Position numbers and translations under genes: made by a program. A DNA stretch of 64,000 nucleotides, from contig CAZHNM010000002.1 of assembly GCA_964533855.1 (NCBI GenBank), forward strand, positions 16,862-80,861, read 5' to 3'. The notes under the pieces are model-generated. The model was not told the origin of the DNA. It ran no database searches and saw only the letters and a list, made by a program, of their open reading frames with translations. Below, piece after piece: positions 1 to 64,000 of this stretch. Source of the stretch: an uncultured Brevinematales bacterium (GTDB lineage: Bacteria; Spirochaetota; Brevinematia; Brevinematales; JAOACQ01). Numbering within the stretch: the stretch's first letter is position 1; the number at the start of each line of letters is the position of its first letter.

Positions 1-17
1 AATTCATAGATGAAGCC

Positions 18-1118
18 ATGAAGGTTATAAACGATTATTCCATATCCTGCCTCGACATGGAAGGGATTGAAAGCCTGAAATCAATTGACCCTTTTGATCT
101 TTCCAGGAAAATGGAAACTTATGAGAAAAATGCTGAAACATTTTTAAACGCTGTTATCAATAACCAGGTTGTCTATAGCTCCTTTGTCGAAGATATCGTC
201 ACCGATCTGCTAAGCGATATCGGCTACAAATTATCTGTCGGGCTGCTCGCGATGGTTTTTGAGGAGGACTGCGGCAAAAAGGATTATTTATCGAGTCATT
301 CCCTGCGAGTGGCTATTATAGCGCTCATTACGGCAATTGAAATGACTAAAATGGTGCATGGAAAAACAGAGGTATTGAAGGATACCGATCTCGATACTTT
401 TCTGAAGCTGAGCAAAAAATTCTTTTCTCTCGAGGATCTGATAAATATTGGAATATCGGCTTTTCTTCATGATATAGGCCTTAAAAAAAATATACCCGAT
501 ATGACTTCTGAATTTAAATTCAATATCTCCAACCAGGCTTTGAACGATCTCCATACCAGCGAAGGATTTCATTTATCCAAGCGTCTAAATGTGGATTTCG
601 AGGTTCAGAATGCCGTTTATCAGCATAACGAGCGTTTTGACGGTTCGGGCAACCCGAACGGCACGCTTCCGCGCCTGTTTTCGAAGTATTCGGCCGTTCT
701 GATGTTTGCCGAATACTTTATCGAATCAACTACAATGAATCCATTTGTTGAAAAACCTCAAACCCCGAGGGTTTTCCTTCTGAACCTTTTGAATAAAGAG
801 AGAAGCAAATTTGACGGGGATGTGATATATTCTTTTATCAGGGCCGCTTCGATGTACCCGGTAGGAAGCTGGGTTTTCCTAAAGGATGAAAAAATCGCGC
901 TTGTTTCAGAGGTTAATAAAGCTTCCCTTGAAAAACCGGTGGTTATGGTATTTCTCGATAATAAATTGGAAAGGATTGCGCCATATAAGCTGAATTTGAA
1001 TGAAGATTCCAACGCTATAATAAGCCCGGTAAATTTTTCATCGATAAGGAGCAGTTTCAATGATCCCGTAAAAGAAATATGGCCTTATTTATCTGAAAAT
1101 CACGGGGTAAATGGTTGA
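18..1118 (+). CDS. HD-GYP-like (HD superfamily) c-di-GMP phosphodiesterase or sensor domain protein
   Basis: 366-aa ORF. It has the HD motif FLHDIGL and QHNERFDGSGNPNG, a variant of the HD-GYP signature HHExxDGxGYP. The frame stays open back to base 3, so the true start may lie upstream of the window. Confidence 0.75.
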   Translation: MKVINDYSISCLDMEGIESLKSIDPFDLSRKMETYEKNAETFLNAVINNQVVYSSFVEDIVTDLLSDIGYKLSVGLLAMVFEEDCGKKDYLSSHSLRVAIIALITAIEMTKMVHGKTEVLKDTDLDTFLKLSKKFFSLEDLINIGISAFLHDIGLKKNIPDMTSEFKFNISNQALNDLHTSEGFHLSKRLNVDFEVQNAVYQHNERFDGSGNPNGTLPRLFSKYSAVLMFAEYFIESTTMNPFVEKPQTPRVFLLNLLNKERSKFDGDVIYSFIRAASMYPVGSWVFLKDEKIALVSEVNKASLEKPVVMVFLDNKLERIAPYKLNLNEDSNAIISPVNFSSIRSSFNDPVKEIWPYLSENHGVNG

Positions 1119-2493
1119 AAAAAAGCTATCCGACTCTTATAATCTTGTCATGAATTTTAATAATTTGATTTCTGACAGGAAAAGGCTTTTCTGGCTGTGC
1201 GTTATGCTTTTCCCTATACTCGTGTTTTTTACCAATCTGGTAATTTTTTCCGTTAATATTCCGTACAATGACGATTATCCCACAATATACATTTTTATGG
1301 CACGTTTTCTCGACAGCAAATCATGGATTGATCATTTCAATCTTATTACGGGATTTTGGAACGATCACCGCGAGGCTTTCAACAAACTCATTACACTTCT
1401 TCAATATTATTTATTCGGAAATGTAAATGTAAGGCTGATGCAGTTCATCGGCAATGCCGGTCTTTTAATAATTACATGGGTCCTTTTCAGGATGTTCAAT
1501 CCAAAAACGGATAAAATAATGCTGTTCTCTCCTGCGGTTTTTCTTTTCTTCCAGACGGGATATGCTGAAAACAGCTTTTTCGGAATGGCGAGCCTTACTA
1601 ACTTTTATGTAATGGTTTTCGGCTATCTTTCCATATTTATCCTGTCCTGGAAATCACGAAGCACAGGCTGGATGCTTCTTGCCTTTTTCCTGAGCGTCCT
1701 GTCCTATTTTTCACAGGCAAACGGTGTTTTATTCCTGGGGATAGGATTTTTGTTCCTGCTATACAGGAAAGAATGGAAAAATTCAGTTTTATGGATAATC
1801 CTTTCATTGCCGGTCTTGATCTTTTATCAATATTATACCGGTGATTTTACTCGCTGGAATTTCAACGCCGGTCCTTCAGTTCCGCATAATATTAACCTGT
1901 TATACTTTTTTTATTTTATCGGCAACTGTTTCGGCGCGAGTTTCGGCAATTTCCTTTCAAGGATGGGGGGCGGATTTATAGATACAGTCAGCAGGATATT
2001 GCCTGTTATTGCCGGAATAATAATAAGCGCTTATTTTATTTTACTTGGAATAATCAGATATGACAGGAAAAATCCGGCCCTTTTCGCGGTTTTTATTTTT
2101 CTCATCCTTACCGCCTTCGGAGCGATGGTTCAAAGGGGAGGGGATTTAGGGGTGGATCAGGCAATTACTTCCCGGTACCGCGTTCTTACAATCCAATATA
2201 TAATTATCATCTATCTCAGTCTTGCTGAATTGCTCGAGGGAAAAGCATGGTTAAAATCCTTCTTCAAAGTTTCTCTCGTATGTTCGATAGTATATTGTTC
2301 ATTGATATACGTAATTAAATATGAACCTGTTGTCAAACACAGGGATAATTTGATAATAAGCCTTAAAAAATGGGAAGAAACCGGCCATGGTTTGTATCCT
2401 CTCGCCGATGAGTTTTCAAGTCAGTCCGATGAGACTCTTTCTGAAGCCGTAAAACGCGGGATTTACCTTATTCCCGGAATTAAAACCCGTTAA
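1111..2493 (+). CDS. polytopic membrane protein, putative GT-C-type glycosyltransferase (paralog A)
   Basis: 460-aa ORF that is hydrophobic throughout, with many predicted TM helices by eye. The acidic loop motif NIPYNDDYP follows TM1. It overlaps the upstream gene by 8 nt. It is clearly homologous to the 19071..20447 product. Confidence 0.6.
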   Translation: MVEKKLSDSYNLVMNFNNLISDRKRLFWLCVMLFPILVFFTNLVIFSVNIPYNDDYPTIYIFMARFLDSKSWIDHFNLITGFWNDHREAFNKLITLLQYYLFGNVNVRLMQFIGNAGLLIITWVLFRMFNPKTDKIMLFSPAVFLFFQTGYAENSFFGMASLTNFYVMVFGYLSIFILSWKSRSTGWMLLAFFLSVLSYFSQANGVLFLGIGFLFLLYRKEWKNSVLWIILSLPVLIFYQYYTGDFTRWNFNAGPSVPHNINLLYFFYFIGNCFGASFGNFLSRMGGGFIDTVSRILPVIAGIIISAYFILLGIIRYDRKNPALFAVFIFLILTAFGAMVQRGGDLGVDQAITSRYRVLTIQYIIIIYLSLAELLEGKAWLKSFFKVSLVCSIVYCSLIYVIKYEPVVKHRDNLIISLKKWEETGHGLYPLADEFSSQSDETLSEAVKRGIYLIPGIKTR

Positions 2494-2505
2494 CAGGAGC
2501 GCTCA

Positions 2506-4266
2506 ATGATCCTCACATTAATAATCTGGGTATGGATAGCTGTAGTTTGTTATATTTACGGTTATATGTCGATAAGGCTTTTCAGTAAGATTTTCAACCT
2601 GGAAAACCGGGATGTGCATGCCCCTGTTGTAATAATACTCGGTCTCTGCCTGATTGGAACGGCAGTTTCATATTTTTCAATTTTTATCAAAACAGGGCTT
2701 GCCGTTAATATCATACTTGTCCTGCCGGCTGCGATATATTCGGCTTTAGACTTTAAAAATATAAAAATAAGTTTAAAAGCCTTTTTTAACGAATTAATGG
2801 ATAAAAACATATATTTCTCGTTTTTTTTTCTGGTATTGTTTTTTATAATTCTCTTCGAGACTTCGATTTACATTCCAAAATTTTATGACTCGGCATTGTA
2901 TCATGCCCAGAGTATTCACTGGATAGAGAAATATAAAGCTGTTCCGGGCCTGGGGAATTTCGAGAAAAATCTCTCATATAACAACAGCTGGTTCCTGCCG
3001 TCTGCGTTTTTCAGCTTATCCTTCCTTGGCTTCAGATCTTTTCATGTCCTCAACGGCATATTCTTTTTGACAGGCGCTTTTTATTTCCTTGGAGCTGTGG
3101 ACGATTTTTTCAGGAAAAAGAAAAGAATATTCAGCGGATTGATATGCATGTTTGTAATACCGGCGGCATTTTATCTATATGCAAATTTTTCATCTTCACC
3201 GGGGACAGATATGCCGACATCGATATTAATATGGACTATCTTCATATTGTATATAGATAAGTTAGAGCTTAAAGGAACCTATGACTTTGATATCGCCAGC
3301 GTAGTCATTGTTGCTTTAGCGTCCTATCTTATTACAGTTAAACTTTCGGGGATTCCCGTGTTCTTAATCGCAGCATATATTATATTCCGGGAATTTGCAT
3401 CGAGGAAAATCATGGCCCTGAAGCTTGTTTTATTAAGCTGTCTGATTTTCATACCATGGATTATCAGAAGCTTTATTATTTCAGGTTACGGTGTATACCC
3501 GGTTATTCAAACAGGAATTTTCAATTTCGACTGGAAAGTCCCTGAAAAGAATCTTCTTGCCGATATCCAGGGTATAAGGAATTGGGCGTTTCCTGCAGGA
3601 AACCGGCCGTTCTTAAATTACCTGTTTTTATGGCTCAAAGGTCTTAATATACAATATAAATTTGTGATCTGGCCCCTGTTTTCATTTGCGGCTTTATCTC
3701 TCTTATACTATTTAGCCGGATTATTTTTTGAATTCAGAAAAATACCCCTTTTCTTAAAAAAGTATAAAGATTACATGATCTGCTATTTGACAGTGTTTTG
3801 CGGAGCCGCTTTCCTGTTTTACAGCGCCCCGGATGTCCGCTTCGGCGCCGCTATTTTTACTCTGCAATGCCTCCTGATTTTCATTCCCGCATTGATGCCT
3901 CTTTTAAAAAGAAGTCAGCAACCTCTCATGATTTCTAAATATTATCTGACAGTACTGCCTGTGTTAATGATCATTTTCGAAATTTTTCTTTTCAACAGGT
4001 ATTTTTATTCCGGCAGGCAGATGCTTTTTGCCAGGGACAGCATATCCGATATTGCCGGACGTATTTTAATCCCCGCTGATTATGGAAAAAGCCCCGAAGG
4101 AGTTTCAGAATATACCGCCGGTGATAAATTTCATTATTATATCCCCAATAAATTTACATCCGCCTGCTGGTACGATCCGTTCCCCTGCACTTCTGAACTT
4201 TTCGGAATTCTCGAAACGAGGGGAGAAAGCGCCCAGGACGGATTCAGGATAAGGATCGAAAATTGA
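2506..4266 (+). CDS. large polytopic membrane protein (possible glycan polymerase or glycosyltransferase; function unknown)
   Basis: 586-aa ORF with an AGGAG Shine-Dalgarno 6 nt upstream of the ATG. More than 10 hydrophobic segments are followed by a soluble C-terminal tail of about 90 aa. Confidence 0.55.
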   Translation: MILTLIIWVWIAVVCYIYGYMSIRLFSKIFNLENRDVHAPVVIILGLCLIGTAVSYFSIFIKTGLAVNIILVLPAAIYSALDFKNIKISLKAFFNELMDKNIYFSFFFLVLFFIILFETSIYIPKFYDSALYHAQSIHWIEKYKAVPGLGNFEKNLSYNNSWFLPSAFFSLSFLGFRSFHVLNGIFFLTGAFYFLGAVDDFFRKKKRIFSGLICMFVIPAAFYLYANFSSSPGTDMPTSILIWTIFILYIDKLELKGTYDFDIASVVIVALASYLITVKLSGIPVFLIAAYIIFREFASRKIMALKLVLLSCLIFIPWIIRSFIISGYGVYPVIQTGIFNFDWKVPEKNLLADIQGIRNWAFPAGNRPFLNYLFLWLKGLNIQYKFVIWPLFSFAALSLLYYLAGLFFEFRKIPLFLKKYKDYMICYLTVFCGAAFLFYSAPDVRFGAAIFTLQCLLIFIPALMPLLKRSQQPLMISKYYLTVLPVLMIIFEIFLFNRYFYSGRQMLFARDSISDIAGRILIPADYGKSPEGVSEYTAGDKFHYYIPNKFTSACWYDPFPCTSELFGILETRGESAQDGFRIRIEN

Positions 4267-4297
4267 AAAAAAACGCCCTTCTTCATATAATCTTTTC

Positions 4298-5521
4298 ATG
4301 AATTTTAATAAGGTCGTAATAAGAAAGGGAAATGACAGCGCCGGATTGATGAAAGATCTTTTAAAGGAGTTTCCGGCAAACAGCCTGGGAATAGGGGGCC
4401 GGCGCGTCCTTATTAAGCCCAATGCAGGCAGAATGGCGGGACCGGGGCTCGGAATAAACACAAGCCCGGATGTGATCGGATCAATACTGGATTATTTTCT
4501 GGAAAGCGGAATAAAAAACATTGCCGTCGGAGAAAGCCCGATAGTGGGCGTGAAGGCTCTCGAATCGCTGGAAATGAGCGGAATAGCCCGGGAAGCAGGG
4601 ATCAGAGGGGTCGAACTTATCGATTTCGACGCTTCAGGGTATCAAACTATCGATATTCCTGAGGGCAGAGTAATAAAAAAATTAAGAGTCTGCAAAGAAG
4701 TCCTTAAAAACAATTTTATAGTTTCCGTTCCGGTAATGAAAACCCATATGCATACCCAGGTTTCCCTGGGCCTTAAAAATATGAAGGGCTGTCTGCATGG
4801 AAGGGAAAAGGTAAAGCTGCACCAGCTTCCTCCGTTTGGTCTGGTCGAGGAACCAGGCAAACCTCTCGATTATGCAATAGCGGACATGGCAGGGATCCTC
4901 ATGCCGGATTTCACGATTATAGACGGGACAATAGCCCAGGAAGGGATGGGGCCAAGCGGCGGAAGCGCCAAAAATGCGGGCCTGGTCATTGCTTCCTTGA
5001 ACTGCCTTGCGGCCGATACTGCCGCTGTCATGCTCATGGGCTTTAAACCGGAGGAGGTGTTCCACCTCCGTGAGGCATGGAAGATCCTCGGTTCCAAAGA
5101 CAGCAGGTATTTGCACAAAGGCATGATAGAAGCCGAGCCTGCAGATTTTATGAAATGGGTATCCCCTTTCGAAGCTCCACCGAAAAAAATATCGCTTGAA
5201 TATTCCAATGTAATAGTTGAAGATAAAGATTCATGCAGCGCATGCCTCTCGACTGTACTGATGTTTCTGAAGAGATATTACTCCGACTTTGCAGACTATC
5301 TTGGGCCCGGAAAGCCGCTGCGGATAGCCCTTGGGAAATCCACAGGCAAACAGCCCCCGGGGACTCTGCTAATAGGAAACTGTGCGATCAGGGCCGGGGA
5401 TAAAGAAGGCGGCGTTTTAATCAAGGGCTGTCCCCCCGTTTCTTCCCAGATCATCGAAGAAGTGGAAAAGCTATTTCCAGAGCTGAAGAAGAAGGGATTG
5501 AAGATTAACGGTTCTTTGTAG
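4298..5521 (+). CDS. DUF362 domain-containing protein
   Basis: 407-aa ORF. VLIKPNAG and MKTHMHTQVSLGLKNMKGC are motifs I associate with DUF362. The C-terminal part is Cys-rich (CSAC, GNCA, GCPP). Confidence 0.65.
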   Translation: MNFNKVVIRKGNDSAGLMKDLLKEFPANSLGIGGRRVLIKPNAGRMAGPGLGINTSPDVIGSILDYFLESGIKNIAVGESPIVGVKALESLEMSGIAREAGIRGVELIDFDASGYQTIDIPEGRVIKKLRVCKEVLKNNFIVSVPVMKTHMHTQVSLGLKNMKGCLHGREKVKLHQLPPFGLVEEPGKPLDYAIADMAGILMPDFTIIDGTIAQEGMGPSGGSAKNAGLVIASLNCLAADTAAVMLMGFKPEEVFHLREAWKILGSKDSRYLHKGMIEAEPADFMKWVSPFEAPPKKISLEYSNVIVEDKDSCSACLSTVLMFLKRYYSDFADYLGPGKPLRIALGKSTGKQPPGTLLIGNCAIRAGDKEGGVLIKGCPPVSSQIIEEVEKLFPELKKKGLKINGSL

Positions 5522-5613
5522 AAAAAGGGGAATATCCACAGATTACGCAGATGATATAATATAACAATGGTTATGATTTCATATAATATTAAGATTCTTG
5601 TTTTTTAATTAAG

Positions 5614-5970
5614 CTATTTTATAAGTGTGTAATCCGTTATCCCCAGGCGGTTGCCGAATGGGTCATCGAATTCGGCTGCCAGTCCTGTCTTTATGGGGAA
5701 TGGTTCGGATATGAATTTAACACCCATGCCTGAGAGTTTTTTATACTCGGAAGCGACATCATCGACTACAAACCATATGGCCGGTTTAGCGCCGGGAAAT
5801 TTAGCGGTATCTTTTAATATTATTGCAGGCTCCTGCTCCCCGACATTGAATGCCACCATTCCCAGGGGTGAAAAATCGAATTTTATTTTCATTCCCAGGA
5901 CATCCCTGTAATAATTCGCTGCAGCGGTCATATTATCCACCGGAAGGAAAAAATTGTCATAATTATTCAT
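5614..5970 (-). CDS. VOC (glyoxalase/bleomycin-resistance) family protein
   Basis: The ORF track gives 5614..5988. The internal ATG at 5970 (MNNYDNFF) has GGGAGG 5 nt upstream and avoids overlapping the upstream gene. The sequence looks like a small VOC-fold protein (DPFGNRLGI near the C-terminus). Confidence 0.7.
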   Translation of the reverse strand: MNNYDNFFLPVDNMTAAANYYRDVLGMKIKFDFSPLGMVAFNVGEQEPAIILKDTAKFPGAKPAIWFVVDDVASEYKKLSGMGVKFISEPFPIKTGLAAEFDDPFGNRLGITDYTLIK

Positions 5971-5972
5971 GA

Positions 5973-6212
5973 TTACCTCCCGATCCATGCCGGCAATCTG
6001 CTCATCACAGTTTTTGCCGTTTCCCGTGCCGCCTTGAGATCGAACCCCTGTGTTTTGATTATGAATCCTGTCATGCTTTCAAGTTTTTCGTCGTAGCTCT
6101 GCATTGAACCGTCCGGCCTGGCACAGTGCGCGCAGTAGTCTTTCGAAATGTCGGCCATGGCGAAATCCTGCGGGGTGTTCATAGGCATTGCGCATGCTAT
6201 GCATTTTTTCAT
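5973..6212 (-). CDS. small zinc-ribbon protein
   Basis: 79 aa with two CxxC pairs (CIAC and CAHC). A strong AAGGAGG sits 7 nt upstream of the ATG. Confidence 0.6.
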   Translation of the reverse strand: MKKCIACAMPMNTPQDFAMADISKDYCAHCARPDGSMQSYDEKLESMTGFIIKTQGFDLKAARETAKTVMSRLPAWIGR

Positions 6213-6225
6213 AGTGACTCCTCCT

Positions 6226-6813
6226 TTACCTGCTTATTAATCCCATAAAAAAGTCTAAAAGTTCATCCCTGTACCTTTCCAGGACAGGGCCTCCTCCGGA
6301 GAACATGTCCCTGTTTACAAGGTAGTAATGTATAAGGCCTATCCATGTATTGAAAACAAGGTGAATGGGGACTCTTTTCAGCCGGCCGGCGGCTATATCT
6401 CTTTGGACCGCTCCGTTCAGGTGGTAGGAGACGGCGGACTGGATCATTAAGAGCTCCTGCCTTGCTTGAGCGGGAAGAAGAGGACCTTCGGTCACGAGCC
6501 TTGTATAAAAAGATTCAAAAAGTGAAAGCCCGCTGATATGGGCCTCGAGTATTTCGCGGGTGTTTCCGGCCATGGCTTCCAGCTCATGAATACGTTCGGT
6601 GATTTTTCGGCCGAAATCCTTTACAGCTTCTACAAGGAGGATTTCCCTTGTTGGAAAATGCACAAAAATAGTTCCATGCGCCAGGCCGGCCGCCGAAGCT
6701 ATGTCCGATGTTTTAGCTTTAATAATTCCGTCTTTGACAAACTGGGCCTGGGCGGTCTTAATAATCCTGAGCCGTGTAGCGTCTTTACGGCCGCTTCTTG
6801 TTAATGCCGGCAT
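6226..6813 (-). CDS. TetR/AcrR family transcriptional regulator
   Basis: 195 aa with an N-terminal HTH (KTSDIASAAGLAHGTIFVHFPTRE). A GGAG RBS and an operator-like palindrome lie upstream. Confidence 0.85.
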   Translation of the reverse strand: MPALTRSGRKDATRLRIIKTAQAQFVKDGIIKAKTSDIASAAGLAHGTIFVHFPTREILLVEAVKDFGRKITERIHELEAMAGNTREILEAHISGLSLFESFYTRLVTEGPLLPAQARQELLMIQSAVSYHLNGAVQRDIAAGRLKRVPIHLVFNTWIGLIHYYLVNRDMFSGGGPVLERYRDELLDFFMGLISR

Positions 6814-6828
6814 AATGACTCCATACTC

Positions 6829-6846
6829 AATGAGTATATACTCATT
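6829..6846. promoter_or_regulatory. perfect 18-bp palindrome, putative TetR operator
   Basis: AATGAGTATATACTCATT equals its own reverse complement. It lies 16-33 nt upstream of the TetR start codon and overlaps the -10 hexamer. Confidence 0.5.
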
Positions 6847-6872
6847 ATAATATTATACGGAGATAATGTCAA
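6844..6872 (-). promoter_or_regulatory. sigma-70 type promoter for the TetR gene
   Basis: The minus strand reads TTGACA-N17-TATAAT, an exact consensus. The -35 is at 6867-6872 and the -10 at 6844-6849. Confidence 0.6.
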
Positions 6873-7011
6873 TAGATAATTTAATTAAGCATTGATTTAA
6901 TTTAAAATATTGTTAAACTTAATCAGCAGGCAAAGCGTTTAATCAAGAAAATTGGGAATTTTCAATGAAATAATGTAAAATAAATAGCCGTTATATGAGG
7001 AGAAAGCCTTC

Positions 7012-9456
7012 GTGAAATGGAAGGAGTTTTATGATAAATCCATTGAAACCATATCGTTTACGGACGGTTCAATGGGAGTTCTGCTTCAGAAGTACGGGCT
7101 CACGGGCGGAGAATGCCCCGAATCCTGGAATATCACCCACAGCGATATAATTGAAAAGGTGCATGCCAGCTATATCGATGCCGGAAGCGACCTGATCATC
7201 ACGAACACCCTTGGCGGAAACTCTGTCAAGCTCGGTGAATATAAACTTGAAAATAAGCTCAGGGAACTTAACCAGGCAGCGGTCGTTATCGCAAAAAAGG
7301 CCGCAAAAGGCCGCGCGATTGTGGCCGGAGACGTGGGGCCTACAGGAAAATTCGTAAAGCCCCTGGGAAATATTTCATTTGACGAAATGAAGGATATTTA
7401 CAGGGAACAGATAGAAGTCCTCGCCAATGCCGGAGCGGACTGCATATTTTTTGAAACCCATATAGATATACTGGAGCTGAAGGCGGCGATACTCGCCTGC
7501 AGAGAGGTATGCGATCTTCCTATTATCGCAAGCGTTACATTCGAAGAAGACGGAAGGACTGTAACAGGAAGCCCGGCAGGTGCTGCAATAGTAATGCTCG
7601 AAGCCTTAGGTGTAGACATTGCCGGCACAAACTGCGGAACCGGACCGGATGATATGCTCAGAATTATCCATGAAATAGCACCCCTCGTCTCGATCCCCAT
7701 AATAGCCCAGGCAAATGCAGGCAAACCCTCGCTTGAAAACGGAAAAACCGTTTTCAGATCGGCTCCTGAAAGCTATACCGGCACCGCTTTGAGGATGATA
7801 GAATGCGGAGTAAACTCTGTGGGGGGATGCTGCGGGACAACGCCCGAATATATAAAGCTGCTTCATGACCGTGTCATGGAATTAAAGCCGTTCCTGAAGA
7901 GAAAAGCTTCGAATGTCGATTTTATGAAGCTCTCCAGCCGTTACGCTGTCAGGAAGATAGGGTTCAACCAGGCTTTTACTATAATCGGAGAACGGCTCAA
8001 CCCTACGGCCCGTAAAAAGCTATCGGACGATATAAGGGAAGGACGTTTCGAATTGTTCAGGGAAGAAGCAATTGCCCAGGAAAACTCGGGGGCGGATATT
8101 CTCGATTTGAATATGGGAATAGAAGGTATTTCCGAGAGCTCCTGTTTTGAGAAAGGAATAGAGATTCTCGGCAATCTCGTGAAAACCCCGGTTTCAATCG
8201 ATACCGCAAATCCTGAAGCAGCCGCTCTTGCCATGAAGTTATATCCGGGTAAACCTATCCTCAATTCCATATCAGCCGAGGGAAAACGCCTGGATCTTCT
8301 CAAAGATGTAAAAAAATACGGGGCGTCCTTTATAGCTCTTCCTATAGATGGACATGGAATTCCGAAAACCGCGTCCGAAAGGCTTGCTGTTATGAGAAAA
8401 ATAGTTGCTATGGCGGAGAAAGCCGGCATCGATAAAAGGAACATTCTCGCAGACCCGCTTGTCCTTACTGTTAGCGCCGAACAGAAAGGGGCGTCCGAAA
8501 CCTTGAAGACTATAAGATTATTCAGGGAAGAGCTGGGTCTTTTTACAACATTGGGACTTTCCAACATATCGTTCGGGCTGCCCGCGCGTCCTTACATAAA
8601 CCGGAATTTCCTGTCTATGGCCATATCGGCCGGTCTTACAAGCGCTATAGCAAACCCATTCGACGCCGAGATGATGGGGCTGGTCCGGGCTTCGGATGTT
8701 TTATTGTCAAAGGATATGAATGCAGCAGCATATATAGCCGCTTATGCTTCGGATAGTAAATCCGGAAAGACTGCCCGCGCGGGTACGGCCGGAACAGCGG
8801 TTTCGGAAGATAATTTATCGCCGGGCGAAAAGCTCTACAGGGCGGTTTTGAAGGGAAACAAGGATAATATAGAGGCTCTGATCGGGGAAGCTCTCAAAGC
8901 CGGCGATGAACCCGGCGCCATCCTTGACAGGCATCTCCTTCCCGCGGTGAACGAAGTAGGCAATCTTTATGAAAAAAAAATATATTTTCTCCCCCAATTG
9001 ATGCTCTCCGCTGAAACCATGAAAGCTGCTTTTTCGGTGATAGAGCCTTTGCTCAAGAAAGATGATACGAATGTCAGAGGCAGGATTGTTTTCGCCACAG
9101 TACAGGGGGATGTGCATGATATCGGCAAGAACATAGTCATCCTGCTCATGAAGAACTACGGTTTTGAAGTCCTTGACTTAGGCAAGGATGTTCCCAATGA
9201 GGTTATTCTTCAAAAAGCGGATGAAAATAATGCGGATATTATTGCCTTATCCGCTCTTATGACAACAACAATGCCGAAAATGAAGGAATTTATGGAACTT
9301 ATGAAGGCATCCGGCCGAAAATACAATGTACTTATCGGCGGAGCAGCCGTTACTCGCGAATTTGCCGCCGGCATAGGGGCCAAGTATTCTGTTAATGCTG
9401 TCGAAGCAGTAAAGACAGCTCTTGAAATGGCCGGGGAATTAAGCAGGAGGAAATGA
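7012..9456 (+). CDS. metH: cobalamin-dependent methionine synthase, short form without the AdoMet reactivation domain
   Basis: 814 aa with a GTG start after GAGGAG. It has a homocysteine S-methyltransferase domain (GGCCGTTPEYI), a pterin-binding domain and a B12-binding domain with DVHDIGKN (DxHxxG), SALMTT and GGAAVT. The ORF ends right after the B12 domain. Confidence 0.9.
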   Translation: MKWKEFYDKSIETISFTDGSMGVLLQKYGLTGGECPESWNITHSDIIEKVHASYIDAGSDLIITNTLGGNSVKLGEYKLENKLRELNQAAVVIAKKAAKGRAIVAGDVGPTGKFVKPLGNISFDEMKDIYREQIEVLANAGADCIFFETHIDILELKAAILACREVCDLPIIASVTFEEDGRTVTGSPAGAAIVMLEALGVDIAGTNCGTGPDDMLRIIHEIAPLVSIPIIAQANAGKPSLENGKTVFRSAPESYTGTALRMIECGVNSVGGCCGTTPEYIKLLHDRVMELKPFLKRKASNVDFMKLSSRYAVRKIGFNQAFTIIGERLNPTARKKLSDDIREGRFELFREEAIAQENSGADILDLNMGIEGISESSCFEKGIEILGNLVKTPVSIDTANPEAAALAMKLYPGKPILNSISAEGKRLDLLKDVKKYGASFIALPIDGHGIPKTASERLAVMRKIVAMAEKAGIDKRNILADPLVLTVSAEQKGASETLKTIRLFREELGLFTTLGLSNISFGLPARPYINRNFLSMAISAGLTSAIANPFDAEMMGLVRASDVLLSKDMNAAAYIAAYASDSKSGKTARAGTAGTAVSEDNLSPGEKLYRAVLKGNKDNIEALIGEALKAGDEPGAILDRHLLPAVNEVGNLYEKKIYFLPQLMLSAETMKAAFSVIEPLLKKDDTNVRGRIVFATVQGDVHDIGKNIVILLMKNYGFEVLDLGKDVPNEVILQKADENNADIIALSALMTTTMPKMKEFMELMKASGRKYNVLIGGAAVTREFAAGIGAKYSVNAVEAVKTALEMAGELSRRK

Positions 9457-10232
9457 TGAGAGTTAAAAAATCAAAAAACGGAGAAAGGGCCTTATCTGAA
9501 TTTCAGATCAGGAATATACAGCTTCTTACGCATCTTCTGAATTATGATGCGGTTACCGACGATATTGTTGAAGTAATCAGGCTTTCCGAGCTCGATTATT
9601 TTTCTTTGATCGACAAATATAATCTTCTTGAAAAGAAAATAAATATAGATGAAAAGACAAATCTACTCAAATACAGGGACGATTACCTTGTAACGATTAT
9701 TAAAACCGCTTCCAGGATATTTTTCGGCATGAAAGGGATTATTTATCCCATATCCTTCGTCCGGTTCGATATCGATGATTTTTCACGCTTTAACAATAAA
9801 TACGGCCATGATGTCGGCGATAAAGTCCTTATTGAAATAACATCCATCATCAGGGAAAATTCAAGGCCGACAGATTATGCTATCCGCTTCGGAGGCGAAG
9901 AGTTCGACGTAATATTGCCTTCGACCGACATAAAGGGTGCTTCCCTGTATTGTAAAAAGATCCTGGAAAGAGTCAGGAAGATAATTATTGAAGCAAGCGG
10001 AGATAAAATAAAGGTCGGAATTAGCGGCGGCATATCGTTTGTCGAATACCATTTTTCAGAGAAAAAAATTCTTGAAACGGAAGGCATCGACAAAATCTTT
10101 CAGCAGCTTCAGATCGAGGCTGATAATGCCTTATACGACGCCAAGTACCGGGGCAAAAACCAGATCTGCATTTATTCACCGGAAAAGAAAGACGAATATT
10201 TAAAGATCAGAAAATACTATATGAAAAAATAA
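9453..10232 (+). CDS. GGDEF domain diguanylate cyclase
   Basis: 259 aa with an RFGGEEFDV active site. An RxxD I-site (RPTD) lies 5 residues upstream. The start overlaps the metH stop as ATGA. Confidence 0.85.
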   Translation: MMRVKKSKNGERALSEFQIRNIQLLTHLLNYDAVTDDIVEVIRLSELDYFSLIDKYNLLEKKINIDEKTNLLKYRDDYLVTIIKTASRIFFGMKGIIYPISFVRFDIDDFSRFNNKYGHDVGDKVLIEITSIIRENSRPTDYAIRFGGEEFDVILPSTDIKGASLYCKKILERVRKIIIEASGDKIKVGISGGISFVEYHFSEKKILETEGIDKIFQQLQIEADNALYDAKYRGKNQICIYSPEKKDEYLKIRKYYMKK

Positions 10233-10251
10233 CGGGGGCGGTGGCTGATAA

Positions 10252-11676
10252 ATGATTAAAGAAGAATGCGGGGTATTCGGGATATTCGGATTAAGTGAAT
10301 CATCAAGGTACGTTTATCTCGGTTTGACTGTACTTCAGCACAGGGGGCAGGAATCCTGCGGCATTGTAAGTTCTGACGGTTCATTTTTATATAAACAGGT
10401 AGGCCTCGGCCGGGTAAGCGACTTTTTTGACGAGACAAAACTTTCCTATCTCCAGGGATACAGTTCAATAGGGCATGTAAGGTATTCAACTACCGGATCT
10501 CCGACCCTTGTAAACGCCCAGCCGATCACTGCATCGGTGTCAAAGGGGGCTATTGCGATAGCTCACAACGGCAATATTACAAACGCCAACACCATCAGGA
10601 ATGAGCTGATGGAAAAGGGCATGAGTTTTCAATCATCCAGCGACAGCGAGGTAATAATACAGCTCATTGCAGGGGCTCCATGCGATAACCTTGTTGAATC
10701 TGTAAAATGGGCTCTTGAAAAACTCGAGGGATCATTCTCGATACTCGTTCTGTCGAAAGATATGCTCATAGCGGCAAGGGATCCTATGGGATTCAGGCCT
10801 CTTTCAATGGGGAAAATCGGTACGAATATTCCAGAAATGGGCGACACGATAGTATTTGCATCCGAGGACAGCGCATTCGCAATAGCTGAAGCCGTGAAAA
10901 TAAGGGATGTAAATCCCAATGAGATAGTAGTTATAACCGAAAGAGGGACTCAAAGCCTGAAAATCACTGAAAAAACTGTAAAACAGAATCACTGCGTATT
11001 CGAACTGATATATTTTTCAAAACCCTCTTCAAAAGTTTTCGATAAGAGCGTATATAATTACAGGTTTGATATAGGAAGAAAACTTGCCAGGGAACACCCG
11101 GTCCAGGCCGATTATATTATACCTGTGCCGGATTCCGGAATGGTATCAGCCTTAGGTTATTCCCATGAATCGAAGATCCCCCTTGCCTTAGGTTTGATAA
11201 GAAGCCATTACATAGGCAGGACATTTATCGAGCCATCTCAAAAAATCAGGGATTTCGGCGTCAAGATGAAATTCATCCCCGTAAGGGAAATTATCGAGGG
11301 AAAGAGGGTCGTCCTGATCGACGATTCCATAGTCCGGGGAACTACTTCGCGTAAAATAGTCAGTCTTGTGAGAAGCTGTTCGCCTAAAGAGGTTCATTTC
11401 CGCGTCGCTTCGCCGCCAGTGCGTTATCCCTGCTATTACGGCATCGATTTTTCAACCTACGAGGAACTGTTAGCCAATAAAACCGGTTCGACCGAAGAAA
11501 TCGCGAAGTTTATAGGCGCCGAATCTGTCGGCTATATAAGCTCCGAAGGTCTTTTTGACGATGATGCTTTGAGCATTAATTACTGCAAGGCCTGTTTCGA
11601 CGGCGATTTTCCTACACCTATAAGCGCAATTACAAAAGGCGGTTTTGAAAATGAGATCAGACAAAACGCATTTTAA
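10252..11676 (+). CDS. purF: amidophosphoribosyltransferase
   Basis: 474 aa. The N-terminus reads MIKEE then CGVFGI (Ntn catalytic Cys after a short propeptide). It has the PRPP loop VVLIDDSIVRGTT and C-terminal Cys residues. Confidence 0.95.
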   Translation: MIKEECGVFGIFGLSESSRYVYLGLTVLQHRGQESCGIVSSDGSFLYKQVGLGRVSDFFDETKLSYLQGYSSIGHVRYSTTGSPTLVNAQPITASVSKGAIAIAHNGNITNANTIRNELMEKGMSFQSSSDSEVIIQLIAGAPCDNLVESVKWALEKLEGSFSILVLSKDMLIAARDPMGFRPLSMGKIGTNIPEMGDTIVFASEDSAFAIAEAVKIRDVNPNEIVVITERGTQSLKITEKTVKQNHCVFELIYFSKPSSKVFDKSVYNYRFDIGRKLAREHPVQADYIIPVPDSGMVSALGYSHESKIPLALGLIRSHYIGRTFIEPSQKIRDFGVKMKFIPVREIIEGKRVVLIDDSIVRGTTSRKIVSLVRSCSPKEVHFRVASPPVRYPCYYGIDFSTYEELLANKTGSTEEIAKFIGAESVGYISSEGLFDDDALSINYCKACFDGDFPTPISAITKGGFENEIRQNAF

Positions 11677-12217
11677 TGATCTGAAAGAGCAGATGCTCGA
11701 CAGCAGGATCGTATTCGAGGGCAGGTCGTTCAATTTTAAGTCCGATCTTGTCAGGCTTCCTGACGGCCGTGAGGCGCGGAAAAATTACGTGGCATATCCC
11801 CAGGCTGTCGGAATAGTCCCTTTTATAAACGATAGCGATATCCTTCTTGAACGCCAGTTCAGGTATCCAGCCGGCCATGTATTATACGAAATACCCGCCG
11901 GCAAACTCGACGATCCTTCTGAGGATTTAAAGTCGGCTGCGGCAAGGGAACTCCTCGAGGAAACAGGCTACAGGGCAGGCAGGCTCGAGCTATTCTGCTC
12001 GTATTTCCCGGCTCCCGCCTACAGCACCGAAAAGCTTCATATTTTCACCGGATCGGATCTCCAGGCCGGTTCGACGGACTTTGATGAAGACGAATTCATA
12101 GAAACAGAAATAGTGCCCTTCGAACGCGCTTTTGAAATGATAGCTGAAGGGAAGATCGAGGATTCCAAGACAATAATAGCACTGCAGTATCTGAAAATAC
12201 ATGGGGTGAAGTTTTAA
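11645..12217 (+). CDS. NUDIX hydrolase (ADP-ribose pyrophosphatase-like)
   Basis: Nudix box GKLDDPSEDLKSAAARELLEETGY. The start is ambiguous: 11645 overlaps purF by 32 nt, and an in-frame ATG at 11693 lies after the purF stop. Confidence 0.8.
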   Translation: MKMRSDKTHFNDLKEQMLDSRIVFEGRSFNFKSDLVRLPDGREARKNYVAYPQAVGIVPFINDSDILLERQFRYPAGHVLYEIPAGKLDDPSEDLKSAAARELLEETGYRAGRLELFCSYFPAPAYSTEKLHIFTGSDLQAGSTDFDEDEFIETEIVPFERAFEMIAEGKIEDSKTIIALQYLKIHGVKF

Positions 12218-12337
12218 AATTTACCGCAGAGCCGCAAAGAACTCGAAGCAGAAATTGAACTTTTCGGTGATGTTAATCCCTCCGCGTTATTTGAAATAAC
12301 CCCTGTTTAATATTATAATCTATCCGGGAGATAAAAC

Positions 12338-13420
12338 ATGCAGAAAGCTGTGCTTCTTCTGAAAAACGGCGAGGTATTCCGGGGCAGAAACTTCGGATTC
12401 GCCGGTGAAACCATGGGAGAAGTTGTATTCAACACTTCCATGACAGGGTACCAGGAAATACTTACAGATCCTTCCTATAAAGGCCAGATAGTTACCATGA
12501 CTTACCCGCTGATAGGCAATTACGGAGTAAACCCCGATAATATGGAATCCGAAAAAATCCAGGCGGCGGGATTTATTGTCAGGGAGGCTTCGAAAATAGC
12601 CTCGAACTGGACCAGCAGGGGAACGATCGGCTATATTCTTGAAGAGAACGGGATCGTCGGGATAGAGGGGATCGATACCAGGAAATTGACCAGGATACTG
12701 CGAATTACCGGCGCTATGAACGGGATACTTTCTGCTGTCGATTTCGACACTGACAGCCTGAAAAAGAAGCTTTCCTCGCTTCCCGATATGTCCGGGCTAG
12801 ATCTTGTCCCTTCAGTCACGATTGATAAACCTGCAAGGTGGAAGGAATTCGTAACCGGCAGGCCCCATATTGTAGCTGTTCAGACAGGCGTCAAGCATAA
12901 CATAATGAGGATCTTCGATTCGTTGGGAGCAAATATTACTCTTATTCCCGCCATATATTCGGACTCCCAGATCCTGAATCTCAAGCCTGACGGCGTATTC
13001 CTGGCAAACGGACCGGGAGACCCGAGGGAAGTAAAATACGCTATAAACGCCATAAAAGGCATCCTGGGTAAAATACCGATTTTCGGGATTTGCCTGGGGC
13101 ATCAGCTTTTAGGCCTGGCATCAGGGGCAAAGATCTACAAACTCAAGTTCGGCCACAGGGGCGCCAACCAGCCTGTAATGAATATGCTGACGGGGAATGT
13201 GGAAATAACTTCGCAGAACCACGGGTTTTCCATCGTGGAAGATTCTATACCGCCTGATATCGAAATCACACATGTAAATCTTAATGACAGGACAGTCGAG
13301 GGACTCAGACATAAAAAATTCAATGCCTTTTCAGTGCAGTACCATCCTGAAGCCTCGCCCGGGCCTCATGATTCGCGGTATCTTTTCAACGATTTCATGA
13401 GGATTGTGAAAAGTTATTAG
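12338..13420 (+). CDS. carA: carbamoyl-phosphate synthase small (glutaminase) subunit
   Basis: 360 aa with the GATase-1 motif GICLGHQ and HPE near the C-terminus. No carB gene is adjacent. Confidence 0.92.
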   Translation: MQKAVLLLKNGEVFRGRNFGFAGETMGEVVFNTSMTGYQEILTDPSYKGQIVTMTYPLIGNYGVNPDNMESEKIQAAGFIVREASKIASNWTSRGTIGYILEENGIVGIEGIDTRKLTRILRITGAMNGILSAVDFDTDSLKKKLSSLPDMSGLDLVPSVTIDKPARWKEFVTGRPHIVAVQTGVKHNIMRIFDSLGANITLIPAIYSDSQILNLKPDGVFLANGPGDPREVKYAINAIKGILGKIPIFGICLGHQLLGLASGAKIYKLKFGHRGANQPVMNMLTGNVEITSQNHGFSIVEDSIPPDIEITHVNLNDRTVEGLRHKKFNAFSVQYHPEASPGPHDSRYLFNDFMRIVKSY

Positions 13421-13446
13421 GCCGACTGGCACACAGGAGCTGATAA

Positions 13447-14715
13447 ATGGGGCTTTTCCTGAATACTAATCTGCCGCTTTCCAAAAGGCTAATGCCCAAA
13501 ACACTCGAAAGTTTCATAGGGCAGGAACACCTTACAGGAGAAGGCAAGCCCATTCGCGCCATGATCGATAACAAAACCATCTATTCAATGATATTTTACG
13601 GCCCTCCTGCGACAGGCAAGACCAGCCTTGCCGAGATCATCGCAGGCGAGCTTAAATGTTCCTTTATAAGGACAAACGCCCTGCAGCTGGATAACGACGG
13701 CATCAGGAAGATACTTGCTTCCGCTGAAGAAAGATCACTGGCCGGTGTGAGAACTATCGTATTTATCGATGAAATTCACAGGCTGATCAAACCAAAACAG
13801 GATGCATTTCTTTCATCCCTTGAAAACGGCGAAATCGCAGTTATAGGCGCTACTACTGAAAATCCCTATTTTGTGATGCAGCCGGCGCTGAGGTCACGCC
13901 TTTTTATTTATGAATTTAAACCGCATACGAGGGAAGATCTGGAAAAAATCCTCGATAACGCTATTTCTGATGATACCGTACTATCAAAGTTTAAAATTGA
14001 ATTCGGCAGCGGCGCCAGGGATCTCCTTATCGGCCTTTCAGGAGACGCCAGGAGACTTTTAAATATACTCGAGATGGCTGTTTTTTCAAGCGGAAACTCC
14101 GGCAGGGTTGCAATTACCAGGGATAAGATCTTTGAAATAACTCAATCCGCTGAGACTAAATATTCGGATAAAGAGGGGCATTACGACGCGATCTCCGCAT
14201 TTATTAAATCAGTCAGGGGGAGCGATCCGGATGCCTCTCTTTATTATCTGGCCATTATGCTCGAAGGCGGGGAAGACCCGCTATTTATTGCCAGAAGGCT
14301 TATAATTCTCTCTTCCGAGGATATCGGCCTGGCTTACCCCGAGGGGCTTACTGCCGCAGTCAGCTGTTACGAGGGAATAGAGAGGATCGGAATGCCCGAA
14401 GGCAGGATACTGCTCGCTTTTACAACAGTTCTCCTTGCCGGAGTGCCGAAGAGCAACACTGCTTATATGGCTCTTAATAAGGCCCAGGAAGATATAAAAA
14501 AGGGAAACATCATGAATGTTCCGGATTATCTGAGGAGTTCGAGCTTTTCCGGTGCGGAGGATCTGGGCAGAGGCATAGGATATAAATACCCCCATGATTT
14601 TGAAAATCATTATATTGATCAGAAATATACAGAAAATCCGGTATCGTATTATGAGGCGGGTTCTCTCGGCTTCGAGAAAAAGATCATGGAATGGCTCCGC
14701 AGGATAAAACCGTAA
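13447..14715 (+). CDS. rarA: replication-associated recombination protein A (AAA+ ATPase)
   Basis: 422 aa with Walker A GPPATGKTS, Walker B VFIDEIHR and an MgsA-type C-terminal domain (DPDASLYYLARM-like). Confidence 0.9.
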   Translation: MGLFLNTNLPLSKRLMPKTLESFIGQEHLTGEGKPIRAMIDNKTIYSMIFYGPPATGKTSLAEIIAGELKCSFIRTNALQLDNDGIRKILASAEERSLAGVRTIVFIDEIHRLIKPKQDAFLSSLENGEIAVIGATTENPYFVMQPALRSRLFIYEFKPHTREDLEKILDNAISDDTVLSKFKIEFGSGARDLLIGLSGDARRLLNILEMAVFSSGNSGRVAITRDKIFEITQSAETKYSDKEGHYDAISAFIKSVRGSDPDASLYYLAIMLEGGEDPLFIARRLIILSSEDIGLAYPEGLTAAVSCYEGIERIGMPEGRILLAFTTVLLAGVPKSNTAYMALNKAQEDIKKGNIMNVPDYLRSSSFSGAEDLGRGIGYKYPHDFENHYIDQKYTENPVSYYEAGSLGFEKKIMEWLRRIKP

Positions 14716-15488
14716 TGAATAATCTGATATTTCTTGGCACCGGAACCTCGAGCGGTGTTCCCGTTCCCGGCTGCAAGTGCGAGGTATGCACCTCTGCCGA
14801 TCCTAAGGATAAAAGGTTCAGGTCAAGCGCATTCATAGAAAGCGGAGCCGGTACAAAAGTGCTTATAGATATTGGACCGGATTTCAGGTCCCAGGCTCTC
14901 CTCTATGATATTGATTGGATCGACGGAATACTTATTACTCATTCACACCAGGACCATATAGGCGGCCTGGATGAAGTGCGGCAGTACAACTTCATTATGA
15001 AAAGAAATGTGGATATTTTCGGCAACGACACTGCGTTTGGCGAGATAAGGAAACGTTTCGGCTATATCTTCGAAAAGACCCAGGAAGGGGGAGGAAAACC
15101 GAAAATAAATCTCAAAAAAATTGATATAAATCCCTTCAAAATCAAGGAACTCGCCATAATTCCCATTCCTGTTATCCATGGCAAAATTCCCATTTTAGGG
15201 TACAGGATAGGAAGCCTTGCCTATATTACCGATGCCAGTTTTATTTCAGAACAAAGCATTGAACTAATCCGGGGGGTTAAGCATCTTGTGATCAATGCGC
15301 TCAGGCGAGAGCCCCATCCGACGCACTATAGCCTGGATGACGCATTAAGGCTGTCGGAAACAGTTAAACCTGAAAGCACATACCTCATTCATCTTACGCA
15401 TAATTTTCTTCATGCCAGGGACAGCAAGACTCTGCCGGCCGGGACAATATTTGCCTATGACGGGCTCAGAATAGACTTCGATCAGTAA
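14715..15488 (+). CDS. MBL-fold metallo-hydrolase
   Basis: HSHQDHIGG (HxHxDH) motif. The ATG at 14715 overlaps the rarA stop by 1 nt. The ORF track's longer start at 14691 lies inside rarA. Confidence 0.8.
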
Positions 15489-16789
15489 ACGTTTCTTTTA
15501 TCTATTACGCGTTTTGCCTTTCCGGTGCTTCTTTCGATAGTCCTGGGCTCTACGAGCTTAAGCTTGACCTTGATCCCGATTATTGCGTAAAGCCTGTCGA
15601 TGATCTGGGTTTCAATTTCCACGATCCTTTTCATTTCATCGAAAAACAGCCTGTCGGTGACTTCGACATGGACTTCAAGAATGTCTATGTTTTTCTGCCT
15701 GTCAACGATTATCTGGTAATGAGGCGCTATGCCATCGACTTCGAGCAGGGCTTCCTCGATCTGTGACGGAAAGACGTTTACGCCCCGGATGATAAGCATA
15801 TCATCAGTACGTCCCATTATCTTCATGATACGGGCAGTTGTCCTGCCGCAGCGGCACTGTCCGGTAGAAAATATCGAGAGATCCTTCGTACGGTAGCGGA
15901 GCAGGGGTAAAGCCTCTTTGTCGAGAGGAGTTATCACTAATTCCCCCTTTTCCCCTTCTATAAGGCACTCTCCCGATTTAGGGTCGATTATTTCCACGAG
16001 GAAAGAATCCTCGTTAATATGCATTCCATTTTTTTCAAGGCATTCGCCCGCCACGCCGGGGCCGATCAATTCTGAAAGTCCGTAATTATCAGTGGCTGTC
16101 AGGCACATTTTTTTTTCGATTTCCCTCCGTATGGATTCGCTCCATGGTTCGGCTCCGAAAAGGCCGTATTTGAGTTTCAGATCTCTTTTCGGATCGATTC
16201 CCATCTCTGCCATTACGTCGGCTATATGGAGGGCATATGAAGGGGTGCAGATAAGTACGGTAGTGCCGAAATCTTTCATGATCTGGACCTGCCGCTCGGT
16301 GTTCCCGCTTGAAGCGGGAATAACCGCGGCACCGATTTTTTCAAGGCCGTAATGATGCCCGAAGCCTCCCGTGAAAAGGCCGTAACCGAAAGAAATCTGG
16401 GCTATATCGTCATTTGTAACTCCGCCGGCGGAATGAATACGGGCCATCATTTCGCTCCAGAGTTCAAGGTCCTTTCGGGTGTATCCCACAACCGTTGCTT
16501 TGCCGGTAGTTCCGCTCGATGCATGTATCCTTACTACATTACGCATGGGAGTTGCGAAGAGATCAAAGGGGTAATTATCCCTGAGGTCGTCTTTCGTGGT
16601 AAAAGGCAGAAGCCTGATATCCTCGAGTTTTCTTATAGAATCCGGTGAGAGGCCCATAGAATCTAATTTATTTCTGTAAAAAGGGACATTATCGTAAGTA
16701 TACGAGACAAGCTTCCGAAGCTTGGCCAATTGCAGTTCCTTTAATTCCCTTCTCGGCATTGTTTCGATTTGATTATTCCAGATAGGCAT
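15482..16789 (-). CDS. phenylacetate-CoA ligase family (PaaK / F390 synthetase-like) adenylate-forming enzyme
   Basis: 435 aa with an SSGTTGK P-loop and length and sequence typical of the PaaK family. AAGGAG sits 6 nt upstream of the ATG. Confidence 0.8.
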
Positions 16790-16813
16790 GCCGCACTCCT
16801 TAAAAGTTCAATA

Positions 16814-16842
16814 ATCATACCATAAGGGAGCTTTTTTTTCAA
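16814..16842 (-). promoter_or_regulatory. candidate sigma-70 promoter for the PaaK-like gene
   Basis: The minus strand reads TTGAAA-N17-TATGAT, positioned about 25 nt upstream of the ATG. Confidence 0.4.
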
Positions 16843-16883
16843 ATTATGCTGTAAGGCTGGTGCGGTAGATAGTTTTCTCGGGA

Positions 16884-17189
16884 TCACCTGATTTTTGTCA
16901 GTGTGTCCCTTTCTTTTTTAAGCAGCTTGGCCAATTTTTCAATTGTAGCCGAATTTCCCTTGGAACTCATAAGGAAAAGCAGCTCCTTCATATAATAATC
17001 ATTCATATCTAAATCGGGGGTTTTGCTGCTTTCCTTTTTCGGTTTCTCAACCTGGGCAGCTTTTTCAAGCTTCTGCCTTTCTTCGCGAATTTCCTGCTCG
17101 AGCTCTTCTTTCTGGAGAAGATCGCGATCGGGTATTGCCGCTTTCGGCTCAACAATAGCCAGTCCCGGGCTTAATCCATTAACAATCAT
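16884..17189 (-). CDS. hypothetical small charged protein
   Basis: 101 aa with a strong AAGGAGGGA RBS before the ATG. The middle is Glu/Lys-rich and I recognise no motif. Confidence 0.5.
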   Translation of the reverse strand: MIVNGLSPGLAIVEPKAAIPDRDLLQKEELEQEIREERQKLEKAAQVEKPKKESSKTPDLDMNDYYMKELLFLMSSKGNSATIEKLAKLLKKERDTLTKIR

Positions 17190-17273
17190 AAATTCCCTCC
17201 TTGGAATTTATCAGGAAACCTTTACTGATTTCCCTAATTATATATATAATATCGTTATTAAGGCCCGGATACT

Positions 17274-17939
17274 TTATTTTTTTAACAGATTTTTATAATC
17301 TGAAATTGCCTTGATTCCTAATTTTCTTATCACAGGAGGGAGGGAAAGTTTATTCTGAAAAGAGTAAATAAGGAATTTTTCCAGAAAATCCGACAGGCTT
17401 TCACTGTTTTTATTTTTGATAAAGACATACAGGGCTTCCGATAATTCCTGTCCTTTCACATCAGGTATGGAAAGATCGGCCCTCCTCGCTTTTTCAAGAA
17501 CCTTATCGAAACGCTGAATTTCCGGCAGCCTTTTCGGAATGCCGTCAAACGGTGTTTTTCGATGGGCATTTTTCTTTTCAGCCGATTTGATTGTCTCCCA
17601 CTTTATTAGAATCTCTTTGATGTTTTTCACCTTCTTATCGCCGAATACATGGGGATGCCGTCTTACAAGTTTTTCAGATACTTCATCTATCACACCGGCT
17701 GTTGTAAAATCACCGTTTTCCTCGTACATCCTGCTGATGAACAGCACGAGGAACATGAGATCTCCGAGTTCCTCTTTTGCATCGGGAATTTTGTTATCCT
17801 CAATGGCCTCTATCGTTTCATAAACTTCTTCCACAAGATCCGAAGTGACGGTCCGCGGCGTCTGTTCCCTGTCCCATGGACAGCCTCCTTCCCCTCTCAG
17901 GGTCAAGACAATATCATAAAGCCTGTCGAATTCTTTCAT
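17274..17939 (-). CDS. mazG: MazG family nucleoside triphosphate pyrophosphohydrolase
   Basis: 221 aa with GGCPWDREQT and EELGDLMF motifs. An AAGGAG RBS is present. Confidence 0.85.
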   Translation of the reverse strand: MKEFDRLYDIVLTLRGEGGCPWDREQTPRTVTSDLVEEVYETIEAIEDNKIPDAKEELGDLMFLVLFISRMYEENGDFTTAGVIDEVSEKLVRRHPHVFGDKKVKNIKEILIKWETIKSAEKKNAHRKTPFDGIPKRLPEIQRFDKVLEKARRADLSIPDVKGQELSEALYVFIKNKNSESLSDFLEKFLIYSFQNKLSLPPVIRKLGIKAISDYKNLLKK

Positions 17940-18002
17940 ACTTTCTCCTTACTGGCGCTTAGCGAAGCCTTGCGAGCATAGCGGCAGTTGAGCTGCAATC
18001 AT

Positions 18003-18914
18003 TCAAGAAGCCGCACATTCTTTAGTGATATAATAACGGTTTTTACCATTTTCCTTGGATTTGTAAAGGGCCATATCCGCGCTTTTCATTAATTCTTCGG
18101 GGTTTTTTCCGTTTTCCGGATAAACAGCAACCCCTATGCTGAATTTAGGCTGTATGGAAACATTTTGAATAATAAGAGGGATTCTCGCAAATTTTAAAAG
18201 GCGTTCGGCAAGATTTTCGATCTGTTTTCTTCTTTCAATGTCGATCGCTAAAATTACGAATTCATCCCCGCCCATCCTCGAAACAGTGTCGTACTCCCTG
18301 ATGGCTGATTTTAGCCTGCTTGCTATTTCTATCAATACCTTATCGCCTGCAAGATGTCCGTATGTATCGTTGATTATTTTAAAATTATCCATATCTATTA
18401 TAAATACAGCGAGGATCTGGTGTTTCCTTTCAGCGACGGAAATTCCATTCTGGACCCTGTCATAAAGGAAGAGCCTGTTCGGCAGGCCGGTTAAAAAATC
18501 ATGCATCGCCATTTCTTCTGCTTTCTCTTTTGCCTGCTTGAGCTCCATCTCCGCTTTTTTCAAGTAGGTTATGTCGGAATAGTGGACTATTATCCCCTGG
18601 ATTTCTCCATCCCTGATATCGGGTATATAGGTTACGATAAACTGTTTAAATTTTCCATTCGGGAGTGAAATTTCACTTTCGAATGCCTCAGTCTTACCTT
18701 TGTATGCCTTTTCGAGATAAGGAAGGTTTTTTTTATAATTAGGACCTAATAATTCCTTGATCGTTAATTTGTCGATGCAGTCATCGGTTTTCAAGCCGAA
18801 ACAATTCAAATAGGCATTATTGGCGAATCTGCAGATCTGGTCTTTATCCCAGTAAGCAAGCATTGCCGATATCGAATCGGCAATTATATTGGTGTAATAA
18901 TCCTTATTTACCAT
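18003..18914 (-). CDS. PAS domain-containing diguanylate cyclase (GGDEF)
   Basis: SRMGGDEF active site with an RxxD I-site (REYD) 5 residues upstream, plus an N-terminal PAS-like region. I chose the start at MVNKDYY (18914) because GGGAAGGGG precedes it. The ORF track extends to 18980. Confidence 0.85.
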   Translation of the reverse strand: MVNKDYYTNIIADSISAMLAYWDKDQICRFANNAYLNCFGLKTDDCIDKLTIKELLGPNYKKNLPYLEKAYKGKTEAFESEISLPNGKFKQFIVTYIPDIRDGEIQGIIVHYSDITYLKKAEMELKQAKEKAEEMAMHDFLTGLPNRLFLYDRVQNGISVAERKHQILAVFIIDMDNFKIINDTYGHLAGDKVLIEIASRLKSAIREYDTVSRMGGDEFVILAIDIERRKQIENLAERLLKFARIPLIIQNVSIQPKFSIGVAVYPENGKNPEELMKSADMALYKSKENGKNRYYITKECAAS

Positions 18915-19070
18915 TGCCCCTTCCCTAAAAAATGATAATCTAAAAGCTGAAATAATACAAATTATTGCACAAGATGTCATAAAGTAATGATTGTAGACAC
19001 GGCTAGATTTTGCAAAAAATTTACTCTGATGATAGTATTTAGGTTATTTTTAACTGAAGGCGGGAAGAGA

Positions 19071-20447
19071 ATGGATAATCAAATAATCATCAAAAAAGAC
19101 AGCAAATTAAAATTATATGTTTTATTTTCTTTAATGATAATTTCAATTTCTTTATTTTTATTCATAATAATCAGATATACAGTCAATCTCCCTTTTAAGG
19201 ACGACTGGACTGCGACATTGGCCTTTTTAAACAAGTATACCGGAACAACAAGTATTCCGGCAAAATTTAATCTTATTATTGATTATGAATTCGGGCACAG
19301 GATCGCTTTAATAAGAATTGTGTCGCTGATAGTTTATAAAATACTGGGAATAGTCGATTTCAAGGTAATTAACTTCATTGGAACAGCTGCTATATTTTTA
19401 ATATTATCTTGTTTCTGGGCAAGTAATTTAAAAATTGAAAATTCAAAGGCGTTATACGGCAAGCTGTTGTGGTTTGCTCCAATAGTTTTGTTACTGCTTC
19501 AGCCGATGTACAGTGAAAGCCTGATTCAGGCGATGGTGTCAGTGTCGACATTTTATACGATTGGATTCGGAATATTGTCTCTTTTGATTCTTGATAAAAA
19601 ATCCGACGAAAACTGGCTATGGCTGTTGTTTTCTTTCGCAATAAGTTTATTAAGCTATTTTTCACACAGAGAAGGCCTGAGCTTTTTGATCTCCGGTATT
19701 ATTTTGTTATCTGTTAAAAGGCAATGGCTTAAAGTATCGATATGGGTTATATTGACCGCAACGGCCTTTATTTTTTATCAAAATTATATGACAAACACTA
19801 ATTATGAATATGCCTATAACAGCAATTTATATAACTATAATCTTAATTTTAAAACGTTATCGGCTTCTTTAAAATATTTTCTTATATTTGTCGGGAACAA
19901 TTTCGGAATAGTGCCGCAATCGGCTTATTTTAAAAATCTTCCGGCTGTATTAAAGGCCTTCTTCGATATATTACCCCTTTTATGCGGAATATTAATTTGC
20001 GGATATTTTATATTACTTATTATTAAAAGATATGATCAGAAAAATGCATTTATTTTTTCTCTTATGGCTGCAATATTTATAATTTCAATTGGTGCAGGAC
20101 TTTACAGATACACTATCGATTCCCCGATAGTTTCATACTACCGCTTTCCAACAATATTTTTAATTATAACTATTTATATTTCTCTGATTGAACTTGTAAA
20201 TAATCCTCAAAAAAGGAAATATATCCAGTTTGGGTTCCTGTTATTCGGGATAATATTTTCAATATTCGCCTATTCATTTAAAATTAATACAATAGCCGAA
20301 CACAAAAGAAGCATTGTTGACAGTTTTAAAACATATCAGACAACTGGTAAAGGTTTAATACACATCGGATGGGCATTTTCTGATCCCGAACCGATTTTAA
20401 AAGAATCTATCGCAAAAGGTATATGGAAAATACCCGACAAATATTAG
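19071..20447 (+). CDS. polytopic membrane protein, putative GT-C-type glycosyltransferase (paralog B)
   Basis: Homologous along its length to 1111..2493: NLPFKDDWT vs NIPYNDDYP, FNLIIDYEFGHR vs FNLITGFWNDHR, and KGIWKIPD vs RGIYLIPG at the C-terminus. I chose the start at MDNQ. The ORF track starts at 18987. Confidence 0.6.
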   Translation: MDNQIIIKKDSKLKLYVLFSLMIISISLFLFIIIRYTVNLPFKDDWTATLAFLNKYTGTTSIPAKFNLIIDYEFGHRIALIRIVSLIVYKILGIVDFKVINFIGTAAIFLILSCFWASNLKIENSKALYGKLLWFAPIVLLLLQPMYSESLIQAMVSVSTFYTIGFGILSLLILDKKSDENWLWLLFSFAISLLSYFSHREGLSFLISGIILLSVKRQWLKVSIWVILTATAFIFYQNYMTNTNYEYAYNSNLYNYNLNFKTLSASLKYFLIFVGNNFGIVPQSAYFKNLPAVLKAFFDILPLLCGILICGYFILLIIKRYDQKNAFIFSLMAAIFIISIGAGLYRYTIDSPIVSYYRFPTIFLIITIYISLIELVNNPQKRKYIQFGFLLFGIIFSIFAYSFKINTIAEHKRSIVDSFKTYQTTGKGLIHIGWAFSDPEPILKESIAKGIWKIPDKY

Positions 20448-20497
20448 AAATATTCAGCTTGACCCGATAATCGGGAGGTATTACAGGAGGAAGCCAT

Positions 20498-21292
20498 TTG
20501 TTTGAAAAAAATCTTTCAAAACTCATGGGTTTAGCTATTAACGATTATGATATGATAAAGAACGGAGACAGGATAGCCGTCGGGCTGTCAGGAGGAATGG
20601 ATAGTCTGGCCCTTCTTCTGCTTCTGCATGAAAGACTTGACAGGATACCTGCCGGATACGAACTATTTCCGGTTTTCGTTGATAACTTCAACGGCGAAAA
20701 CATGGAACATAATGCAAGGATAGAAAGTCTTAAAAACTGCGTATTAAAAAAGACAGGGCTTGAAATGGAAGTAATTAAAATTACAGCAGTTAAAACCCTG
20801 ACTGCTGAAAACTCAAAACGCGGAGATACCTGCTTCCTTTGCTCCCGCAAGAGACGGACGGAACTGATAAAATTCGCTTCGAATCATGGCTGCGTTTCCC
20901 TCGCGCTTGGTCATCATATGGACGATATTGTCGAGACAAGCCTCATGAATATGTTTTACGGAAGGGAGCTTTCATCAATGCTTCCAAGGCTCGATCTTTT
21001 CGGCGGAAAAATGTCCCTGATTAGGCCGCTGAGCTACATCAGCAAGGCGAGGATCGAGAGCTACATATTTGCCAGAGAGGAAACGCTTCCGGTTTTCGGC
21101 GAGGTCTGCCCCTCGAAAATGATAAGGAGAGACCTGAGAAGAGAGAAGGTCAGGGATCTGATCAAGACCCTGACCCCGAAGATCCCCGGCTTTACGAAAA
21201 ACATTTTCGCTGCGTTCAGGAACCCGAAAGCCGATTACCTGCTCAACAGCAATTTTTCACCTAAAACCTCCGGGCTTTTCAAGAGGCCTTGA
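20498..21292 (+). CDS. ttcA: tRNA 2-thiocytidine biosynthesis protein TtcA-like PP-loop ATPase
   Basis: 264 aa with a TTG start 7 nt after AGGAGGA. It has the PP-loop GLSGGMDS and CFLCSRKRR (CxxC). Confidence 0.75.
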   Translation: MFEKNLSKLMGLAINDYDMIKNGDRIAVGLSGGMDSLALLLLLHERLDRIPAGYELFPVFVDNFNGENMEHNARIESLKNCVLKKTGLEMEVIKITAVKTLTAENSKRGDTCFLCSRKRRTELIKFASNHGCVSLALGHHMDDIVETSLMNMFYGRELSSMLPRLDLFGGKMSLIRPLSYISKARIESYIFAREETLPVFGEVCPSKMIRRDLRREKVRDLIKTLTPKIPGFTKNIFAAFRNPKADYLLNSNFSPKTSGLFKRP

Positions 21293-21304
21293 ATTACCCT
21301 CTTT

Positions 21305-22477
21305 TTAAGATATCAGCTTCGTGCCCTTCGACAGGGGCAGGAAAATTGTAAAATCAGACCCTTCTCCTTTTTTGCTTTCGACCTTGATATTCCCCCCATG
21401 CTCCTGGATGATCTTGTAGACTATGGTCAGGCCCAGACCGGTCCCGTAGTCCTTGGTGGAATAATATGGCTCGAAAATTTTTTTAATCTTCTCGCTTTCG
21501 ATGCCCACGCCGTTGTCGGTTATAGAAATCCCGACAGAGTCTATCGAATTGTCATAAAATGTCCTTATTGTAAGTAGCCTTTTTTTCGCTGTTTCTCCTG
21601 ATCCCGGGATCTGGGCTTTCATCGATTCAATGGCATTTTTCAGAAGGTTGATTATAGCCTGTTTCAGATAATCCCTGTCGATAAAAATTTTCGGCACATC
21701 CTCATATTCTTCGGACAGAGTGATTTCATTCTTCTCGATTTCCGGTTTGATCAGGAACAATATATCCTTGAGATACTGGTTGATATTTTCAAATGTCATC
21801 TTCAGGTCGCGTTTTCTGGCGGCAGTCAGGAAATCGTTAACAATAAGCCCCAGCCTTCTCTGTTCCTCGTCTATTATATTAACATACTGAACCACTTCAG
21901 GCGGAACTTCAATAATTTTTTTATTTATTCCCTTTTTAAGGATTTGAGTATGAAGATCGATGGCCGTAAGCGGGTTCTTGATCTCATGGGCGATCCCTGC
22001 CGCAAGGGTGTTGAGTGCGGAAACAGATTCGAGATTCTTGAGCTGAAATTCCATCTGCTTATTCTCTGTTATATCCTTGATCTTGATTATGAAAATACTT
22101 TCCGATACAGTTATCCTTTCCACAAAATAGTACCTTGTTTCCCTCGTACTGTCCGTAAATTCCTTTTTAAAATCCTCCATGCCGACAGCCTCAAGAATGA
22201 AAGCGAAAAGGCCCTGGTTGCCAACCTGTTTTTTTAAATCATTGGGGTTAGCCGGAAGTTTGATGACATTCGGGGTGACAAGAAGTCTCTTGGCTTTCTG
22301 GTTGATAAAGAATATCCTGTTTTCATTGATGATTATAAGCGCTTCGTCCGAATATTCCATCGCATCCCTGTAGATGCGTTTTTCGCTTTCAAGGCTTTCC
22401 ATGAGAGATTTTATCTTGGCATCGTCAAGCCTCGACAGGTTTTCAAGAATCTTGTCGAAAAACTTATTTTCACTCAT
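21305..22477 (-). CDS. PAS-containing sensor histidine kinase
   Basis: H-box AHEIKNPL, N-box LLKNAIES, DNGVGI and GTGLGL. The start is probably MSENKFF (22477). The ORF track extends to 22603. Confidence 0.85.
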   Translation of the reverse strand: MSENKFFDKILENLSRLDDAKIKSLMESLESEKRIYRDAMEYSDEALIIINENRIFFINQKAKRLLVTPNVIKLPANPNDLKKQVGNQGLFAFILEAVGMEDFKKEFTDSTRETRYYFVERITVSESIFIIKIKDITENKQMEFQLKNLESVSALNTLAAGIAHEIKNPLTAIDLHTQILKKGINKKIIEVPPEVVQYVNIIDEEQRRLGLIVNDFLTAARKRDLKMTFENINQYLKDILFLIKPEIEKNEITLSEEYEDVPKIFIDRDYLKQAIINLLKNAIESMKAQIPGSGETAKKRLLTIRTFYDNSIDSVGISITDNGVGIESEKIKKIFEPYYSTKDYGTGLGLTIVYKIIQEHGGNIKVESKKGEGSDFTIFLPLSKGTKLIS

Positions 22478-22644
22478 ACGGGAAAACCCCTGTTCATATT
22501 TAACATCAAATGACCGATTATTATAAGGGCGGTTCCAATAACCAGCAATGTTGCTAACTAGGTGTTTTGTAATTATAATTAAATCGCCCGAGGGTCGCAA
22601 CAATAATAATAAAAATAAATTTAAAAGTCAGGGGTTATTAAAGA

Positions 22645-23496
22645 ATGGCGTTAAAGCAGATTCCAAAGGAAAAAAAAGAAGCCTATAACTTAACCGTCAA
22701 GGACTTGAAGGAAAAAGTCGACGTTATCCTGAAAAAAGCCCAGAAGTTCGAGCGAGAAGGCATGAGGGATAAGGAGACGAAATCTTTTTACAAGAGAATA
22801 GCGGCCAGCATAAATTACCTCGAAACCGTCCAGATTTTCAACAAGATGAATGAATACAGCATTCAGATCATGGATATGAAAAACGATCTCTATTTGACAA
22901 ACGCAAGGAAAAACATTTACCAGGCAATAAAAATGCTGGAAACCATCGTGGGGAATGTTATCGATTCCTCGCTTACCGATAATGCCGAAATTATAGAGAA
23001 ACTGTCCCTGTTAAATCCGAAAAGGGTTGTAAACCTGCTCAAGAAAATAGATTACTGCATTGCCAGCGTTCAGTTAGGCGAGGGGGAAACCTCGAAATGG
23101 AAATGGACTTTTGTCGAAATGTACGGCAAGCTCGCGGCGCTGACAAAAAATCTGATAAATTTCAAAGTGTATGCACAGCTTATTTATGATCCCGGCACTC
23201 CTTTCTACCAGGAGATTAACGAATTGTTTCAGCTTGCAAAAAGGCTGATTGAAAATGCGGCTCAGAAATACAGGGGGAAATACGAACTTTCCACCATGGA
23301 TGTCGCCGACATGAACAAGGGTGTCGAGTTTCTAAACCTTCTTCTCCGCATATATATTATTTTAAATGAACAGGCTCAGGCTCAGGAAACGAAAAAAACG
23401 ATCGAAAAATGGAAGGACAAGCTCGAACAGGATATCAGGAAAAAAGATGCAGAGGTCAAAAAACAGCAGAAGGAAGCCATTTCAAGGAAGAAGTGA
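22645..23496 (+). CDS. hypothetical alpha-helical protein
   Basis: 283 aa with a Lys/Glu-rich coiled-coil-like C-terminus. I recognise no motif. Confidence 0.5.
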   Translation: MALKQIPKEKKEAYNLTVKDLKEKVDVILKKAQKFEREGMRDKETKSFYKRIAASINYLETVQIFNKMNEYSIQIMDMKNDLYLTNARKNIYQAIKMLETIVGNVIDSSLTDNAEIIEKLSLLNPKRVVNLLKKIDYCIASVQLGEGETSKWKWTFVEMYGKLAALTKNLINFKVYAQLIYDPGTPFYQEINELFQLAKRLIENAAQKYRGKYELSTMDVADMNKGVEFLNLLLRIYIILNEQAQAQETKKTIEKWKDKLEQDIRKKDAEVKKQQKEAISRKK

Positions 23497-24756
23497 TTCC
23501 ATGCAAACGATCTGAACGCAGATGCATAGAAGATTTACGGCCTTTGCGAGTTCCTCTAACGGAGGGTAGGTAGGGGCGATCCTTATATTCCTGTCCCTCG
23601 GATCAAGTCCGTAGGGGAATGTAGCACCCGCTTTCGTGAATGTAACTCCGGCTTCCTGCGCCATTCCGACAATCTTTCCGGCGCAATTGTCCGGCACATC
23701 GAGGCTGATAAAATAGCCTCCCCCGGGCTTATTCCAGGAAGCAATTCCCTTGCCCCCCAATTCTTTTTCGAGGATAGAAATCACAAGGTCGAATTTAGGC
23801 TTCAATATCGCGGCATGTTTTTTCATGTGTTCATAAACGCCTGAAGCATTTTTGAAAAAAACCGCATGCCTGAGTTCGTTGAGCTTATCGGGACCGATGG
23901 TCTGAACAGAGGAGAGCTTTTTCAGGTATTTGATGTTTGCTGCGCTTGACGCGACCATGGCGATTCCGGCCCCTGCAAAAGTCATTTTCGAAGTGGATCC
24001 GAATATATACGCCCGGTCAGGGTTTCCTGATATTTTGCAGAGATCGAGAATGTTTTTTAGCTCCGCTGGCTTTCCGGCAGGGTTAAGGTGGTGGAAAGCA
24101 TAGGCGTTGTCCCAGAATATCCTGAAATCGCCGGCGGCGGTTTTCATTCCGGCGAGCCGGGTCACAGTTTTATCAGAATATACGACGCCCTCAGGGTTGC
24201 TGTAGATCGGGACGCACCATATCCCCTTGATTTTTTCATCGGAAGCTGCAAGCCTTTCAACAGCATCCATATCGGGGCCATCATCTTTCATATCTACCGG
24301 GATCATTTCAATGCCGTATAGTTCGCAAATTGCAAAATGCCTGTCATAACCGGGGCTCGGGCAGAGAAACTTGACCGCCCCCGAGGCGCTCCATGGCCGG
24401 CTGCCGCCGTCAACTCCGAGAAGGAGCGCCCTTGCTATAATATCATGCATGATATTGAGGCTCGAGTTTCCGCATAGTATTATTTCATCTTCTTTAACGC
24501 CTAGTAATTCTGCAAAAATCCTTTTTGCCTGAGGAAGGCCGTCGGGCATGCCGTAATTTCTGCAATCGGTCCCGTCTTCAGAAATATAATCCGTGATTTT
24601 CAGCATACCGGTTGACAGATCGAGCTGCTCCATGCAAGGTTTTCCGCGGGACATGTCCAGTTTAAGTCCACGGGATTTAAACTCAGTATACCTTTTCTTC
24701 AAAACATCGAGATTCTGAGGGCTTTGACTGCCTGGAACTTTATTAAATCCTGCCAT
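23482..24756 (-). CDS. PLP-dependent aminotransferase (class I/II fold)
   Basis: 424 aa. GSTSKMTFAGAG is a candidate PLP-lysine region and WDNAYAFHH also fits the fold. A CAGGAGAAG RBS is present. Confidence 0.75.
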   Translation of the reverse strand: MAGFNKVPGSQSPQNLDVLKKRYTEFKSRGLKLDMSRGKPCMEQLDLSTGMLKITDYISEDGTDCRNYGMPDGLPQAKRIFAELLGVKEDEIILCGNSSLNIMHDIIARALLLGVDGGSRPWSASGAVKFLCPSPGYDRHFAICELYGIEMIPVDMKDDGPDMDAVERLAASDEKIKGIWCVPIYSNPEGVVYSDKTVTRLAGMKTAAGDFRIFWDNAYAFHHLNPAGKPAELKNILDLCKISGNPDRAYIFGSTSKMTFAGAGIAMVASSAANIKYLKKLSSVQTIGPDKLNELRHAVFFKNASGVYEHMKKHAAILKPKFDLVISILEKELGGKGIASWNKPGGGYFISLDVPDNCAGKIVGMAQEAGVTFTKAGATFPYGLDPRDRNIRIAPTYPPLEELAKAVNLLCICVQIVCMESLLP

Positions 24757-24775
24757 TGATCTTCTCCTGTCCTTA

Positions 24776-26293
24776 TCAGATTAAAATCGGCATCTCATCG
24801 GAAATATTTTCCGACGGAAGCTTTTCCTTTAATGATTTCTCCCTGTTCTTTAAAAATTCCCCGCCGATTTCGTATAATTTATCTTTTTTGTTAAACTCCG
24901 GATTATCAAGGACCTTCTGCAGCATATATTCGAGAATTTCTCCTATAACTTTCGAGGGTCCGATATTAAACTTTTTCATGATTTCATTGCCGTTTATATC
25001 GAGATCGGTCACCTTCAGCGCGTTGTCCTCGTTTATGATGTTCCGGATCCTTGCCTTGAATTTTTCAATTATTTCGGCGTCTCCGGTTCTCATCCCGCTG
25101 CCGATCCTGTCGGCCTTGCGCAATTCGAAAAGTTCGTCTAATTCTATCGAATCATCCCTCAATTTTTTTAAAAAACGCCTCACAGCTCCGTCACTCCATT
25201 CTTCCGTGTAATAAAACATATGCAGTTTAACGAGTTTTTTTATTTTTTTCATGTCATTATTGCTGAATTTGAGGCGTTTCAGTATTTTTTCCGTCATTTT
25301 TTCGCCTATAACCTCGTGATTATAGAAGACATTTCCGTTCCCGTTTGTCGAAGCGTAATACTGAGCCCTCGGTTTCCCGATATCATGGAAAAGGCCGGCT
25401 AATCTTATCTGGGGCTTTTCAGGGTTGACGGCGTCGCATGTATAGAGGTTATGATAATAAACATCGTATTTATGGAATTCATTCTGGCTATGCCGGTATC
25501 CTTCAAGCAGTTCCGGAATGAATATTTCAAGGAGGCCTGTTTTCCTCAGGTATTCAATTCCGTCAGAGGGCTTATCCGAGCGCATAAGCTTTATCAGTTC
25601 ATCATGTATCCTTTCCATGGATACCATCTTTACGGTTTCCAGCACTGCCGGAATGGCTTCCATTGTCGCCTCGTCAATATGGAAATTCAGCTGGGCAGCG
25701 AAACGGCAGGCCCTTACCGGGCGCAATCCGTCTTCCATAAAGCGGGTGAGGGGATTCCCGACTGTTTTGATCAAGCCCCTTTTCAGGTCGCCGAGGCCCT
25801 GGAAGGGGTCGATGATGATTTTTTCCTGGATATCGTATGCGAGCGCGTTTATAGTAAAGTCTCTCCTGGCAAGGTCTTCCGTCAAAGAAGACGAAAAGCG
25901 GACCGATGAAGGATGCCGGCCGTCCTTGTAAACGCTGTCTATCCTGTATGTTGTAATTTCATAGCTTGAAGCTACATTATCCTTGGAGATTATTATCGAT
26001 ACGGTGCCATGTAAAAGGCCTGTCGGGACTGTAAAAACCCTTGTCCTCCCGTTTTTCCTGAAAAGAGAAATCACCTGTTCGGGCGTGGCGTTTGTCGTCA
26101 GGTCGAATTCCATACCGCCGTATGAATTTTCTGAGGCCGCGGCAGTTCCGCCGTAGAGGATAAGGTCCCTGACAGCTCCTCCTACAAGGTAAGCCTCAAA
26201 ACCTTCGGATTTCAGCTTTTCGGTGATAAAAACGAGATCTGCAGGTATCTCATAAGGGAAAAGATTGAAGGAAAATGAATCGGAATACGCCAT
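24776..26293 (-). CDS. cca: CCA tRNA nucleotidyltransferase / poly(A) polymerase family protein with HD domain
   Basis: 505 aa with the head motif LVGGAVRDLIL, DLTTNATPEQV and the HD motif FHDIGKP. Confidence 0.8.
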   Translation of the reverse strand: MAYSDSFSFNLFPYEIPADLVFITEKLKSEGFEAYLVGGAVRDLILYGGTAAASENSYGGMEFDLTTNATPEQVISLFRKNGRTRVFTVPTGLLHGTVSIIISKDNVASSYEITTYRIDSVYKDGRHPSSVRFSSSLTEDLARRDFTINALAYDIQEKIIIDPFQGLGDLKRGLIKTVGNPLTRFMEDGLRPVRACRFAAQLNFHIDEATMEAIPAVLETVKMVSMERIHDELIKLMRSDKPSDGIEYLRKTGLLEIFIPELLEGYRHSQNEFHKYDVYYHNLYTCDAVNPEKPQIRLAGLFHDIGKPRAQYYASTNGNGNVFYNHEVIGEKMTEKILKRLKFSNNDMKKIKKLVKLHMFYYTEEWSDGAVRRFLKKLRDDSIELDELFELRKADRIGSGMRTGDAEIIEKFKARIRNIINEDNALKVTDLDINGNEIMKKFNIGPSKVIGEILEYMLQKVLDNPEFNKKDKLYEIGGEFLKNREKSLKEKLPSENISDEMPILI

Positions 26294-26307
26294 TTTTTCT
26301 CCCAGTG

Positions 26308-26964
26308 CTATCTGTGCAATGCTTTCTTGATTATATCACGGGAATTCTGGAGAATTCCAGGCAGGAATTCAATGCCGACGCCGGTTCCCATCAGTATCTT
26401 TCCTGCAGTCTGGTCTGTTATAAAATCGTTATGCGAATGGGAATCGGTATCGATAACAAGGGGGCTTTTATATAAACATGCAAGGCGGGCTACATGGCCG
26501 TTTGTCAGGCTGTGGCCTCTTCTTGCGGTGATCTCGAGGTAAACTCCTTTAGCGCCTGCCAGCCTGACTTCATCTTCAGAGATAAGGCCGGGATGTGCTA
26601 ATATATCCACGCATGCGTTTATAGCTGCCAGGTTGGTTCCGGAACGGACAGGTTCGGCTATCGTTTCCCCATGAACAACGACAATCGAAACTCCTTTGCT
26701 CCTCGCCAGGTTCGTCAATTCAGCTATTTCCTCCGGCAGTATATGCGTCAGTTCAAGGCCTGAAAGGACTTTGATTTCATCCTGAAGCCTGTTCATTGTA
26801 GAGGCGAATTGGACCCCTTCCCTGCAGAGTTCCTCGATATTGGAACTGTCGGCATGATCTGTCAGAGCGATAGCCTCGTATCCGGCGTTTATCGCTCTTC
26901 TTACGTGTTCTGCGGGTATAAGTTCGCCGTCGCTCCAGAGTGTATGAGTATGCAGGTCAATCAT
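26308..26964 (-). CDS. PHP-domain (histidinol-phosphatase-like) metal-dependent phosphoesterase
   Basis: 218 aa with N-terminal IDLHTHTLWSDGE, plus TDH and DSHSH motifs. Confidence 0.75.
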   Translation of the reverse strand: MIDLHTHTLWSDGELIPAEHVRRAINAGYEAIALTDHADSSNIEELCREGVQFASTMNRLQDEIKVLSGLELTHILPEEIAELTNLARSKGVSIVVVHGETIAEPVRSGTNLAAINACVDILAHPGLISEDEVRLAGAKGVYLEITARRGHSLTNGHVARLACLYKSPLVIDTDSHSHNDFITDQTAGKILMGTGVGIEFLPGILQNSRDIIKKALHR

Positions 26965-27131
26965 TTTCGAATCCTTAATTTGTTATCTTTTGCCGGATTT
27001 ATCGCCGGACCGGTAATAATTTTAACCCTTAATGCTAAAAATGTAAACAGAACATTGCGACAATTTCACACCATGGATATAATTTTAGAGGGCGAATTGG
27101 TAATTTCATCTGGATAACCGGGGGGAAAAAA

Positions 27132-28880
27132 TTGGATCCATCAAAGACGATCCTTTTAGTAGAAGACGAACCTCTCATCGCAATGTCCGAATCGATGGTG
27201 ATAAAAGATTTCGGATATAATGTAATAATATCTTCTACAGGCGAGGACGCAGTCCGGCAGACCATTGACAATGAAAATATCAACCTCATTCTTATGGATA
27301 TTGACCTCGGGAATGGTATCGACGGGACCGCCGCGGCCAAGCTTATTCTCGAAAAGAGGAATATTCCCATTGTTTTCCTAACGTCGCATTTTGAAAAGGA
27401 GATGGTGGATAAGGTAAAGGGAATAACACGATACGGCTATGTCATTAAAAATTCGGGCGAGTTTGTAATCCGCACGTCTATTGAAATGGCTTTTGAGATG
27501 TTCGAAGCGTACAGGAAAATCACAGAAAGCGAGATTTTCAACAGGCGCATTGTTGAAACGGCAAACGAAGGAATAATTTCGCTCGATGAAAACAATGTGA
27601 TAGTATCTGGAAACCGGAAATTAGCCGAAATGCTTGGATACACCCTCGATGAATTGATAGGAATGAGCGCTCTTAAATTATCGTCGCCCGAAGAAGCGTT
27701 AAAGCACCGGCAGGTTATGTCGGACCGCAGAATGGATAAAAAAGGTTTCTATGAAAGGCGGCTTTTAAGAAAAGACGGTTCTGAAATTGTGGTTGTAATT
27801 TCATCTGCCCCCATCTTCAAACCCGGAGGCTCATTCGGCGGATCCTTCGGAATGATAACGGATATTACTCAGCGTTACAGGTCGGATCTATTATTGAAAG
27901 AGAGCGAAGAGAAGTACCGCGCGGCCTTCATTACAAGCCCCGATGCAATTAATATCAATTCGATGGACGGGACCTATATCGATATAAACGAGGGCTTCAC
28001 CAAATTAACGGGTTATTTGCGGCAGGATGTAATAGGGCTTAAATCGACCGAGCTTCTTATCTGGGCTGAACCTGAAGACCGGCTTAAACTTATTGCAGGG
28101 CTGCGAGAAAAAGGTCTTGTCGACAATCTGGAGGCAGTTTTCAGGTCTAAAGACGGCACATTGAAAACCGCCTTGATGTCGGCAAGGATAATTATGATAA
28201 ATAATGTTCCTCATATTTTATCCATTACAAGAGATATCACGGAACGCAAGAATTCCGAAGAAAAGATAAAGGCCCTTCTCAAGGAAAAGGAGCTGCTGAT
28301 CAAGGAAATGAACCACCGTATAAAAAACAATTTGAACACGATCCTCGCACTTCTCTCGCTCCAGTCCAGCAAGCTAAAAAACACAGAAGCTGTTAACGCC
28401 CTTATGGAAACAAAAACAAGGGTTCACAGCATGATGATACTTTATGATAAGATCTATATTTCCAAGAATTATTCCAGAATTTCGATCAGGGACTATGCAT
28501 CGCAGTTAGTTGATGAAATAACCTGTTTATTTCCGGGAGCGGGCAAGGTAAAGATAGAAAAATATATAGAGGATTTCGACATCGATACAAAAACCCTGTT
28601 CAATGTCGGGATCATCATTAATGAAATTATTACCAACTCCATGAAATACGCCTTTACAGGCAGGGAAGACGGCCGGTTATATATATCGATTTCTCAGAAA
28701 GACGGTAAAGTCATTATTGAAATAGGGGATAACGGGCCTGGTATTCCGGAATCGATAGATATCGATTCGTCCGGCTTCGGTCTCCAGCTTGTCAAGCTTC
28801 TCACCGGTCAGATCGGGGGAATATTAAAAATCGAAAGGCGGCAGGGCTGTAAATTTACAGTTGAATTCAAACTCGAATAA
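27132..28880 (+). CDS. hybrid sensor: receiver (REC) - PAS - PAS - HisKA_2/HWE-type histidine kinase
   Basis: 582 aa with a TTG start after GGGGGG. The REC domain shows ILLVEDEP and LILMDIDL. Two PAS-like segments follow. The H-box is HRIKNNLNTILALLSLQ, followed by DNGPGI and GFGLQL. Confidence 0.85.
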   Translation: MDPSKTILLVEDEPLIAMSESMVIKDFGYNVIISSTGEDAVRQTIDNENINLILMDIDLGNGIDGTAAAKLILEKRNIPIVFLTSHFEKEMVDKVKGITRYGYVIKNSGEFVIRTSIEMAFEMFEAYRKITESEIFNRRIVETANEGIISLDENNVIVSGNRKLAEMLGYTLDELIGMSALKLSSPEEALKHRQVMSDRRMDKKGFYERRLLRKDGSEIVVVISSAPIFKPGGSFGGSFGMITDITQRYRSDLLLKESEEKYRAAFITSPDAININSMDGTYIDINEGFTKLTGYLRQDVIGLKSTELLIWAEPEDRLKLIAGLREKGLVDNLEAVFRSKDGTLKTALMSARIIMINNVPHILSITRDITERKNSEEKIKALLKEKELLIKEMNHRIKNNLNTILALLSLQSSKLKNTEAVNALMETKTRVHSMMILYDKIYISKNYSRISIRDYASQLVDEITCLFPGAGKVKIEKYIEDFDIDTKTLFNVGIIINEIITNSMKYAFTGREDGRLYISISQKDGKVIIEIGDNGPGIPESIDIDSSGFGLQLVKLLTGQIGGILKIERRQGCKFTVEFKLE

Positions 28881-28925
28881 TAAAATTCCTGCGTGGTTTT
28901 CAGGATGATCAATATAAATATTCCT

Positions 28926-28954
28926 TTGCAATAAAAATAAAATGGTTTTATAAT
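28926..28954 (+). promoter_or_regulatory. candidate sigma-70 promoter of the V-ATPase operon
   Basis: TTGCAA-N17-TATAAT, located 30 nt upstream of the atpK ATG. Confidence 0.55.
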
Positions 28955-28983
28955 TAGCGGTAAATTACTTTGCGGAGGAAAAT

Positions 28984-29454
28984 ATGTTGTTTGTCGGTAT
29001 ATTGGTATTAGCTCTATTGACGGGCGGCACAGCCCTGATCTATTTCAGGTACAAAAAAGAAAATATAAGCGGCAAAATCAAAGGCGCATTTGTGAAGACG
29101 ATCGGGATTACCGGCCTGTTTTCAATCCTGATACTCAGCGTCGGGCTTCTCTCCATGACTGTGACGAAAGTGCATGCGCAGGCTGCTCAGACCTCAGGCC
29201 AGAGCGCTCCTGCCGCTGAAGTAAAATCTCCGGCCCAGAGCCAGCTTGGCCTCGGTCTCGTCGCTGCGGCGCTTGCATTCGGCCTGGGCGCTCTTGGGGC
29301 AGGTATCGCGGTAGGCATGTCAGGAGCTGCTGCAATCGGCGCAATATCGGAGAATCCTAAAATGTTCGGAAGCGCTATAGTCTTTGTAGGTCTTGCCGAA
29401 GGAATCGCCATTTACGGCATCGTTATGGCTATTCTCATTCTCGGGAGAGTATAA
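28984..29454 (+). CDS. atpK: V/A-type ATP synthase proteolipid subunit K (c) with an N-terminal extension
   Basis: 156 aa with a GGAGGA RBS. The C-terminal ~75 aa form a single Gly/Ala-rich c-subunit hairpin (GAGIAVGMSGAAAIGAISENP ... VGLAEGIAIYGIVMAIL, with the carboxylate Glu). The N-terminal ~80 aa are two unrelated hydrophobic helices plus an Ala/Gln/Ser-rich linker. Confidence 0.8.
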   Translation: MLFVGILVLALLTGGTALIYFRYKKENISGKIKGAFVKTIGITGLFSILILSVGLLSMTVTKVHAQAAQTSGQSAPAAEVKSPAQSQLGLGLVAAALAFGLGALGAGIAVGMSGAAAIGAISENPKMFGSAIVFVGLAEGIAIYGIVMAILILGRV

Positions 29455-29500
29455 ACCTATTACCGGTATTTTGAGTAAGTATTTTCAACAGGAATAACAG

Positions 29501-29806
29501 ATGAAATTGATCGTTCTTGGCGATAAGGAAACATCTCTTTTGTTCGGCCTTGCAGGTGTAGAAACCAGGATAATTGAGGATCAGGAATCCGCTATTAATG
29601 AAATCAAGAAAATCAGGAAATTAAAAAACTACGGGTTAATAGTTGTGACTGAAAGAGTGGCGCGGTGGTCCATGGATATCCTGAACACAATGCGCTTCTC
29701 TAAGGAACTTCCCCTGATCATCGATATTCCGGATTCGAAAGGCCATATCGAGGGCGCCAAGAACCTCGCGGAATTCATAAGGGAAGCTGTCGGAATAAGG
29801 ATATAG
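29501..29806 (+). CDS. atpF: V/A-type ATP synthase subunit F
   Basis: 101 aa. MKLIVLGDKETSLLFGLAGVE ... YGLIVVTERVA matches the typical subunit F pattern, and the gene sits in the operon. Confidence 0.75.
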   Translation: MKLIVLGDKETSLLFGLAGVETRIIEDQESAINEIKKIRKLKNYGLIVVTERVARWSMDILNTMRFSKELPLIIDIPDSKGHIEGAKNLAEFIREAVGIRI

Positions 29807-29816
29807 AAGGTGTCCT

Positions 29817-30398
29817 ATGGGTCTTAAGGAAATATTAGACGATATCAGCCGGGAATCGGAAGAGCTGAATAGTTTTACGTTCAGTTCCGCTAAAATAGAA
29901 TCTGAAAATAAAATGCTCCAGGCTGCCGAGGAAATCGAGAGGAAAAGAGAAGAAAAAAAAGATGAACTGGCCGCAGATATCAAGCGCAGGCGAATCAAAC
30001 TGACTGCAAAAGCCGAACTCGACGCATACAGGGAGAGGCAGAAGCTCGAGGTGAATCTCATTGACAATGTTCTTGATGAATCGTTCAAGGAATTGATTAA
30101 AGAGATAAATAAAAACAGGGAAAACTACCTTTCTTTTCTGAAAAAGTTAGTCAGTGCATCTGTAGCTTTGATAGGCACTTTGCCCGTGGAAGTTTCGCTA
30201 TCGAAGGATGACGCGGCGCTTTTCAATGAAATAGCTAAAGATTTTAAGCAGGGCGATCTCATCCTTGCCGGCAGCGCGAAGATGTCCGGGGGAGTAATTT
30301 GCTCTTCCGGCGGAAGTTATGTCGATAATTCGATAGAAAATATTTTCGAGAAACAGAGGCCTGCATTCCTGAAAATGATTTCCGAAGAATTGGCCTGA
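29817..30398 (+). CDS. atpE: V/A-type ATP synthase subunit E (peripheral stalk)
   Basis: 193 aa with a long charged N-terminal helix and a globular C-terminal domain (GGVICSSGGSYVDNSIE). The gene sits in the operon. Confidence 0.7.
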   Translation: MGLKEILDDISRESEELNSFTFSSAKIESENKMLQAAEEIERKREEKKDELAADIKRRRIKLTAKAELDAYRERQKLEVNLIDNVLDESFKELIKEINKNRENYLSFLKKLVSASVALIGTLPVEVSLSKDDAALFNEIAKDFKQGDLILAGSAKMSGGVICSSGGSYVDNSIENIFEKQRPAFLKMISEELA

Positions 30399-30412
30399 TT
30401 AAGGACGTTTGA

Positions 30413-31090
30413 ATGAAAGTTAAAAACCCTGAAATAGACGTCGGGGGTAAAAAGTTTCTGAGGATACCTGTTAAAACCCATGTGATTACAAGGGATGACA
30501 GGATTGTAGACGTTGTAAAAAAATATGCGCTTCCTGAACTTAAAGAAAATGACATTGTTTTTATTAGTGAAAAAGCCGTGGCAATAACCCAGGGAAGGGC
30601 TTTTCCCGTGAAAGACATTAAACCGGGCTGGCTTGCCGTGTTTTTATCAGGGCATGTTACGAAAACGCCCAATGGAATAGGGCTTGGAATACCGGAAACG
30701 ATGGAAATGGCTTTAAAAGAATGCGGTGTAATAAGGATTCTAATAGCTGCCGCTATCGGTTTTGCAGGCAAGCTTCTCGGAAGAAAGGGTGATTTCTACA
30801 GGGTAGCCGGTTATAAAGCGTCTTCGATTGACGGTCCGACGCCCAATACGCTTCCGCCCTATAATACATATGTAGTGCTTGGCCCTGCCAGGCCGGATTC
30901 TGTTGCAAGCGAAATTGCAGGTGCGATAAAAGAACGTACTGTTATAGCCGATCTTAACGACCTCGGCGGTAAAATCCTCGGAAGATCCGACAGGTCGCTC
31001 GACAAATACTGGCTTTTATCGGTCCTGAGGGATAACCCGCTTGGGCAGAGTTCCGAGCAGACCCCTATAGGAATTATCAGAGAAATTTAG
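30413..31090 (+). CDS. CofE-like (F420-0:gamma-glutamyl ligase fold) protein embedded in the V-ATPase operon
   Basis: 225 aa. By eye it aligns to archaeal CofE, which I am quoting from memory. NDIVFISEKAVAITQGRAFPVKDIKP aligns with GDVLVVCSTVISKAEGRIRRLEEFNP. ASSIDGP aligns with NAGIDAS, VIADLND with IITDTNG, and TPIGIIRE with IPAVVVRG. Confidence 0.5.
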   Translation: MKVKNPEIDVGGKKFLRIPVKTHVITRDDRIVDVVKKYALPELKENDIVFISEKAVAITQGRAFPVKDIKPGWLAVFLSGHVTKTPNGIGLGIPETMEMALKECGVIRILIAAAIGFAGKLLGRKGDFYRVAGYKASSIDGPTPNTLPPYNTYVVLGPARPDSVASEIAGAIKERTVIADLNDLGGKILGRSDRSLDKYWLLSVLRDNPLGQSSEQTPIGIIREI

Positions 31091-31117
31091 TCCCGAAGAA
31101 TTGTTTAGAGGAATATT

Positions 31118-32896
31118 ATGGATAGTAAAAAAGCGGGTGTAATTTTAAAAATCAACGGTCCCATTATTCATGCAAAGCTAACCGATATGCTGCAGATGAT
31201 GGAGCTTGTCGAAGTATCGGATTATCATCTTATAGCGGAAGTGCTCAGCATACGCGGTGATATAGCGATTATCCAGGTTTATGAGGATACCAGCGATATC
31301 AAGCCGGGAGATCCGGTATACAGCACAGGTCTTCCTCTGTCAGTAGACCTAGGGCCGGGGATTATCGGAAATATTTTCGACGGCATACAGAGACCGCTTG
31401 AGGAAATTGAAAAAAGATCCGGGATTTATATCGGCAGGGGTATAAATGTCCCTTCCCTCGACAGGGAGAAAAAGTGGCATTTCCAGCCCAGGGTTGCAGA
31501 AGGCGCAAGGCTGGCCGGGGGAGCAATAATCGGAACCGTCCAGGAAACGAGCGTTATCGAACACAGGATACTTATCAGGCCTGACGTTAAACCGGGTGTT
31601 CTTGTCAAAATGGTTCCCGAGGGGGAATATTCTCTTAACGATGTGATAGCCGTTTTAAAGACTGATGAAGATGAAGAAGTTGAAATAAAGCTTTACCACA
31701 GGTGGCCGGTAAAAGTTCCGAGGCCCGTAGTAGACAGGTCGAAACCCGTTATACCTCTCATAACGGGGCAGAGGATCGTCGACATGTTTTTCCCTATAAC
31801 AAAGGGGGGTACGGCAGGAATACCGGGAGGTTTCGGTACCGGGAAGACCATAACCCAGCACCAGCTTGCTAAATGGGCCGACGCCCAGGTTATTGTCTAT
31901 ATCGGATGCGGTGAAAGGGGAAACGAGATGACGGAAGTGCTCGAAGACTTCCCGAAGCTTATAGACCCGAGAACCGGCAAACCCTTGATGGAAAGGACTA
32001 TTCTTATTGCTAATACATCCAATATGCCTGTAACAGCCAGGGAAGCATCCATTTATACAGGTATTACACTGGGCGAGTATTACAGGGATATGGGTTACGA
32101 TGTCGCTATCATGGCTGATTCGACTTCCCGCTGGGCGGAAGCCCTCAGGGAACTTTCCGGAAGACTCGAAGAAATGCCGGCCGAAGAAGGATTTCCCGCA
32201 TACCTCGGCTCGAGGCTTGCCGCGTTTTACGAGAGGGCGGGATATGTCAAAACCAAATCCGGATCTTTCGGCTCAATCAGCGTTATAGGCGCGGTTTCTC
32301 CTCCGGGAGGTGATTTCTCGGAGCCTGTGACGCAGAATACAAAGAGATTTGTGAGATGTTTCTGGGAGCTCGATAAAAACCTCGCGAGCAGCCGCCACTA
32401 TCCGGCTATAAACTGGATGAGAAGCTACAGCCAGTATGTCGATGACGTCCGCCCATGGTGGGATGAGCATGTCGCCACAGATTACCGTGAAGTCAGGATT
32501 AAAACTTTCGAAATCCTTCAAAAAGAGGACCAGCTGCAGAGGATAGTTAAATTGATAGGCCCGGATGCGCTGCCCGACAGCGAAAGGCTTTACCTTGAGG
32601 TCGCAAGGCTTATCAAACTCGGCTTCCTCCAGCAGGGAGCTTTCGATGAAATAGATACTTATTCAACACCCGAAAAACAGTTGAAAATATTGAGGATCTT
32701 TCTTAAATTCCTTGAAAGGGCTGAGGAGATCATCAAGCTCGGGGCGCCGATCCTGACTATAAGGGAAATGAAGTGCATACCGGATATGATCCGTATCAAG
32801 CTCACTGTTCCTAACAACAAGCTAAGCGATATCGACGATATAGAAAAGATAATGCATAAGGAATTCGATGTATTGAAGGAAGAGTATAAAGACTAA
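31118..32896 (+). CDS. atpA: V/A-type ATP synthase catalytic subunit A
   Basis: 592 aa with the Walker A GGFGTGKT. The sequence is typical of subunit A, including the non-homologous insert region and [14 protein letters not shown]. Confidence 0.95.
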
Positions 32897-32925
32897 TAGC
32901 CTCATTAAGTTCATTGGAGTTTAAA

Positions 32926-34320
32926 ATGGCCGTGGAAATGAGAAAAGAATATGTTGGAATTGCCGGCTTAAAAGGGCCTCTGGCAATAGTTGAAGGCATC
33001 AAGGGCATCGGTTATGACGAAATGGTCGAAATGAAGCTTCCGGACGGCTCCGTGAGAAACGGCAAAGTCCTGGAGTCATCGGACGATGCCGTTTTAATAC
33101 AGATATTCGAGGGTTCCAGCGGTATAAATCCTCGGAATGTAAGGGTGTCCTTCAAGGGCAAGCCTTTTGAAATAGGTCTGTCGGATAAAATACTCGGAAG
33201 GGTATTTAACGGCATGGGCAAGCAGATAGACGGGCTTGCAGAAATTATTCCCGATGTGATTAAAAATGCGAACGGGGAACCTCTCAACCCTGTTGTCAGA
33301 GCATACCCCCGCGAATATATAGAATCAGGTATAACGACAATAGATCTTATGAATACCCTCGTCCGGGGTCAAAAACTGCCTATATTTTCTGCGGCAGGTC
33401 TTCCCCATAATGAGTTAGCCGCCCAGATAGCCGCTCAGGCAAAACTTCCCGGTGAACAGTCCGGAAATTTTGCGGTTATTTTCGCCGCAATGGGTATCAA
33501 ACATGATGACGCTTTTTTCTTCAGAAGCAATTTTGAAGAAACGGGAGCCTTGAAAAACGTTGCAATGTTTTTAAATTTAGCAGACGATCCGCCTATAGAA
33601 AGGATCATTACCCCCAGAGTTGCCCTGACGGCAGCCGAATACCTGGCTTACGAAAAGGACATGCACGTTCTCGTCATCCTGACAGATATGACCAGTTATT
33701 GCGAAGCTCTCAGGGAGATCGCGAATGCAAGGGGTGAAGTTCCAGCCAGGAAAGGTTTTCCTGGATATATGTACAGCGACCTGTCAACTATTTATGAAAG
33801 GGCCGGAAGGGTCCAGAATAAAAAGGGCAGTATTACGCAGGTGCCGATCCTCACGATGCCTAACGACGATATAACGCACCCGGTGCCCGATCTGACCGGC
33901 TATATTACAGAGGGGCAGATAGTTTTAGGAAGAGATCTTAACGGAAAGGGAATATATCCTCCCGTCGATATTCTTCCTTCTCTTTCAAGGCTTATGAAGG
34001 ATAGTATCGGCAAAGGTTATACCAGGGATGATCATCCCCACCTTTTCATGCAGCTTTACGCAAGCTACGCCAGGGTTAAAGAGGTAAGGTCCATAGCGTC
34101 GATCGTAGGTGAAGAGGAACTCGGCGCAATTGAGCAGAGCTACCTCAAATTCGGAAACAGGTTCGAGCATGAATTTATAGGGCAGGGATTCAACGAAGAC
34201 AGATCTCTTGAACAAAGCCTGGCCCTCGGCTGGAAAATGCTGTCTCTTCTGCCTAAGACAGAACTGACAGGCCTGCGCGAGGAAGAAATCAAGATGTATT
34301 ATACAGAGGAAGAAAAGTAG
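32926..34320 (+). CDS. atpB: V/A-type ATP synthase subunit B
   Basis: About 464 aa with typical B-subunit sequence (ILTDMTSYCEALREI, GSITQVPILTMPNDDITHP). The ATG at 32926 follows TGGAG. The ORF track starts at TTG 32914. Confidence 0.95.
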   Translation: MAVEMRKEYVGIAGLKGPLAIVEGIKGIGYDEMVEMKLPDGSVRNGKVLESSDDAVLIQIFEGSSGINPRNVRVSFKGKPFEIGLSDKILGRVFNGMGKQIDGLAEIIPDVIKNANGEPLNPVVRAYPREYIESGITTIDLMNTLVRGQKLPIFSAAGLPHNELAAQIAAQAKLPGEQSGNFAVIFAAMGIKHDDAFFFRSNFEETGALKNVAMFLNLADDPPIERIITPRVALTAAEYLAYEKDMHVLVILTDMTSYCEALREIANARGEVPARKGFPGYMYSDLSTIYERAGRVQNKKGSITQVPILTMPNDDITHPVPDLTGYITEGQIVLGRDLNGKGIYPPVDILPSLSRLMKDSIGKGYTRDDHPHLFMQLYASYARVKEVRSIASIVGEEELGAIEQSYLKFGNRFEHEFIGQGFNEDRSLEQSLALGWKMLSLLPKTELTGLREEEIKMYYTEEEK

Positions 34321-34329
34321 GATAATTAT

Positions 34330-34965
34330 ATGAATATTTCCGAAGTAGCACCTACTAAAACAAACCTCCTGGATTTTAAATCGCAGCTGGGGTTTTCGAT
34401 AGACGGCCATGCACTGCTTGAAGAAAAGCGGGAAATTCTTGTCATGCAGCTTGTCGATATTGTCTCGAAAATCAAGGAAGTGAGGGAAAGCATCAATAAT
34501 CTTCTTGCCCGAAGTTATGAACTGCTTCAGATTGTTTCCCTTGAAATCGGAGAACTCGAATTAAGAAACATTTCCGATACGCAGAAAGAATTGCCGGAAA
34601 TTGAAATACATGAAAAAAGAGTAATGGGTGTAAGCATACCCTCGATAAAATATAAAGAAGAGATAAAAACTTCAGCAAGACCCGATATTTCCTTCTCTTC
34701 TTCCACGATAAATTTCGATATGCTGTCGAAGCAGGTCAAGGAAATTGTCAAGCTTATCATTGTTGTAGCGCAGGTTGAAGATTCGGCATGGAAACTTGCA
34801 TACGAGATAAAAAAAACTCAGAGGCGCGTCAACGCCCTCGAGAATATCTTTATACCTGAATTCAGGGAAATTATTAAATTTATCCAGGATACGCTCGAGG
34901 AAAGGGAAAGAGAAACATTTTTCCAGCTCAAGAGGATAAAAAACAATCAGGACGCTTCCGTTTAA
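34330..34965 (+). CDS. atpD: V/A-type ATP synthase subunit D (central stalk)
   Basis: 211 aa. The N-terminal PTKTNLLDFKSQLGFSIDGHALLEEKREIL pattern is typical of subunit D. Confidence 0.85.
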   Translation: MNISEVAPTKTNLLDFKSQLGFSIDGHALLEEKREILVMQLVDIVSKIKEVRESINNLLARSYELLQIVSLEIGELELRNISDTQKELPEIEIHEKRVMGVSIPSIKYKEEIKTSARPDISFSSSTINFDMLSKQVKEIVKLIIVVAQVEDSAWKLAYEIKKTQRRVNALENIFIPEFREIIKFIQDTLEERERETFFQLKRIKNNQDASV

Positions 34966-34983
34966 CTGGCGGGGAGGTTTACT

Positions 34984-35436
34984 ATGAGCAGAATTTATTT
35001 TCCTTTAACTGGCTCAGCAGAGAACAGGAAGGCTATCGCGAAAGTCATATCTTTTGCAGGGTCCTTTAATATGAAATTAACCGCAATTTCTGTCGTCAAC
35101 AATGAATTACTCTTTAAAATGGAAAGATATAAGATTTTCATTAAGGAAGAAACCACGATTATCAAAAATGGAATGACTAAAGACGCCGAGAATTATCTCA
35201 ACCATGTAAAAAAGCTCGGCAGCGAGGGAGGAGTCGAAGTAACTCCTGTTCTTCTCGAAGGCGACCCCTATTCCTGTATTATGGATTACATAAAGCACGA
35301 TAAGGAAGATAATAAGATCGTCTGCGTGGCAAAAAAATGCGGGGGAGAATTTTTAAAAGACATTTTTTCGGCAGTTGAAAGAAAAATACTGCTGAATACG
35401 ACTTTCGACACTTTTGTTATCGGGGAGAATGTATGA
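34984..35436 (+). CDS. universal stress protein (USP)-like protein embedded in the V-ATPase operon
   Basis: 150 aa with a GGGGAGG RBS. It has a USP-like layout: IYFPL start, GDPYSCIMDYIK, and a C-terminal FSAVERKILLNTTFDTFVIG resembling the USP GSV..VL....PVLVV tail. The ATP-binding G-x2-G-x9-GS motif looks degenerate. Confidence 0.5.
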   Translation: MSRIYFPLTGSAENRKAIAKVISFAGSFNMKLTAISVVNNELLFKMERYKIFIKEETTIIKNGMTKDAENYLNHVKKLGSEGGVEVTPVLLEGDPYSCIMDYIKHDKEDNKIVCVAKKCGGEFLKDIFSAVERKILLNTTFDTFVIGENV

Positions 35437-35741
35437 AGGAACTAATATCCGCCGTGCTCGACGCCGAGGAAAATCTGCAGAAGAAGGCAAAATCGGTTGA
35501 TGAAAAAATTCAGGACTTGAATATTCAGGCGGAAGGAAAAATAAGCCGGATGAACAATGAACTTGAAGATGAGATTATAAAGGAAAAGAATGAAAAAACC
35601 AATAGCCTCGATATTGAAATAAGGGTTTACAGCGATAAACTGCATAATGAAATAGAGCGCGATATGAAAGCAAAAACAGAAAAGCTGAATGCCAAGAAGC
35701 CTGCAATTTTCTCCAGGATTATTAATTCGATAATCGGTTAA
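35433..35741 (+). CDS. small coiled-coil protein, candidate V/A-ATPase peripheral-stalk subunit G/H
   Basis: 102 aa that looks almost entirely charged helix. It overlaps the upstream gene as ATGA. Its size and composition match the G (archaeal H) subunit, which is otherwise missing from the operon. Confidence 0.4.
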   Translation: MKELISAVLDAEENLQKKAKSVDEKIQDLNIQAEGKISRMNNELEDEIIKEKNEKTNSLDIEIRVYSDKLHNEIERDMKAKTEKLNAKKPAIFSRIINSIIG

Positions 35742-35758
35742 GACAAAAGAGGATAATT

Positions 35759-36763
35759 ATGTTTGGTGAAGAATACGCCTCGGTTTATCCGAAGGTTAAA
35801 AGCTGGGCCGGAACATTAGTGCTGACTAAGGATAAATGCTCCGAGATGCTTTCGATGAATTTAGCCGATTATAAGCAGTATCTAAAATCGCTGTCGAAAA
35901 AGATAAGTTTGAATACCGAAGATAATGTTCAGCTCGAAGGCCAGCTCAAGCAGGAAGGCTATTATTTTATCGAGAGTATAAGCCGTTATCTCATGGGTTA
36001 CACCAAAGATTTTGTAAACTACCTGGGTAAAATGCTCGAGATTGAGAACCTGAAATTAGTAACAAGGGCTCTGCTGAATAAGAGGCCCGTTAATTTCCTG
36101 TATAAACTAAAAAAAATGAGCCGTATCCAGATGGAATTTGTAAAGGATATCAAAACCCTCGAAGAATTCCATGAACTGCTCAGCGGCACTGAATATTACA
36201 GACTGGCAACGGACGCAATACCGAGGATAGAGAGCGAAAACACAACATTTTATTTTGAAATGAACCTCGATAATTACTATGCAAATAACATCAAAAAGAA
36301 GGTTTCAAAATTAGGGCCTGATGAGAAGCAGCAGGTTAAAAATATATTTTATTATTACATGAATGTAAACCGGCTGTTATGGATTTACAGAGCCAAATTC
36401 AATTATTCGATGTCTAATGAGGAAATAATAGCAATAGTCCCGAATATACAGGTGATCTTCAACAAGGCGCAGTACCAGGCCCTTCTAGACTCGGAAACCA
36501 AAGAGGATTATATCGAGAATTTAAAAAAATCCGGTTTCCTCGAGATTAGAAACCCGGATCATTTCGATCTTGAAAGGGAGATGCATTATCAGCTTCTGAT
36601 CAAGGGGAAGTCCTGTCTTTCGGGATACCCGTTCAGCCTCGGTGTTTTTCTCGGATTTTTCGTTTTGAATATAATACATGTGAAAAATCTTATTACTGTT
36701 TTAGAAGCAAAAAAACTTGATATTGATCCCGCTAGGGTTATGGATCTGCTGATTTATTATTAA
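35759..36763 (+). CDS. atpC: V/A-type ATP synthase subunit C (eukaryotic d / AC39 family)
   Basis: 334 aa with an AAGAGGA RBS. The EIENLKLVTRALLNKRP pattern recurs in the C/d family, and the gene sits in the operon. Confidence 0.6.
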   Translation: MFGEEYASVYPKVKSWAGTLVLTKDKCSEMLSMNLADYKQYLKSLSKKISLNTEDNVQLEGQLKQEGYYFIESISRYLMGYTKDFVNYLGKMLEIENLKLVTRALLNKRPVNFLYKLKKMSRIQMEFVKDIKTLEEFHELLSGTEYYRLATDAIPRIESENTTFYFEMNLDNYYANNIKKKVSKLGPDEKQQVKNIFYYYMNVNRLLWIYRAKFNYSMSNEEIIAIVPNIQVIFNKAQYQALLDSETKEDYIENLKKSGFLEIRNPDHFDLEREMHYQLLIKGKSCLSGYPFSLGVFLGFFVLNIIHVKNLITVLEAKKLDIDPARVMDLLIYY

Positions 36764-36773
36764 GGATTAACCG

Positions 36774-38729
36774 ATGTTTATAGCGCAGAGAATGAAGAAA
36801 ATCGACATGCTGATCGTGAAGAAGCTGGCCGATGAAGTATCCAGGGAAATTGTCAAATTCGGAGATTTCCAGTCTATTGAAATAAACGGTGAAAAAGCGA
36901 AAAGCCTGATGCTTTCAAAGAATGCCACCGATGCAGGCGTTGCGCGTTTTACAGATCTCGATAAAAGAATCAATTATCTCATGACAACCTTCGAAAGCAT
37001 AATGGAAAACATCGGATTGTGGAAAAACGAGGAGATCACGGAATCCGGGATGACTGATGTCGAAACCCTTGAAATAAATGTAAAGTCTATAGAAACAGAA
37101 TTGAATTTTCATAACAGCGACCTTGAAAGGCTCCGGAACGACCAGAAAGACGCTAAAATCAGGATCAAGAAAATCAATTACTTTTCAGAGCAGGATATAG
37201 ACTGGGCAAGGGCCGAAAATCTAAGGTTTTTCGATATCGGATTCGGAAGCATCCCCATGACCGGCTACGAAGGATTTGAAAGCGCAATGCAGACTCTTCC
37301 TTCAATTGTAGAAAAAATCGACACGGTAGGCGACGTAGTTATCGTGTTTTATATGGCTCCCGCTTCGATAAAAGACAAGGTCTTACAGATCCTGAAAAGC
37401 GTTTACTTCAAGGACTACGGGATTCCCAGGTCGACTGTCGAAGCCGGCAAGTCGGCACTTGTGCATTACGCGTTCGAATTATCGGCGGCTTATGATGAGG
37501 AATTATGGCAGGAAAAACAGTTTAAAAAAAGTGTTCTTGACTACAGGACCCTGCTGAAGACTCTTAAAAACAGCGCCCAGTATTATATTGCGATGGAGCG
37601 CCTGAAGGGTGAAATGGTTTATTCAGATAAAGTCTGCGTTTTTTCAGGATGGGTGCCTTCGAAGATTGTTCATAAATTAGAAAAGAAAATGGAGCAGGTT
37701 TCCGGGAATAGATGCGTATTTTTAGAGCAGAGCGCATCTAAAGTCATGGATGAAGAGGGCATGATGCCTCCTACAAAGTTCAATAATCCGTTCTTTATAA
37801 AACCTTTTGAAATGCTGACATCGACTTTCGGTACTCCGAATTACAGGGAAATCGATCCCACCCCCATAATGGCGGTGACTTTTATCCTCATGTATGGCGC
37901 CATGTTCGGGGACGCCGGCCAGGGCCTGGTCATCGTGCTTCTCGGCATTCTCGTGTTTTTGGTAAAGAAGCTCAAATCGTTCAGGGCGTTCGGGGCGATA
38001 TTGATCTATGCCGGGCTTTCCGCGTCGTTTTTCGGCGTTATGTACGGGGCTATATTCGGTTTTGAAAATGTTTTGAAACCTGTCTGGATAAATCCCATGG
38101 AACATATAAACGATATTCTAATGATTTCAGTGGGTTACGGCTCTTTGGTGATTTTATGCGCCATGCTGCTTAACATTATAAACAGCATAATGGAAAGAAA
38201 TTACGGCCGGCTTCTCTTTTCGACAAACGGTGCCGCAGGACTAGGATTTTACGGTTCTCTGATATTTGTGGCTTTGTGCGCTATTAGAGGAATTCATTAC
38301 CCGAATTATGTGTTTATAATAACAGGCGCCTGCGCCATTCTCATCGCACTGGAAAAGAACCTTGAAAGATGGTTTTTCGGCCATCATGGCAAGGGGGCGG
38401 ATGATGAAAAACCTAGCATCGGATTGGGTTTAATTGAAATGTATGAATCCATGATGGGTTTCCTCAGCAACACCATTTCTTATATCAGGGTAGGCGCCTT
38501 TGCGCTGAACCATATCGCCCTGATGAGCGTGGGTTTTATTTTTGCTTATTCCTCAAAAGAACCGGCCGTTCAATGGATCGTGCTTCTCCTATGGAATCTC
38601 TTTATTATTGGTTTCGAAGGATTCATAGTCTTCATACAGGTTATAAGGCTCGAATACTACGAATTCTTCACGCGCTTCTTCCGCGCGGACGGCAAGGCCT
38701 TCGAAGGAATAGGGATCTACAAACCGTAG
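36774..38729 (+). CDS. atpI: V/A-type ATP synthase subunit I (a)
   Basis: 651 aa with a soluble N-terminal half and a polytopic C-terminal half. It has SYIRVGAFALNH (essential Arg region) and RLEYYEFFTRFF. Confidence 0.85.
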   Translation: MFIAQRMKKIDMLIVKKLADEVSREIVKFGDFQSIEINGEKAKSLMLSKNATDAGVARFTDLDKRINYLMTTFESIMENIGLWKNEEITESGMTDVETLEINVKSIETELNFHNSDLERLRNDQKDAKIRIKKINYFSEQDIDWARAENLRFFDIGFGSIPMTGYEGFESAMQTLPSIVEKIDTVGDVVIVFYMAPASIKDKVLQILKSVYFKDYGIPRSTVEAGKSALVHYAFELSAAYDEELWQEKQFKKSVLDYRTLLKTLKNSAQYYIAMERLKGEMVYSDKVCVFSGWVPSKIVHKLEKKMEQVSGNRCVFLEQSASKVMDEEGMMPPTKFNNPFFIKPFEMLTSTFGTPNYREIDPTPIMAVTFILMYGAMFGDAGQGLVIVLLGILVFLVKKLKSFRAFGAILIYAGLSASFFGVMYGAIFGFENVLKPVWINPMEHINDILMISVGYGSLVILCAMLLNIINSIMERNYGRLLFSTNGAAGLGFYGSLIFVALCAIRGIHYPNYVFIITGACAILIALEKNLERWFFGHHGKGADDEKPSIGLGLIEMYESMMGFLSNTISYIRVGAFALNHIALMSVGFIFAYSSKEPAVQWIVLLLWNLFIIGFEGFIVFIQVIRLEYYEFFTRFFRADGKAFEGIGIYKP

Positions 38730-38882
38730 GTAACGAGGAACGAATTTAATGTACTCTCCTCTTCTCTGTGTTTCCCTGTGAAAATATCCCTGCTCTTTTT
38801 CTTTACATTGATGCTTCTCAATCGAGTATTAGGCGGGAGACGAACTTCCGCCTGCCGACTATTATGATAAAAGGACTCTGAG

Positions 38883-40214
38883 ATGCCGTATTTTGATAAA
38901 TATTACCAGAGAATGCCCGATGGAACAATAAAGCAGATAAATCCGTATAACGGTACGGAAGTATGGTGCGTTGAAGAAAGGAAAAGAGGGCCGATCCTGA
39001 ATGCCGTTCCCAGGAACCCTGTCCCTCTGAGGGTTTCAATACCTGAAAATTACTGTGATTTCTGCTGTTCAAAGTACGAGTTATGCACGCCTGAAAAGGC
39101 AAGGGTCGTCAGGGAAGCTGATGGAAAATGGAGAAAATACTACCGGGTAGAGTCTGAAAAACCTGGAGGATGTTCTGCGGATTTCAGGCTTGTCGGCAAT
39201 CTCTTTGAAATTGTGACATATGATTACTGGGCCAAGAATTATCATTATAAAATGAATAAAACGAACAGGGACTGGAAAGAAAAATATCTGAGCAGCCCTA
39301 AGGGCTATAATCATGCGATGAAGATGCTCGAAATAAAATTAAACAGGATGGGAGCCGATTTTTCTTCGATGCCTGAGGATGAAAAGATTGAAAAATTGAA
39401 TCCGTTCTTCGGCGGCTCTCATGACCTTATAATCGGGAAGCGCCATTACCGTGAAGGAGCGAAATTTACCCATGAGCTGTGCTCATCGGGAGAGATGACA
39501 GTCGAAGAACATTTCCAGTATATTCTTTTTACGGCTGAAAGCGTAAAAGATCTTTTCGATCAAAATCATTTTATCAGGTATATAATCGTGTTCCAGAACT
39601 GGCTCAGACCCGCCGGGGCTTCATTCGACCATCTTCACAAGCAGCTCGTAGGACTCGACGAATGGGGTGTCCAGATGGAAAGAGAAATGGCCGAGCTGAA
39701 CAGGAATCAGAACCTCTATAATGAATTTTCAATTAATTTCGGGATTTATCACTCAATGATACTTGCAGAAAATGATTATGCTATTGCCGTAACGGAGATA
39801 GGCCACCGTTTTCCGACAGTGGTGGTTTATTCAAAAAGCGAAACCAGCAGGCCTTTCGAGCAGACAAGGGAAGAGATAAAGGGAATGAGCGATCTTGTGC
39901 ATGCGGTCCATTGCGTTACGACAAGCCAGACAACATGCAATGAGGAGTGGTATTATTCTCCCTTCGACTCTGTTTACAGCATGCCATGGCGCATATGTAT
40001 CAAACTGCGAATACATACTCCGGCAGGATTCGAAGGAAACACCGAGATTTATATAAATCCTGTGCATCCCAGGAAGCTTGCCTCCGAACTGGCAAAACTT
40101 CTCGAAATAAAAAGGGATGAAGGTCTTATCTGCCCGGATATAAGAATCGGCGGAGAAGTGAAAAGGGAGCCGAATGTTTTGAAATACTACAAAAATAAAT
40201 TGAAGAGACTGTAG
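38883..40214 (+). CDS. GalT/HIT-superfamily nucleotidyltransferase-like protein (DUF4921-like)
   Basis: 443 aa with the FDHLHKQL (HxHxQ) active-site motif of galactose-1-phosphate uridylyltransferase-type enzymes. An N-terminal CDFCC motif could bind zinc. Confidence 0.55.
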   Translation: MPYFDKYYQRMPDGTIKQINPYNGTEVWCVEERKRGPILNAVPRNPVPLRVSIPENYCDFCCSKYELCTPEKARVVREADGKWRKYYRVESEKPGGCSADFRLVGNLFEIVTYDYWAKNYHYKMNKTNRDWKEKYLSSPKGYNHAMKMLEIKLNRMGADFSSMPEDEKIEKLNPFFGGSHDLIIGKRHYREGAKFTHELCSSGEMTVEEHFQYILFTAESVKDLFDQNHFIRYIIVFQNWLRPAGASFDHLHKQLVGLDEWGVQMEREMAELNRNQNLYNEFSINFGIYHSMILAENDYAIAVTEIGHRFPTVVVYSKSETSRPFEQTREEIKGMSDLVHAVHCVTTSQTTCNEEWYYSPFDSVYSMPWRICIKLRIHTPAGFEGNTEIYINPVHPRKLASELAKLLEIKRDEGLICPDIRIGGEVKREPNVLKYYKNKLKRL

Positions 40215-40217
40215 CGG

Positions 40218-41132
40218 ATGTTTGAGGTTTTTTATCAGGTTCTTCTGCCTGTTGTCCTGATTTTTGCCGCCGGTTTTCTCATAGGCAGGCTCTTTCCGAT
40301 AAACAGGAAATCTTTTTCAATAATATCCCTGTACCTCCTGACGCCGGCTCTGGTATTTTCCTCGATTTACGGATACAGGGATTTTTTTTCAGGGACTACC
40401 CTTAATATTTTCATTGTCATTTCATTAATTATCTTGTTAACAATTGCGGCAGTCGAGATATTGGATCTGATCTTTCGTTTTGAAAAGAGTTTTAAGACGG
40501 TGCTCCTGCTATCGCTGATCCTGACAAATTCAGGGAATTTCGGACTTCCCGTCACACAATACGCCTTCGGAATACAGGGCCTTCTAACAGGAACCCTCGC
40601 TATGGTTTTTTATATATTTTATACTCACACAGCAGGAGTTATTATAGCCGCTTCCGATAAAAGCTCCGTTAAAGAATCTTTCTTCAAGATGCTTCAAATA
40701 CCTGTTTTTTATGCCTTTGCAGCCGCTATGGCCCTGAATTATTTTAAAGTACCTATACCAGCCCAGATTTCGGGCAGCATTCGGGACTTAGGCTACAGCG
40801 GAATAACCCTGAATCTTCTTTTCGTTGGCATTACGCTCTCGGATATAAAAATAAACAGGAATATACTTGGCGTTTCACTGATAAGCATAGTGAAATTGGT
40901 TGTAATACCTCTCGCGGCTTTTCCTATTCTCGTATTATCAGGCTTAAAAGGACTTGATTTGAAAGTAACATTGACCCAGATTGCCATGCCCTCGGCGATT
41001 TACTGCACGATTCTGGCAAGCCATTTCGAAAGCGATGTCAAATTAGCAAGCGAAATCGTCCTGGCGTCTCTTCTTCTAAGTATTGTAAGCCTTTCGGGTC
41101 TTATATATTTGCTTAACTTATTTATAAAATAA
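40218..41132 (+). CDS. AEC (auxin efflux carrier) family transporter
   Basis: 304 aa with about 10 hydrophobic helices. The N-terminus MFEVFYQVLLPVVLIFAAGFLIGR is typical of the family. Confidence 0.7.
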   Translation: MFEVFYQVLLPVVLIFAAGFLIGRLFPINRKSFSIISLYLLTPALVFSSIYGYRDFFSGTTLNIFIVISLIILLTIAAVEILDLIFRFEKSFKTVLLLSLILTNSGNFGLPVTQYAFGIQGLLTGTLAMVFYIFYTHTAGVIIAASDKSSVKESFFKMLQIPVFYAFAAAMALNYFKVPIPAQISGSIRDLGYSGITLNLLFVGITLSDIKINRNILGVSLISIVKLVVIPLAAFPILVLSGLKGLDLKVTLTQIAMPSAIYCTILASHFESDVKLASEIVLASLLLSIVSLSGLIYLLNLFIK

Positions 41133-41140
41133 ATACTACC

Positions 41141-41251
41141 GGGCACTTCTAATAACTGCCCCTCTGGGGCAGCAAGGTAGTGCCCATTGGGCGGAATTAT
41201 TAGATTTATTACTAAGTTTGTTTTCAAAAATCCAGTTTTTGGAACCGCCCT
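41141..41251 (+). repeat. copy 1 (compact, 111 nt) of a two-copy structured intergenic module
   Basis: Four segments are identical to copy 2: GGGCACTTCTAATAACTGCCCC, GGTAGTGC, CATTGGGCGGAATTATTAGAT and AGTTTTTGGAACCGCCCT. Internal complementarities are GGGCACT/AGTGCCC, CTGCCCC/GGGGCAG, TCTAATAA/TTATTAGA and GGGCGG/CCGCCC. Confidence 0.85.
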
Positions 41252-41328
41252 ACCGATAATCAGATATTAGTACTTGTGCTAAGCCTCTGTTCTATGATAA
41301 AATACTGTATTGAGAAGGGAGTTTCTTA

Positions 41329-42471
41329 ATGGCTTCAATTGAATTCCAGATTCCTACGAATATTATCTGCGGCGCGGACAGTCTGCAGAAATTATCAGAA
41401 ATAGCATGCCCCAATAATGAAAAAGTTGTTATGGTCTGTGAAAAAAAATATTCCGAAACCGGGGTAACCCAGAGGATAAAGAGGCTTATAGAAGGTTATG
41501 CCTACGATATAATAATTTATGAAATTCCATCATTTGCGAATACAAAAGACTTATTTGAAGGCGTCAATATAGCTAAATCCAGCCGTACCGATGTCGTTAT
41601 CGGAGTAGGCGGAGAAAACGTGCTTTCCGTAGCCAAATGCATAGCCCAGTTCAGCACTCAGGAAGTATCGAAAACGGATCAGAAGGGTTCAAGGGTGAAT
41701 GTTAAAAAGGTCCGTTATATAGAAGTGCCTGCCATCCAGGTTGTTACCTGGGGCATTATCCCTATAACCTATGTGATCGATGAAACCGACAGCGTACGCA
41801 AGCCGTATTCGGATAAAGCTTCTTATGCCGAAGCACTGATTATTGATCCTCTTATAACCGAGGATGTCCCGCTCAACGATTTAATATACTCGAGCCTTGA
41901 GGGCATATCATATTCTTTCGATGCATATATTTCAAAAAAGTCGAATCCTATTTCCGATTCCCTGAGCCTTAAGGCAATAGAATATCTCAGCGTTAATCTA
42001 AAGAGGCTTGCGCTGGAGCCGGCAAATACAAAGATCAAGGGAAACCTTTCCATAGGTACACTGTTAGCGTCGATGGCAGTTTACGGGTCATCTCCCGGCC
42101 TGTCGGCGGCTTGCGCAATGGGCCTTTCAGCTTCATCAAGCACTTCTCAGCAGATAGGATCGGGTGTGATCCTTCCCCATGTTATGGAATTCAATCTTAC
42201 AGCTGCCGCTAACAAGTTTATACAGATAGCGATGGCCCTGGGAGAAAAGGTGGCCGATATCACGGTTATCGAAGCCGCTATTATGGCGATAGAATCTATC
42301 AGGAGACTGATGATGGATCTTCATATACCCCAGCGTCTTATGGAATATAAAATCGATCAGGAAATGATAAACAAAGCGTCCCAGACCGCCTCGGAATATG
42401 ACTTTTTATCTTATTCTCCCAGGCCCGCCGGACGAAGCGAAATACATGAAATATTTTCAGCGGCGCTTTAA
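41329..42471 (+). CDS. iron-containing alcohol dehydrogenase family protein, apparently lacking the canonical metal ligands
   Basis: 380 aa with family-typical motifs (QIPTNIICGADSL, GVGGENVLSVAK, ILPHVMEFN). GGGS is replaced by GGEN, the DxxxH region reads EGISYSFD, and no His pair precedes LPHVMEFN. Confidence 0.65.
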   Translation: MASIEFQIPTNIICGADSLQKLSEIACPNNEKVVMVCEKKYSETGVTQRIKRLIEGYAYDIIIYEIPSFANTKDLFEGVNIAKSSRTDVVIGVGGENVLSVAKCIAQFSTQEVSKTDQKGSRVNVKKVRYIEVPAIQVVTWGIIPITYVIDETDSVRKPYSDKASYAEALIIDPLITEDVPLNDLIYSSLEGISYSFDAYISKKSNPISDSLSLKAIEYLSVNLKRLALEPANTKIKGNLSIGTLLASMAVYGSSPGLSAACAMGLSASSSTSQQIGSGVILPHVMEFNLTAAANKFIQIAMALGEKVADITVIEAAIMAIESIRRLMMDLHIPQRLMEYKIDQEMINKASQTASEYDFLSYSPRPAGRSEIHEIFSAAL

Positions 42472-42488
42472 ACGGAGAGGAGAGAAAT

Positions 42489-44243
42489 ATGGCTTTGAAA
42501 ATAGACGACTTGCAGGCAGTCCTTGATATTAATAGAAAGATAAATTCCATAGAAGATGTTAGAAGCATTCTTAACGATATTTCACATTATGCCGGAGAGC
42601 TTCTGAAAGCCGAGGGGGCTTCCATCCTTCTTGTCGATCCTGAAACAGGCAACCTGTTTTTTGAAGTCGCTTTCGGTGAAAATGCCGACGCCCTGAGCAA
42701 TGTTATTGTTCCAAAGGGCAAGGGTATTGCCGGATATGCCGCCCAGAAAAAAGAACATGTTATTGTATACGATGCTGAAAATGACGACAGGTTTTATAAA
42801 GAGGTGGACCAGAAGACCAATCTCAAAACGAAAAGCCTCCTTGCAATGCCGCTCATCCATAATGATAATGCGATAGGGGTGATAGAAGTCATAAATCCGG
42901 CCCGAAAGGTTTTCACGGATGACGATGTGATACTTTTGAAGCAGTTTGCCGAACAGGCGGCAACCGCGATCGCCAATGCCCTTCTTTATAAAGCCGCACA
43001 GATGAGGTCCAAGGAGCTGGAATATCTATACCAGATTTCAAATCTCACCAATCTTACATATGACAGGAAAGTCCTTTTTGCAAAGATAGTTGAACTTCTT
43101 TCGAAAATCTTTAATTCACACCGCGTTTCGATAATGTTCATCAATGAAAAAACAGGAAACCTTTATATAGAGAGCGCAATTGGAATGCCTCAGGACGTAG
43201 TTGATAAGATGGAACACAGCCTTGATATAGATAAAATTTCAAGCAGGGCAATCAAGCAGGGTAAAACATTTTATTCAAACGATATTGAAAAGACAGGGCT
43301 CGGCAGAAATAAAAGGTTCAGATATAAAAACACAAGCTTTATAAGCTGCCCCATCAAAATAAAGAATATATGCGTCGGCGTGATTAACATTTCCGAACCG
43401 AAGAAATGGGCCCGGTATACGCCAGAAATGATTAAAACCTTAAGAACAATAGCAAACCAGGTCGGGTATACCTATGAAAGCATGCTCAGTTACATCAAGC
43501 AGCTCGAACATGAAAAAATAAAGAAAGAAATCGAAATCATGAAGACCCTCCAGAATGCACTTTTGATAAGCGATTTCAATTCGTTTAAAACCGTATCGGT
43601 TTTTGCAAAGATGCTGACTGCAGAGATCGTCGGCGGTGATTTTTACGATATTTACAATCTGACTCCCAACAGGATCGGCTTCGTAATCGGAGACGTTTCA
43701 GGCAAGGGGCTTCCCGCCTCCCTTTACATGGCGGTATCGAGGAGCGTGGTGAAAGCATATGCCTTTCATACAAAGGAGCCGCACAGGCTGCTTGAGTATT
43801 CGAACGATATTCTCGTTGAAGATTCGAGAGTAGGTATGTTTGTTACCATGTTTTACGGGTGCATAGACCTCAACAGGATGGCTCTTGAATATTCCAATGC
43901 GGGCCATAATCTTCAATACCTTTACAAACCTGATGAGGGGCTATTCATATCCCTGTCGAGCAAAGGGATACCTTTAGGCATATCAAAATCTGAAAATTAT
44001 GTCTCGACGACAACCCAGCTTGAACATGGGGATATAATTTTCTGTTTTACCGACGGGATTATCGACGCCGTTAATGATAAAGGAACGGATTTCGGCCTGG
44101 ACAGGCTTAAGAGGATTTTCAGGGAATATTCTTCACTGAACGCTTCTGCAATCGTAAACATCATTTTCAGGGAACTCGATCTGTGGTCGAACGGCGCGCC
44201 GCAGTGGGACGACATGACATTGCTTGTATTCAAGATACCTTAA
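42489..44243 (+). CDS. GAF-GAF-PP2C (SpoIIE-type) serine/threonine phosphatase
   Basis: 584 aa with two GAF-like regions. The SpoIIE/PP2C motifs are GGDFYDIY, IGDVSGKGLPASLYM, TDGIIDA and DDMTLLVFK. Confidence 0.8.
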   Translation: MALKIDDLQAVLDINRKINSIEDVRSILNDISHYAGELLKAEGASILLVDPETGNLFFEVAFGENADALSNVIVPKGKGIAGYAAQKKEHVIVYDAENDDRFYKEVDQKTNLKTKSLLAMPLIHNDNAIGVIEVINPARKVFTDDDVILLKQFAEQAATAIANALLYKAAQMRSKELEYLYQISNLTNLTYDRKVLFAKIVELLSKIFNSHRVSIMFINEKTGNLYIESAIGMPQDVVDKMEHSLDIDKISSRAIKQGKTFYSNDIEKTGLGRNKRFRYKNTSFISCPIKIKNICVGVINISEPKKWARYTPEMIKTLRTIANQVGYTYESMLSYIKQLEHEKIKKEIEIMKTLQNALLISDFNSFKTVSVFAKMLTAEIVGGDFYDIYNLTPNRIGFVIGDVSGKGLPASLYMAVSRSVVKAYAFHTKEPHRLLEYSNDILVEDSRVGMFVTMFYGCIDLNRMALEYSNAGHNLQYLYKPDEGLFISLSSKGIPLGISKSENYVSTTTQLEHGDIIFCFTDGIIDAVNDKGTDFGLDRLKRIFREYSSLNASAIVNIIFRELDLWSNGAPQWDDMTLLVFKIP

Positions 44244-44917
44244 TGTCCGGCATATTGACCTATCCTGACTTTTTTACCGGAAATATCATATCGGGAACCA
44301 CCCTGAGGGGAACGGATTTCTCGCTAATCCCCGGGGAGGGTTTTGCCGGGCCCGTCGTGCTTAACCAGGTCCATTCAGACAGGATCCATTATATCGATCC
44401 CTTCAATATAAAGAAATACTTAGAAGAGCCCTTTATTGAAGGAGACGGACTTTTTACTGCCTACTCGGGACTGCTTCTCGCTGTCCGGACCGCCGATTGC
44501 GTCCCCCTGTTTTACACGGACAGTCAGGCCGGAATAGCGGGCATTGTGCATGCAGGGTGGAGGGGAATAAAAAAAGGCATCCATTTAAAAATGATCGATG
44601 AGATAAAAAATAAACTCTTTATAGTGGCAGGAGACATTTTTGTGATGTTAGGGCCGCATATCCGCAAATGCTGCTATGAAGTAGGGAAAGATATGATTAA
44701 AGAGTTTGGAAATGATAATTTTGAAAACAGGGACGGCAGGCTTTATTTCGGTCTCGAGGCCCGGATTACTGCCGACCTGATTAAAAAAGGGGTTCCTGCC
44801 GGGAACATATCCTCGGCCGGAAAATGCACAATGTGCTCCGCCGATTTGCGCTTTTATTCATACCGCAGCGGGGACAGGGAAGAGAGGATGCTTTCGTTTA
44901 TAGGGATGAATTCTTAG
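44243..44917 (+). CDS. pgeF: peptidoglycan editing factor PgeF (YfiH / DUF152 laccase-domain protein)
   Basis: Motifs QVHSDRI, RTADCVPL, HAGWRG and CTMC. The ATG overlaps the upstream stop by 1 nt. The ORF track's earlier start at 44183 lies inside the phosphatase gene. Confidence 0.85.
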   Translation: MSGILTYPDFFTGNIISGTTLRGTDFSLIPGEGFAGPVVLNQVHSDRIHYIDPFNIKKYLEEPFIEGDGLFTAYSGLLLAVRTADCVPLFYTDSQAGIAGIVHAGWRGIKKGIHLKMIDEIKNKLFIVAGDIFVMLGPHIRKCCYEVGKDMIKEFGNDNFENRDGRLYFGLEARITADLIKKGVPAGNISSAGKCTMCSADLRFYSYRSGDREERMLSFIGMNS

Positions 44918-44926
44918 TTTTCAAGC

Positions 44927-47002
44927 CTACATTTTAATATTATACTCTTCCATCTTGCTGCGGAGAGTATTCCTGTTTATGCCCAGGAATTCCGAGGTTT
45001 TAACCTTGTTGCGGTTGTTGAACATCAGGGATCTTGTTATCAATTCCTTTTCAATATGCCCGATGATCCTCTCATAAAGTTTCCCGTCGCCGGAAGAATT
45101 TTTAACAAAACCTTCTATCCATTTGCTGATATGTATATCCGGAACCTCTTCGATATCCATCAGGAAAGAAGGAAGATTAGCTACTTCTATTGTCTGGGTC
45201 TGGCAGAGAAGGACTGCGCGTTCTATTACGTTCTCGAGCTCCCTGATATTGCCGGGCCAGTTGTAGGACTGCAGAAGCCTCAGGGATTCCTGTGAAATCC
45301 CATGAACGTTCTTGCTGTCGCGCGACGAATATTTTTTAATAAAATGATTCACAAGCAGGGGAATGTCGTCTTTCCTGTTGCGGAGAGGGGGGACCTTGAC
45401 CTCGATGACATCGAGGCGGTAATAAAGGTCTTCCCTGAATTTCCCGTCTTTTATCAGTTTATCGAGCTCTTTATTCGTTGCGGAAATTATCCTGATGTCG
45501 ATCTTGATTTTAATCTCGCTTCCAAGAGGTTCAATTTCCCTTTCCTGGATCGCCCTTAAAAGCTTTGCCTGGAGATAAAGAGGCATATCTCCGATTTCAT
45601 CGAGAAATATTGTCCCGCCGTTAGCGAGCTGGAATTTTCCCTTCTTATCGGCGGAGGCTCCTGTAAAAGCGCCTTTTTTATATCCGAAGAGCTCGCTTTC
45701 GAGAAGATTTTCAGGGATTGATGCGCAATTTATGCTGATAAACGGGGCGTCCCTTCTGCTGCTTCCCACATGGAGAGCCTGGGCGACAAGTTCCTTGCCT
45801 GTTCCGCTTTCACCAAGGATCATTATCGATGAACTGCTGTCGGATACTGTCCTGATAAGTTCAAAAACCGCGATCATCAGCTTGTTTTTACCTATGATAT
45901 TGTCGACAGCGAAATTTTTGAAAAGCTCTTTTTTCAGACTGAGGTTTTCAGCGATAAGGTTCTCTTTATCTTTGTATATCCTCTCCCAGGATTTAACCTT
46001 GTTAGCTATAATATTGGCAACGAGAGTCATCAGGTCTTCTTCATCAAGGAGCATCGAGTCACTTTCATAATATTTTTCAACAGCTAACACACCGACAACT
46101 ATACCCTCGATCTTTATCGGTACCGCGATAAAAGATATAGGGATGTTTTTGTCTCTCTTGATCTGAAGCCTGTTCAGATAGGAATCATCCTTGTTGATGT
46201 CCTTCACCGTGACTGCCTTTCCCGTTTCAACAACCCTTCCTACCACTCCTTCGCCTACCTTGTAAATGCCTCTTGACATTTCTTCATCAGTAATATTATA
46301 AGCATTATAAATAGACAATTTATTAGGTTCGTCTTTTTCGAAAAGAACTAGCATGCCCCTGTAGATTCCGAAACTGTCAGCTAATTTTTTCATCACGATC
46401 TCAAATGAATCGGACAGTTCGAATATTTTTTCTATGCTCTGCGAAATATCCAGAAGGATGTCTTTTAATTTTATCTTGCTTTCTAATTGGTGGTTAAGAT
46501 TTGTCCTGACAAGTATCTGTGCCGCCTGATTTGAAATAGTCTGGAGAAATTCCATATCGTCTTCTGTGAAAGCGCCGGTTTTAGCGCTGTCGACATTGAC
46601 CACGCCGATGATTTTACCCTGGACCGACAGGGGCACAGCAAGTTCGGCTTTTATATCCTTACGAACGGGTAAATAAAACGGATCGATGCTTACATCATTG
46701 ACAAGCCTGGGTATGCCGTCCTGGAATACGGTTCCTGTAAGCCCTTCGCCGACCTCAATAGGAGTATTGAAAACCATGTCCTCATCCAGCCCCTTGAAAG
46801 CCTCGTACCTGAGATGTCTTGAACCGGGGTCTTTTATCATGATCGAACCGCTGTCCGCTCCAGTGATAGAAATACATTTATCGAGCATAATCTTCAGGAG
46901 TTCCTGGGAATCGGATGTCTCATTCATGGCTATTGTGAGGTATTGGATAAGCTTCAGCCTTTTGATTTTTTCTTCAAGTTCTTTGGTATAATTACCTTCC
47001 AT
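44927..47002 (-). CDS. sigma-54-dependent transcriptional activator (GAF-GAF-AAA+-HTH, no receiver domain)
   Basis: About 691 aa with Walker A GESGTGKE, GAFTGA, ELFGYKKGAFTGA and a C-terminal Fis-type HTH. I chose the ATG at 47002 (MEGNYT). The ORF track uses TTG at 47014. Confidence 0.9.
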   Translation of the reverse strand: MEGNYTKELEEKIKRLKLIQYLTIAMNETSDSQELLKIMLDKCISITGADSGSIMIKDPGSRHLRYEAFKGLDEDMVFNTPIEVGEGLTGTVFQDGIPRLVNDVSIDPFYLPVRKDIKAELAVPLSVQGKIIGVVNVDSAKTGAFTEDDMEFLQTISNQAAQILVRTNLNHQLESKIKLKDILLDISQSIEKIFELSDSFEIVMKKLADSFGIYRGMLVLFEKDEPNKLSIYNAYNITDEEMSRGIYKVGEGVVGRVVETGKAVTVKDINKDDSYLNRLQIKRDKNIPISFIAVPIKIEGIVVGVLAVEKYYESDSMLLDEEDLMTLVANIIANKVKSWERIYKDKENLIAENLSLKKELFKNFAVDNIIGKNKLMIAVFELIRTVSDSSSSIMILGESGTGKELVAQALHVGSSRRDAPFISINCASIPENLLESELFGYKKGAFTGASADKKGKFQLANGGTIFLDEIGDMPLYLQAKLLRAIQEREIEPLGSEIKIKIDIRIISATNKELDKLIKDGKFREDLYYRLDVIEVKVPPLRNRKDDIPLLVNHFIKKYSSRDSKNVHGISQESLRLLQSYNWPGNIRELENVIERAVLLCQTQTIEVANLPSFLMDIEEVPDIHISKWIEGFVKNSSGDGKLYERIIGHIEKELITRSLMFNNRNKVKTSEFLGINRNTLRSKMEEYNIKM

Positions 47003-47182
47003 TCCAGACCTCAATATGTCTATTATTTAACCACTATTATAATAGGTGAGTAATTTATAAGCAAATAATTTTTTAAGATCAGAATAATAATTAATAAAAG
47101 TTGTAATTTAATTTTAATTAATTATAATTAAACATTGAAGAAAACAGAGAGATAAAGACAGGGTTGTTTCGGAATTTCGTTA

Positions 47183-47197
47183 TGGAACAATAATTGC
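47183..47197 (+). promoter_or_regulatory. sigma-54 (-24/-12) promoter upstream of glnA
   Basis: TGGAAC-AATAA-TTGCC matches TGGCAC-N5-TTGCW with correct GG-N10-GC spacing. It lies about 40 nt upstream of the glnA ATG and is divergent from a sigma-54 activator gene. Confidence 0.65.
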
Positions 47198-47238
47198 CGT
47201 AAACGATTAGCATAATTAAAATAAATTTGGAGGTATAT

Positions 47239-48657
47239 ATGGACGCTAAGGGTGTATTAGACCTGATAAAGAAAGAAGGCATAGTTCAGGTCGATTTACG
47301 TTTTATGGATTTTCCGGGAATGTGGCAGCACTGTACTTATCCTGTTTCAGAATTTAAGGATGACAGCCCTTTTACAGAAGGTTTGGGATTCGACGGTTCT
47401 TCAATCCGCGGCTGGCAGGGCATTAACGAATCAGATATGCTCCTGATGCCTGATCCGAGCACAGCAGTTATCGATCCTTTTACCCAGTATCCCACTCTTA
47501 TCATGATTGCGGATATCAAGGATCCTATCACACACCAGGAATACTCAAGAGACCCCAGGCATATCGCTAAAAAATCAGTTGATTATTTAAAAAGCACAGG
47601 CATCGGCGATATGATCTACTTCGGGCCTGAACTCGAGTTCTTCATATTCGATGATATAAGATACGGCCAGAACACCAAAGAAGGATTTTATCACATAGAT
47701 TCAGACGAAGGCGTCTGGAATACCGGAAGGGAAGAAGAATGCGGCAACAAGGGTTATAAGATCAGGCATAAAGAGGGATATTTCCCGGTACCCCCTTCAG
47801 ATTCTCTTATGGACCTCCGCAGTGAAATGGTCCAGATGCTTGAAAAAGTCGGCATCAGGGTCGAAGCTCACCATCATGAAGTTGCAACCGCGGGCCAGAC
47901 TGAAATCGACATGCGTTTCGACGAACTTGTCAGGATGGCCGACAAGGTCCTGATGTATAAATATGTAACAAAGCAAGTCGCTGTCAATAATTGCAAGACA
48001 GTTACCTTCATGCCCAAACCACTCTTCGGCGATAACGGAAGCGGCATGCATTGCCACCAGAGTATCTGGAAGAACGGCAAGAACCTCTTCGCCGGCAACA
48101 AATATGCAGGCTTCTCCCAGGAAGGCCTCTGGTATATCGGCGGTATTTTAAAGCATGCAAATGCTCTCGTCGCTATTACATGCCCGACTATGAATTCCTA
48201 CAAGCGGCTTGTGCCGGGCTTCGAAGCCCCTATTAAGCTTGCTTATTCGGCAAGGAACAGAAGCGCTGCTGTAAGAATACCTATGTATTCATCAAAAGAG
48301 AGCGCAAAGCGTCTTGAATTCAGGACACCCGATCCGAGCTGCAATCCTTACTTAGCTTTTGCCGCAATGACAATGGCAGGACTGGACGGCATCCAGAATA
48401 AAATTGACCCGGGCGAACCTATGGATAAAAATATTTACGACCTCCCGCCCGAAGAACAGGCTAAAGTCGGAAATATCCCTGGTTCTCTTGAAGAAGCACT
48501 GAACAACCTCAAGAACGACCATGAATTCCTCCTCAAGGGAGACGTCTTCACAAAAGATGTTATCGAAACATGGATCGACTACAAGATGGTGAATGAAGTA
48601 AGGGCTATCCAGCAGAGGCCGCATCCTTATGAATTCTTCCTGTACTATGACATTTAA
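47239..48657 (+). CDS. glnA: glutamine synthetase, type I
   Basis: About 472 aa with typical GSI sequence. NIYDLPPEE contains the adenylylation-site Tyr context. The ATG at 47239 follows GGAGG. Confidence 0.95.
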
Positions 48658-48679
48658 ACAACAACCATATTAAAACAAG

Positions 48680-48709
48680 GCCCGTTCCGAAAGGAGCGGG
48701 CTTTTTTTT
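48680..48709 (+). terminator. Rho-independent terminator after glnA
   Basis: GCCCGTTCC-GAAA-GGAGCGGGC stem-loop followed by T8. Confidence 0.8.
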
Positions 48710-48769
48710 AGATTGAAATGTTGTTTCGGCAAAAAAAGCATGGTATGCTACGAAAAAAGGAAATTCAAA

Positions 48770-51142
48770 ATGAAAATAATATTCATATCGATTATCATGT
48801 TTTTTGCGGCAGCCGGTTTATCTTTTTCCGCGAACCTGACGGTGAAAGTTACCGACGGCAGGATAGGCCTGGAAGATGCGGAACTGACTTTTCCGGAAAT
48901 CAAGGCCGACTTCCTCTCTGACGATAAAGGGATTTGTGTGTTTAAGAACATTAAGCCCGGAAAATACACAATTTATGCAATGCTGCCGGGGTATGAAAAA
49001 TATTCAAATTCGATTGAAATTAAAAATGAAAATCAGGAAATGGTAATCCTCTTAAAACAGGCGGTTTATTCCCTTGGAGAGATCAGTGTCGAATCAAAGC
49101 GCAACAAGGGAAAAGTGGACAGCAGGACTACTGTAAACCAGGGGGATCTCAGCGCCAACTCCCAGGGATTAATAAATGATTCATTTAAAACCCTCCAGCT
49201 TATGCCAGGTGTTTCATCGGGCGGGAGCGCGCTTGACAGCACCATGTACATCCAGGGAGGAAACGCTAACGAATGGATCGCTTCTATGGACGGTATAATG
49301 ATAGCAAATCCCACGAGATGGGATGTTTTAGGAGTATCAATATCCATGTTCAATCCGTCTTTTGTCGAAAGCATAGATCTTTATACGGCAGCTTACCCTG
49401 CAATGTACGGGCAGGGCCTTTCCGGAATAGTGGTTGTCGATACGATAAACGGAAGCTCGGCCAGGTGGAAAGGATTCATAGACTTATCCCTGATAAATGC
49501 GGAAATACTTGTAGATGGCCCGTTAACTTCTAACCTGACTGTCGCACTGGATCTGAGAGCGACTTCTTATGCTATAATCGGTCCGATTATAATCCAGCTT
49601 GTCGAACCGGGTTTAGCGGGAGATTTAGTACAATGGCCTTACCTCTACGACGGTATCATGAAAGTAAGCTGGGACATCACACCTGACGATAAGCTCGTCT
49701 TCGATGCTTACAGTTCCATAGAGGGTGTTCAGCTCAATCTCGGCGCTTCTACCAACACCATGCAGAACAGCTATAGCCCCGGGGCTGACTATCAATACCA
49801 TATACTCAATGTCATAGGCAGTGCGAGATATACCCGAGAGGTTAATTCCCAGGATTCTTTCGATATCTCTGCGGGAGTTACGCCTACTATAATTAATGAA
49901 CTGTTCAGCCAGGGTTCAATCTTACAGGCAAATATATCCAACGGCCAGTACATATACCAGATTATTCCGAATTATTATTTGAATTCCATCCCGGGCCATA
50001 AAATCCAGGCCGGGGGTATGGTTCTCTACTGCAACCCCCTGTACGGAAACATGGATATCAGCGAATATGCGCTGAACCCCCAGGGAGTATGGACAAATAT
50101 TGTAAGCATAAATTACAATCCAAACCCGATTCAGGCCACATATTGTGCAGCCTACCTGATGGATAACTGGGAATTCATACAGTCCCTTATACTTGAATTA
50201 GGGGGAAGGGAGGAATACTGGTCTCTCAATAACGAATACAATTTCAATCCCCAGGCCGGGATCAAATGGGAAGCGGCAAGGGATCTCGACTTCTACATAA
50301 GGGGCGGGCGTTATTCATTATTTCCCTTTAACTATTTCGATTTGAACAGCGTAAACGGAAACCCTGACCTTCAAAGCGAGAAGGTCTACCACGCGATAAC
50401 AGGAGCGGAATATTCCGACCCCGATTATATGTTCAAGATCGAGGGATTTTACAAATATTATTACGATCTTGACGAAAGCGATTCCGTTATCAATATAAAT
50501 AATAACGGGATCAGGAACATTTTCGGAGGGGATATCTACCTGCAGAAAAAGCAGAAGAAAGGTGACTGGCTGTCGGGATGGGTCTCATATACATATGTAA
50601 ACGGCCTCGAGGAAATAACGGACCGCTCGCCAGATAACCCTGCCAATCCGTATTCCCAGCCCCTGGACCAGTACTTTGTACCCGGTTATCTAAGGACCCA
50701 CACCATATCCGCGGTTGCGGAACTCACATATTATAAAAACCCCGACAAACCGTTGTTTCTGGATTTTATTCATCAATGGAAGTTTTCGATGACACTGACG
50801 GCAATGAGCGGCCTGCCGTATACCCCTGTCACGAATTATGTAGCCGCCACTGTAAACGGGTGGAGCCAGTATTATTATTTAAACGGCGATTACGACAGCA
50901 TGTACACGCCATGGTATGTCAGGCTTGATTTGAAATTAACTATTCCTTTCGGCGATTGGGCATGGCTTAAATGGATGTTCGGCCCTGACGCAGGAGGCTA
51001 TTTCTATGTAGAAGTCCTGAATGCCTTAGATAATGCCAATATCCTCGGATACTCATATTCGGTAAATAACGGACAGCTGACGCAAACCCCGGAGAATGAT
51101 ATTCCCATCCTGCCGGTGCTTGGTTTAAGGATCGAATTTTAA
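48770..51142 (+). CDS. outer-membrane beta-barrel protein with an N-terminal carboxypeptidase-regulatory-like domain (TonB-dependent receptor-like)
   Basis: The start at MKIIFISIIMFFAAAGLSFSA gives a signal peptide. A CarbopepD_reg-like segment is present (LTVKVTD...KPGKYTIYAMLPGYEKY). The C-terminal region is long and rich in aromatic beta-strand patterns, and the protein ends in ...GLRIEF. Confidence 0.7.
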   Translation: MKIIFISIIMFFAAAGLSFSANLTVKVTDGRIGLEDAELTFPEIKADFLSDDKGICVFKNIKPGKYTIYAMLPGYEKYSNSIEIKNENQEMVILLKQAVYSLGEISVESKRNKGKVDSRTTVNQGDLSANSQGLINDSFKTLQLMPGVSSGGSALDSTMYIQGGNANEWIASMDGIMIANPTRWDVLGVSISMFNPSFVESIDLYTAAYPAMYGQGLSGIVVVDTINGSSARWKGFIDLSLINAEILVDGPLTSNLTVALDLRATSYAIIGPIIIQLVEPGLAGDLVQWPYLYDGIMKVSWDITPDDKLVFDAYSSIEGVQLNLGASTNTMQNSYSPGADYQYHILNVIGSARYTREVNSQDSFDISAGVTPTIINELFSQGSILQANISNGQYIYQIIPNYYLNSIPGHKIQAGGMVLYCNPLYGNMDISEYALNPQGVWTNIVSINYNPNPIQATYCAAYLMDNWEFIQSLILELGGREEYWSLNNEYNFNPQAGIKWEAARDLDFYIRGGRYSLFPFNYFDLNSVNGNPDLQSEKVYHAITGAEYSDPDYMFKIEGFYKYYYDLDESDSVININNNGIRNIFGGDIYLQKKQKKGDWLSGWVSYTYVNGLEEITDRSPDNPANPYSQPLDQYFVPGYLRTHTISAVAELTYYKNPDKPLFLDFIHQWKFSMTLTAMSGLPYTPVTNYVAATVNGWSQYYYLNGDYDSMYTPWYVRLDLKLTIPFGDWAWLKWMFGPDAGGYFYVEVLNALDNANILGYSYSVNNGQLTQTPENDIPILPVLGLRIEF

Positions 51143-51259
51143 CCGGAAATTCTTTCAATCCTGATAAATTAATTGACACTTTATACAAAGCATATCAAAA
51201 TTATATCAGGCCGGGGGTGATCTATTAAAGCATCAATAATTCTATTATTTCTCGGAATC

Positions 51260-51688
51260 ATGATCCTTGTTTTCGGCTGCGCAGTTCCGGATACCGTCAG
51301 GCCTGAAGATATGTCCGTCAGGTATATTCTTGACGTCACGATGAATGAAAAAGCCCTCTATAACAATATCCTCGCATGGCTTGCCGAAAACGGAAACTCT
51401 TCCAGGAGTGTCCTGAAAGAGCGGCTGGAAAAGCCAACTGCCCCTTTGGGGGCCGGAAAAATTACAGGCAGAGGATACCTTGACATAACTCTGGATGGAA
51501 CTGAGGTAAAAACCGTTAATTACACTATAAAATTTTTGACTGAAGAAAACAGGTGCACGATGATCTTTGATAATTTCAAATACAACGGAAGCGGCGCCCC
51601 CGTATCGTCAAAAGAGCATTTCACGGTGATTAAATACGAAACCCGGAAAATAGCCGACAGCCTTCTCGAATTCCTGCAGAAGCGTTAA
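51260..51688 (+). CDS. putative lipoprotein (start probably upstream at a non-ATG codon)
   Basis: The lipobox LVFGC is only 7 residues from the annotated Met. The in-frame upstream codons after the TGA stop at 51218-51220 encode S-I-KASIILLFLGI, and from the ATT codon at 51224 this completes a signal peptide. GGGGG lies 6 nt before that ATT. Confidence 0.5.
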   Translation: MILVFGCAVPDTVRPEDMSVRYILDVTMNEKALYNNILAWLAENGNSSRSVLKERLEKPTAPLGAGKITGRGYLDITLDGTEVKTVNYTIKFLTEENRCTMIFDNFKYNGSGAPVSSKEHFTVIKYETRKIADSLLEFLQKR

Positions 51689-51693
51689 AGCTC

Positions 51694-54600
51694 TTATAGC
51701 TGCAGCTTCCTGATCTCATTCTCAAAAACAGAAGAGACATCCTGCCTGTGTTTGTCAATTGTGTTTTTTAGAAGGACAGGTGATTTTTCATCGATAATGC
51801 CGACAAAATAGCTCCTTTTAACGAGGTAGTCGTATTCGGCCGAATCCTGAGGATAGACGCTCAGATCTTTCGCGTTTCCCTTGACCATCCTGAGGATATT
51901 GATGAGATTCCTGAAAAATAGATAGCCGTTATTTAAAATTCCCCATGAATTTTCATCAATTACGCCGGTTTTGAAAAGGGCTTCTATGGAGTCGAGCGTG
52001 GATTCGCACCTGACGGCCGGGATATCTTTACCGCAGGCTATCTGGAGGGTCTGTACGAGGTATTCGATATCCACAAGGCATCCTTTCGAGTATTTAATAT
52101 TGGTCAGGCCCGGCTTTTTTATATACGAGCCGATCTGTTTTTCCCTGAGTTTATACAGCGCGTTGATATCGGGTTTTATACCGCTGTAGACAAAAAGGTC
52201 GCGACCTGAAATGATATCTTTTATCAGGCTTTCGGGCGCGTTACCCCCGCATATAGGGCGGAGCTTGACCATGGCCTGCTTTTCGAAATAATAAGCCTTG
52301 CCTTCACGGAAATATTCAAGAAAGACTGATTTCGAAACCGGAATTCGGGATGATTTGCCGTAAGGCCTGAGGTTTAAATCAATCTCGAAAATCCCCTCTC
52401 TTTTTGAACGAATGATCTTAAGAAGGTCCTGCATATATTTTTCGTAATAGGTAACCATGTCATTATTGCCGCGGGTACTTTCCTCCGGATCATCATCATA
52501 GATGAACATTATTTCTATATCCGAGGCGTAGCCGAGTTCCCTGCCCCCGAGTTTTCCGAGTCCGAAAACCGCCCAGGCCGGTACTTTTTTCATACCGCCT
52601 GTCTTCTGCATCTCTTTATCAATTTTCTTCATTGCAATATCTATGACCGATTCGGCAAGATCGGTCAGTTCCAGGGAGAATTCTGCCATACCGGTCATCT
52701 TCAGTATCTGCCTGATATCTATCCTGAACATTTCCCTGTCCTTCCAGTCATTCAGAAGGATGCTGAAATTTCCCTCCCGAACCTTCCCTGTTTGTCCGGA
52801 TAATTCACTTAAAAATAATTCGGTAAGCTGTTCCCTGGTGAAATGCTGCTTAAGGACAGGATCGCTCAACACCGGCAGCATATCAGTATACTGCAGCCTT
52901 ATCAGGTCCTCCCAGAAATAATCGCCGATCCCGAATACGGCCGCCAATTTTTCCTGGACATCCTTCTGCCCTAAAATCGGAAGCTCTTTTTTATCTCCGC
53001 TTTCCAGAACCCTCATGAGAAGTTCGTCAAAATACAGGAGCGCTTTATCGGGGTTGACGGCATTCTGGAGTAAAGTCGAATACTGCTTTATCAGGGCTGC
53101 GGCTATTTTAAGATTTTCAATTTCCCTTGTTTCCAGTATCTTTTTTCCGTCCCTTGTGAGAATAAACAGCCTGTCGAAGACCCTCTCACCGGAGGTATCT
53201 ATCTCGATTTTAAATATATAATAATTATAAAGGGCAAGAACGTTCGTAAATGTGTACAGGAAAGCGAAACTGTCCCCGGAACTTATGTTCAAAATCGTAT
53301 ACCGGCTGCTTGAAACATTGTCGACGCCTATTTCAACCGGAGCTATAGACGGAGTTTCGCCGGATTGAATCAATGAAATAAGACCGAGGATCTTGTTATT
53401 GAGGAATTCCTCGGCTTCCCTTGCCCTGTTGTTTTCAAGAAGACTCAGGATAAAGGACAGCTCTTTCCTGAAATTATCCCAGTCCGGTTCATGATGATTT
53501 TCAAACTCTTCGACGGTTAGAAAACATACAATCTTTCTCCTGTAGATCAGCCCCCCGGTTTCCGCGGGAGGGGAATATGGGTATATCCTCTTTTCCTGTC
53601 TCCTGTAAAATGCGCCGGAATCTCCGCCGTATGTGAATGATTCGCCGCTGATGATTTTCAGGTAATAGGCTGAAACCAGTCCTGCGATTTTCGAAAATTC
53701 ATAATAATAATCAAAAGCTACGATTGTAAGCTCCCACCTTCCGGGCCCTGTTTTTTCAGCTTTAATGAGGGCGGGGTTCCGGATATCGAGTTTTGAAATC
53801 ATCATTAAATGAGAATAGATATTATCTTCGCTGAAGGACAGGAAATACTCGCTGTCCATCCTCAGAAAATGATCCGAAAGGAGTTCCCTGTCGATATCGG
53901 GGTGACCGGCGAGAAGATTATCCTTCAATTCCAGGTAATGGATGGTTTCATCGAAAAGGTATGTGAATATTTCCCTGACTTCTTTCATGATATTTTGAAG
54001 CCTTGCCTTAAACTCCATGCTGTAATTATCTGTGCCGGAATCGAATCCGTCTATCCTCCAGGGGCGGAACAGCGTTTCGATATCCTTGTCATCAGCAGGC
54101 AGGGAATGTTCGGGAGTATTGTTTTTCAGCTGTATGATGTTTTCTATTTTACGCAAGGTTATATAGCTCGAATGCAGAATCGAGAATTCTCCGGGGGTTA
54201 TAATATGGAATGTACTGAGAAGCGAAAGAGCCGTGAGCGAATTGGGATTTTTAAATTCAGGATACCTTATTCCATGGATAAGCTGGAGAAACTGGATAAT
54301 AAATTCTATATCCCTTATTCCGCCAGGGGACTGCTTTATTTCGAATAAAAGGTTTCTGCTGCGAATATTGGTTTCGATAAGATCCTTGGTCCTTTTAATG
54401 TCGTATAAAATGGCATGCGGCTGGTGATGGCTGTATATAATATCGTCAAGCCGGGTGGAAAATTCATCGAAAAGAACTGCGCTTCCCCAGACAAGCCTTT
54501 TTTTTATCATTGCCTGGAGCTCCCATTTTCTTGCCCTGTCTCTGTAATAGTCAAGAGCATCGGCGGCTCTCATAAAGAGCGGACCGTTGCCGCCTTCCGG

Positions 54601-55182
54601 ACGCAGCCTCATATCCACCCTGTATAAAAAGCCTTCGCTTGTCGTGGAGCTTATAAAATCAAGAAGGCCTGTCAGTAATGCCCCTGTATAATCGTCGGAA
54701 TCCCCTACAAGAAAAACCAGGTCGATATCTGAACTGATATTAAGCTCGTTCCCGCCTAATTTCCCCATTCCGATAATAATAAGGTTTTCCACGAGGGATT
54801 TATAACGCAGCAGATCATTACCGCTTCCGGCTAAAAGGCTTTTGACCGAGTAATCTATGCAGAAATCAGCGAGCCTTGAAAGACTTTCGATGGTATCCTT
54901 GACGGTGTAAATTTTAAGAAAATCCTTGAGGGCGATAAGAGCAAGCTCCCTGTTTTTTATTTCCCTTGACCGGAGCTTGAGGCTTTCCGGCGCGGCATCC
55001 TCAGGCGGGAAAGGGTATTTCAAAGAATACGGATCCTCTATTACTCCTTCCAGGGTCCCATTGTTAAAACCCTCGATAATATTATACATTTCCAGTCTCA
55101 GCGCTTCATTCCTGGAAAGGAGCATTGATATGTAGGGACTGGAAAGCTCAAGGCTTCTTATGGATTCTTCAGGATTGATCAT
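51694..55182 (-). CDS. glnE: bifunctional glutamine synthetase adenylyltransferase/adenylyl-removing enzyme with a central ACT-ACT insertion
   Basis: 1162 aa with two GlnE nucleotidyltransferase cores (GMGKLGGNELNISSDIDLVF with MRLRPEGGNGPL, and GLGKLGGRELGYASDIEIMF with LNLRPYGKS). Residues ~435-700 between them contain two ACT-like beta-alpha-beta-beta-alpha-beta segments. Confidence 0.85.
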   Translation of the reverse strand: MINPEESIRSLELSSPYISMLLSRNEALRLEMYNIIEGFNNGTLEGVIEDPYSLKYPFPPEDAAPESLKLRSREIKNRELALIALKDFLKIYTVKDTIESLSRLADFCIDYSVKSLLAGSGNDLLRYKSLVENLIIIGMGKLGGNELNISSDIDLVFLVGDSDDYTGALLTGLLDFISSTTSEGFLYRVDMRLRPEGGNGPLFMRAADALDYYRDRARKWELQAMIKKRLVWGSAVLFDEFSTRLDDIIYSHHQPHAILYDIKRTKDLIETNIRSRNLLFEIKQSPGGIRDIEFIIQFLQLIHGIRYPEFKNPNSLTALSLLSTFHIITPGEFSILHSSYITLRKIENIIQLKNNTPEHSLPADDKDIETLFRPWRIDGFDSGTDNYSMEFKARLQNIMKEVREIFTYLFDETIHYLELKDNLLAGHPDIDRELLSDHFLRMDSEYFLSFSEDNIYSHLMMISKLDIRNPALIKAEKTGPGRWELTIVAFDYYYEFSKIAGLVSAYYLKIISGESFTYGGDSGAFYRRQEKRIYPYSPPAETGGLIYRRKIVCFLTVEEFENHHEPDWDNFRKELSFILSLLENNRAREAEEFLNNKILGLISLIQSGETPSIAPVEIGVDNVSSSRYTILNISSGDSFAFLYTFTNVLALYNYYIFKIEIDTSGERVFDRLFILTRDGKKILETREIENLKIAAALIKQYSTLLQNAVNPDKALLYFDELLMRVLESGDKKELPILGQKDVQEKLAAVFGIGDYFWEDLIRLQYTDMLPVLSDPVLKQHFTREQLTELFLSELSGQTGKVREGNFSILLNDWKDREMFRIDIRQILKMTGMAEFSLELTDLAESVIDIAMKKIDKEMQKTGGMKKVPAWAVFGLGKLGGRELGYASDIEIMFIYDDDPEESTRGNNDMVTYYEKYMQDLLKIIRSKREGIFEIDLNLRPYGKSSRIPVSKSVFLEYFREGKAYYFEKQAMVKLRPICGGNAPESLIKDIISGRDLFVYSGIKPDINALYKLREKQIGSYIKKPGLTNIKYSKGCLVDIEYLVQTLQIACGKDIPAVRCESTLDSIEALFKTGVIDENSWGILNNGYLFFRNLINILRMVKGNAKDLSVYPQDSAEYDYLVKRSYFVGIIDEKSPVLLKNTIDKHRQDVSSVFENEIRKLQL

Positions 55183-55323
55183 GAAATAGTATAGTCAGCC
55201 CCGTGAAAATTTTCAAACCTGGAAGGAGGAGTCGATATCAAATTCTTGAGTTTTTAATCCCGAATAAATATAATATTACCCTGTAATGGGCACTTCTAAT
55301 AACTGCCCCCCCCTTACGGGGAC

Positions 55324-55338
55324 CTTCGCTTCGCTTCG
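55324..55338 (+). repeat. (CTTCG)x3 pentanucleotide tandem repeat inside module copy 2
   Basis: CTTCGCTTCGCTTCG is read directly from the sequence. It is flanked by a direct repeat of GGGGACCT (55318-55325 and 55345-55352); the first copy overlaps the first two bases of the tandem repeat. Confidence 0.85.
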
Positions 55339-55365
55339 GCCTTTGGGGACCTGCTTGGTAGTGCT

Positions 55366-55434
55366 TGTCCTGGGGCCAGTTAGGCACCAGGGCCCACCTG
55401 TCCTGGGGACTGGCGCCAGGCCAGGCACCAGGGC
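55366..55434 (+). repeat. imperfect tandem duplication inside module copy 2
   Basis: Two units start with TGTCCTGGGG (55366, 55399) and end with AGGCACCAGGGC (55382-55393, 55423-55434). Each unit contains complementary CCTGG/CCAGG. Confidence 0.8.
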
Positions 55435-55524
55435 ATTGGGCGGAATTATTAGATCCATTAATATTGATTGTTTTTCAAGAACAAGTTTTTGGAACCGCCC
55501 TAAAAGTTATCGAGAGGTATAAAA

Positions 55525-56619
55525 ATGACTCGTAATTACGCTCTTACCAGCCCATACGGCGAAAAGGATATCTCGGGATGCGGCCTTATCGGATTTATTA
55601 ACAGGGACGGGATAAAATCAACAGGAACCGATGCTATAAAAGGCATTGAACATATGAAAGACAGGGGAAACGGCCTGGGCGGAGGTTTCGCCGTTTACGG
55701 CCTTTACGATACATACAAGGATTATTATGCTCTGCATGTGATGTATGACGATAACGCTTCGATGGAAGCCGGAAAGGATTATATAAAAAAATATTTCGAT
55801 ATCGTATATGAAGACCAGATCCCGACAAGGAAGAACAAAACGATCAGCAAACCCCCCATTTTTTACAGGTATTTCTGCCGTGTAACGGACGCCCAGCTTG
55901 GAAATGAAAAAGAGGACGATTACGTCGTTTCGCAAGTGCTGTTTATAAACAAGAATATCGACGGAGTTTTTGTAGTTTCGAGCGGCAAGAATATGGGAGC
56001 GTTCAAAGGAGTAGGCGAAGCTCATGAGATCGGAGATTTTTTCAGGCTTGACGAATACCGGGCCCATACATGGATCGCTCACAGCAGGTTTCCGACCAAC
56101 ACTCCAGGCTGGTGGGGAGGCGCTCACCCGTTCACTATTCTTAATTATTCCGTTGTCCACAACGGCGAAATTTCATCTTACGGAATTAACAGAAGATACC
56201 TTGAGAGTTTCGGTTACGAATGCACAATGAGGACCGATACCGAAGTCGTCGCTTATGCCGTCGATCTCCTGAAAAGGAAGCATAACCTTTCCTGGGATCA
56301 GATAGCCAAAGTTTTTGCGGCGCCGTTCTGGAAAGATATTGACGCAATGGATGAGAAATCGAAGGCTCTTTACAAGGAGATAAGGATTGTATACGGGAGC
56401 CTGCTTCTCAACGGGCCCTTTGCTTTCATAATCGGCTTCGACGGCGGGTTTATGGCACTCTCCGACAGGGTGAAGCTACGGCCCCTCGTAGCTGCCGAGA
56501 GCGGCAAAACCCTCTATGTATCGAGCGAGGAGGGGGCGATAAGGCGCATTAACGGCAAACTTGACCGGGTATGGCACCCTGAAGCCGGCGAGCCCGTTTT
56601 CGGCTACCTGGAGAATTGA
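55525..56619 (+). CDS. class-II (Ntn) glutamine amidotransferase, stand-alone glutamate synthase GltB domain-1-like protein
   Basis: 364 aa with a GAGAGG RBS. The candidate catalytic Cys lies in DISG-CGLIGFI, after an 18-residue leader. HSRFPTNT and VHNGEISSYG motifs are typical of GltB/PurF-type amidotransferases. Confidence 0.7.
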   Translation: MTRNYALTSPYGEKDISGCGLIGFINRDGIKSTGTDAIKGIEHMKDRGNGLGGGFAVYGLYDTYKDYYALHVMYDDNASMEAGKDYIKKYFDIVYEDQIPTRKNKTISKPPIFYRYFCRVTDAQLGNEKEDDYVVSQVLFINKNIDGVFVVSSGKNMGAFKGVGEAHEIGDFFRLDEYRAHTWIAHSRFPTNTPGWWGGAHPFTILNYSVVHNGEISSYGINRRYLESFGYECTMRTDTEVVAYAVDLLKRKHNLSWDQIAKVFAAPFWKDIDAMDEKSKALYKEIRIVYGSLLLNGPFAFIIGFDGGFMALSDRVKLRPLVAAESGKTLYVSSEEGAIRRINGKLDRVWHPEAGEPVFGYLEN

Positions 56620-56622
56620 CTC

Positions 56623-58266
56623 TTGAAGGGCCCTGGTTTTCTCTCTCTCTTTTTGTTTATAGCAACCCCTCTTTTTTCTACTGAGATTTTTACAAAAGGG
56701 ATCAATCTGACTGAATGGTTCCAGGAACCTGCGGTCAGATCAATACAGGCAAACAAATACACGAAAAAGGATTTTGAGGATATCAAAAGTCTCGGATGCG
56801 ATGTCATCCGCCTTCCGATCAACCTTCATGCAATGACAGGCGGAGCTCCCGATTATATAATAGATCCCATGTTATTTAAATTCCTCGACAGGGCTGTGGA
56901 TATATGCGAAGAGCTCAATATTTCGCTTATCCTTGACAATCATTCAGATTCCGATAAAATGACCGATCCTTCTGTCGGAGATATTTTATCAAAGATATGG
57001 ACACAGATAGCCGGCCATTATAAAAGCCGGGGCAGTTTACTCTATTACGAAATACTCAACGAGCCGCATGGGATCAGTCCGGCAGCCTGGGGCATGATCG
57101 AGAAAAATGTTATAAATAAAATAAGGCAGATCGATAAAAAACATACTATAATAGCAGGCGGAGCGGGCTGGAACGATATTGATTCGCTCTCGAAACTTCC
57201 CGATTTCGATGACGATAATATCATCTACACATTTCACTTCTACGACCCTATGCTTTTTACACACCAGGGAGCCGCATGGTTAAAACCGCCTCAGACATCC
57301 CTTAAAGGCATCCCTTATCCCTACGACAAAAAGAGGATGCCTCCCTGTCCTTCCGATTTGTTGAATACATGGGTGCAGAAAAAATTAAGCATGGAATATC
57401 CCTCTGAAGCCAATAACGGAGCGCTTGAAAAGACAATCCTTAAGGCAGTAGATTTCAGGGCTAAAACAGGCAAAATAGTTTATTGCGGTGAATTCGGCGT
57501 TTTAAATAAAAATGCGCAGGATGGAGACAGGTTTTACTGGTATGATTCTGTAAGAAAGATCCTAGAGAAGTATTCGATCCCCAGGACTTCCTGGGATTAC
57601 AGAAGCTCTTTCGGGTTATTCAAAAAGGATTCGGATGAAGTATTCGATTACGACCTGGATATTCCCATAGTCATGGCTCTCGGCCTTAACCCGCCCTCCT
57701 TTAACGAGCTCAAAATAAAACCTGAAACTAACGGTTTTTATATATTCGACAATTACCCGGCCCCGGGATTAGCAGTAGCATCCTATACTATCAACGGCTC
57801 TATCGGCCTGTATGACACAGAATCCCCTGAAAACGGTAAATATTCAATAGATATGGATAACCTTGACCGTTACGACCGGCTTAATTTTTCCTTCAAACCG
57901 GCGAAGGATCTATCGGAACTGCTTGAAAGAAAATGCAGCGTTGTGATAAAATTGAAATTGAAGCCGGGGTTTAAAAATGTTGATATCAGGTTTCTCTCCG
58001 TCAGGAAAGACGATCCCGTTTCAAGGCCCTGGAGAATCAGATACACACTTGATGATAAGACCCTTAAAAAAAGCGGAGACTGGCAGACTGTTTATGTCGG
58101 CCTCGATAAATTCACCGAACAGGGCGCATGGAAAGACAAATGGTATAATCCGGAGGGGCTTTTCGACTGGCGCAGCATAACAGGTTTCGAAGTTGTTTCT
58201 GAGAATGAAAAATGGCAGAACACGGGTCTTCTCATAGCACAGATCAGCCTTTCACTGATAGAATAG
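56623..58266 (+). CDS. secreted glycoside hydrolase family 5 (cellulase/mannanase-like) with a C-terminal beta-rich domain
   Basis: 547 aa with a TTG start 7 nt after GGAGAA and a signal-like N-terminus. The GH5 acid/base motif is YEILNEPHG and the nucleophile motif is YCGEFGV. Confidence 0.8.
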   Translation: MKGPGFLSLFLFIATPLFSTEIFTKGINLTEWFQEPAVRSIQANKYTKKDFEDIKSLGCDVIRLPINLHAMTGGAPDYIIDPMLFKFLDRAVDICEELNISLILDNHSDSDKMTDPSVGDILSKIWTQIAGHYKSRGSLLYYEILNEPHGISPAAWGMIEKNVINKIRQIDKKHTIIAGGAGWNDIDSLSKLPDFDDDNIIYTFHFYDPMLFTHQGAAWLKPPQTSLKGIPYPYDKKRMPPCPSDLLNTWVQKKLSMEYPSEANNGALEKTILKAVDFRAKTGKIVYCGEFGVLNKNAQDGDRFYWYDSVRKILEKYSIPRTSWDYRSSFGLFKKDSDEVFDYDLDIPIVMALGLNPPSFNELKIKPETNGFYIFDNYPAPGLAVASYTINGSIGLYDTESPENGKYSIDMDNLDRYDRLNFSFKPAKDLSELLERKCSVVIKLKLKPGFKNVDIRFLSVRKDDPVSRPWRIRYTLDDKTLKKSGDWQTVYVGLDKFTEQGAWKDKWYNPEGLFDWRSITGFEVVSENEKWQNTGLLIAQISLSLIE

Positions 58267-58310
58267 AGCATTACGCCCGGCCTATAAAAAAATGATTTAT
58301 TTTCTTACTA

Positions 58311-58339
58311 TTGACAACCAGTCAAATTTTTAATATAAT
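58311..58339 (+). promoter_or_regulatory. sigma-70 promoter of the TetR/efflux operon
   Basis: TTGACA-N17-TATAAT, an exact consensus. The -35 is part of the palindrome TTGACaaccaGTCAA (58311-58325). Confidence 0.6.
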
Positions 58340-58370
58340 TATACCGACGGTTAAAACAACGAGTTCATAC

Positions 58371-58387
58371 TTACTGTAAAACAGTAA
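58371..58387. promoter_or_regulatory. inverted repeat, putative TetR operator
   Basis: TTACTGT-AAA-ACAGTAA is a perfect 7-bp inverted repeat between the promoter and the TetR start codon. Confidence 0.5.
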
Positions 58388-58428
58388 ATTTAACTGTAAG
58401 TTTGGGCTTGCAAAAAAAGGGGCGGTAT

Positions 58429-59034
58429 ATGAATAATAAGCGGGATTCCGGGGATACCAAGGAAGCCATACTCGGGGCTGCAAAGGAGATCATGATAAAA
58501 AAGGGCTATGACGAGGCTAAGATGGAAGAGATCGCCCGCAAGGCCGGGGTCAGCAAGGTCATGCTGTATTACCATTTTCAGAGCAAGGAAAACATCCTTA
58601 AAGAGCTGATAGGCAGGATTATAGGTTCGGCAAAGCTGCACCTCTCGGAAATTATTTCCGGTCTTAAAAAACTCGAGGAATTGAAAGTTGAATTGATACT
58701 TTCGAAATTGAGGCCTGTCTTCGGGAGAGAAGCCGCTTTTCTCCGCATAATTATTTCCGAAGTTCTGAGGGGTAAATTAGATTATGAGATCGTTTTATCC
58801 CTTCTGAAAGATTTTTATTTCGAGATTTATGATATGACTAATAAAGACGGGAACCAGGGGGACAGGGATTCCTATATAACAAAGATGCTTTTTTTTCAGG
58901 GATTGCCGCTTATTATGTATTACTGTATTTCGGAAGATGTCAGCAGGGTTTACGGGATAGGGATCGATAAAATTGAGAAGGCGTTTTCTGATAAATTTAC
59001 GGACAGCCTGATGAGGACATTAAAACTCAATTAA
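58429..59034 (+). CDS. TetR/AcrR family transcriptional regulator
   Basis: About 201 aa with the HTH MEEIARKAGVSKVMLYYHFQSKE. The ATG at 58429 follows AAGGGG. The ORF track starts at 58402. Confidence 0.85.
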   Translation: MNNKRDSGDTKEAILGAAKEIMIKKGYDEAKMEEIARKAGVSKVMLYYHFQSKENILKELIGRIIGSAKLHLSEIISGLKKLEELKVELILSKLRPVFGREAAFLRIIISEVLRGKLDYEIVLSLLKDFYFEIYDMTNKDGNQGDRDSYITKMLFFQGLPLIMYYCISEDVSRVYGIGIDKIEKAFSDKFTDSLMRTLKLN

Positions 59035-59056
59035 AGCGTATCAAGAGGAGGATCTG

Positions 59057-59860
59057 ATGAAAACAAAGGCCATCATACCTATAGCGGGAGTTATTATAGT
59101 TCTTCTAGCAGCCACTCTGTATTTTGAAGTATTCAGGAATATAAGCAATAACGTAAGGACCTTCGAAGGGTCCGGAACGATAGAGGCCACGGAGATAGAG
59201 ATAAGCTCCACCATTTCAGGCAGGATAGCCGAACTTCCCGTCGATGAAGGGGTGGAAGTCAAAAGAAACCAGCTCCTGGTGAAGCTCGTCCATGACGAGC
59301 TTGCGGCGGAAAGGAATTCGGCAGCCGCGAGTTTTGAAAACGCCGATATTAACCTGAAAAGGGTCTCAAGCCTTTACAGCTCCGGCTCGGCGTCAAAAAA
59401 GGAGTTTGATGACGCCCAGGCCTTCTACAGGGTGAGCAAGGCGGCTCTGGAGCAGATCACCGCAAATATAGAGAACGCGGTCATCTTAGCTCCGATCGAC
59501 GGCACCGTGCTGGTAAAGAACCTCGAGATCGGTGAAACCGCTTTTCCGGGTTCCGCCATTTTGACCATGGCTGACCTCAGGCATTTATATATCAAGATAT
59601 ATGTTGATGAAAAGAAGCTCGGCCTTGTTAAGCTCGGGATGAAGGCTGCCGTCCATGTAGACAGTTATCCCGGCAGGGATTTCAGGGGAGTCGTATCCAC
59701 GATTTCCGAGGAAGCCGAATTTACGCCAAAAACGATAGAAACCAGGGATGAAAGGGTGAAGCTTATGTTTGCAGTCAAGATCAACCTTGATAATCCTGAT
59801 GAGGCCCTTAAGCCGGGAATGCCTGCCGATGCGGTCATCTACCTGGACGGTGCGCATTGA
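59057..59860 (+). CDS. HlyD-family / efflux periplasmic adaptor protein
   Basis: 267 aa with a GAGGAGGA RBS. It has an N-terminal TM anchor, a lipoyl-like ISSTISGRIAELPVDEGVEV segment and a C-terminal LKPGMPADAVI. Confidence 0.8.
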   Translation: MKTKAIIPIAGVIIVLLAATLYFEVFRNISNNVRTFEGSGTIEATEIEISSTISGRIAELPVDEGVEVKRNQLLVKLVHDELAAERNSAAASFENADINLKRVSSLYSSGSASKKEFDDAQAFYRVSKAALEQITANIENAVILAPIDGTVLVKNLEIGETAFPGSAILTMADLRHLYIKIYVDEKKLGLVKLGMKAAVHVDSYPGRDFRGVVSTISEEAEFTPKTIETRDERVKLMFAVKINLDNPDEALKPGMPADAVIYLDGAH

Positions 59861-60783
59861 TAGAAATAAAAGGTATAAGCAAATCTTACAGGACCCTTCA
59901 GGCTCCCGCTTTAAGCGATGTCTCCTTCGAGGTCGGAAAAGGTGAGATTTTCGGCATCGTAGGCCCTGACGGTGCCGGAAAGAGCACGCTGCTCAGGATC
60001 CTCGCAGGAATACTGCATCCCGGGGCAGGCTCTGTTATTATGAATGGAAAAGACCTTTTCAAAAATATTTATGATGTAAAAGACAATCTTGCTTATATGC
60101 CCCAGAAATTCGGCCTTTACGAAGACCTCACAGTAGAAGAAAACATCTTCTTCTTCGGCAATCTCTTCGGAATGTCGAACCGGGAAATAAGAGCTAATTT
60201 AGGCGTTCTGTATTCCTTCAGCCGGCTTGAACCGTTTAAAAACAGGCTATCGGGAAAATTATCGGGAGGCATGAAACAGAAATTAGGGCTGGCCTGCTGC
60301 CTTGTCCATAATCCGGATATAATACTTCTTGATGAGCCGACAAACGGGGTCGATCCTGTTTCAAGAAGGGAGTTCTGGAAGATACTATACGACCTGCTTT
60401 CCGAAGGCAAAACCATAGTAATAAGCACGGCCTATCTTGACGAGGCCGAACGCGCCAACAGGATGGCCCTGATGCACAGGGGAAAGATTATCGCCCTGGG
60501 CACACCCGGAGAGATCAAAAAACTCATACCCCTGAAATTTTTAGAAGTCATTGTATCGGACCCCCGGAAAGCTGAAAGGGTGCTGAAAGCCTATAATGAA
60601 TTCAAATCCGTAATCCTTACCGGCTCTACTTTGAAAATCTTCCTGCCAGGCGATGCCGTATCGGAAGAAAAGCTTAAAGCTGTCCTCGGCAAAGATGGCA
60701 TTAAAATAGTCTCCATCCGGGCAAACATACCGGGGCTTGAAGATTGTTTCGTAGAGATACTTGCGATGAGGCAAGCATCATGA
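59857..60783 (+). CDS. ABC transporter ATP-binding protein
   Basis: Walker A GPDGAGKST, signature LSGGMKQK and Walker B IILLDEPT. It overlaps the upstream gene by 4 nt. Confidence 0.9.
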   Translation: MIEIKGISKSYRTLQAPALSDVSFEVGKGEIFGIVGPDGAGKSTLLRILAGILHPGAGSVIMNGKDLFKNIYDVKDNLAYMPQKFGLYEDLTVEENIFFFGNLFGMSNREIRANLGVLYSFSRLEPFKNRLSGKLSGGMKQKLGLACCLVHNPDIILLDEPTNGVDPVSRREFWKILYDLLSEGKTIVISTAYLDEAERANRMALMHRGKIIALGTPGEIKKLIPLKFLEVIVSDPRKAERVLKAYNEFKSVILTGSTLKIFLPGDAVSEEKLKAVLGKDGIKIVSIRANIPGLEDCFVEILAMRQAS

Positions 60784-61934
60784 AAAATTTAATAAAATCT
60801 CTGCGCAGGATCAGGGCGATCGCGGGTAAGGAATGGATCCAGATCAGGAGGGACCTCAGGAGCATGGCCCTTTCACTGGCGCTTCCCATTATTCTGATCC
60901 TTCTTTTCGGTTACGCCCTTTCGATGGATGTAAAGCATGTGAATTTTGCGATACTCGACCAGGATAAAACACCTTTATCAAGAAATTTTCTCGATAATTT
61001 CTTCCATTCGGAGTACTTTTCCACTTACAAATATTTATCGGACAGCAGGGAGATAGACCCGCTTATAAGAACCGGCGCGATTGTCATGGCAATTGTTATT
61101 CCCGAGAACTTCGAAAAGAAATATAAAACGGGTAAAAGCCCGGACTTCCAGGTGATTATTGACGGTTCGGATTCAACCTCGGCGACTGTCGCCCTCGGGT
61201 ATGTAAACACAATTCTCTACAATTTCAACAATAAAAACAAGGTTGCCGAGATGAACGGTTACGGGCTTTCTTCCTTAACGCTTCCGATCGATATCAGGAC
61301 AAGGATCTGGTATAACGCCGAGCTGAAAAGCCAGAATTACATAGTGCCGGGGATCATTGTCATCATAATGGCCATAATATCGGCCCTAATAACCAGCCTT
61401 ACGATTTCAAGGGAGTGGGAAAGGGGAACAATGGAAAGCCTGATAACAACCCCGCTGCGGAGGCATGAAATTTTCTTTGGAAAACTCTTCCCTTATGTAT
61501 TCATCGCGTTTTTCGACCTTATCATAGCTGTCTGCATCGGTTATTTCGTGTTCCAGGCGCCCATAAGGGGAAGTTTTATCGAGCTTTACCTTGTCGCTCT
61601 CCTTTTCCTGATAGGGGCGTCGAGCATGGGGATTTTCATTTCATCCGCAACGAAATCGCAGGTTCTCTCGGTCCAGATGTCTGTGATTTTGACATATCTT
61701 CCGTCATTCATACTCTCCGGGTACATATTTCCGGTTAAAAACATGCCTTTTATAGTCCAGATTATTACATATTTAATCCCGGCCAAGTACCTGATAGTTT
61801 ACATGAAGGGCATAGCCCTTAAAGGCATAGGTTATATGCTTATGTGGGAGCAGATATTATTCCTTTTCCTGTTTGCCGTCGTAATGAGTTTTATCTGCCT
61901 TAGAAACATTGTAATGAAATTACCGGAGGGGTGA
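60780..61934 (+). CDS. ABC-2 type transporter permease
   Basis: The start at MKNLIKS overlaps the upstream stop as ATGA. It has an N-terminal TM, a large periplasmic loop and a C-terminal 5-TM bundle, as in the YbhS/YbhR family. Confidence 0.8.
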   Translation: MKNLIKSLRRIRAIAGKEWIQIRRDLRSMALSLALPIILILLFGYALSMDVKHVNFAILDQDKTPLSRNFLDNFFHSEYFSTYKYLSDSREIDPLIRTGAIVMAIVIPENFEKKYKTGKSPDFQVIIDGSDSTSATVALGYVNTILYNFNNKNKVAEMNGYGLSSLTLPIDIRTRIWYNAELKSQNYIVPGIIVIIMAIISALITSLTISREWERGTMESLITTPLRRHEIFFGKLFPYVFIAFFDLIIAVCIGYFVFQAPIRGSFIELYLVALLFLIGASSMGIFISSATKSQVLSVQMSVILTYLPSFILSGYIFPVKNMPFIVQIITYLIPAKYLIVYMKGIALKGIGYMLMWEQILFLFLFAVVMSFICLRNIVMKLPEG

Positions 61935-63091
61935 TCATAATGGCTCCTTTTGCGGCACTTCGTCCTTTCCTGATAAAGGAATTCAAACAGATGTTCCGGG
62001 ACCCCAGGATGAGGCTCGTGATATTCGCGGCTCCCATAATGAGCCTCCTGATACTTGGATACGCTGTTAACACCGATGTTAAAAATGTGAGGGTTGTGGT
62101 ATTCGACGAGGACAGGACAAGCATGAGCAGGGAGCTTATCGAAAAATTCACAGGTTCGGGTTATTTCGAGGTTTACAGGGACCTCGATTCTTCGTCGGAA
62201 CTTGACGGCATCCTCGATAAAGGCGATTCCGAGGTTTATATCCACATAGAAAAGGATTTTTCGAAAAAGATAAGGGGGGGGAAAATCACAAAGGTCCAGA
62301 TTATCGTTGACGGTACGGATTCAAGCAGGGCTGCTGTTATTGTCTCCTATGTAAATCAGATAACCGCAGGTTATTCTTTTGATTATTTCAACAAGAGGAT
62401 AAAGCTTTTTATTCTAAACAAGGGCATCAGGGGCGTGAAGTTCCGGCAGAACATAGTGATGAAACAGAGAGTGCTCTTCAACCCCGACCTGTCGAGCAGG
62501 AATTTTTTCCTGCCTGTGGTACTCGGGCTTGTGGTTTCTTTGATAACTATTGTACTGACGGCGATGTCGATCGTCAAGGAGAGGGAAACAGGGACTATCG
62601 ACCAGCTTATTGTTTCGCCGATCCATCCGTACGAGCTGATAGCCGGCAAGACCATCCCGTTTATACTGGTTAGTTTTTTAGACGTTATTATTGTGACTAC
62701 TATTACCATTTTCTGGTTTGGAGTGCCTTTCAACGGCAATATCTTCTTCCTCCTTTTCGCATGTCTGCTTTTCATAATTTCAACGGTCTCCATAGGCCTG
62801 TATATTTCGACAATCTCAAAAAGCCAGCAGGAGGCCCTGCTTTCGACATTTCTATACTTTATACCTTCGATGCTGCTTTCCGGATTTATTTTCCCGGTAT
62901 ATTCCATGCCGGCCCCTGTCCGTCCGGTTACCCTGATAAATCCCATGCTGTATTTTGTAAATATTATCAGGGGCGTATTTCTGAGAGGGACCTCTTTGCC
63001 TGAATTATGGAAAGATCTGCTTGCTCTCTTCCTGATAGGAAGCATATTGTTTTACCTTAGCGCCAGAAGGTTCAGAAGGAGGCTTGAATAA
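61931..63091 (+). CDS. ABC-2 type transporter permease (paralog)
   Basis: 386 aa with a GTG start overlapping the upstream stop. It has the same architecture as the preceding permease. Confidence 0.8.
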   Translation: MIIMAPFAALRPFLIKEFKQMFRDPRMRLVIFAAPIMSLLILGYAVNTDVKNVRVVVFDEDRTSMSRELIEKFTGSGYFEVYRDLDSSSELDGILDKGDSEVYIHIEKDFSKKIRGGKITKVQIIVDGTDSSRAAVIVSYVNQITAGYSFDYFNKRIKLFILNKGIRGVKFRQNIVMKQRVLFNPDLSSRNFFLPVVLGLVVSLITIVLTAMSIVKERETGTIDQLIVSPIHPYELIAGKTIPFILVSFLDVIIVTTITIFWFGVPFNGNIFFLLFACLLFIISTVSIGLYISTISKSQQEALLSTFLYFIPSMLLSGFIFPVYSMPAPVRPVTLINPMLYFVNIIRGVFLRGTSLPELWKDLLALFLIGSILFYLSARRFRRRLE

Positions 63092-64000
63092 TGGATTCCG
63101 GGAAAAATTCGGCCGTCGATGTTCTTGAACTTACAAAAAAATTCGATAAATTTACAGCCGTTGATAAAATCAGCTTCCGCGTTAAAAAGGGGGAAATCTT
63201 CGGATTTCTCGGCCCTAACGGGGCAGGTAAAAGCACCACTATAAAAATGCTCTGCGGAATCATCACTCCGAGTTCGGGGGCAGGGCATGTAAACGGCTTC
63301 GATATTGTCAATGAACAGTTCAATATAAAGAAAAGCATAGGCTATATGTCGCAGAAGTTTTCCATGTACGACGATCTGACTGTCGTTGAAAACCTCGAGT
63401 TTTTCGGCTCCATTTACGGACTTTCCGGGGACAAGCTCTCCATGAGGATAGAAGAGATAACAGGACAGATGGAAATGGGGGACATGAAAAAGAAGCTGAT
63501 GAGGGACCTTCCTCTTGGAGTAAAGCAGAGGCTGGCTCTTGGAGGGGCAATCATACATAACCCGGGAATACTCTTTCTTGACGAGCCTACGTCGGGAGTC
63601 GACCCCATCATGAGGAGGAATTTCTGGGACCTCATTTACGGGTTTTCAGAAGAAGGAAAAACCATATTTGTTACAACCCATTATATGGATGAGGCCGAGC
63701 ACTGCGACAGGATCGCGCTTATCATCGGAGGAAAGATAATTGCCCTCGATTCCCCCGGGGGGTTGAAAGAATCTCTGGGCTTTGACGTTTATAAAATCAC
63801 GACGGATAACCTTATCGAGGCTTTTAACGCCCTTTCCGGGCAGGATTTTGTCAGGGAAGCCGCCATATTCGGGGCTGATATCCATATTCTCTGCGAGAAA
63901 GGAATAAATGCAGTACCGGGAATAAAAGCTGTATTTAAAAATATGAAATCCGGAAACTTATGCATTGATAAAATATATCCATCCCTCGAGGATGTTTTCG
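63091..64000 (+). CDS. ABC transporter ATP-binding protein (3' end truncated by the window)
   Basis: This ORF is absent from the ORF track because no stop codon lies in the window. My manual translation from ATG 63091 gives MDSGKNSAVDVLELTKKF... with Walker A GPNGAGKST, signature-like LPLGVKQR and Walker B ILFLDEPTSGVD. The frame stays open to base 64000. Confidence 0.85.
   Translation, partial: MDSGKNSAVDVLELTKKFDKFTAVDKISFRVKKGEIFGFLGPNGAGKSTTIKMLCGIITPSSGAGHVNGFDIVNEQFNIKKSIGYMSQKFSMYDDLTVVENLEFFGSIYGLSGDKLSMRIEEITGQMEMGDMKKKLMRDLPLGVKQRLALGGAIIHNPGILFLDEPTSGVDPIMRRNFWDLIYGFSEEGKTIFVTTHYMDEAEHCDRIALIIGGKIIALDSPGGLKESLGFDVYKITTDNLIEAFNALSGQDFVREAAIFGADIHILCEKGINAVPGIKAVFKNMKSGNLCIDKIYPSLEDVF

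Follow-up and report, generated by a model that had tools for sequence, protein, structure and literature searches.

The intergenic region between glnE and a gene for a class-II glutamine amidotransferase carries a module with a GC-rich, internally repetitive core, and the question raised by this locus is whether the module is a structured RNA serving nitrogen metabolism or a repeat of mobile DNA. An earlier note had proposed either a structured RNA or an expanded DNA repeat. Our results bear out a DNA repeat, and a mobile one, while the nitrogen-regulatory RNA does not hold up: we are highly confident that the module is a MITE from an IS5-family insertion sequence (IS). Two complete copies lie in the window, by which we mean the whole 64-kb stretch of DNA that was analysed, and their main features and neighbours are as follows.

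41141-41250, plus strand: MITE copy 1, basic form, 110 bp, with TACC at 41137-41140 and 41251-41254 and empty sites in loci L037 and L038.
51694-55182, minus strand: glnE (GlnE and GlnD_UR_UTase domains, from domain matches), the divergent neighbour of copy 2.
55246-55274, plus strand: sigma-70-like host promoter site (TTGAGT, 17-nt spacer, TATAAT), 13 bp upstream of copy 2 and kept in the relatives with an empty site.
55284-55287, no strand: left target-site duplication TAAT, one base off TAAA, from comparison of TAAT/element/TAAA in the window with the empty site ccctgTAAAagtt.
55288-55500, plus strand: MITE copy 2, expanded subfamily, GGGCAC...CCGCCC, 213 bp, from the empty orthologous site in L006 and L007 and the 19-copy family with target-site duplications.
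55288-55308, plus strand: 5' terminal inverted repeat GGGCACTTCTAATAACTGCCC, equal to the right end of the parent IS and matching the reverse complement of the other IS end, GGGCGGTTCCAAAAACTGCCC, at 17 of 21 bases.
55484-55500, plus strand: 3' terminal inverted repeat AGTTTTTGGAACCGCCC, equal to the left end of the parent IS and found unchanged as the final 17 nt of the 1280-bp IS in L011.
55501-55504, no strand: right target-site duplication TAAA, from the window and the empty site in L006 and L007.
55525-56619, plus strand: class-II glutamine amidotransferase gene (GltB1-like), with its start 24 nt downstream of copy 2.

The placement of the module between glnE on the minus strand and a GltB-domain gene on the plus strand was confirmed by the GlnE and class-II amidotransferase matches, and the sequence blocks previously described in its core are present: CCCC-TTAC-GGGG at 55310-55321, GGGGACCT at 55318-55325 and again at 55345-55352, (CTTCG)x3 at 55324-55338, and two TGTCCTGGGG...GGCACCAGGGC units at 55366-55393 and 55399-55434. 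As had been noted, copies 1 and 2 have their arms in common (GGGCACTTCTAATAACTGCCCC, GGTAGTGC, CATTGGGCGGAATTATTAGAT and AGTTTTTGGAACCGCCC), with the 22- to 23-nt core of copy 1 replaced in copy 2 by 124 nt (about 125 nt in the earlier description), and the core is indeed more GC rich (0.58-0.73 in 60-nt windows) than the AT-rich flanks (0.30-0.40). The span 55264-55524 given earlier does contain these features, but its limits are not those of the element, which runs from 55288 to 55500; the wider span takes in the host promoter and leader.

Empty sites and the dispersed family

Homologues of the downstream class-II amidotransferase were searched for, and the contigs of the matches were compared at the site of copy 2. 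The site is empty in L006 and L007, where the amidotransferase is 98% identical at the protein level and the gene order is that of the window (glnE, amidotransferase, GH5 cellulase, TetR, HlyD, ABC). The spacer of these relatives (...aatattaccctgTAAAagttatcgagaggtataaaaATG) reads aatattaccctgTAAAagttatcgagagg around the empty site, against ...accctgTAAT/GGGCAC...CCGCCC/TAAAagttatcgagagg in the window (slashes mark the ends of the element), and this comparison identifies the 213 bp at 55288-55500 as an insertion with a 4-bp duplication in which one base has changed. The imperfect duplication, TAAT on the left and TAAA on the right, counts against the MITE reading. Copy 2 is likewise absent from L001 and L004, with amidotransferases of 88% and 85% identity. 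For copy 1, L037 and L038, whose gene order is unchanged and whose Fe-ADH has 91% and 88% identity, have empty sites that read aaatacTACCgataatca, or in short form ...ataCTACCgata..., with a single TACC, compared to TACC/110 bp/TACC in the window. Both copies are strain-specific insertions, and their absence from close relatives indicates recent activity. A function tied to the locus is refuted, since the relatives lack the element at both loci with no change in gene order, an outcome that the earlier note had itself named as one that would tell against its finding.

The two copies in the window belong to a dispersed family. Within the window, the 22-nt 5' arm (GGGCACTTCTAATAACTGCCCC) has two exact matches against none expected by chance, and the internal arm GGGCGGAATTATTAGA likewise occurs exactly twice. 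Scanning of a 20-nt 5' arm against 185,579 species-representative genomes gave 16 matches, none of them outside two Spirochaetota MAGs (MFD03726 bin.1.3 and bin.1.133) that come from a single sample, and a metagenome scan with the internal arm gave seven matches, four of which are further copies from JGI Ga0181520. The other three (L026, L027 and L030) were chance matches in marine coding sequence and were discarded. In total, 19 complete copies were found in four assemblies, 17 of them besides the two in the window, with lengths of 76-235 bp. All copies are intergenic, often a few bases from the end of a gene, and they occur in both orientations beside unrelated neighbours. The 4-bp flanks are identical in 14 of the 19 complete copies and differ by one base in 4 more, the sequences being TTAA (seven times), TTTA (twice) and TAAA, ATTA, TCAA, ATAT, TATG and TACC (once each). 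Open reading frames of 60 and 78 aa over copy 2 are not preserved, as the indels between copies are not multiples of three. The element is therefore small and non-coding, with terminal inverted repeats, a fixed 4-bp target-site duplication, dispersed copies, presence/absence polymorphism and an autonomous partner, which are the features of a MITE.

Several members of the family have arrangements of their own. In L017, two copies are inverted with respect to each other, at 6295-6405 (minus strand) and 6601-6711 (plus strand), with 195 bp between them; the second copy (L017b) is divergent and has kept its inner hairpin through three compensatory base-pair changes, CCGCCTT/AAGGCGG. The copy at 1355-1430 in L015 is an internally deleted form of 76 bp, in which the left arm is joined to ...CTGAACCGCCC; it retains the TTAA duplication and sits exactly between two convergent open reading frames. 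At 49-74 (minus strand) in L014, cut by the end of the locus, the same terminal repeat is followed by a different hairpin, TACCGG-ACAAG-CCGGTA, and this variant may represent another subfamily or a related IS.

The parent insertion sequence

Three of the arm matches run on into a 1280-bp element (L011 5365-6644; also in L004, L020 and L022) that has the same two ends and a TTAA duplication, and this is the parent IS of the MITE. Read against the plus orientation of the module, it codes for a 350-aa protein with matches to Pfam DDE_Tnp_1 (E = 1.5e-23) and DUF772 (E = 1.3e-20) and to the NCBIfam model NF033581, IS5 family transposase (248.3 bits against a cut-off of 140 bits), and homologues of the protein carry the source name IS5 family transposase. 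The ends of the IS, GGGCACTTCTAATAACTGCCC and GGGCGGTTCCAAAAACTGCCC, form an imperfect inverted repeat (17 of 21 bases). The MITE retains two pieces of this element: its first ~66 nt come from the right end of the IS, downstream of where the transposase gene stops, and its last 17 nt from the left end. The parent IS was found in a related MAG and is not in the 64-kb window, where no transposase gene was found, a point that counts against the MITE reading.

From this anatomy it is likely that the MITE arose by internal deletion of the 1280-bp IS5-family IS in a Spirochaetota lineage and that it is mobilised in trans by the IS transposase. The DDE transposase would recognise the imperfect terminal inverted repeats of ~21 bp (GGGCACTTCTAATAACTGCCC and GGGCGGTTCCAAAAACTGCCC) and insert the element at AT-rich 4-bp targets, mostly TTAA, and the 4 bp of the target would be duplicated in the process. 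The parent resembles the IS5 group: its 1280 bp carry a single DDE transposase, its imperfect terminal repeats begin with GG, and 4 bp are duplicated where it inserts into TTAA-like targets. It differs from its nearest relatives, with transposases that are 90% and 73% identical, at the right end: these have the same left end but different right ends, without the 45-nt nested stem-loop GGGCAC...GTGCCC that is present here. The IS and its MITE family constitute a previously undescribed pair in an uncultured Spirochaetota lineage.

In organisation, the nearest described analogues are the BOX repeats of pneumococcus, taken up below, and the MITE BrickBuilt of Porphyromonas gingivalis, which has IS5-like terminal repeats, an internal 23-nt minisatellite and irregular target-site duplications (PMC4596501). 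BrickBuilt and the present MITE are small, non-coding and intergenic, and both combine a variable repetitive middle with IS5-family-like terminal repeats that are also found on a full-length IS. They are unrelated in sequence, however, and the middle of the present element consists of GC hairpin modules at three hot spots rather than a uniform tandem array, with target-site duplications that are regular, 4 bp long and AT rich.

Two further arrangements were observed around the full-length IS. In L022 (~720-760, minus strand), it abuts the end of another family member (...CAGGGCCCTAAGGGAACTGCCC TTAA GGGCAC...) with one TTAA in common, indicating a tandem or nested insertion. In L004 (7190-7350, and the same region of L011), agttcggctgattgaTTTCGCTTCGcgaattcaaggcctc is repeated three times at spacings of 84 and 42 nt, between the amidotransferase orthologue and the IS in MAG bin.1.133.

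Copy 2 in the presumed leader of the amidotransferase gene

Copy 2 lies between the promoter-like site at 55246-55274 and the ribosome-binding site of the amidotransferase gene, in what is presumably the 5' untranslated region. The insertion would have occurred a few bases downstream of the presumed transcription start, and with the promoter-like site upstream of it and the start codon 24 nt downstream, copy 2 is probably co-transcribed, forming a long structured leader that would measure about 240 nt. The gene that follows the GltB1-like amidotransferase encodes a GH5 cellulase (56623-58266) and not the other glutamate synthase domains, so that the amidotransferase is a stand-alone gene in the window, and likewise in L006 and L007.

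It is conceivable that copy 2 has been co-opted by its host, so that the GC-rich leader modulates the stability, translation or transcription of the amidotransferase mRNA, and besides the position of the element this would agree with the fact that no terminator-like site is predicted on the plus strand within copy 2 and with the view that co-transcribed structured repeats affect expression in pneumococci (PMC3049150). We nevertheless regard co-option as unlikely. The insertion is strain specific, and the complementarity of the element to the Shine-Dalgarno region, a pairing that was suggested by the minimum free energy (MFE) fold and then rejected, is no better than chance (-14.0 kcal/mol against a shuffle mean of -13.5, with 175 of 500 shuffles as good). 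Under the MITE reading, any regulatory effect of copy 2 would be a by-product. Its location between a promoter and a ribosome-binding site offers a natural experiment on how a 213-nt structured leader affects gene expression. In the transposase sense, the CTGCCCC/GGGGCAG hairpin (P2) is a GC stem followed by UUAUUAG and has the look of a terminator. A reading of the arms as a sigma-54 promoter or a regulator-binding site was also considered and was rejected, as the GG-to-GC spacing does not fit.

The GC-rich core and the structured-RNA reading

In an alignment of 18 copies, the basic form of 110-111 bp (copy 1 of the window, L008, L016, L017a, L018 and L025) agrees with the IS end, and many other copies have GC-rich hairpin sequence added at three hot spots. 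The first is the tip of the CTGCCCC-TTT-GGGGCAG hairpin, which adjoins the terminal repeat on its inner side; the second follows immediately on GGTAGTGC, where the outer GGGCAC/GTGCCC stem has its 3' edge; and the third, in L009, L024 and L028, is between TTTTTGG and (G)AACCGCCC, within the other terminal repeat, where related CCCTNAGG...AGGG hairpins are found. The extra sequence of copy 2 occupies the first two, and its core is laid out as follows.

55310-55356, plus strand: hot spot 1, where GC-rich hairpin sequence has been added to the P2 tip, from the alignment and folds.
55324-55338, plus strand: (CTTCG)x3 microsatellite-like tract, private to copy 2; L024, L028 and L029 have GGGGACTAAAGCC there.
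55357-55364, plus strand: conserved GGTAGTGC, the 3' strand of the outer stem P1, from the alignment and folds.
55365-55434, plus strand: hot spot 2, a 70-nt double hairpin unit consisting of two TGTCCTGGGG...GGCACCAGGGC units.
55435-55454, plus strand: conserved internal segment ATTGGGCGGAATTATTAGAT, complementary to TCTAATAA in the 5' repeat, from the alignment and the pair count.

The modules are combined variously among copies. Versions of hot spot 1 related to that of copy 2 are found in L010, L023, L024, L028 and L029, and at hot spot 2 a 39-nt single unit, ACCTGTCCTGGGGACTGGCACCAGTCCAGGCACCAGGGC, is present in L010, L019 and L023. Units of the form CCCC-TTAC-GGGG-A(C/T)AA(G/A) occur one to two times, and L012 and L013 have a shorter unit. 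The 70-nt double unit of copy 2 is identical in L024 and differs by two bases in L029, both other loci from JGI Ga0181520. The identity of 70 nt at another locus in an independent assembly indicates that the double unit is a subfamily trait copied by transposition and is the product of neither local expansion nor misassembly. The tandem duplication described earlier is thus real as far as its two units are concerned, but it is inherited and did not expand within copy 2, whose only private feature is the (CTTCG)3 tract where relatives have CTAAAG.

Change appears to have gone by accretion and not by shortening of a longer ancestor; the basic form is that of the IS and of the most numerous copies. 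GC-rich modules would have been gained a short way inward of the right-end repeat, both in the P2 tip and immediately 3' of the GGGCAC/GTGCCC stem, and transposition would then have carried them from locus to locus. To judge from the sequences, replication errors at palindromes most likely created the modules and reshaped them, an origin that we consider probable, if by no means certain. Slippage between short direct repeats of G or C runs could account for the duplication of units, for the (CTTCG)3 tract and for L028, where a single hybrid unit is explained by a deletion between the CTGG repeats of two units. Fold-back template switching could account for inverted copies of adjacent sequence such as L015, in which AAGGGC-TGTA-GCCCTT contains an inverted copy of the neighbouring GCCCTT, the pattern that would be expected of this process.

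Alternatively, the GC-rich modules could be small nested mobile elements with a preference for MITE hairpins, comparable to the GTAG-tagged palindromes of the REP/RAYT system or to mitochondrial GC clusters. Similar CCCC-TTAC-GGGG units do occur at hot spot 1 (L010 and L012) and, directly after GTAG, at hot spot 2 (L013), the third hot spot in the left-end repeat has its related hairpins, the inserts are flanked by short C runs or GC, and GTAG-tagged palindromes are a known mobile class (PMC3733652). However, no GC modules were found outside MITE copies in the about 246 kb searched, the 64-kb window has no other family of GC-rich hairpins (its seven distinct perfect GC-rich hairpins, among them P2 of MITE copy 1, are unrelated), the sequence examined showed no RAYT gene, and the unit fusion in L028 and the inverted adjacent copy in L015 fit local replication errors better. 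We find nested elements rather improbable for these reasons, and have equally low confidence in the broader proposal that tiny nested palindromic elements or directed palindrome extension repeatedly colonised three sites of the MITE, including one terminal repeat, with mobility kept. Were it true, the modules would be to bacteria what the mobile GC clusters are to yeast mitochondria.

What is mildly unusual is that GC-rich hairpins have repeatedly accreted at fixed sites of an AT-rich element; one of these sites is within a terminal repeat, and the copies with an insert there have nevertheless reached several loci. The Correia elements of Neisseria and the ERIC elements of enterobacteria are MITE-like palindromic repeats of comparable size classes, which in their case arise by internal deletions and insertions at fixed sites; they are often transcribed into mRNA leaders or trailers. 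The target duplicated by Correia elements is TA, and no tie between them and an IS5 transposase is known. Neither family is known to show accretion of GC-rich hairpins in an AT-rich element. The hairpin variants described here, added, duplicated, fused and deleted at fixed sites, could serve as material on palindrome-driven mutagenesis. The BOX elements of Streptococcus pneumoniae have the modular structure boxA-boxB(n)-boxC, are often co-transcribed with neighbouring genes and are regarded as parasitic rather than functional (PMC3049150). Like the present MITE, they have conserved end modules and internal modules that vary in number, and much secondary structure is predicted for them, but they belong to another phylum, have no homology to it and have no known parent IS, while the parent is known here. 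REP and REPIN elements, which RAYT transposases mobilise (PMC3733652, PMC3116915), also involve short GC-rich palindromes, and GTAG is found next to hot spot 2 here. The present element differs in having terminal inverted repeats and 4-bp duplications, which REPs do not have, and in being without stand-alone high-copy palindromes in the sequence examined.

We place very little credence in a cis-regulatory role of the module as a structured RNA, whether riboswitch or leader, that controls nitrogen-metabolism genes and has the GC core as a stem of variable length. In its favour, the module is upstream of the amidotransferase gene and adjoins glnE, and the basic form folds well (z = -3.69 for a 201-nt region), its left part having an outer 7-bp stem P1 around the 7-bp GC hairpin P2. 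The earlier note had placed the extra sequence at a hairpin loop and a junction, and the predicted folds of L010, L019, L028 and L029 agree: P1 and P2 are kept, insert 1 is in the tip of P2, and insert 2 forms separate hairpins 3' of P1. The MFE fold of copy 2 in the window is itself rearranged. Helix 2, a potential 8-bp pseudoknot between TCTAATAA and TTATTAGA, has a standard pair in 95.6% of cells and is almost invariant. When the pairs of P1, P2, P3 and the pseudoknot were tested for covariation, they were so nearly invariant that they give no signal of covariation; 92.0% of cells in the alignment were paired, compared to 91.6% in shuffles, and the only three double changes are all in P2 of the divergent L017b (CCGCCTT/AAGGCGG for CTGCCCC/GGGGCAG). 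This structural evidence is too little for a selected RNA. The compensatory pairs of L017b hint at some constraint on the inner hairpin that a purely parasitic reading does not explain, and the pair data are compatible with a mild hairpin constraint and equally with palindrome-templated correction.

The other results speak against a regulatory RNA. The element is absent from the orthologous loci of close relatives with unchanged gene order, its other copies flank unrelated genes in either orientation, and it is flanked by target-site duplications and has the same ends as a transposase-bearing IS. A search of the whole window against Rfam gave no match at the gathering score, and at E values up to 10 the locus gave only sub-threshold matches to miRNA, snoRNA, sRNA and CRISPR-repeat families (E of 0.12-8.2), which is the level of chance. 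The link to nitrogen metabolism, drawn earlier from the neighbouring genes, finds no support on the same grounds. What appeared to be a two-copy RNA motif of a nitrogen island is a transposable element, and with this a false lead is removed; annotation as a MITE is called for, and the element is best masked when regulatory RNA is searched for. Finally, although assemblers typically err in places such as this, where an AT-rich spacer contains a GC-rich segment with internal repeats, it is extremely improbable that the core is an assembly artefact, with an identical 70-nt core in L024 and the same architecture in L024 and L029 on independent contigs from a different project (JGI Ga0181520), and with related cores in MAGs of long contigs.

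Two other repeats were observed in the window. One is a degenerate partial copy of the MITE, recognised by direct reading of the sequence (the nhmmer match is weak, E = 0.2).

22527-22589, minus strand: degenerate partial copy, 3' half of the element, 63 nt, GGGCGA...TTGGAACCGCCC.

It has the ends GGGCGATTTAATTATAATT...TTATTGGAACCGCCC, is without a target-site duplication and overlaps the 5' end of a long open reading frame with a TTG start (21305-22603), the start of which is probably over-extended. The other is a 49-nt direct repeat of 80% identity (1115-1163 and 4263-4311) that begins with TTGAAAAAAA and contains TATAAT, and it looks like a common promoter region of two genes 3.1 kb apart.
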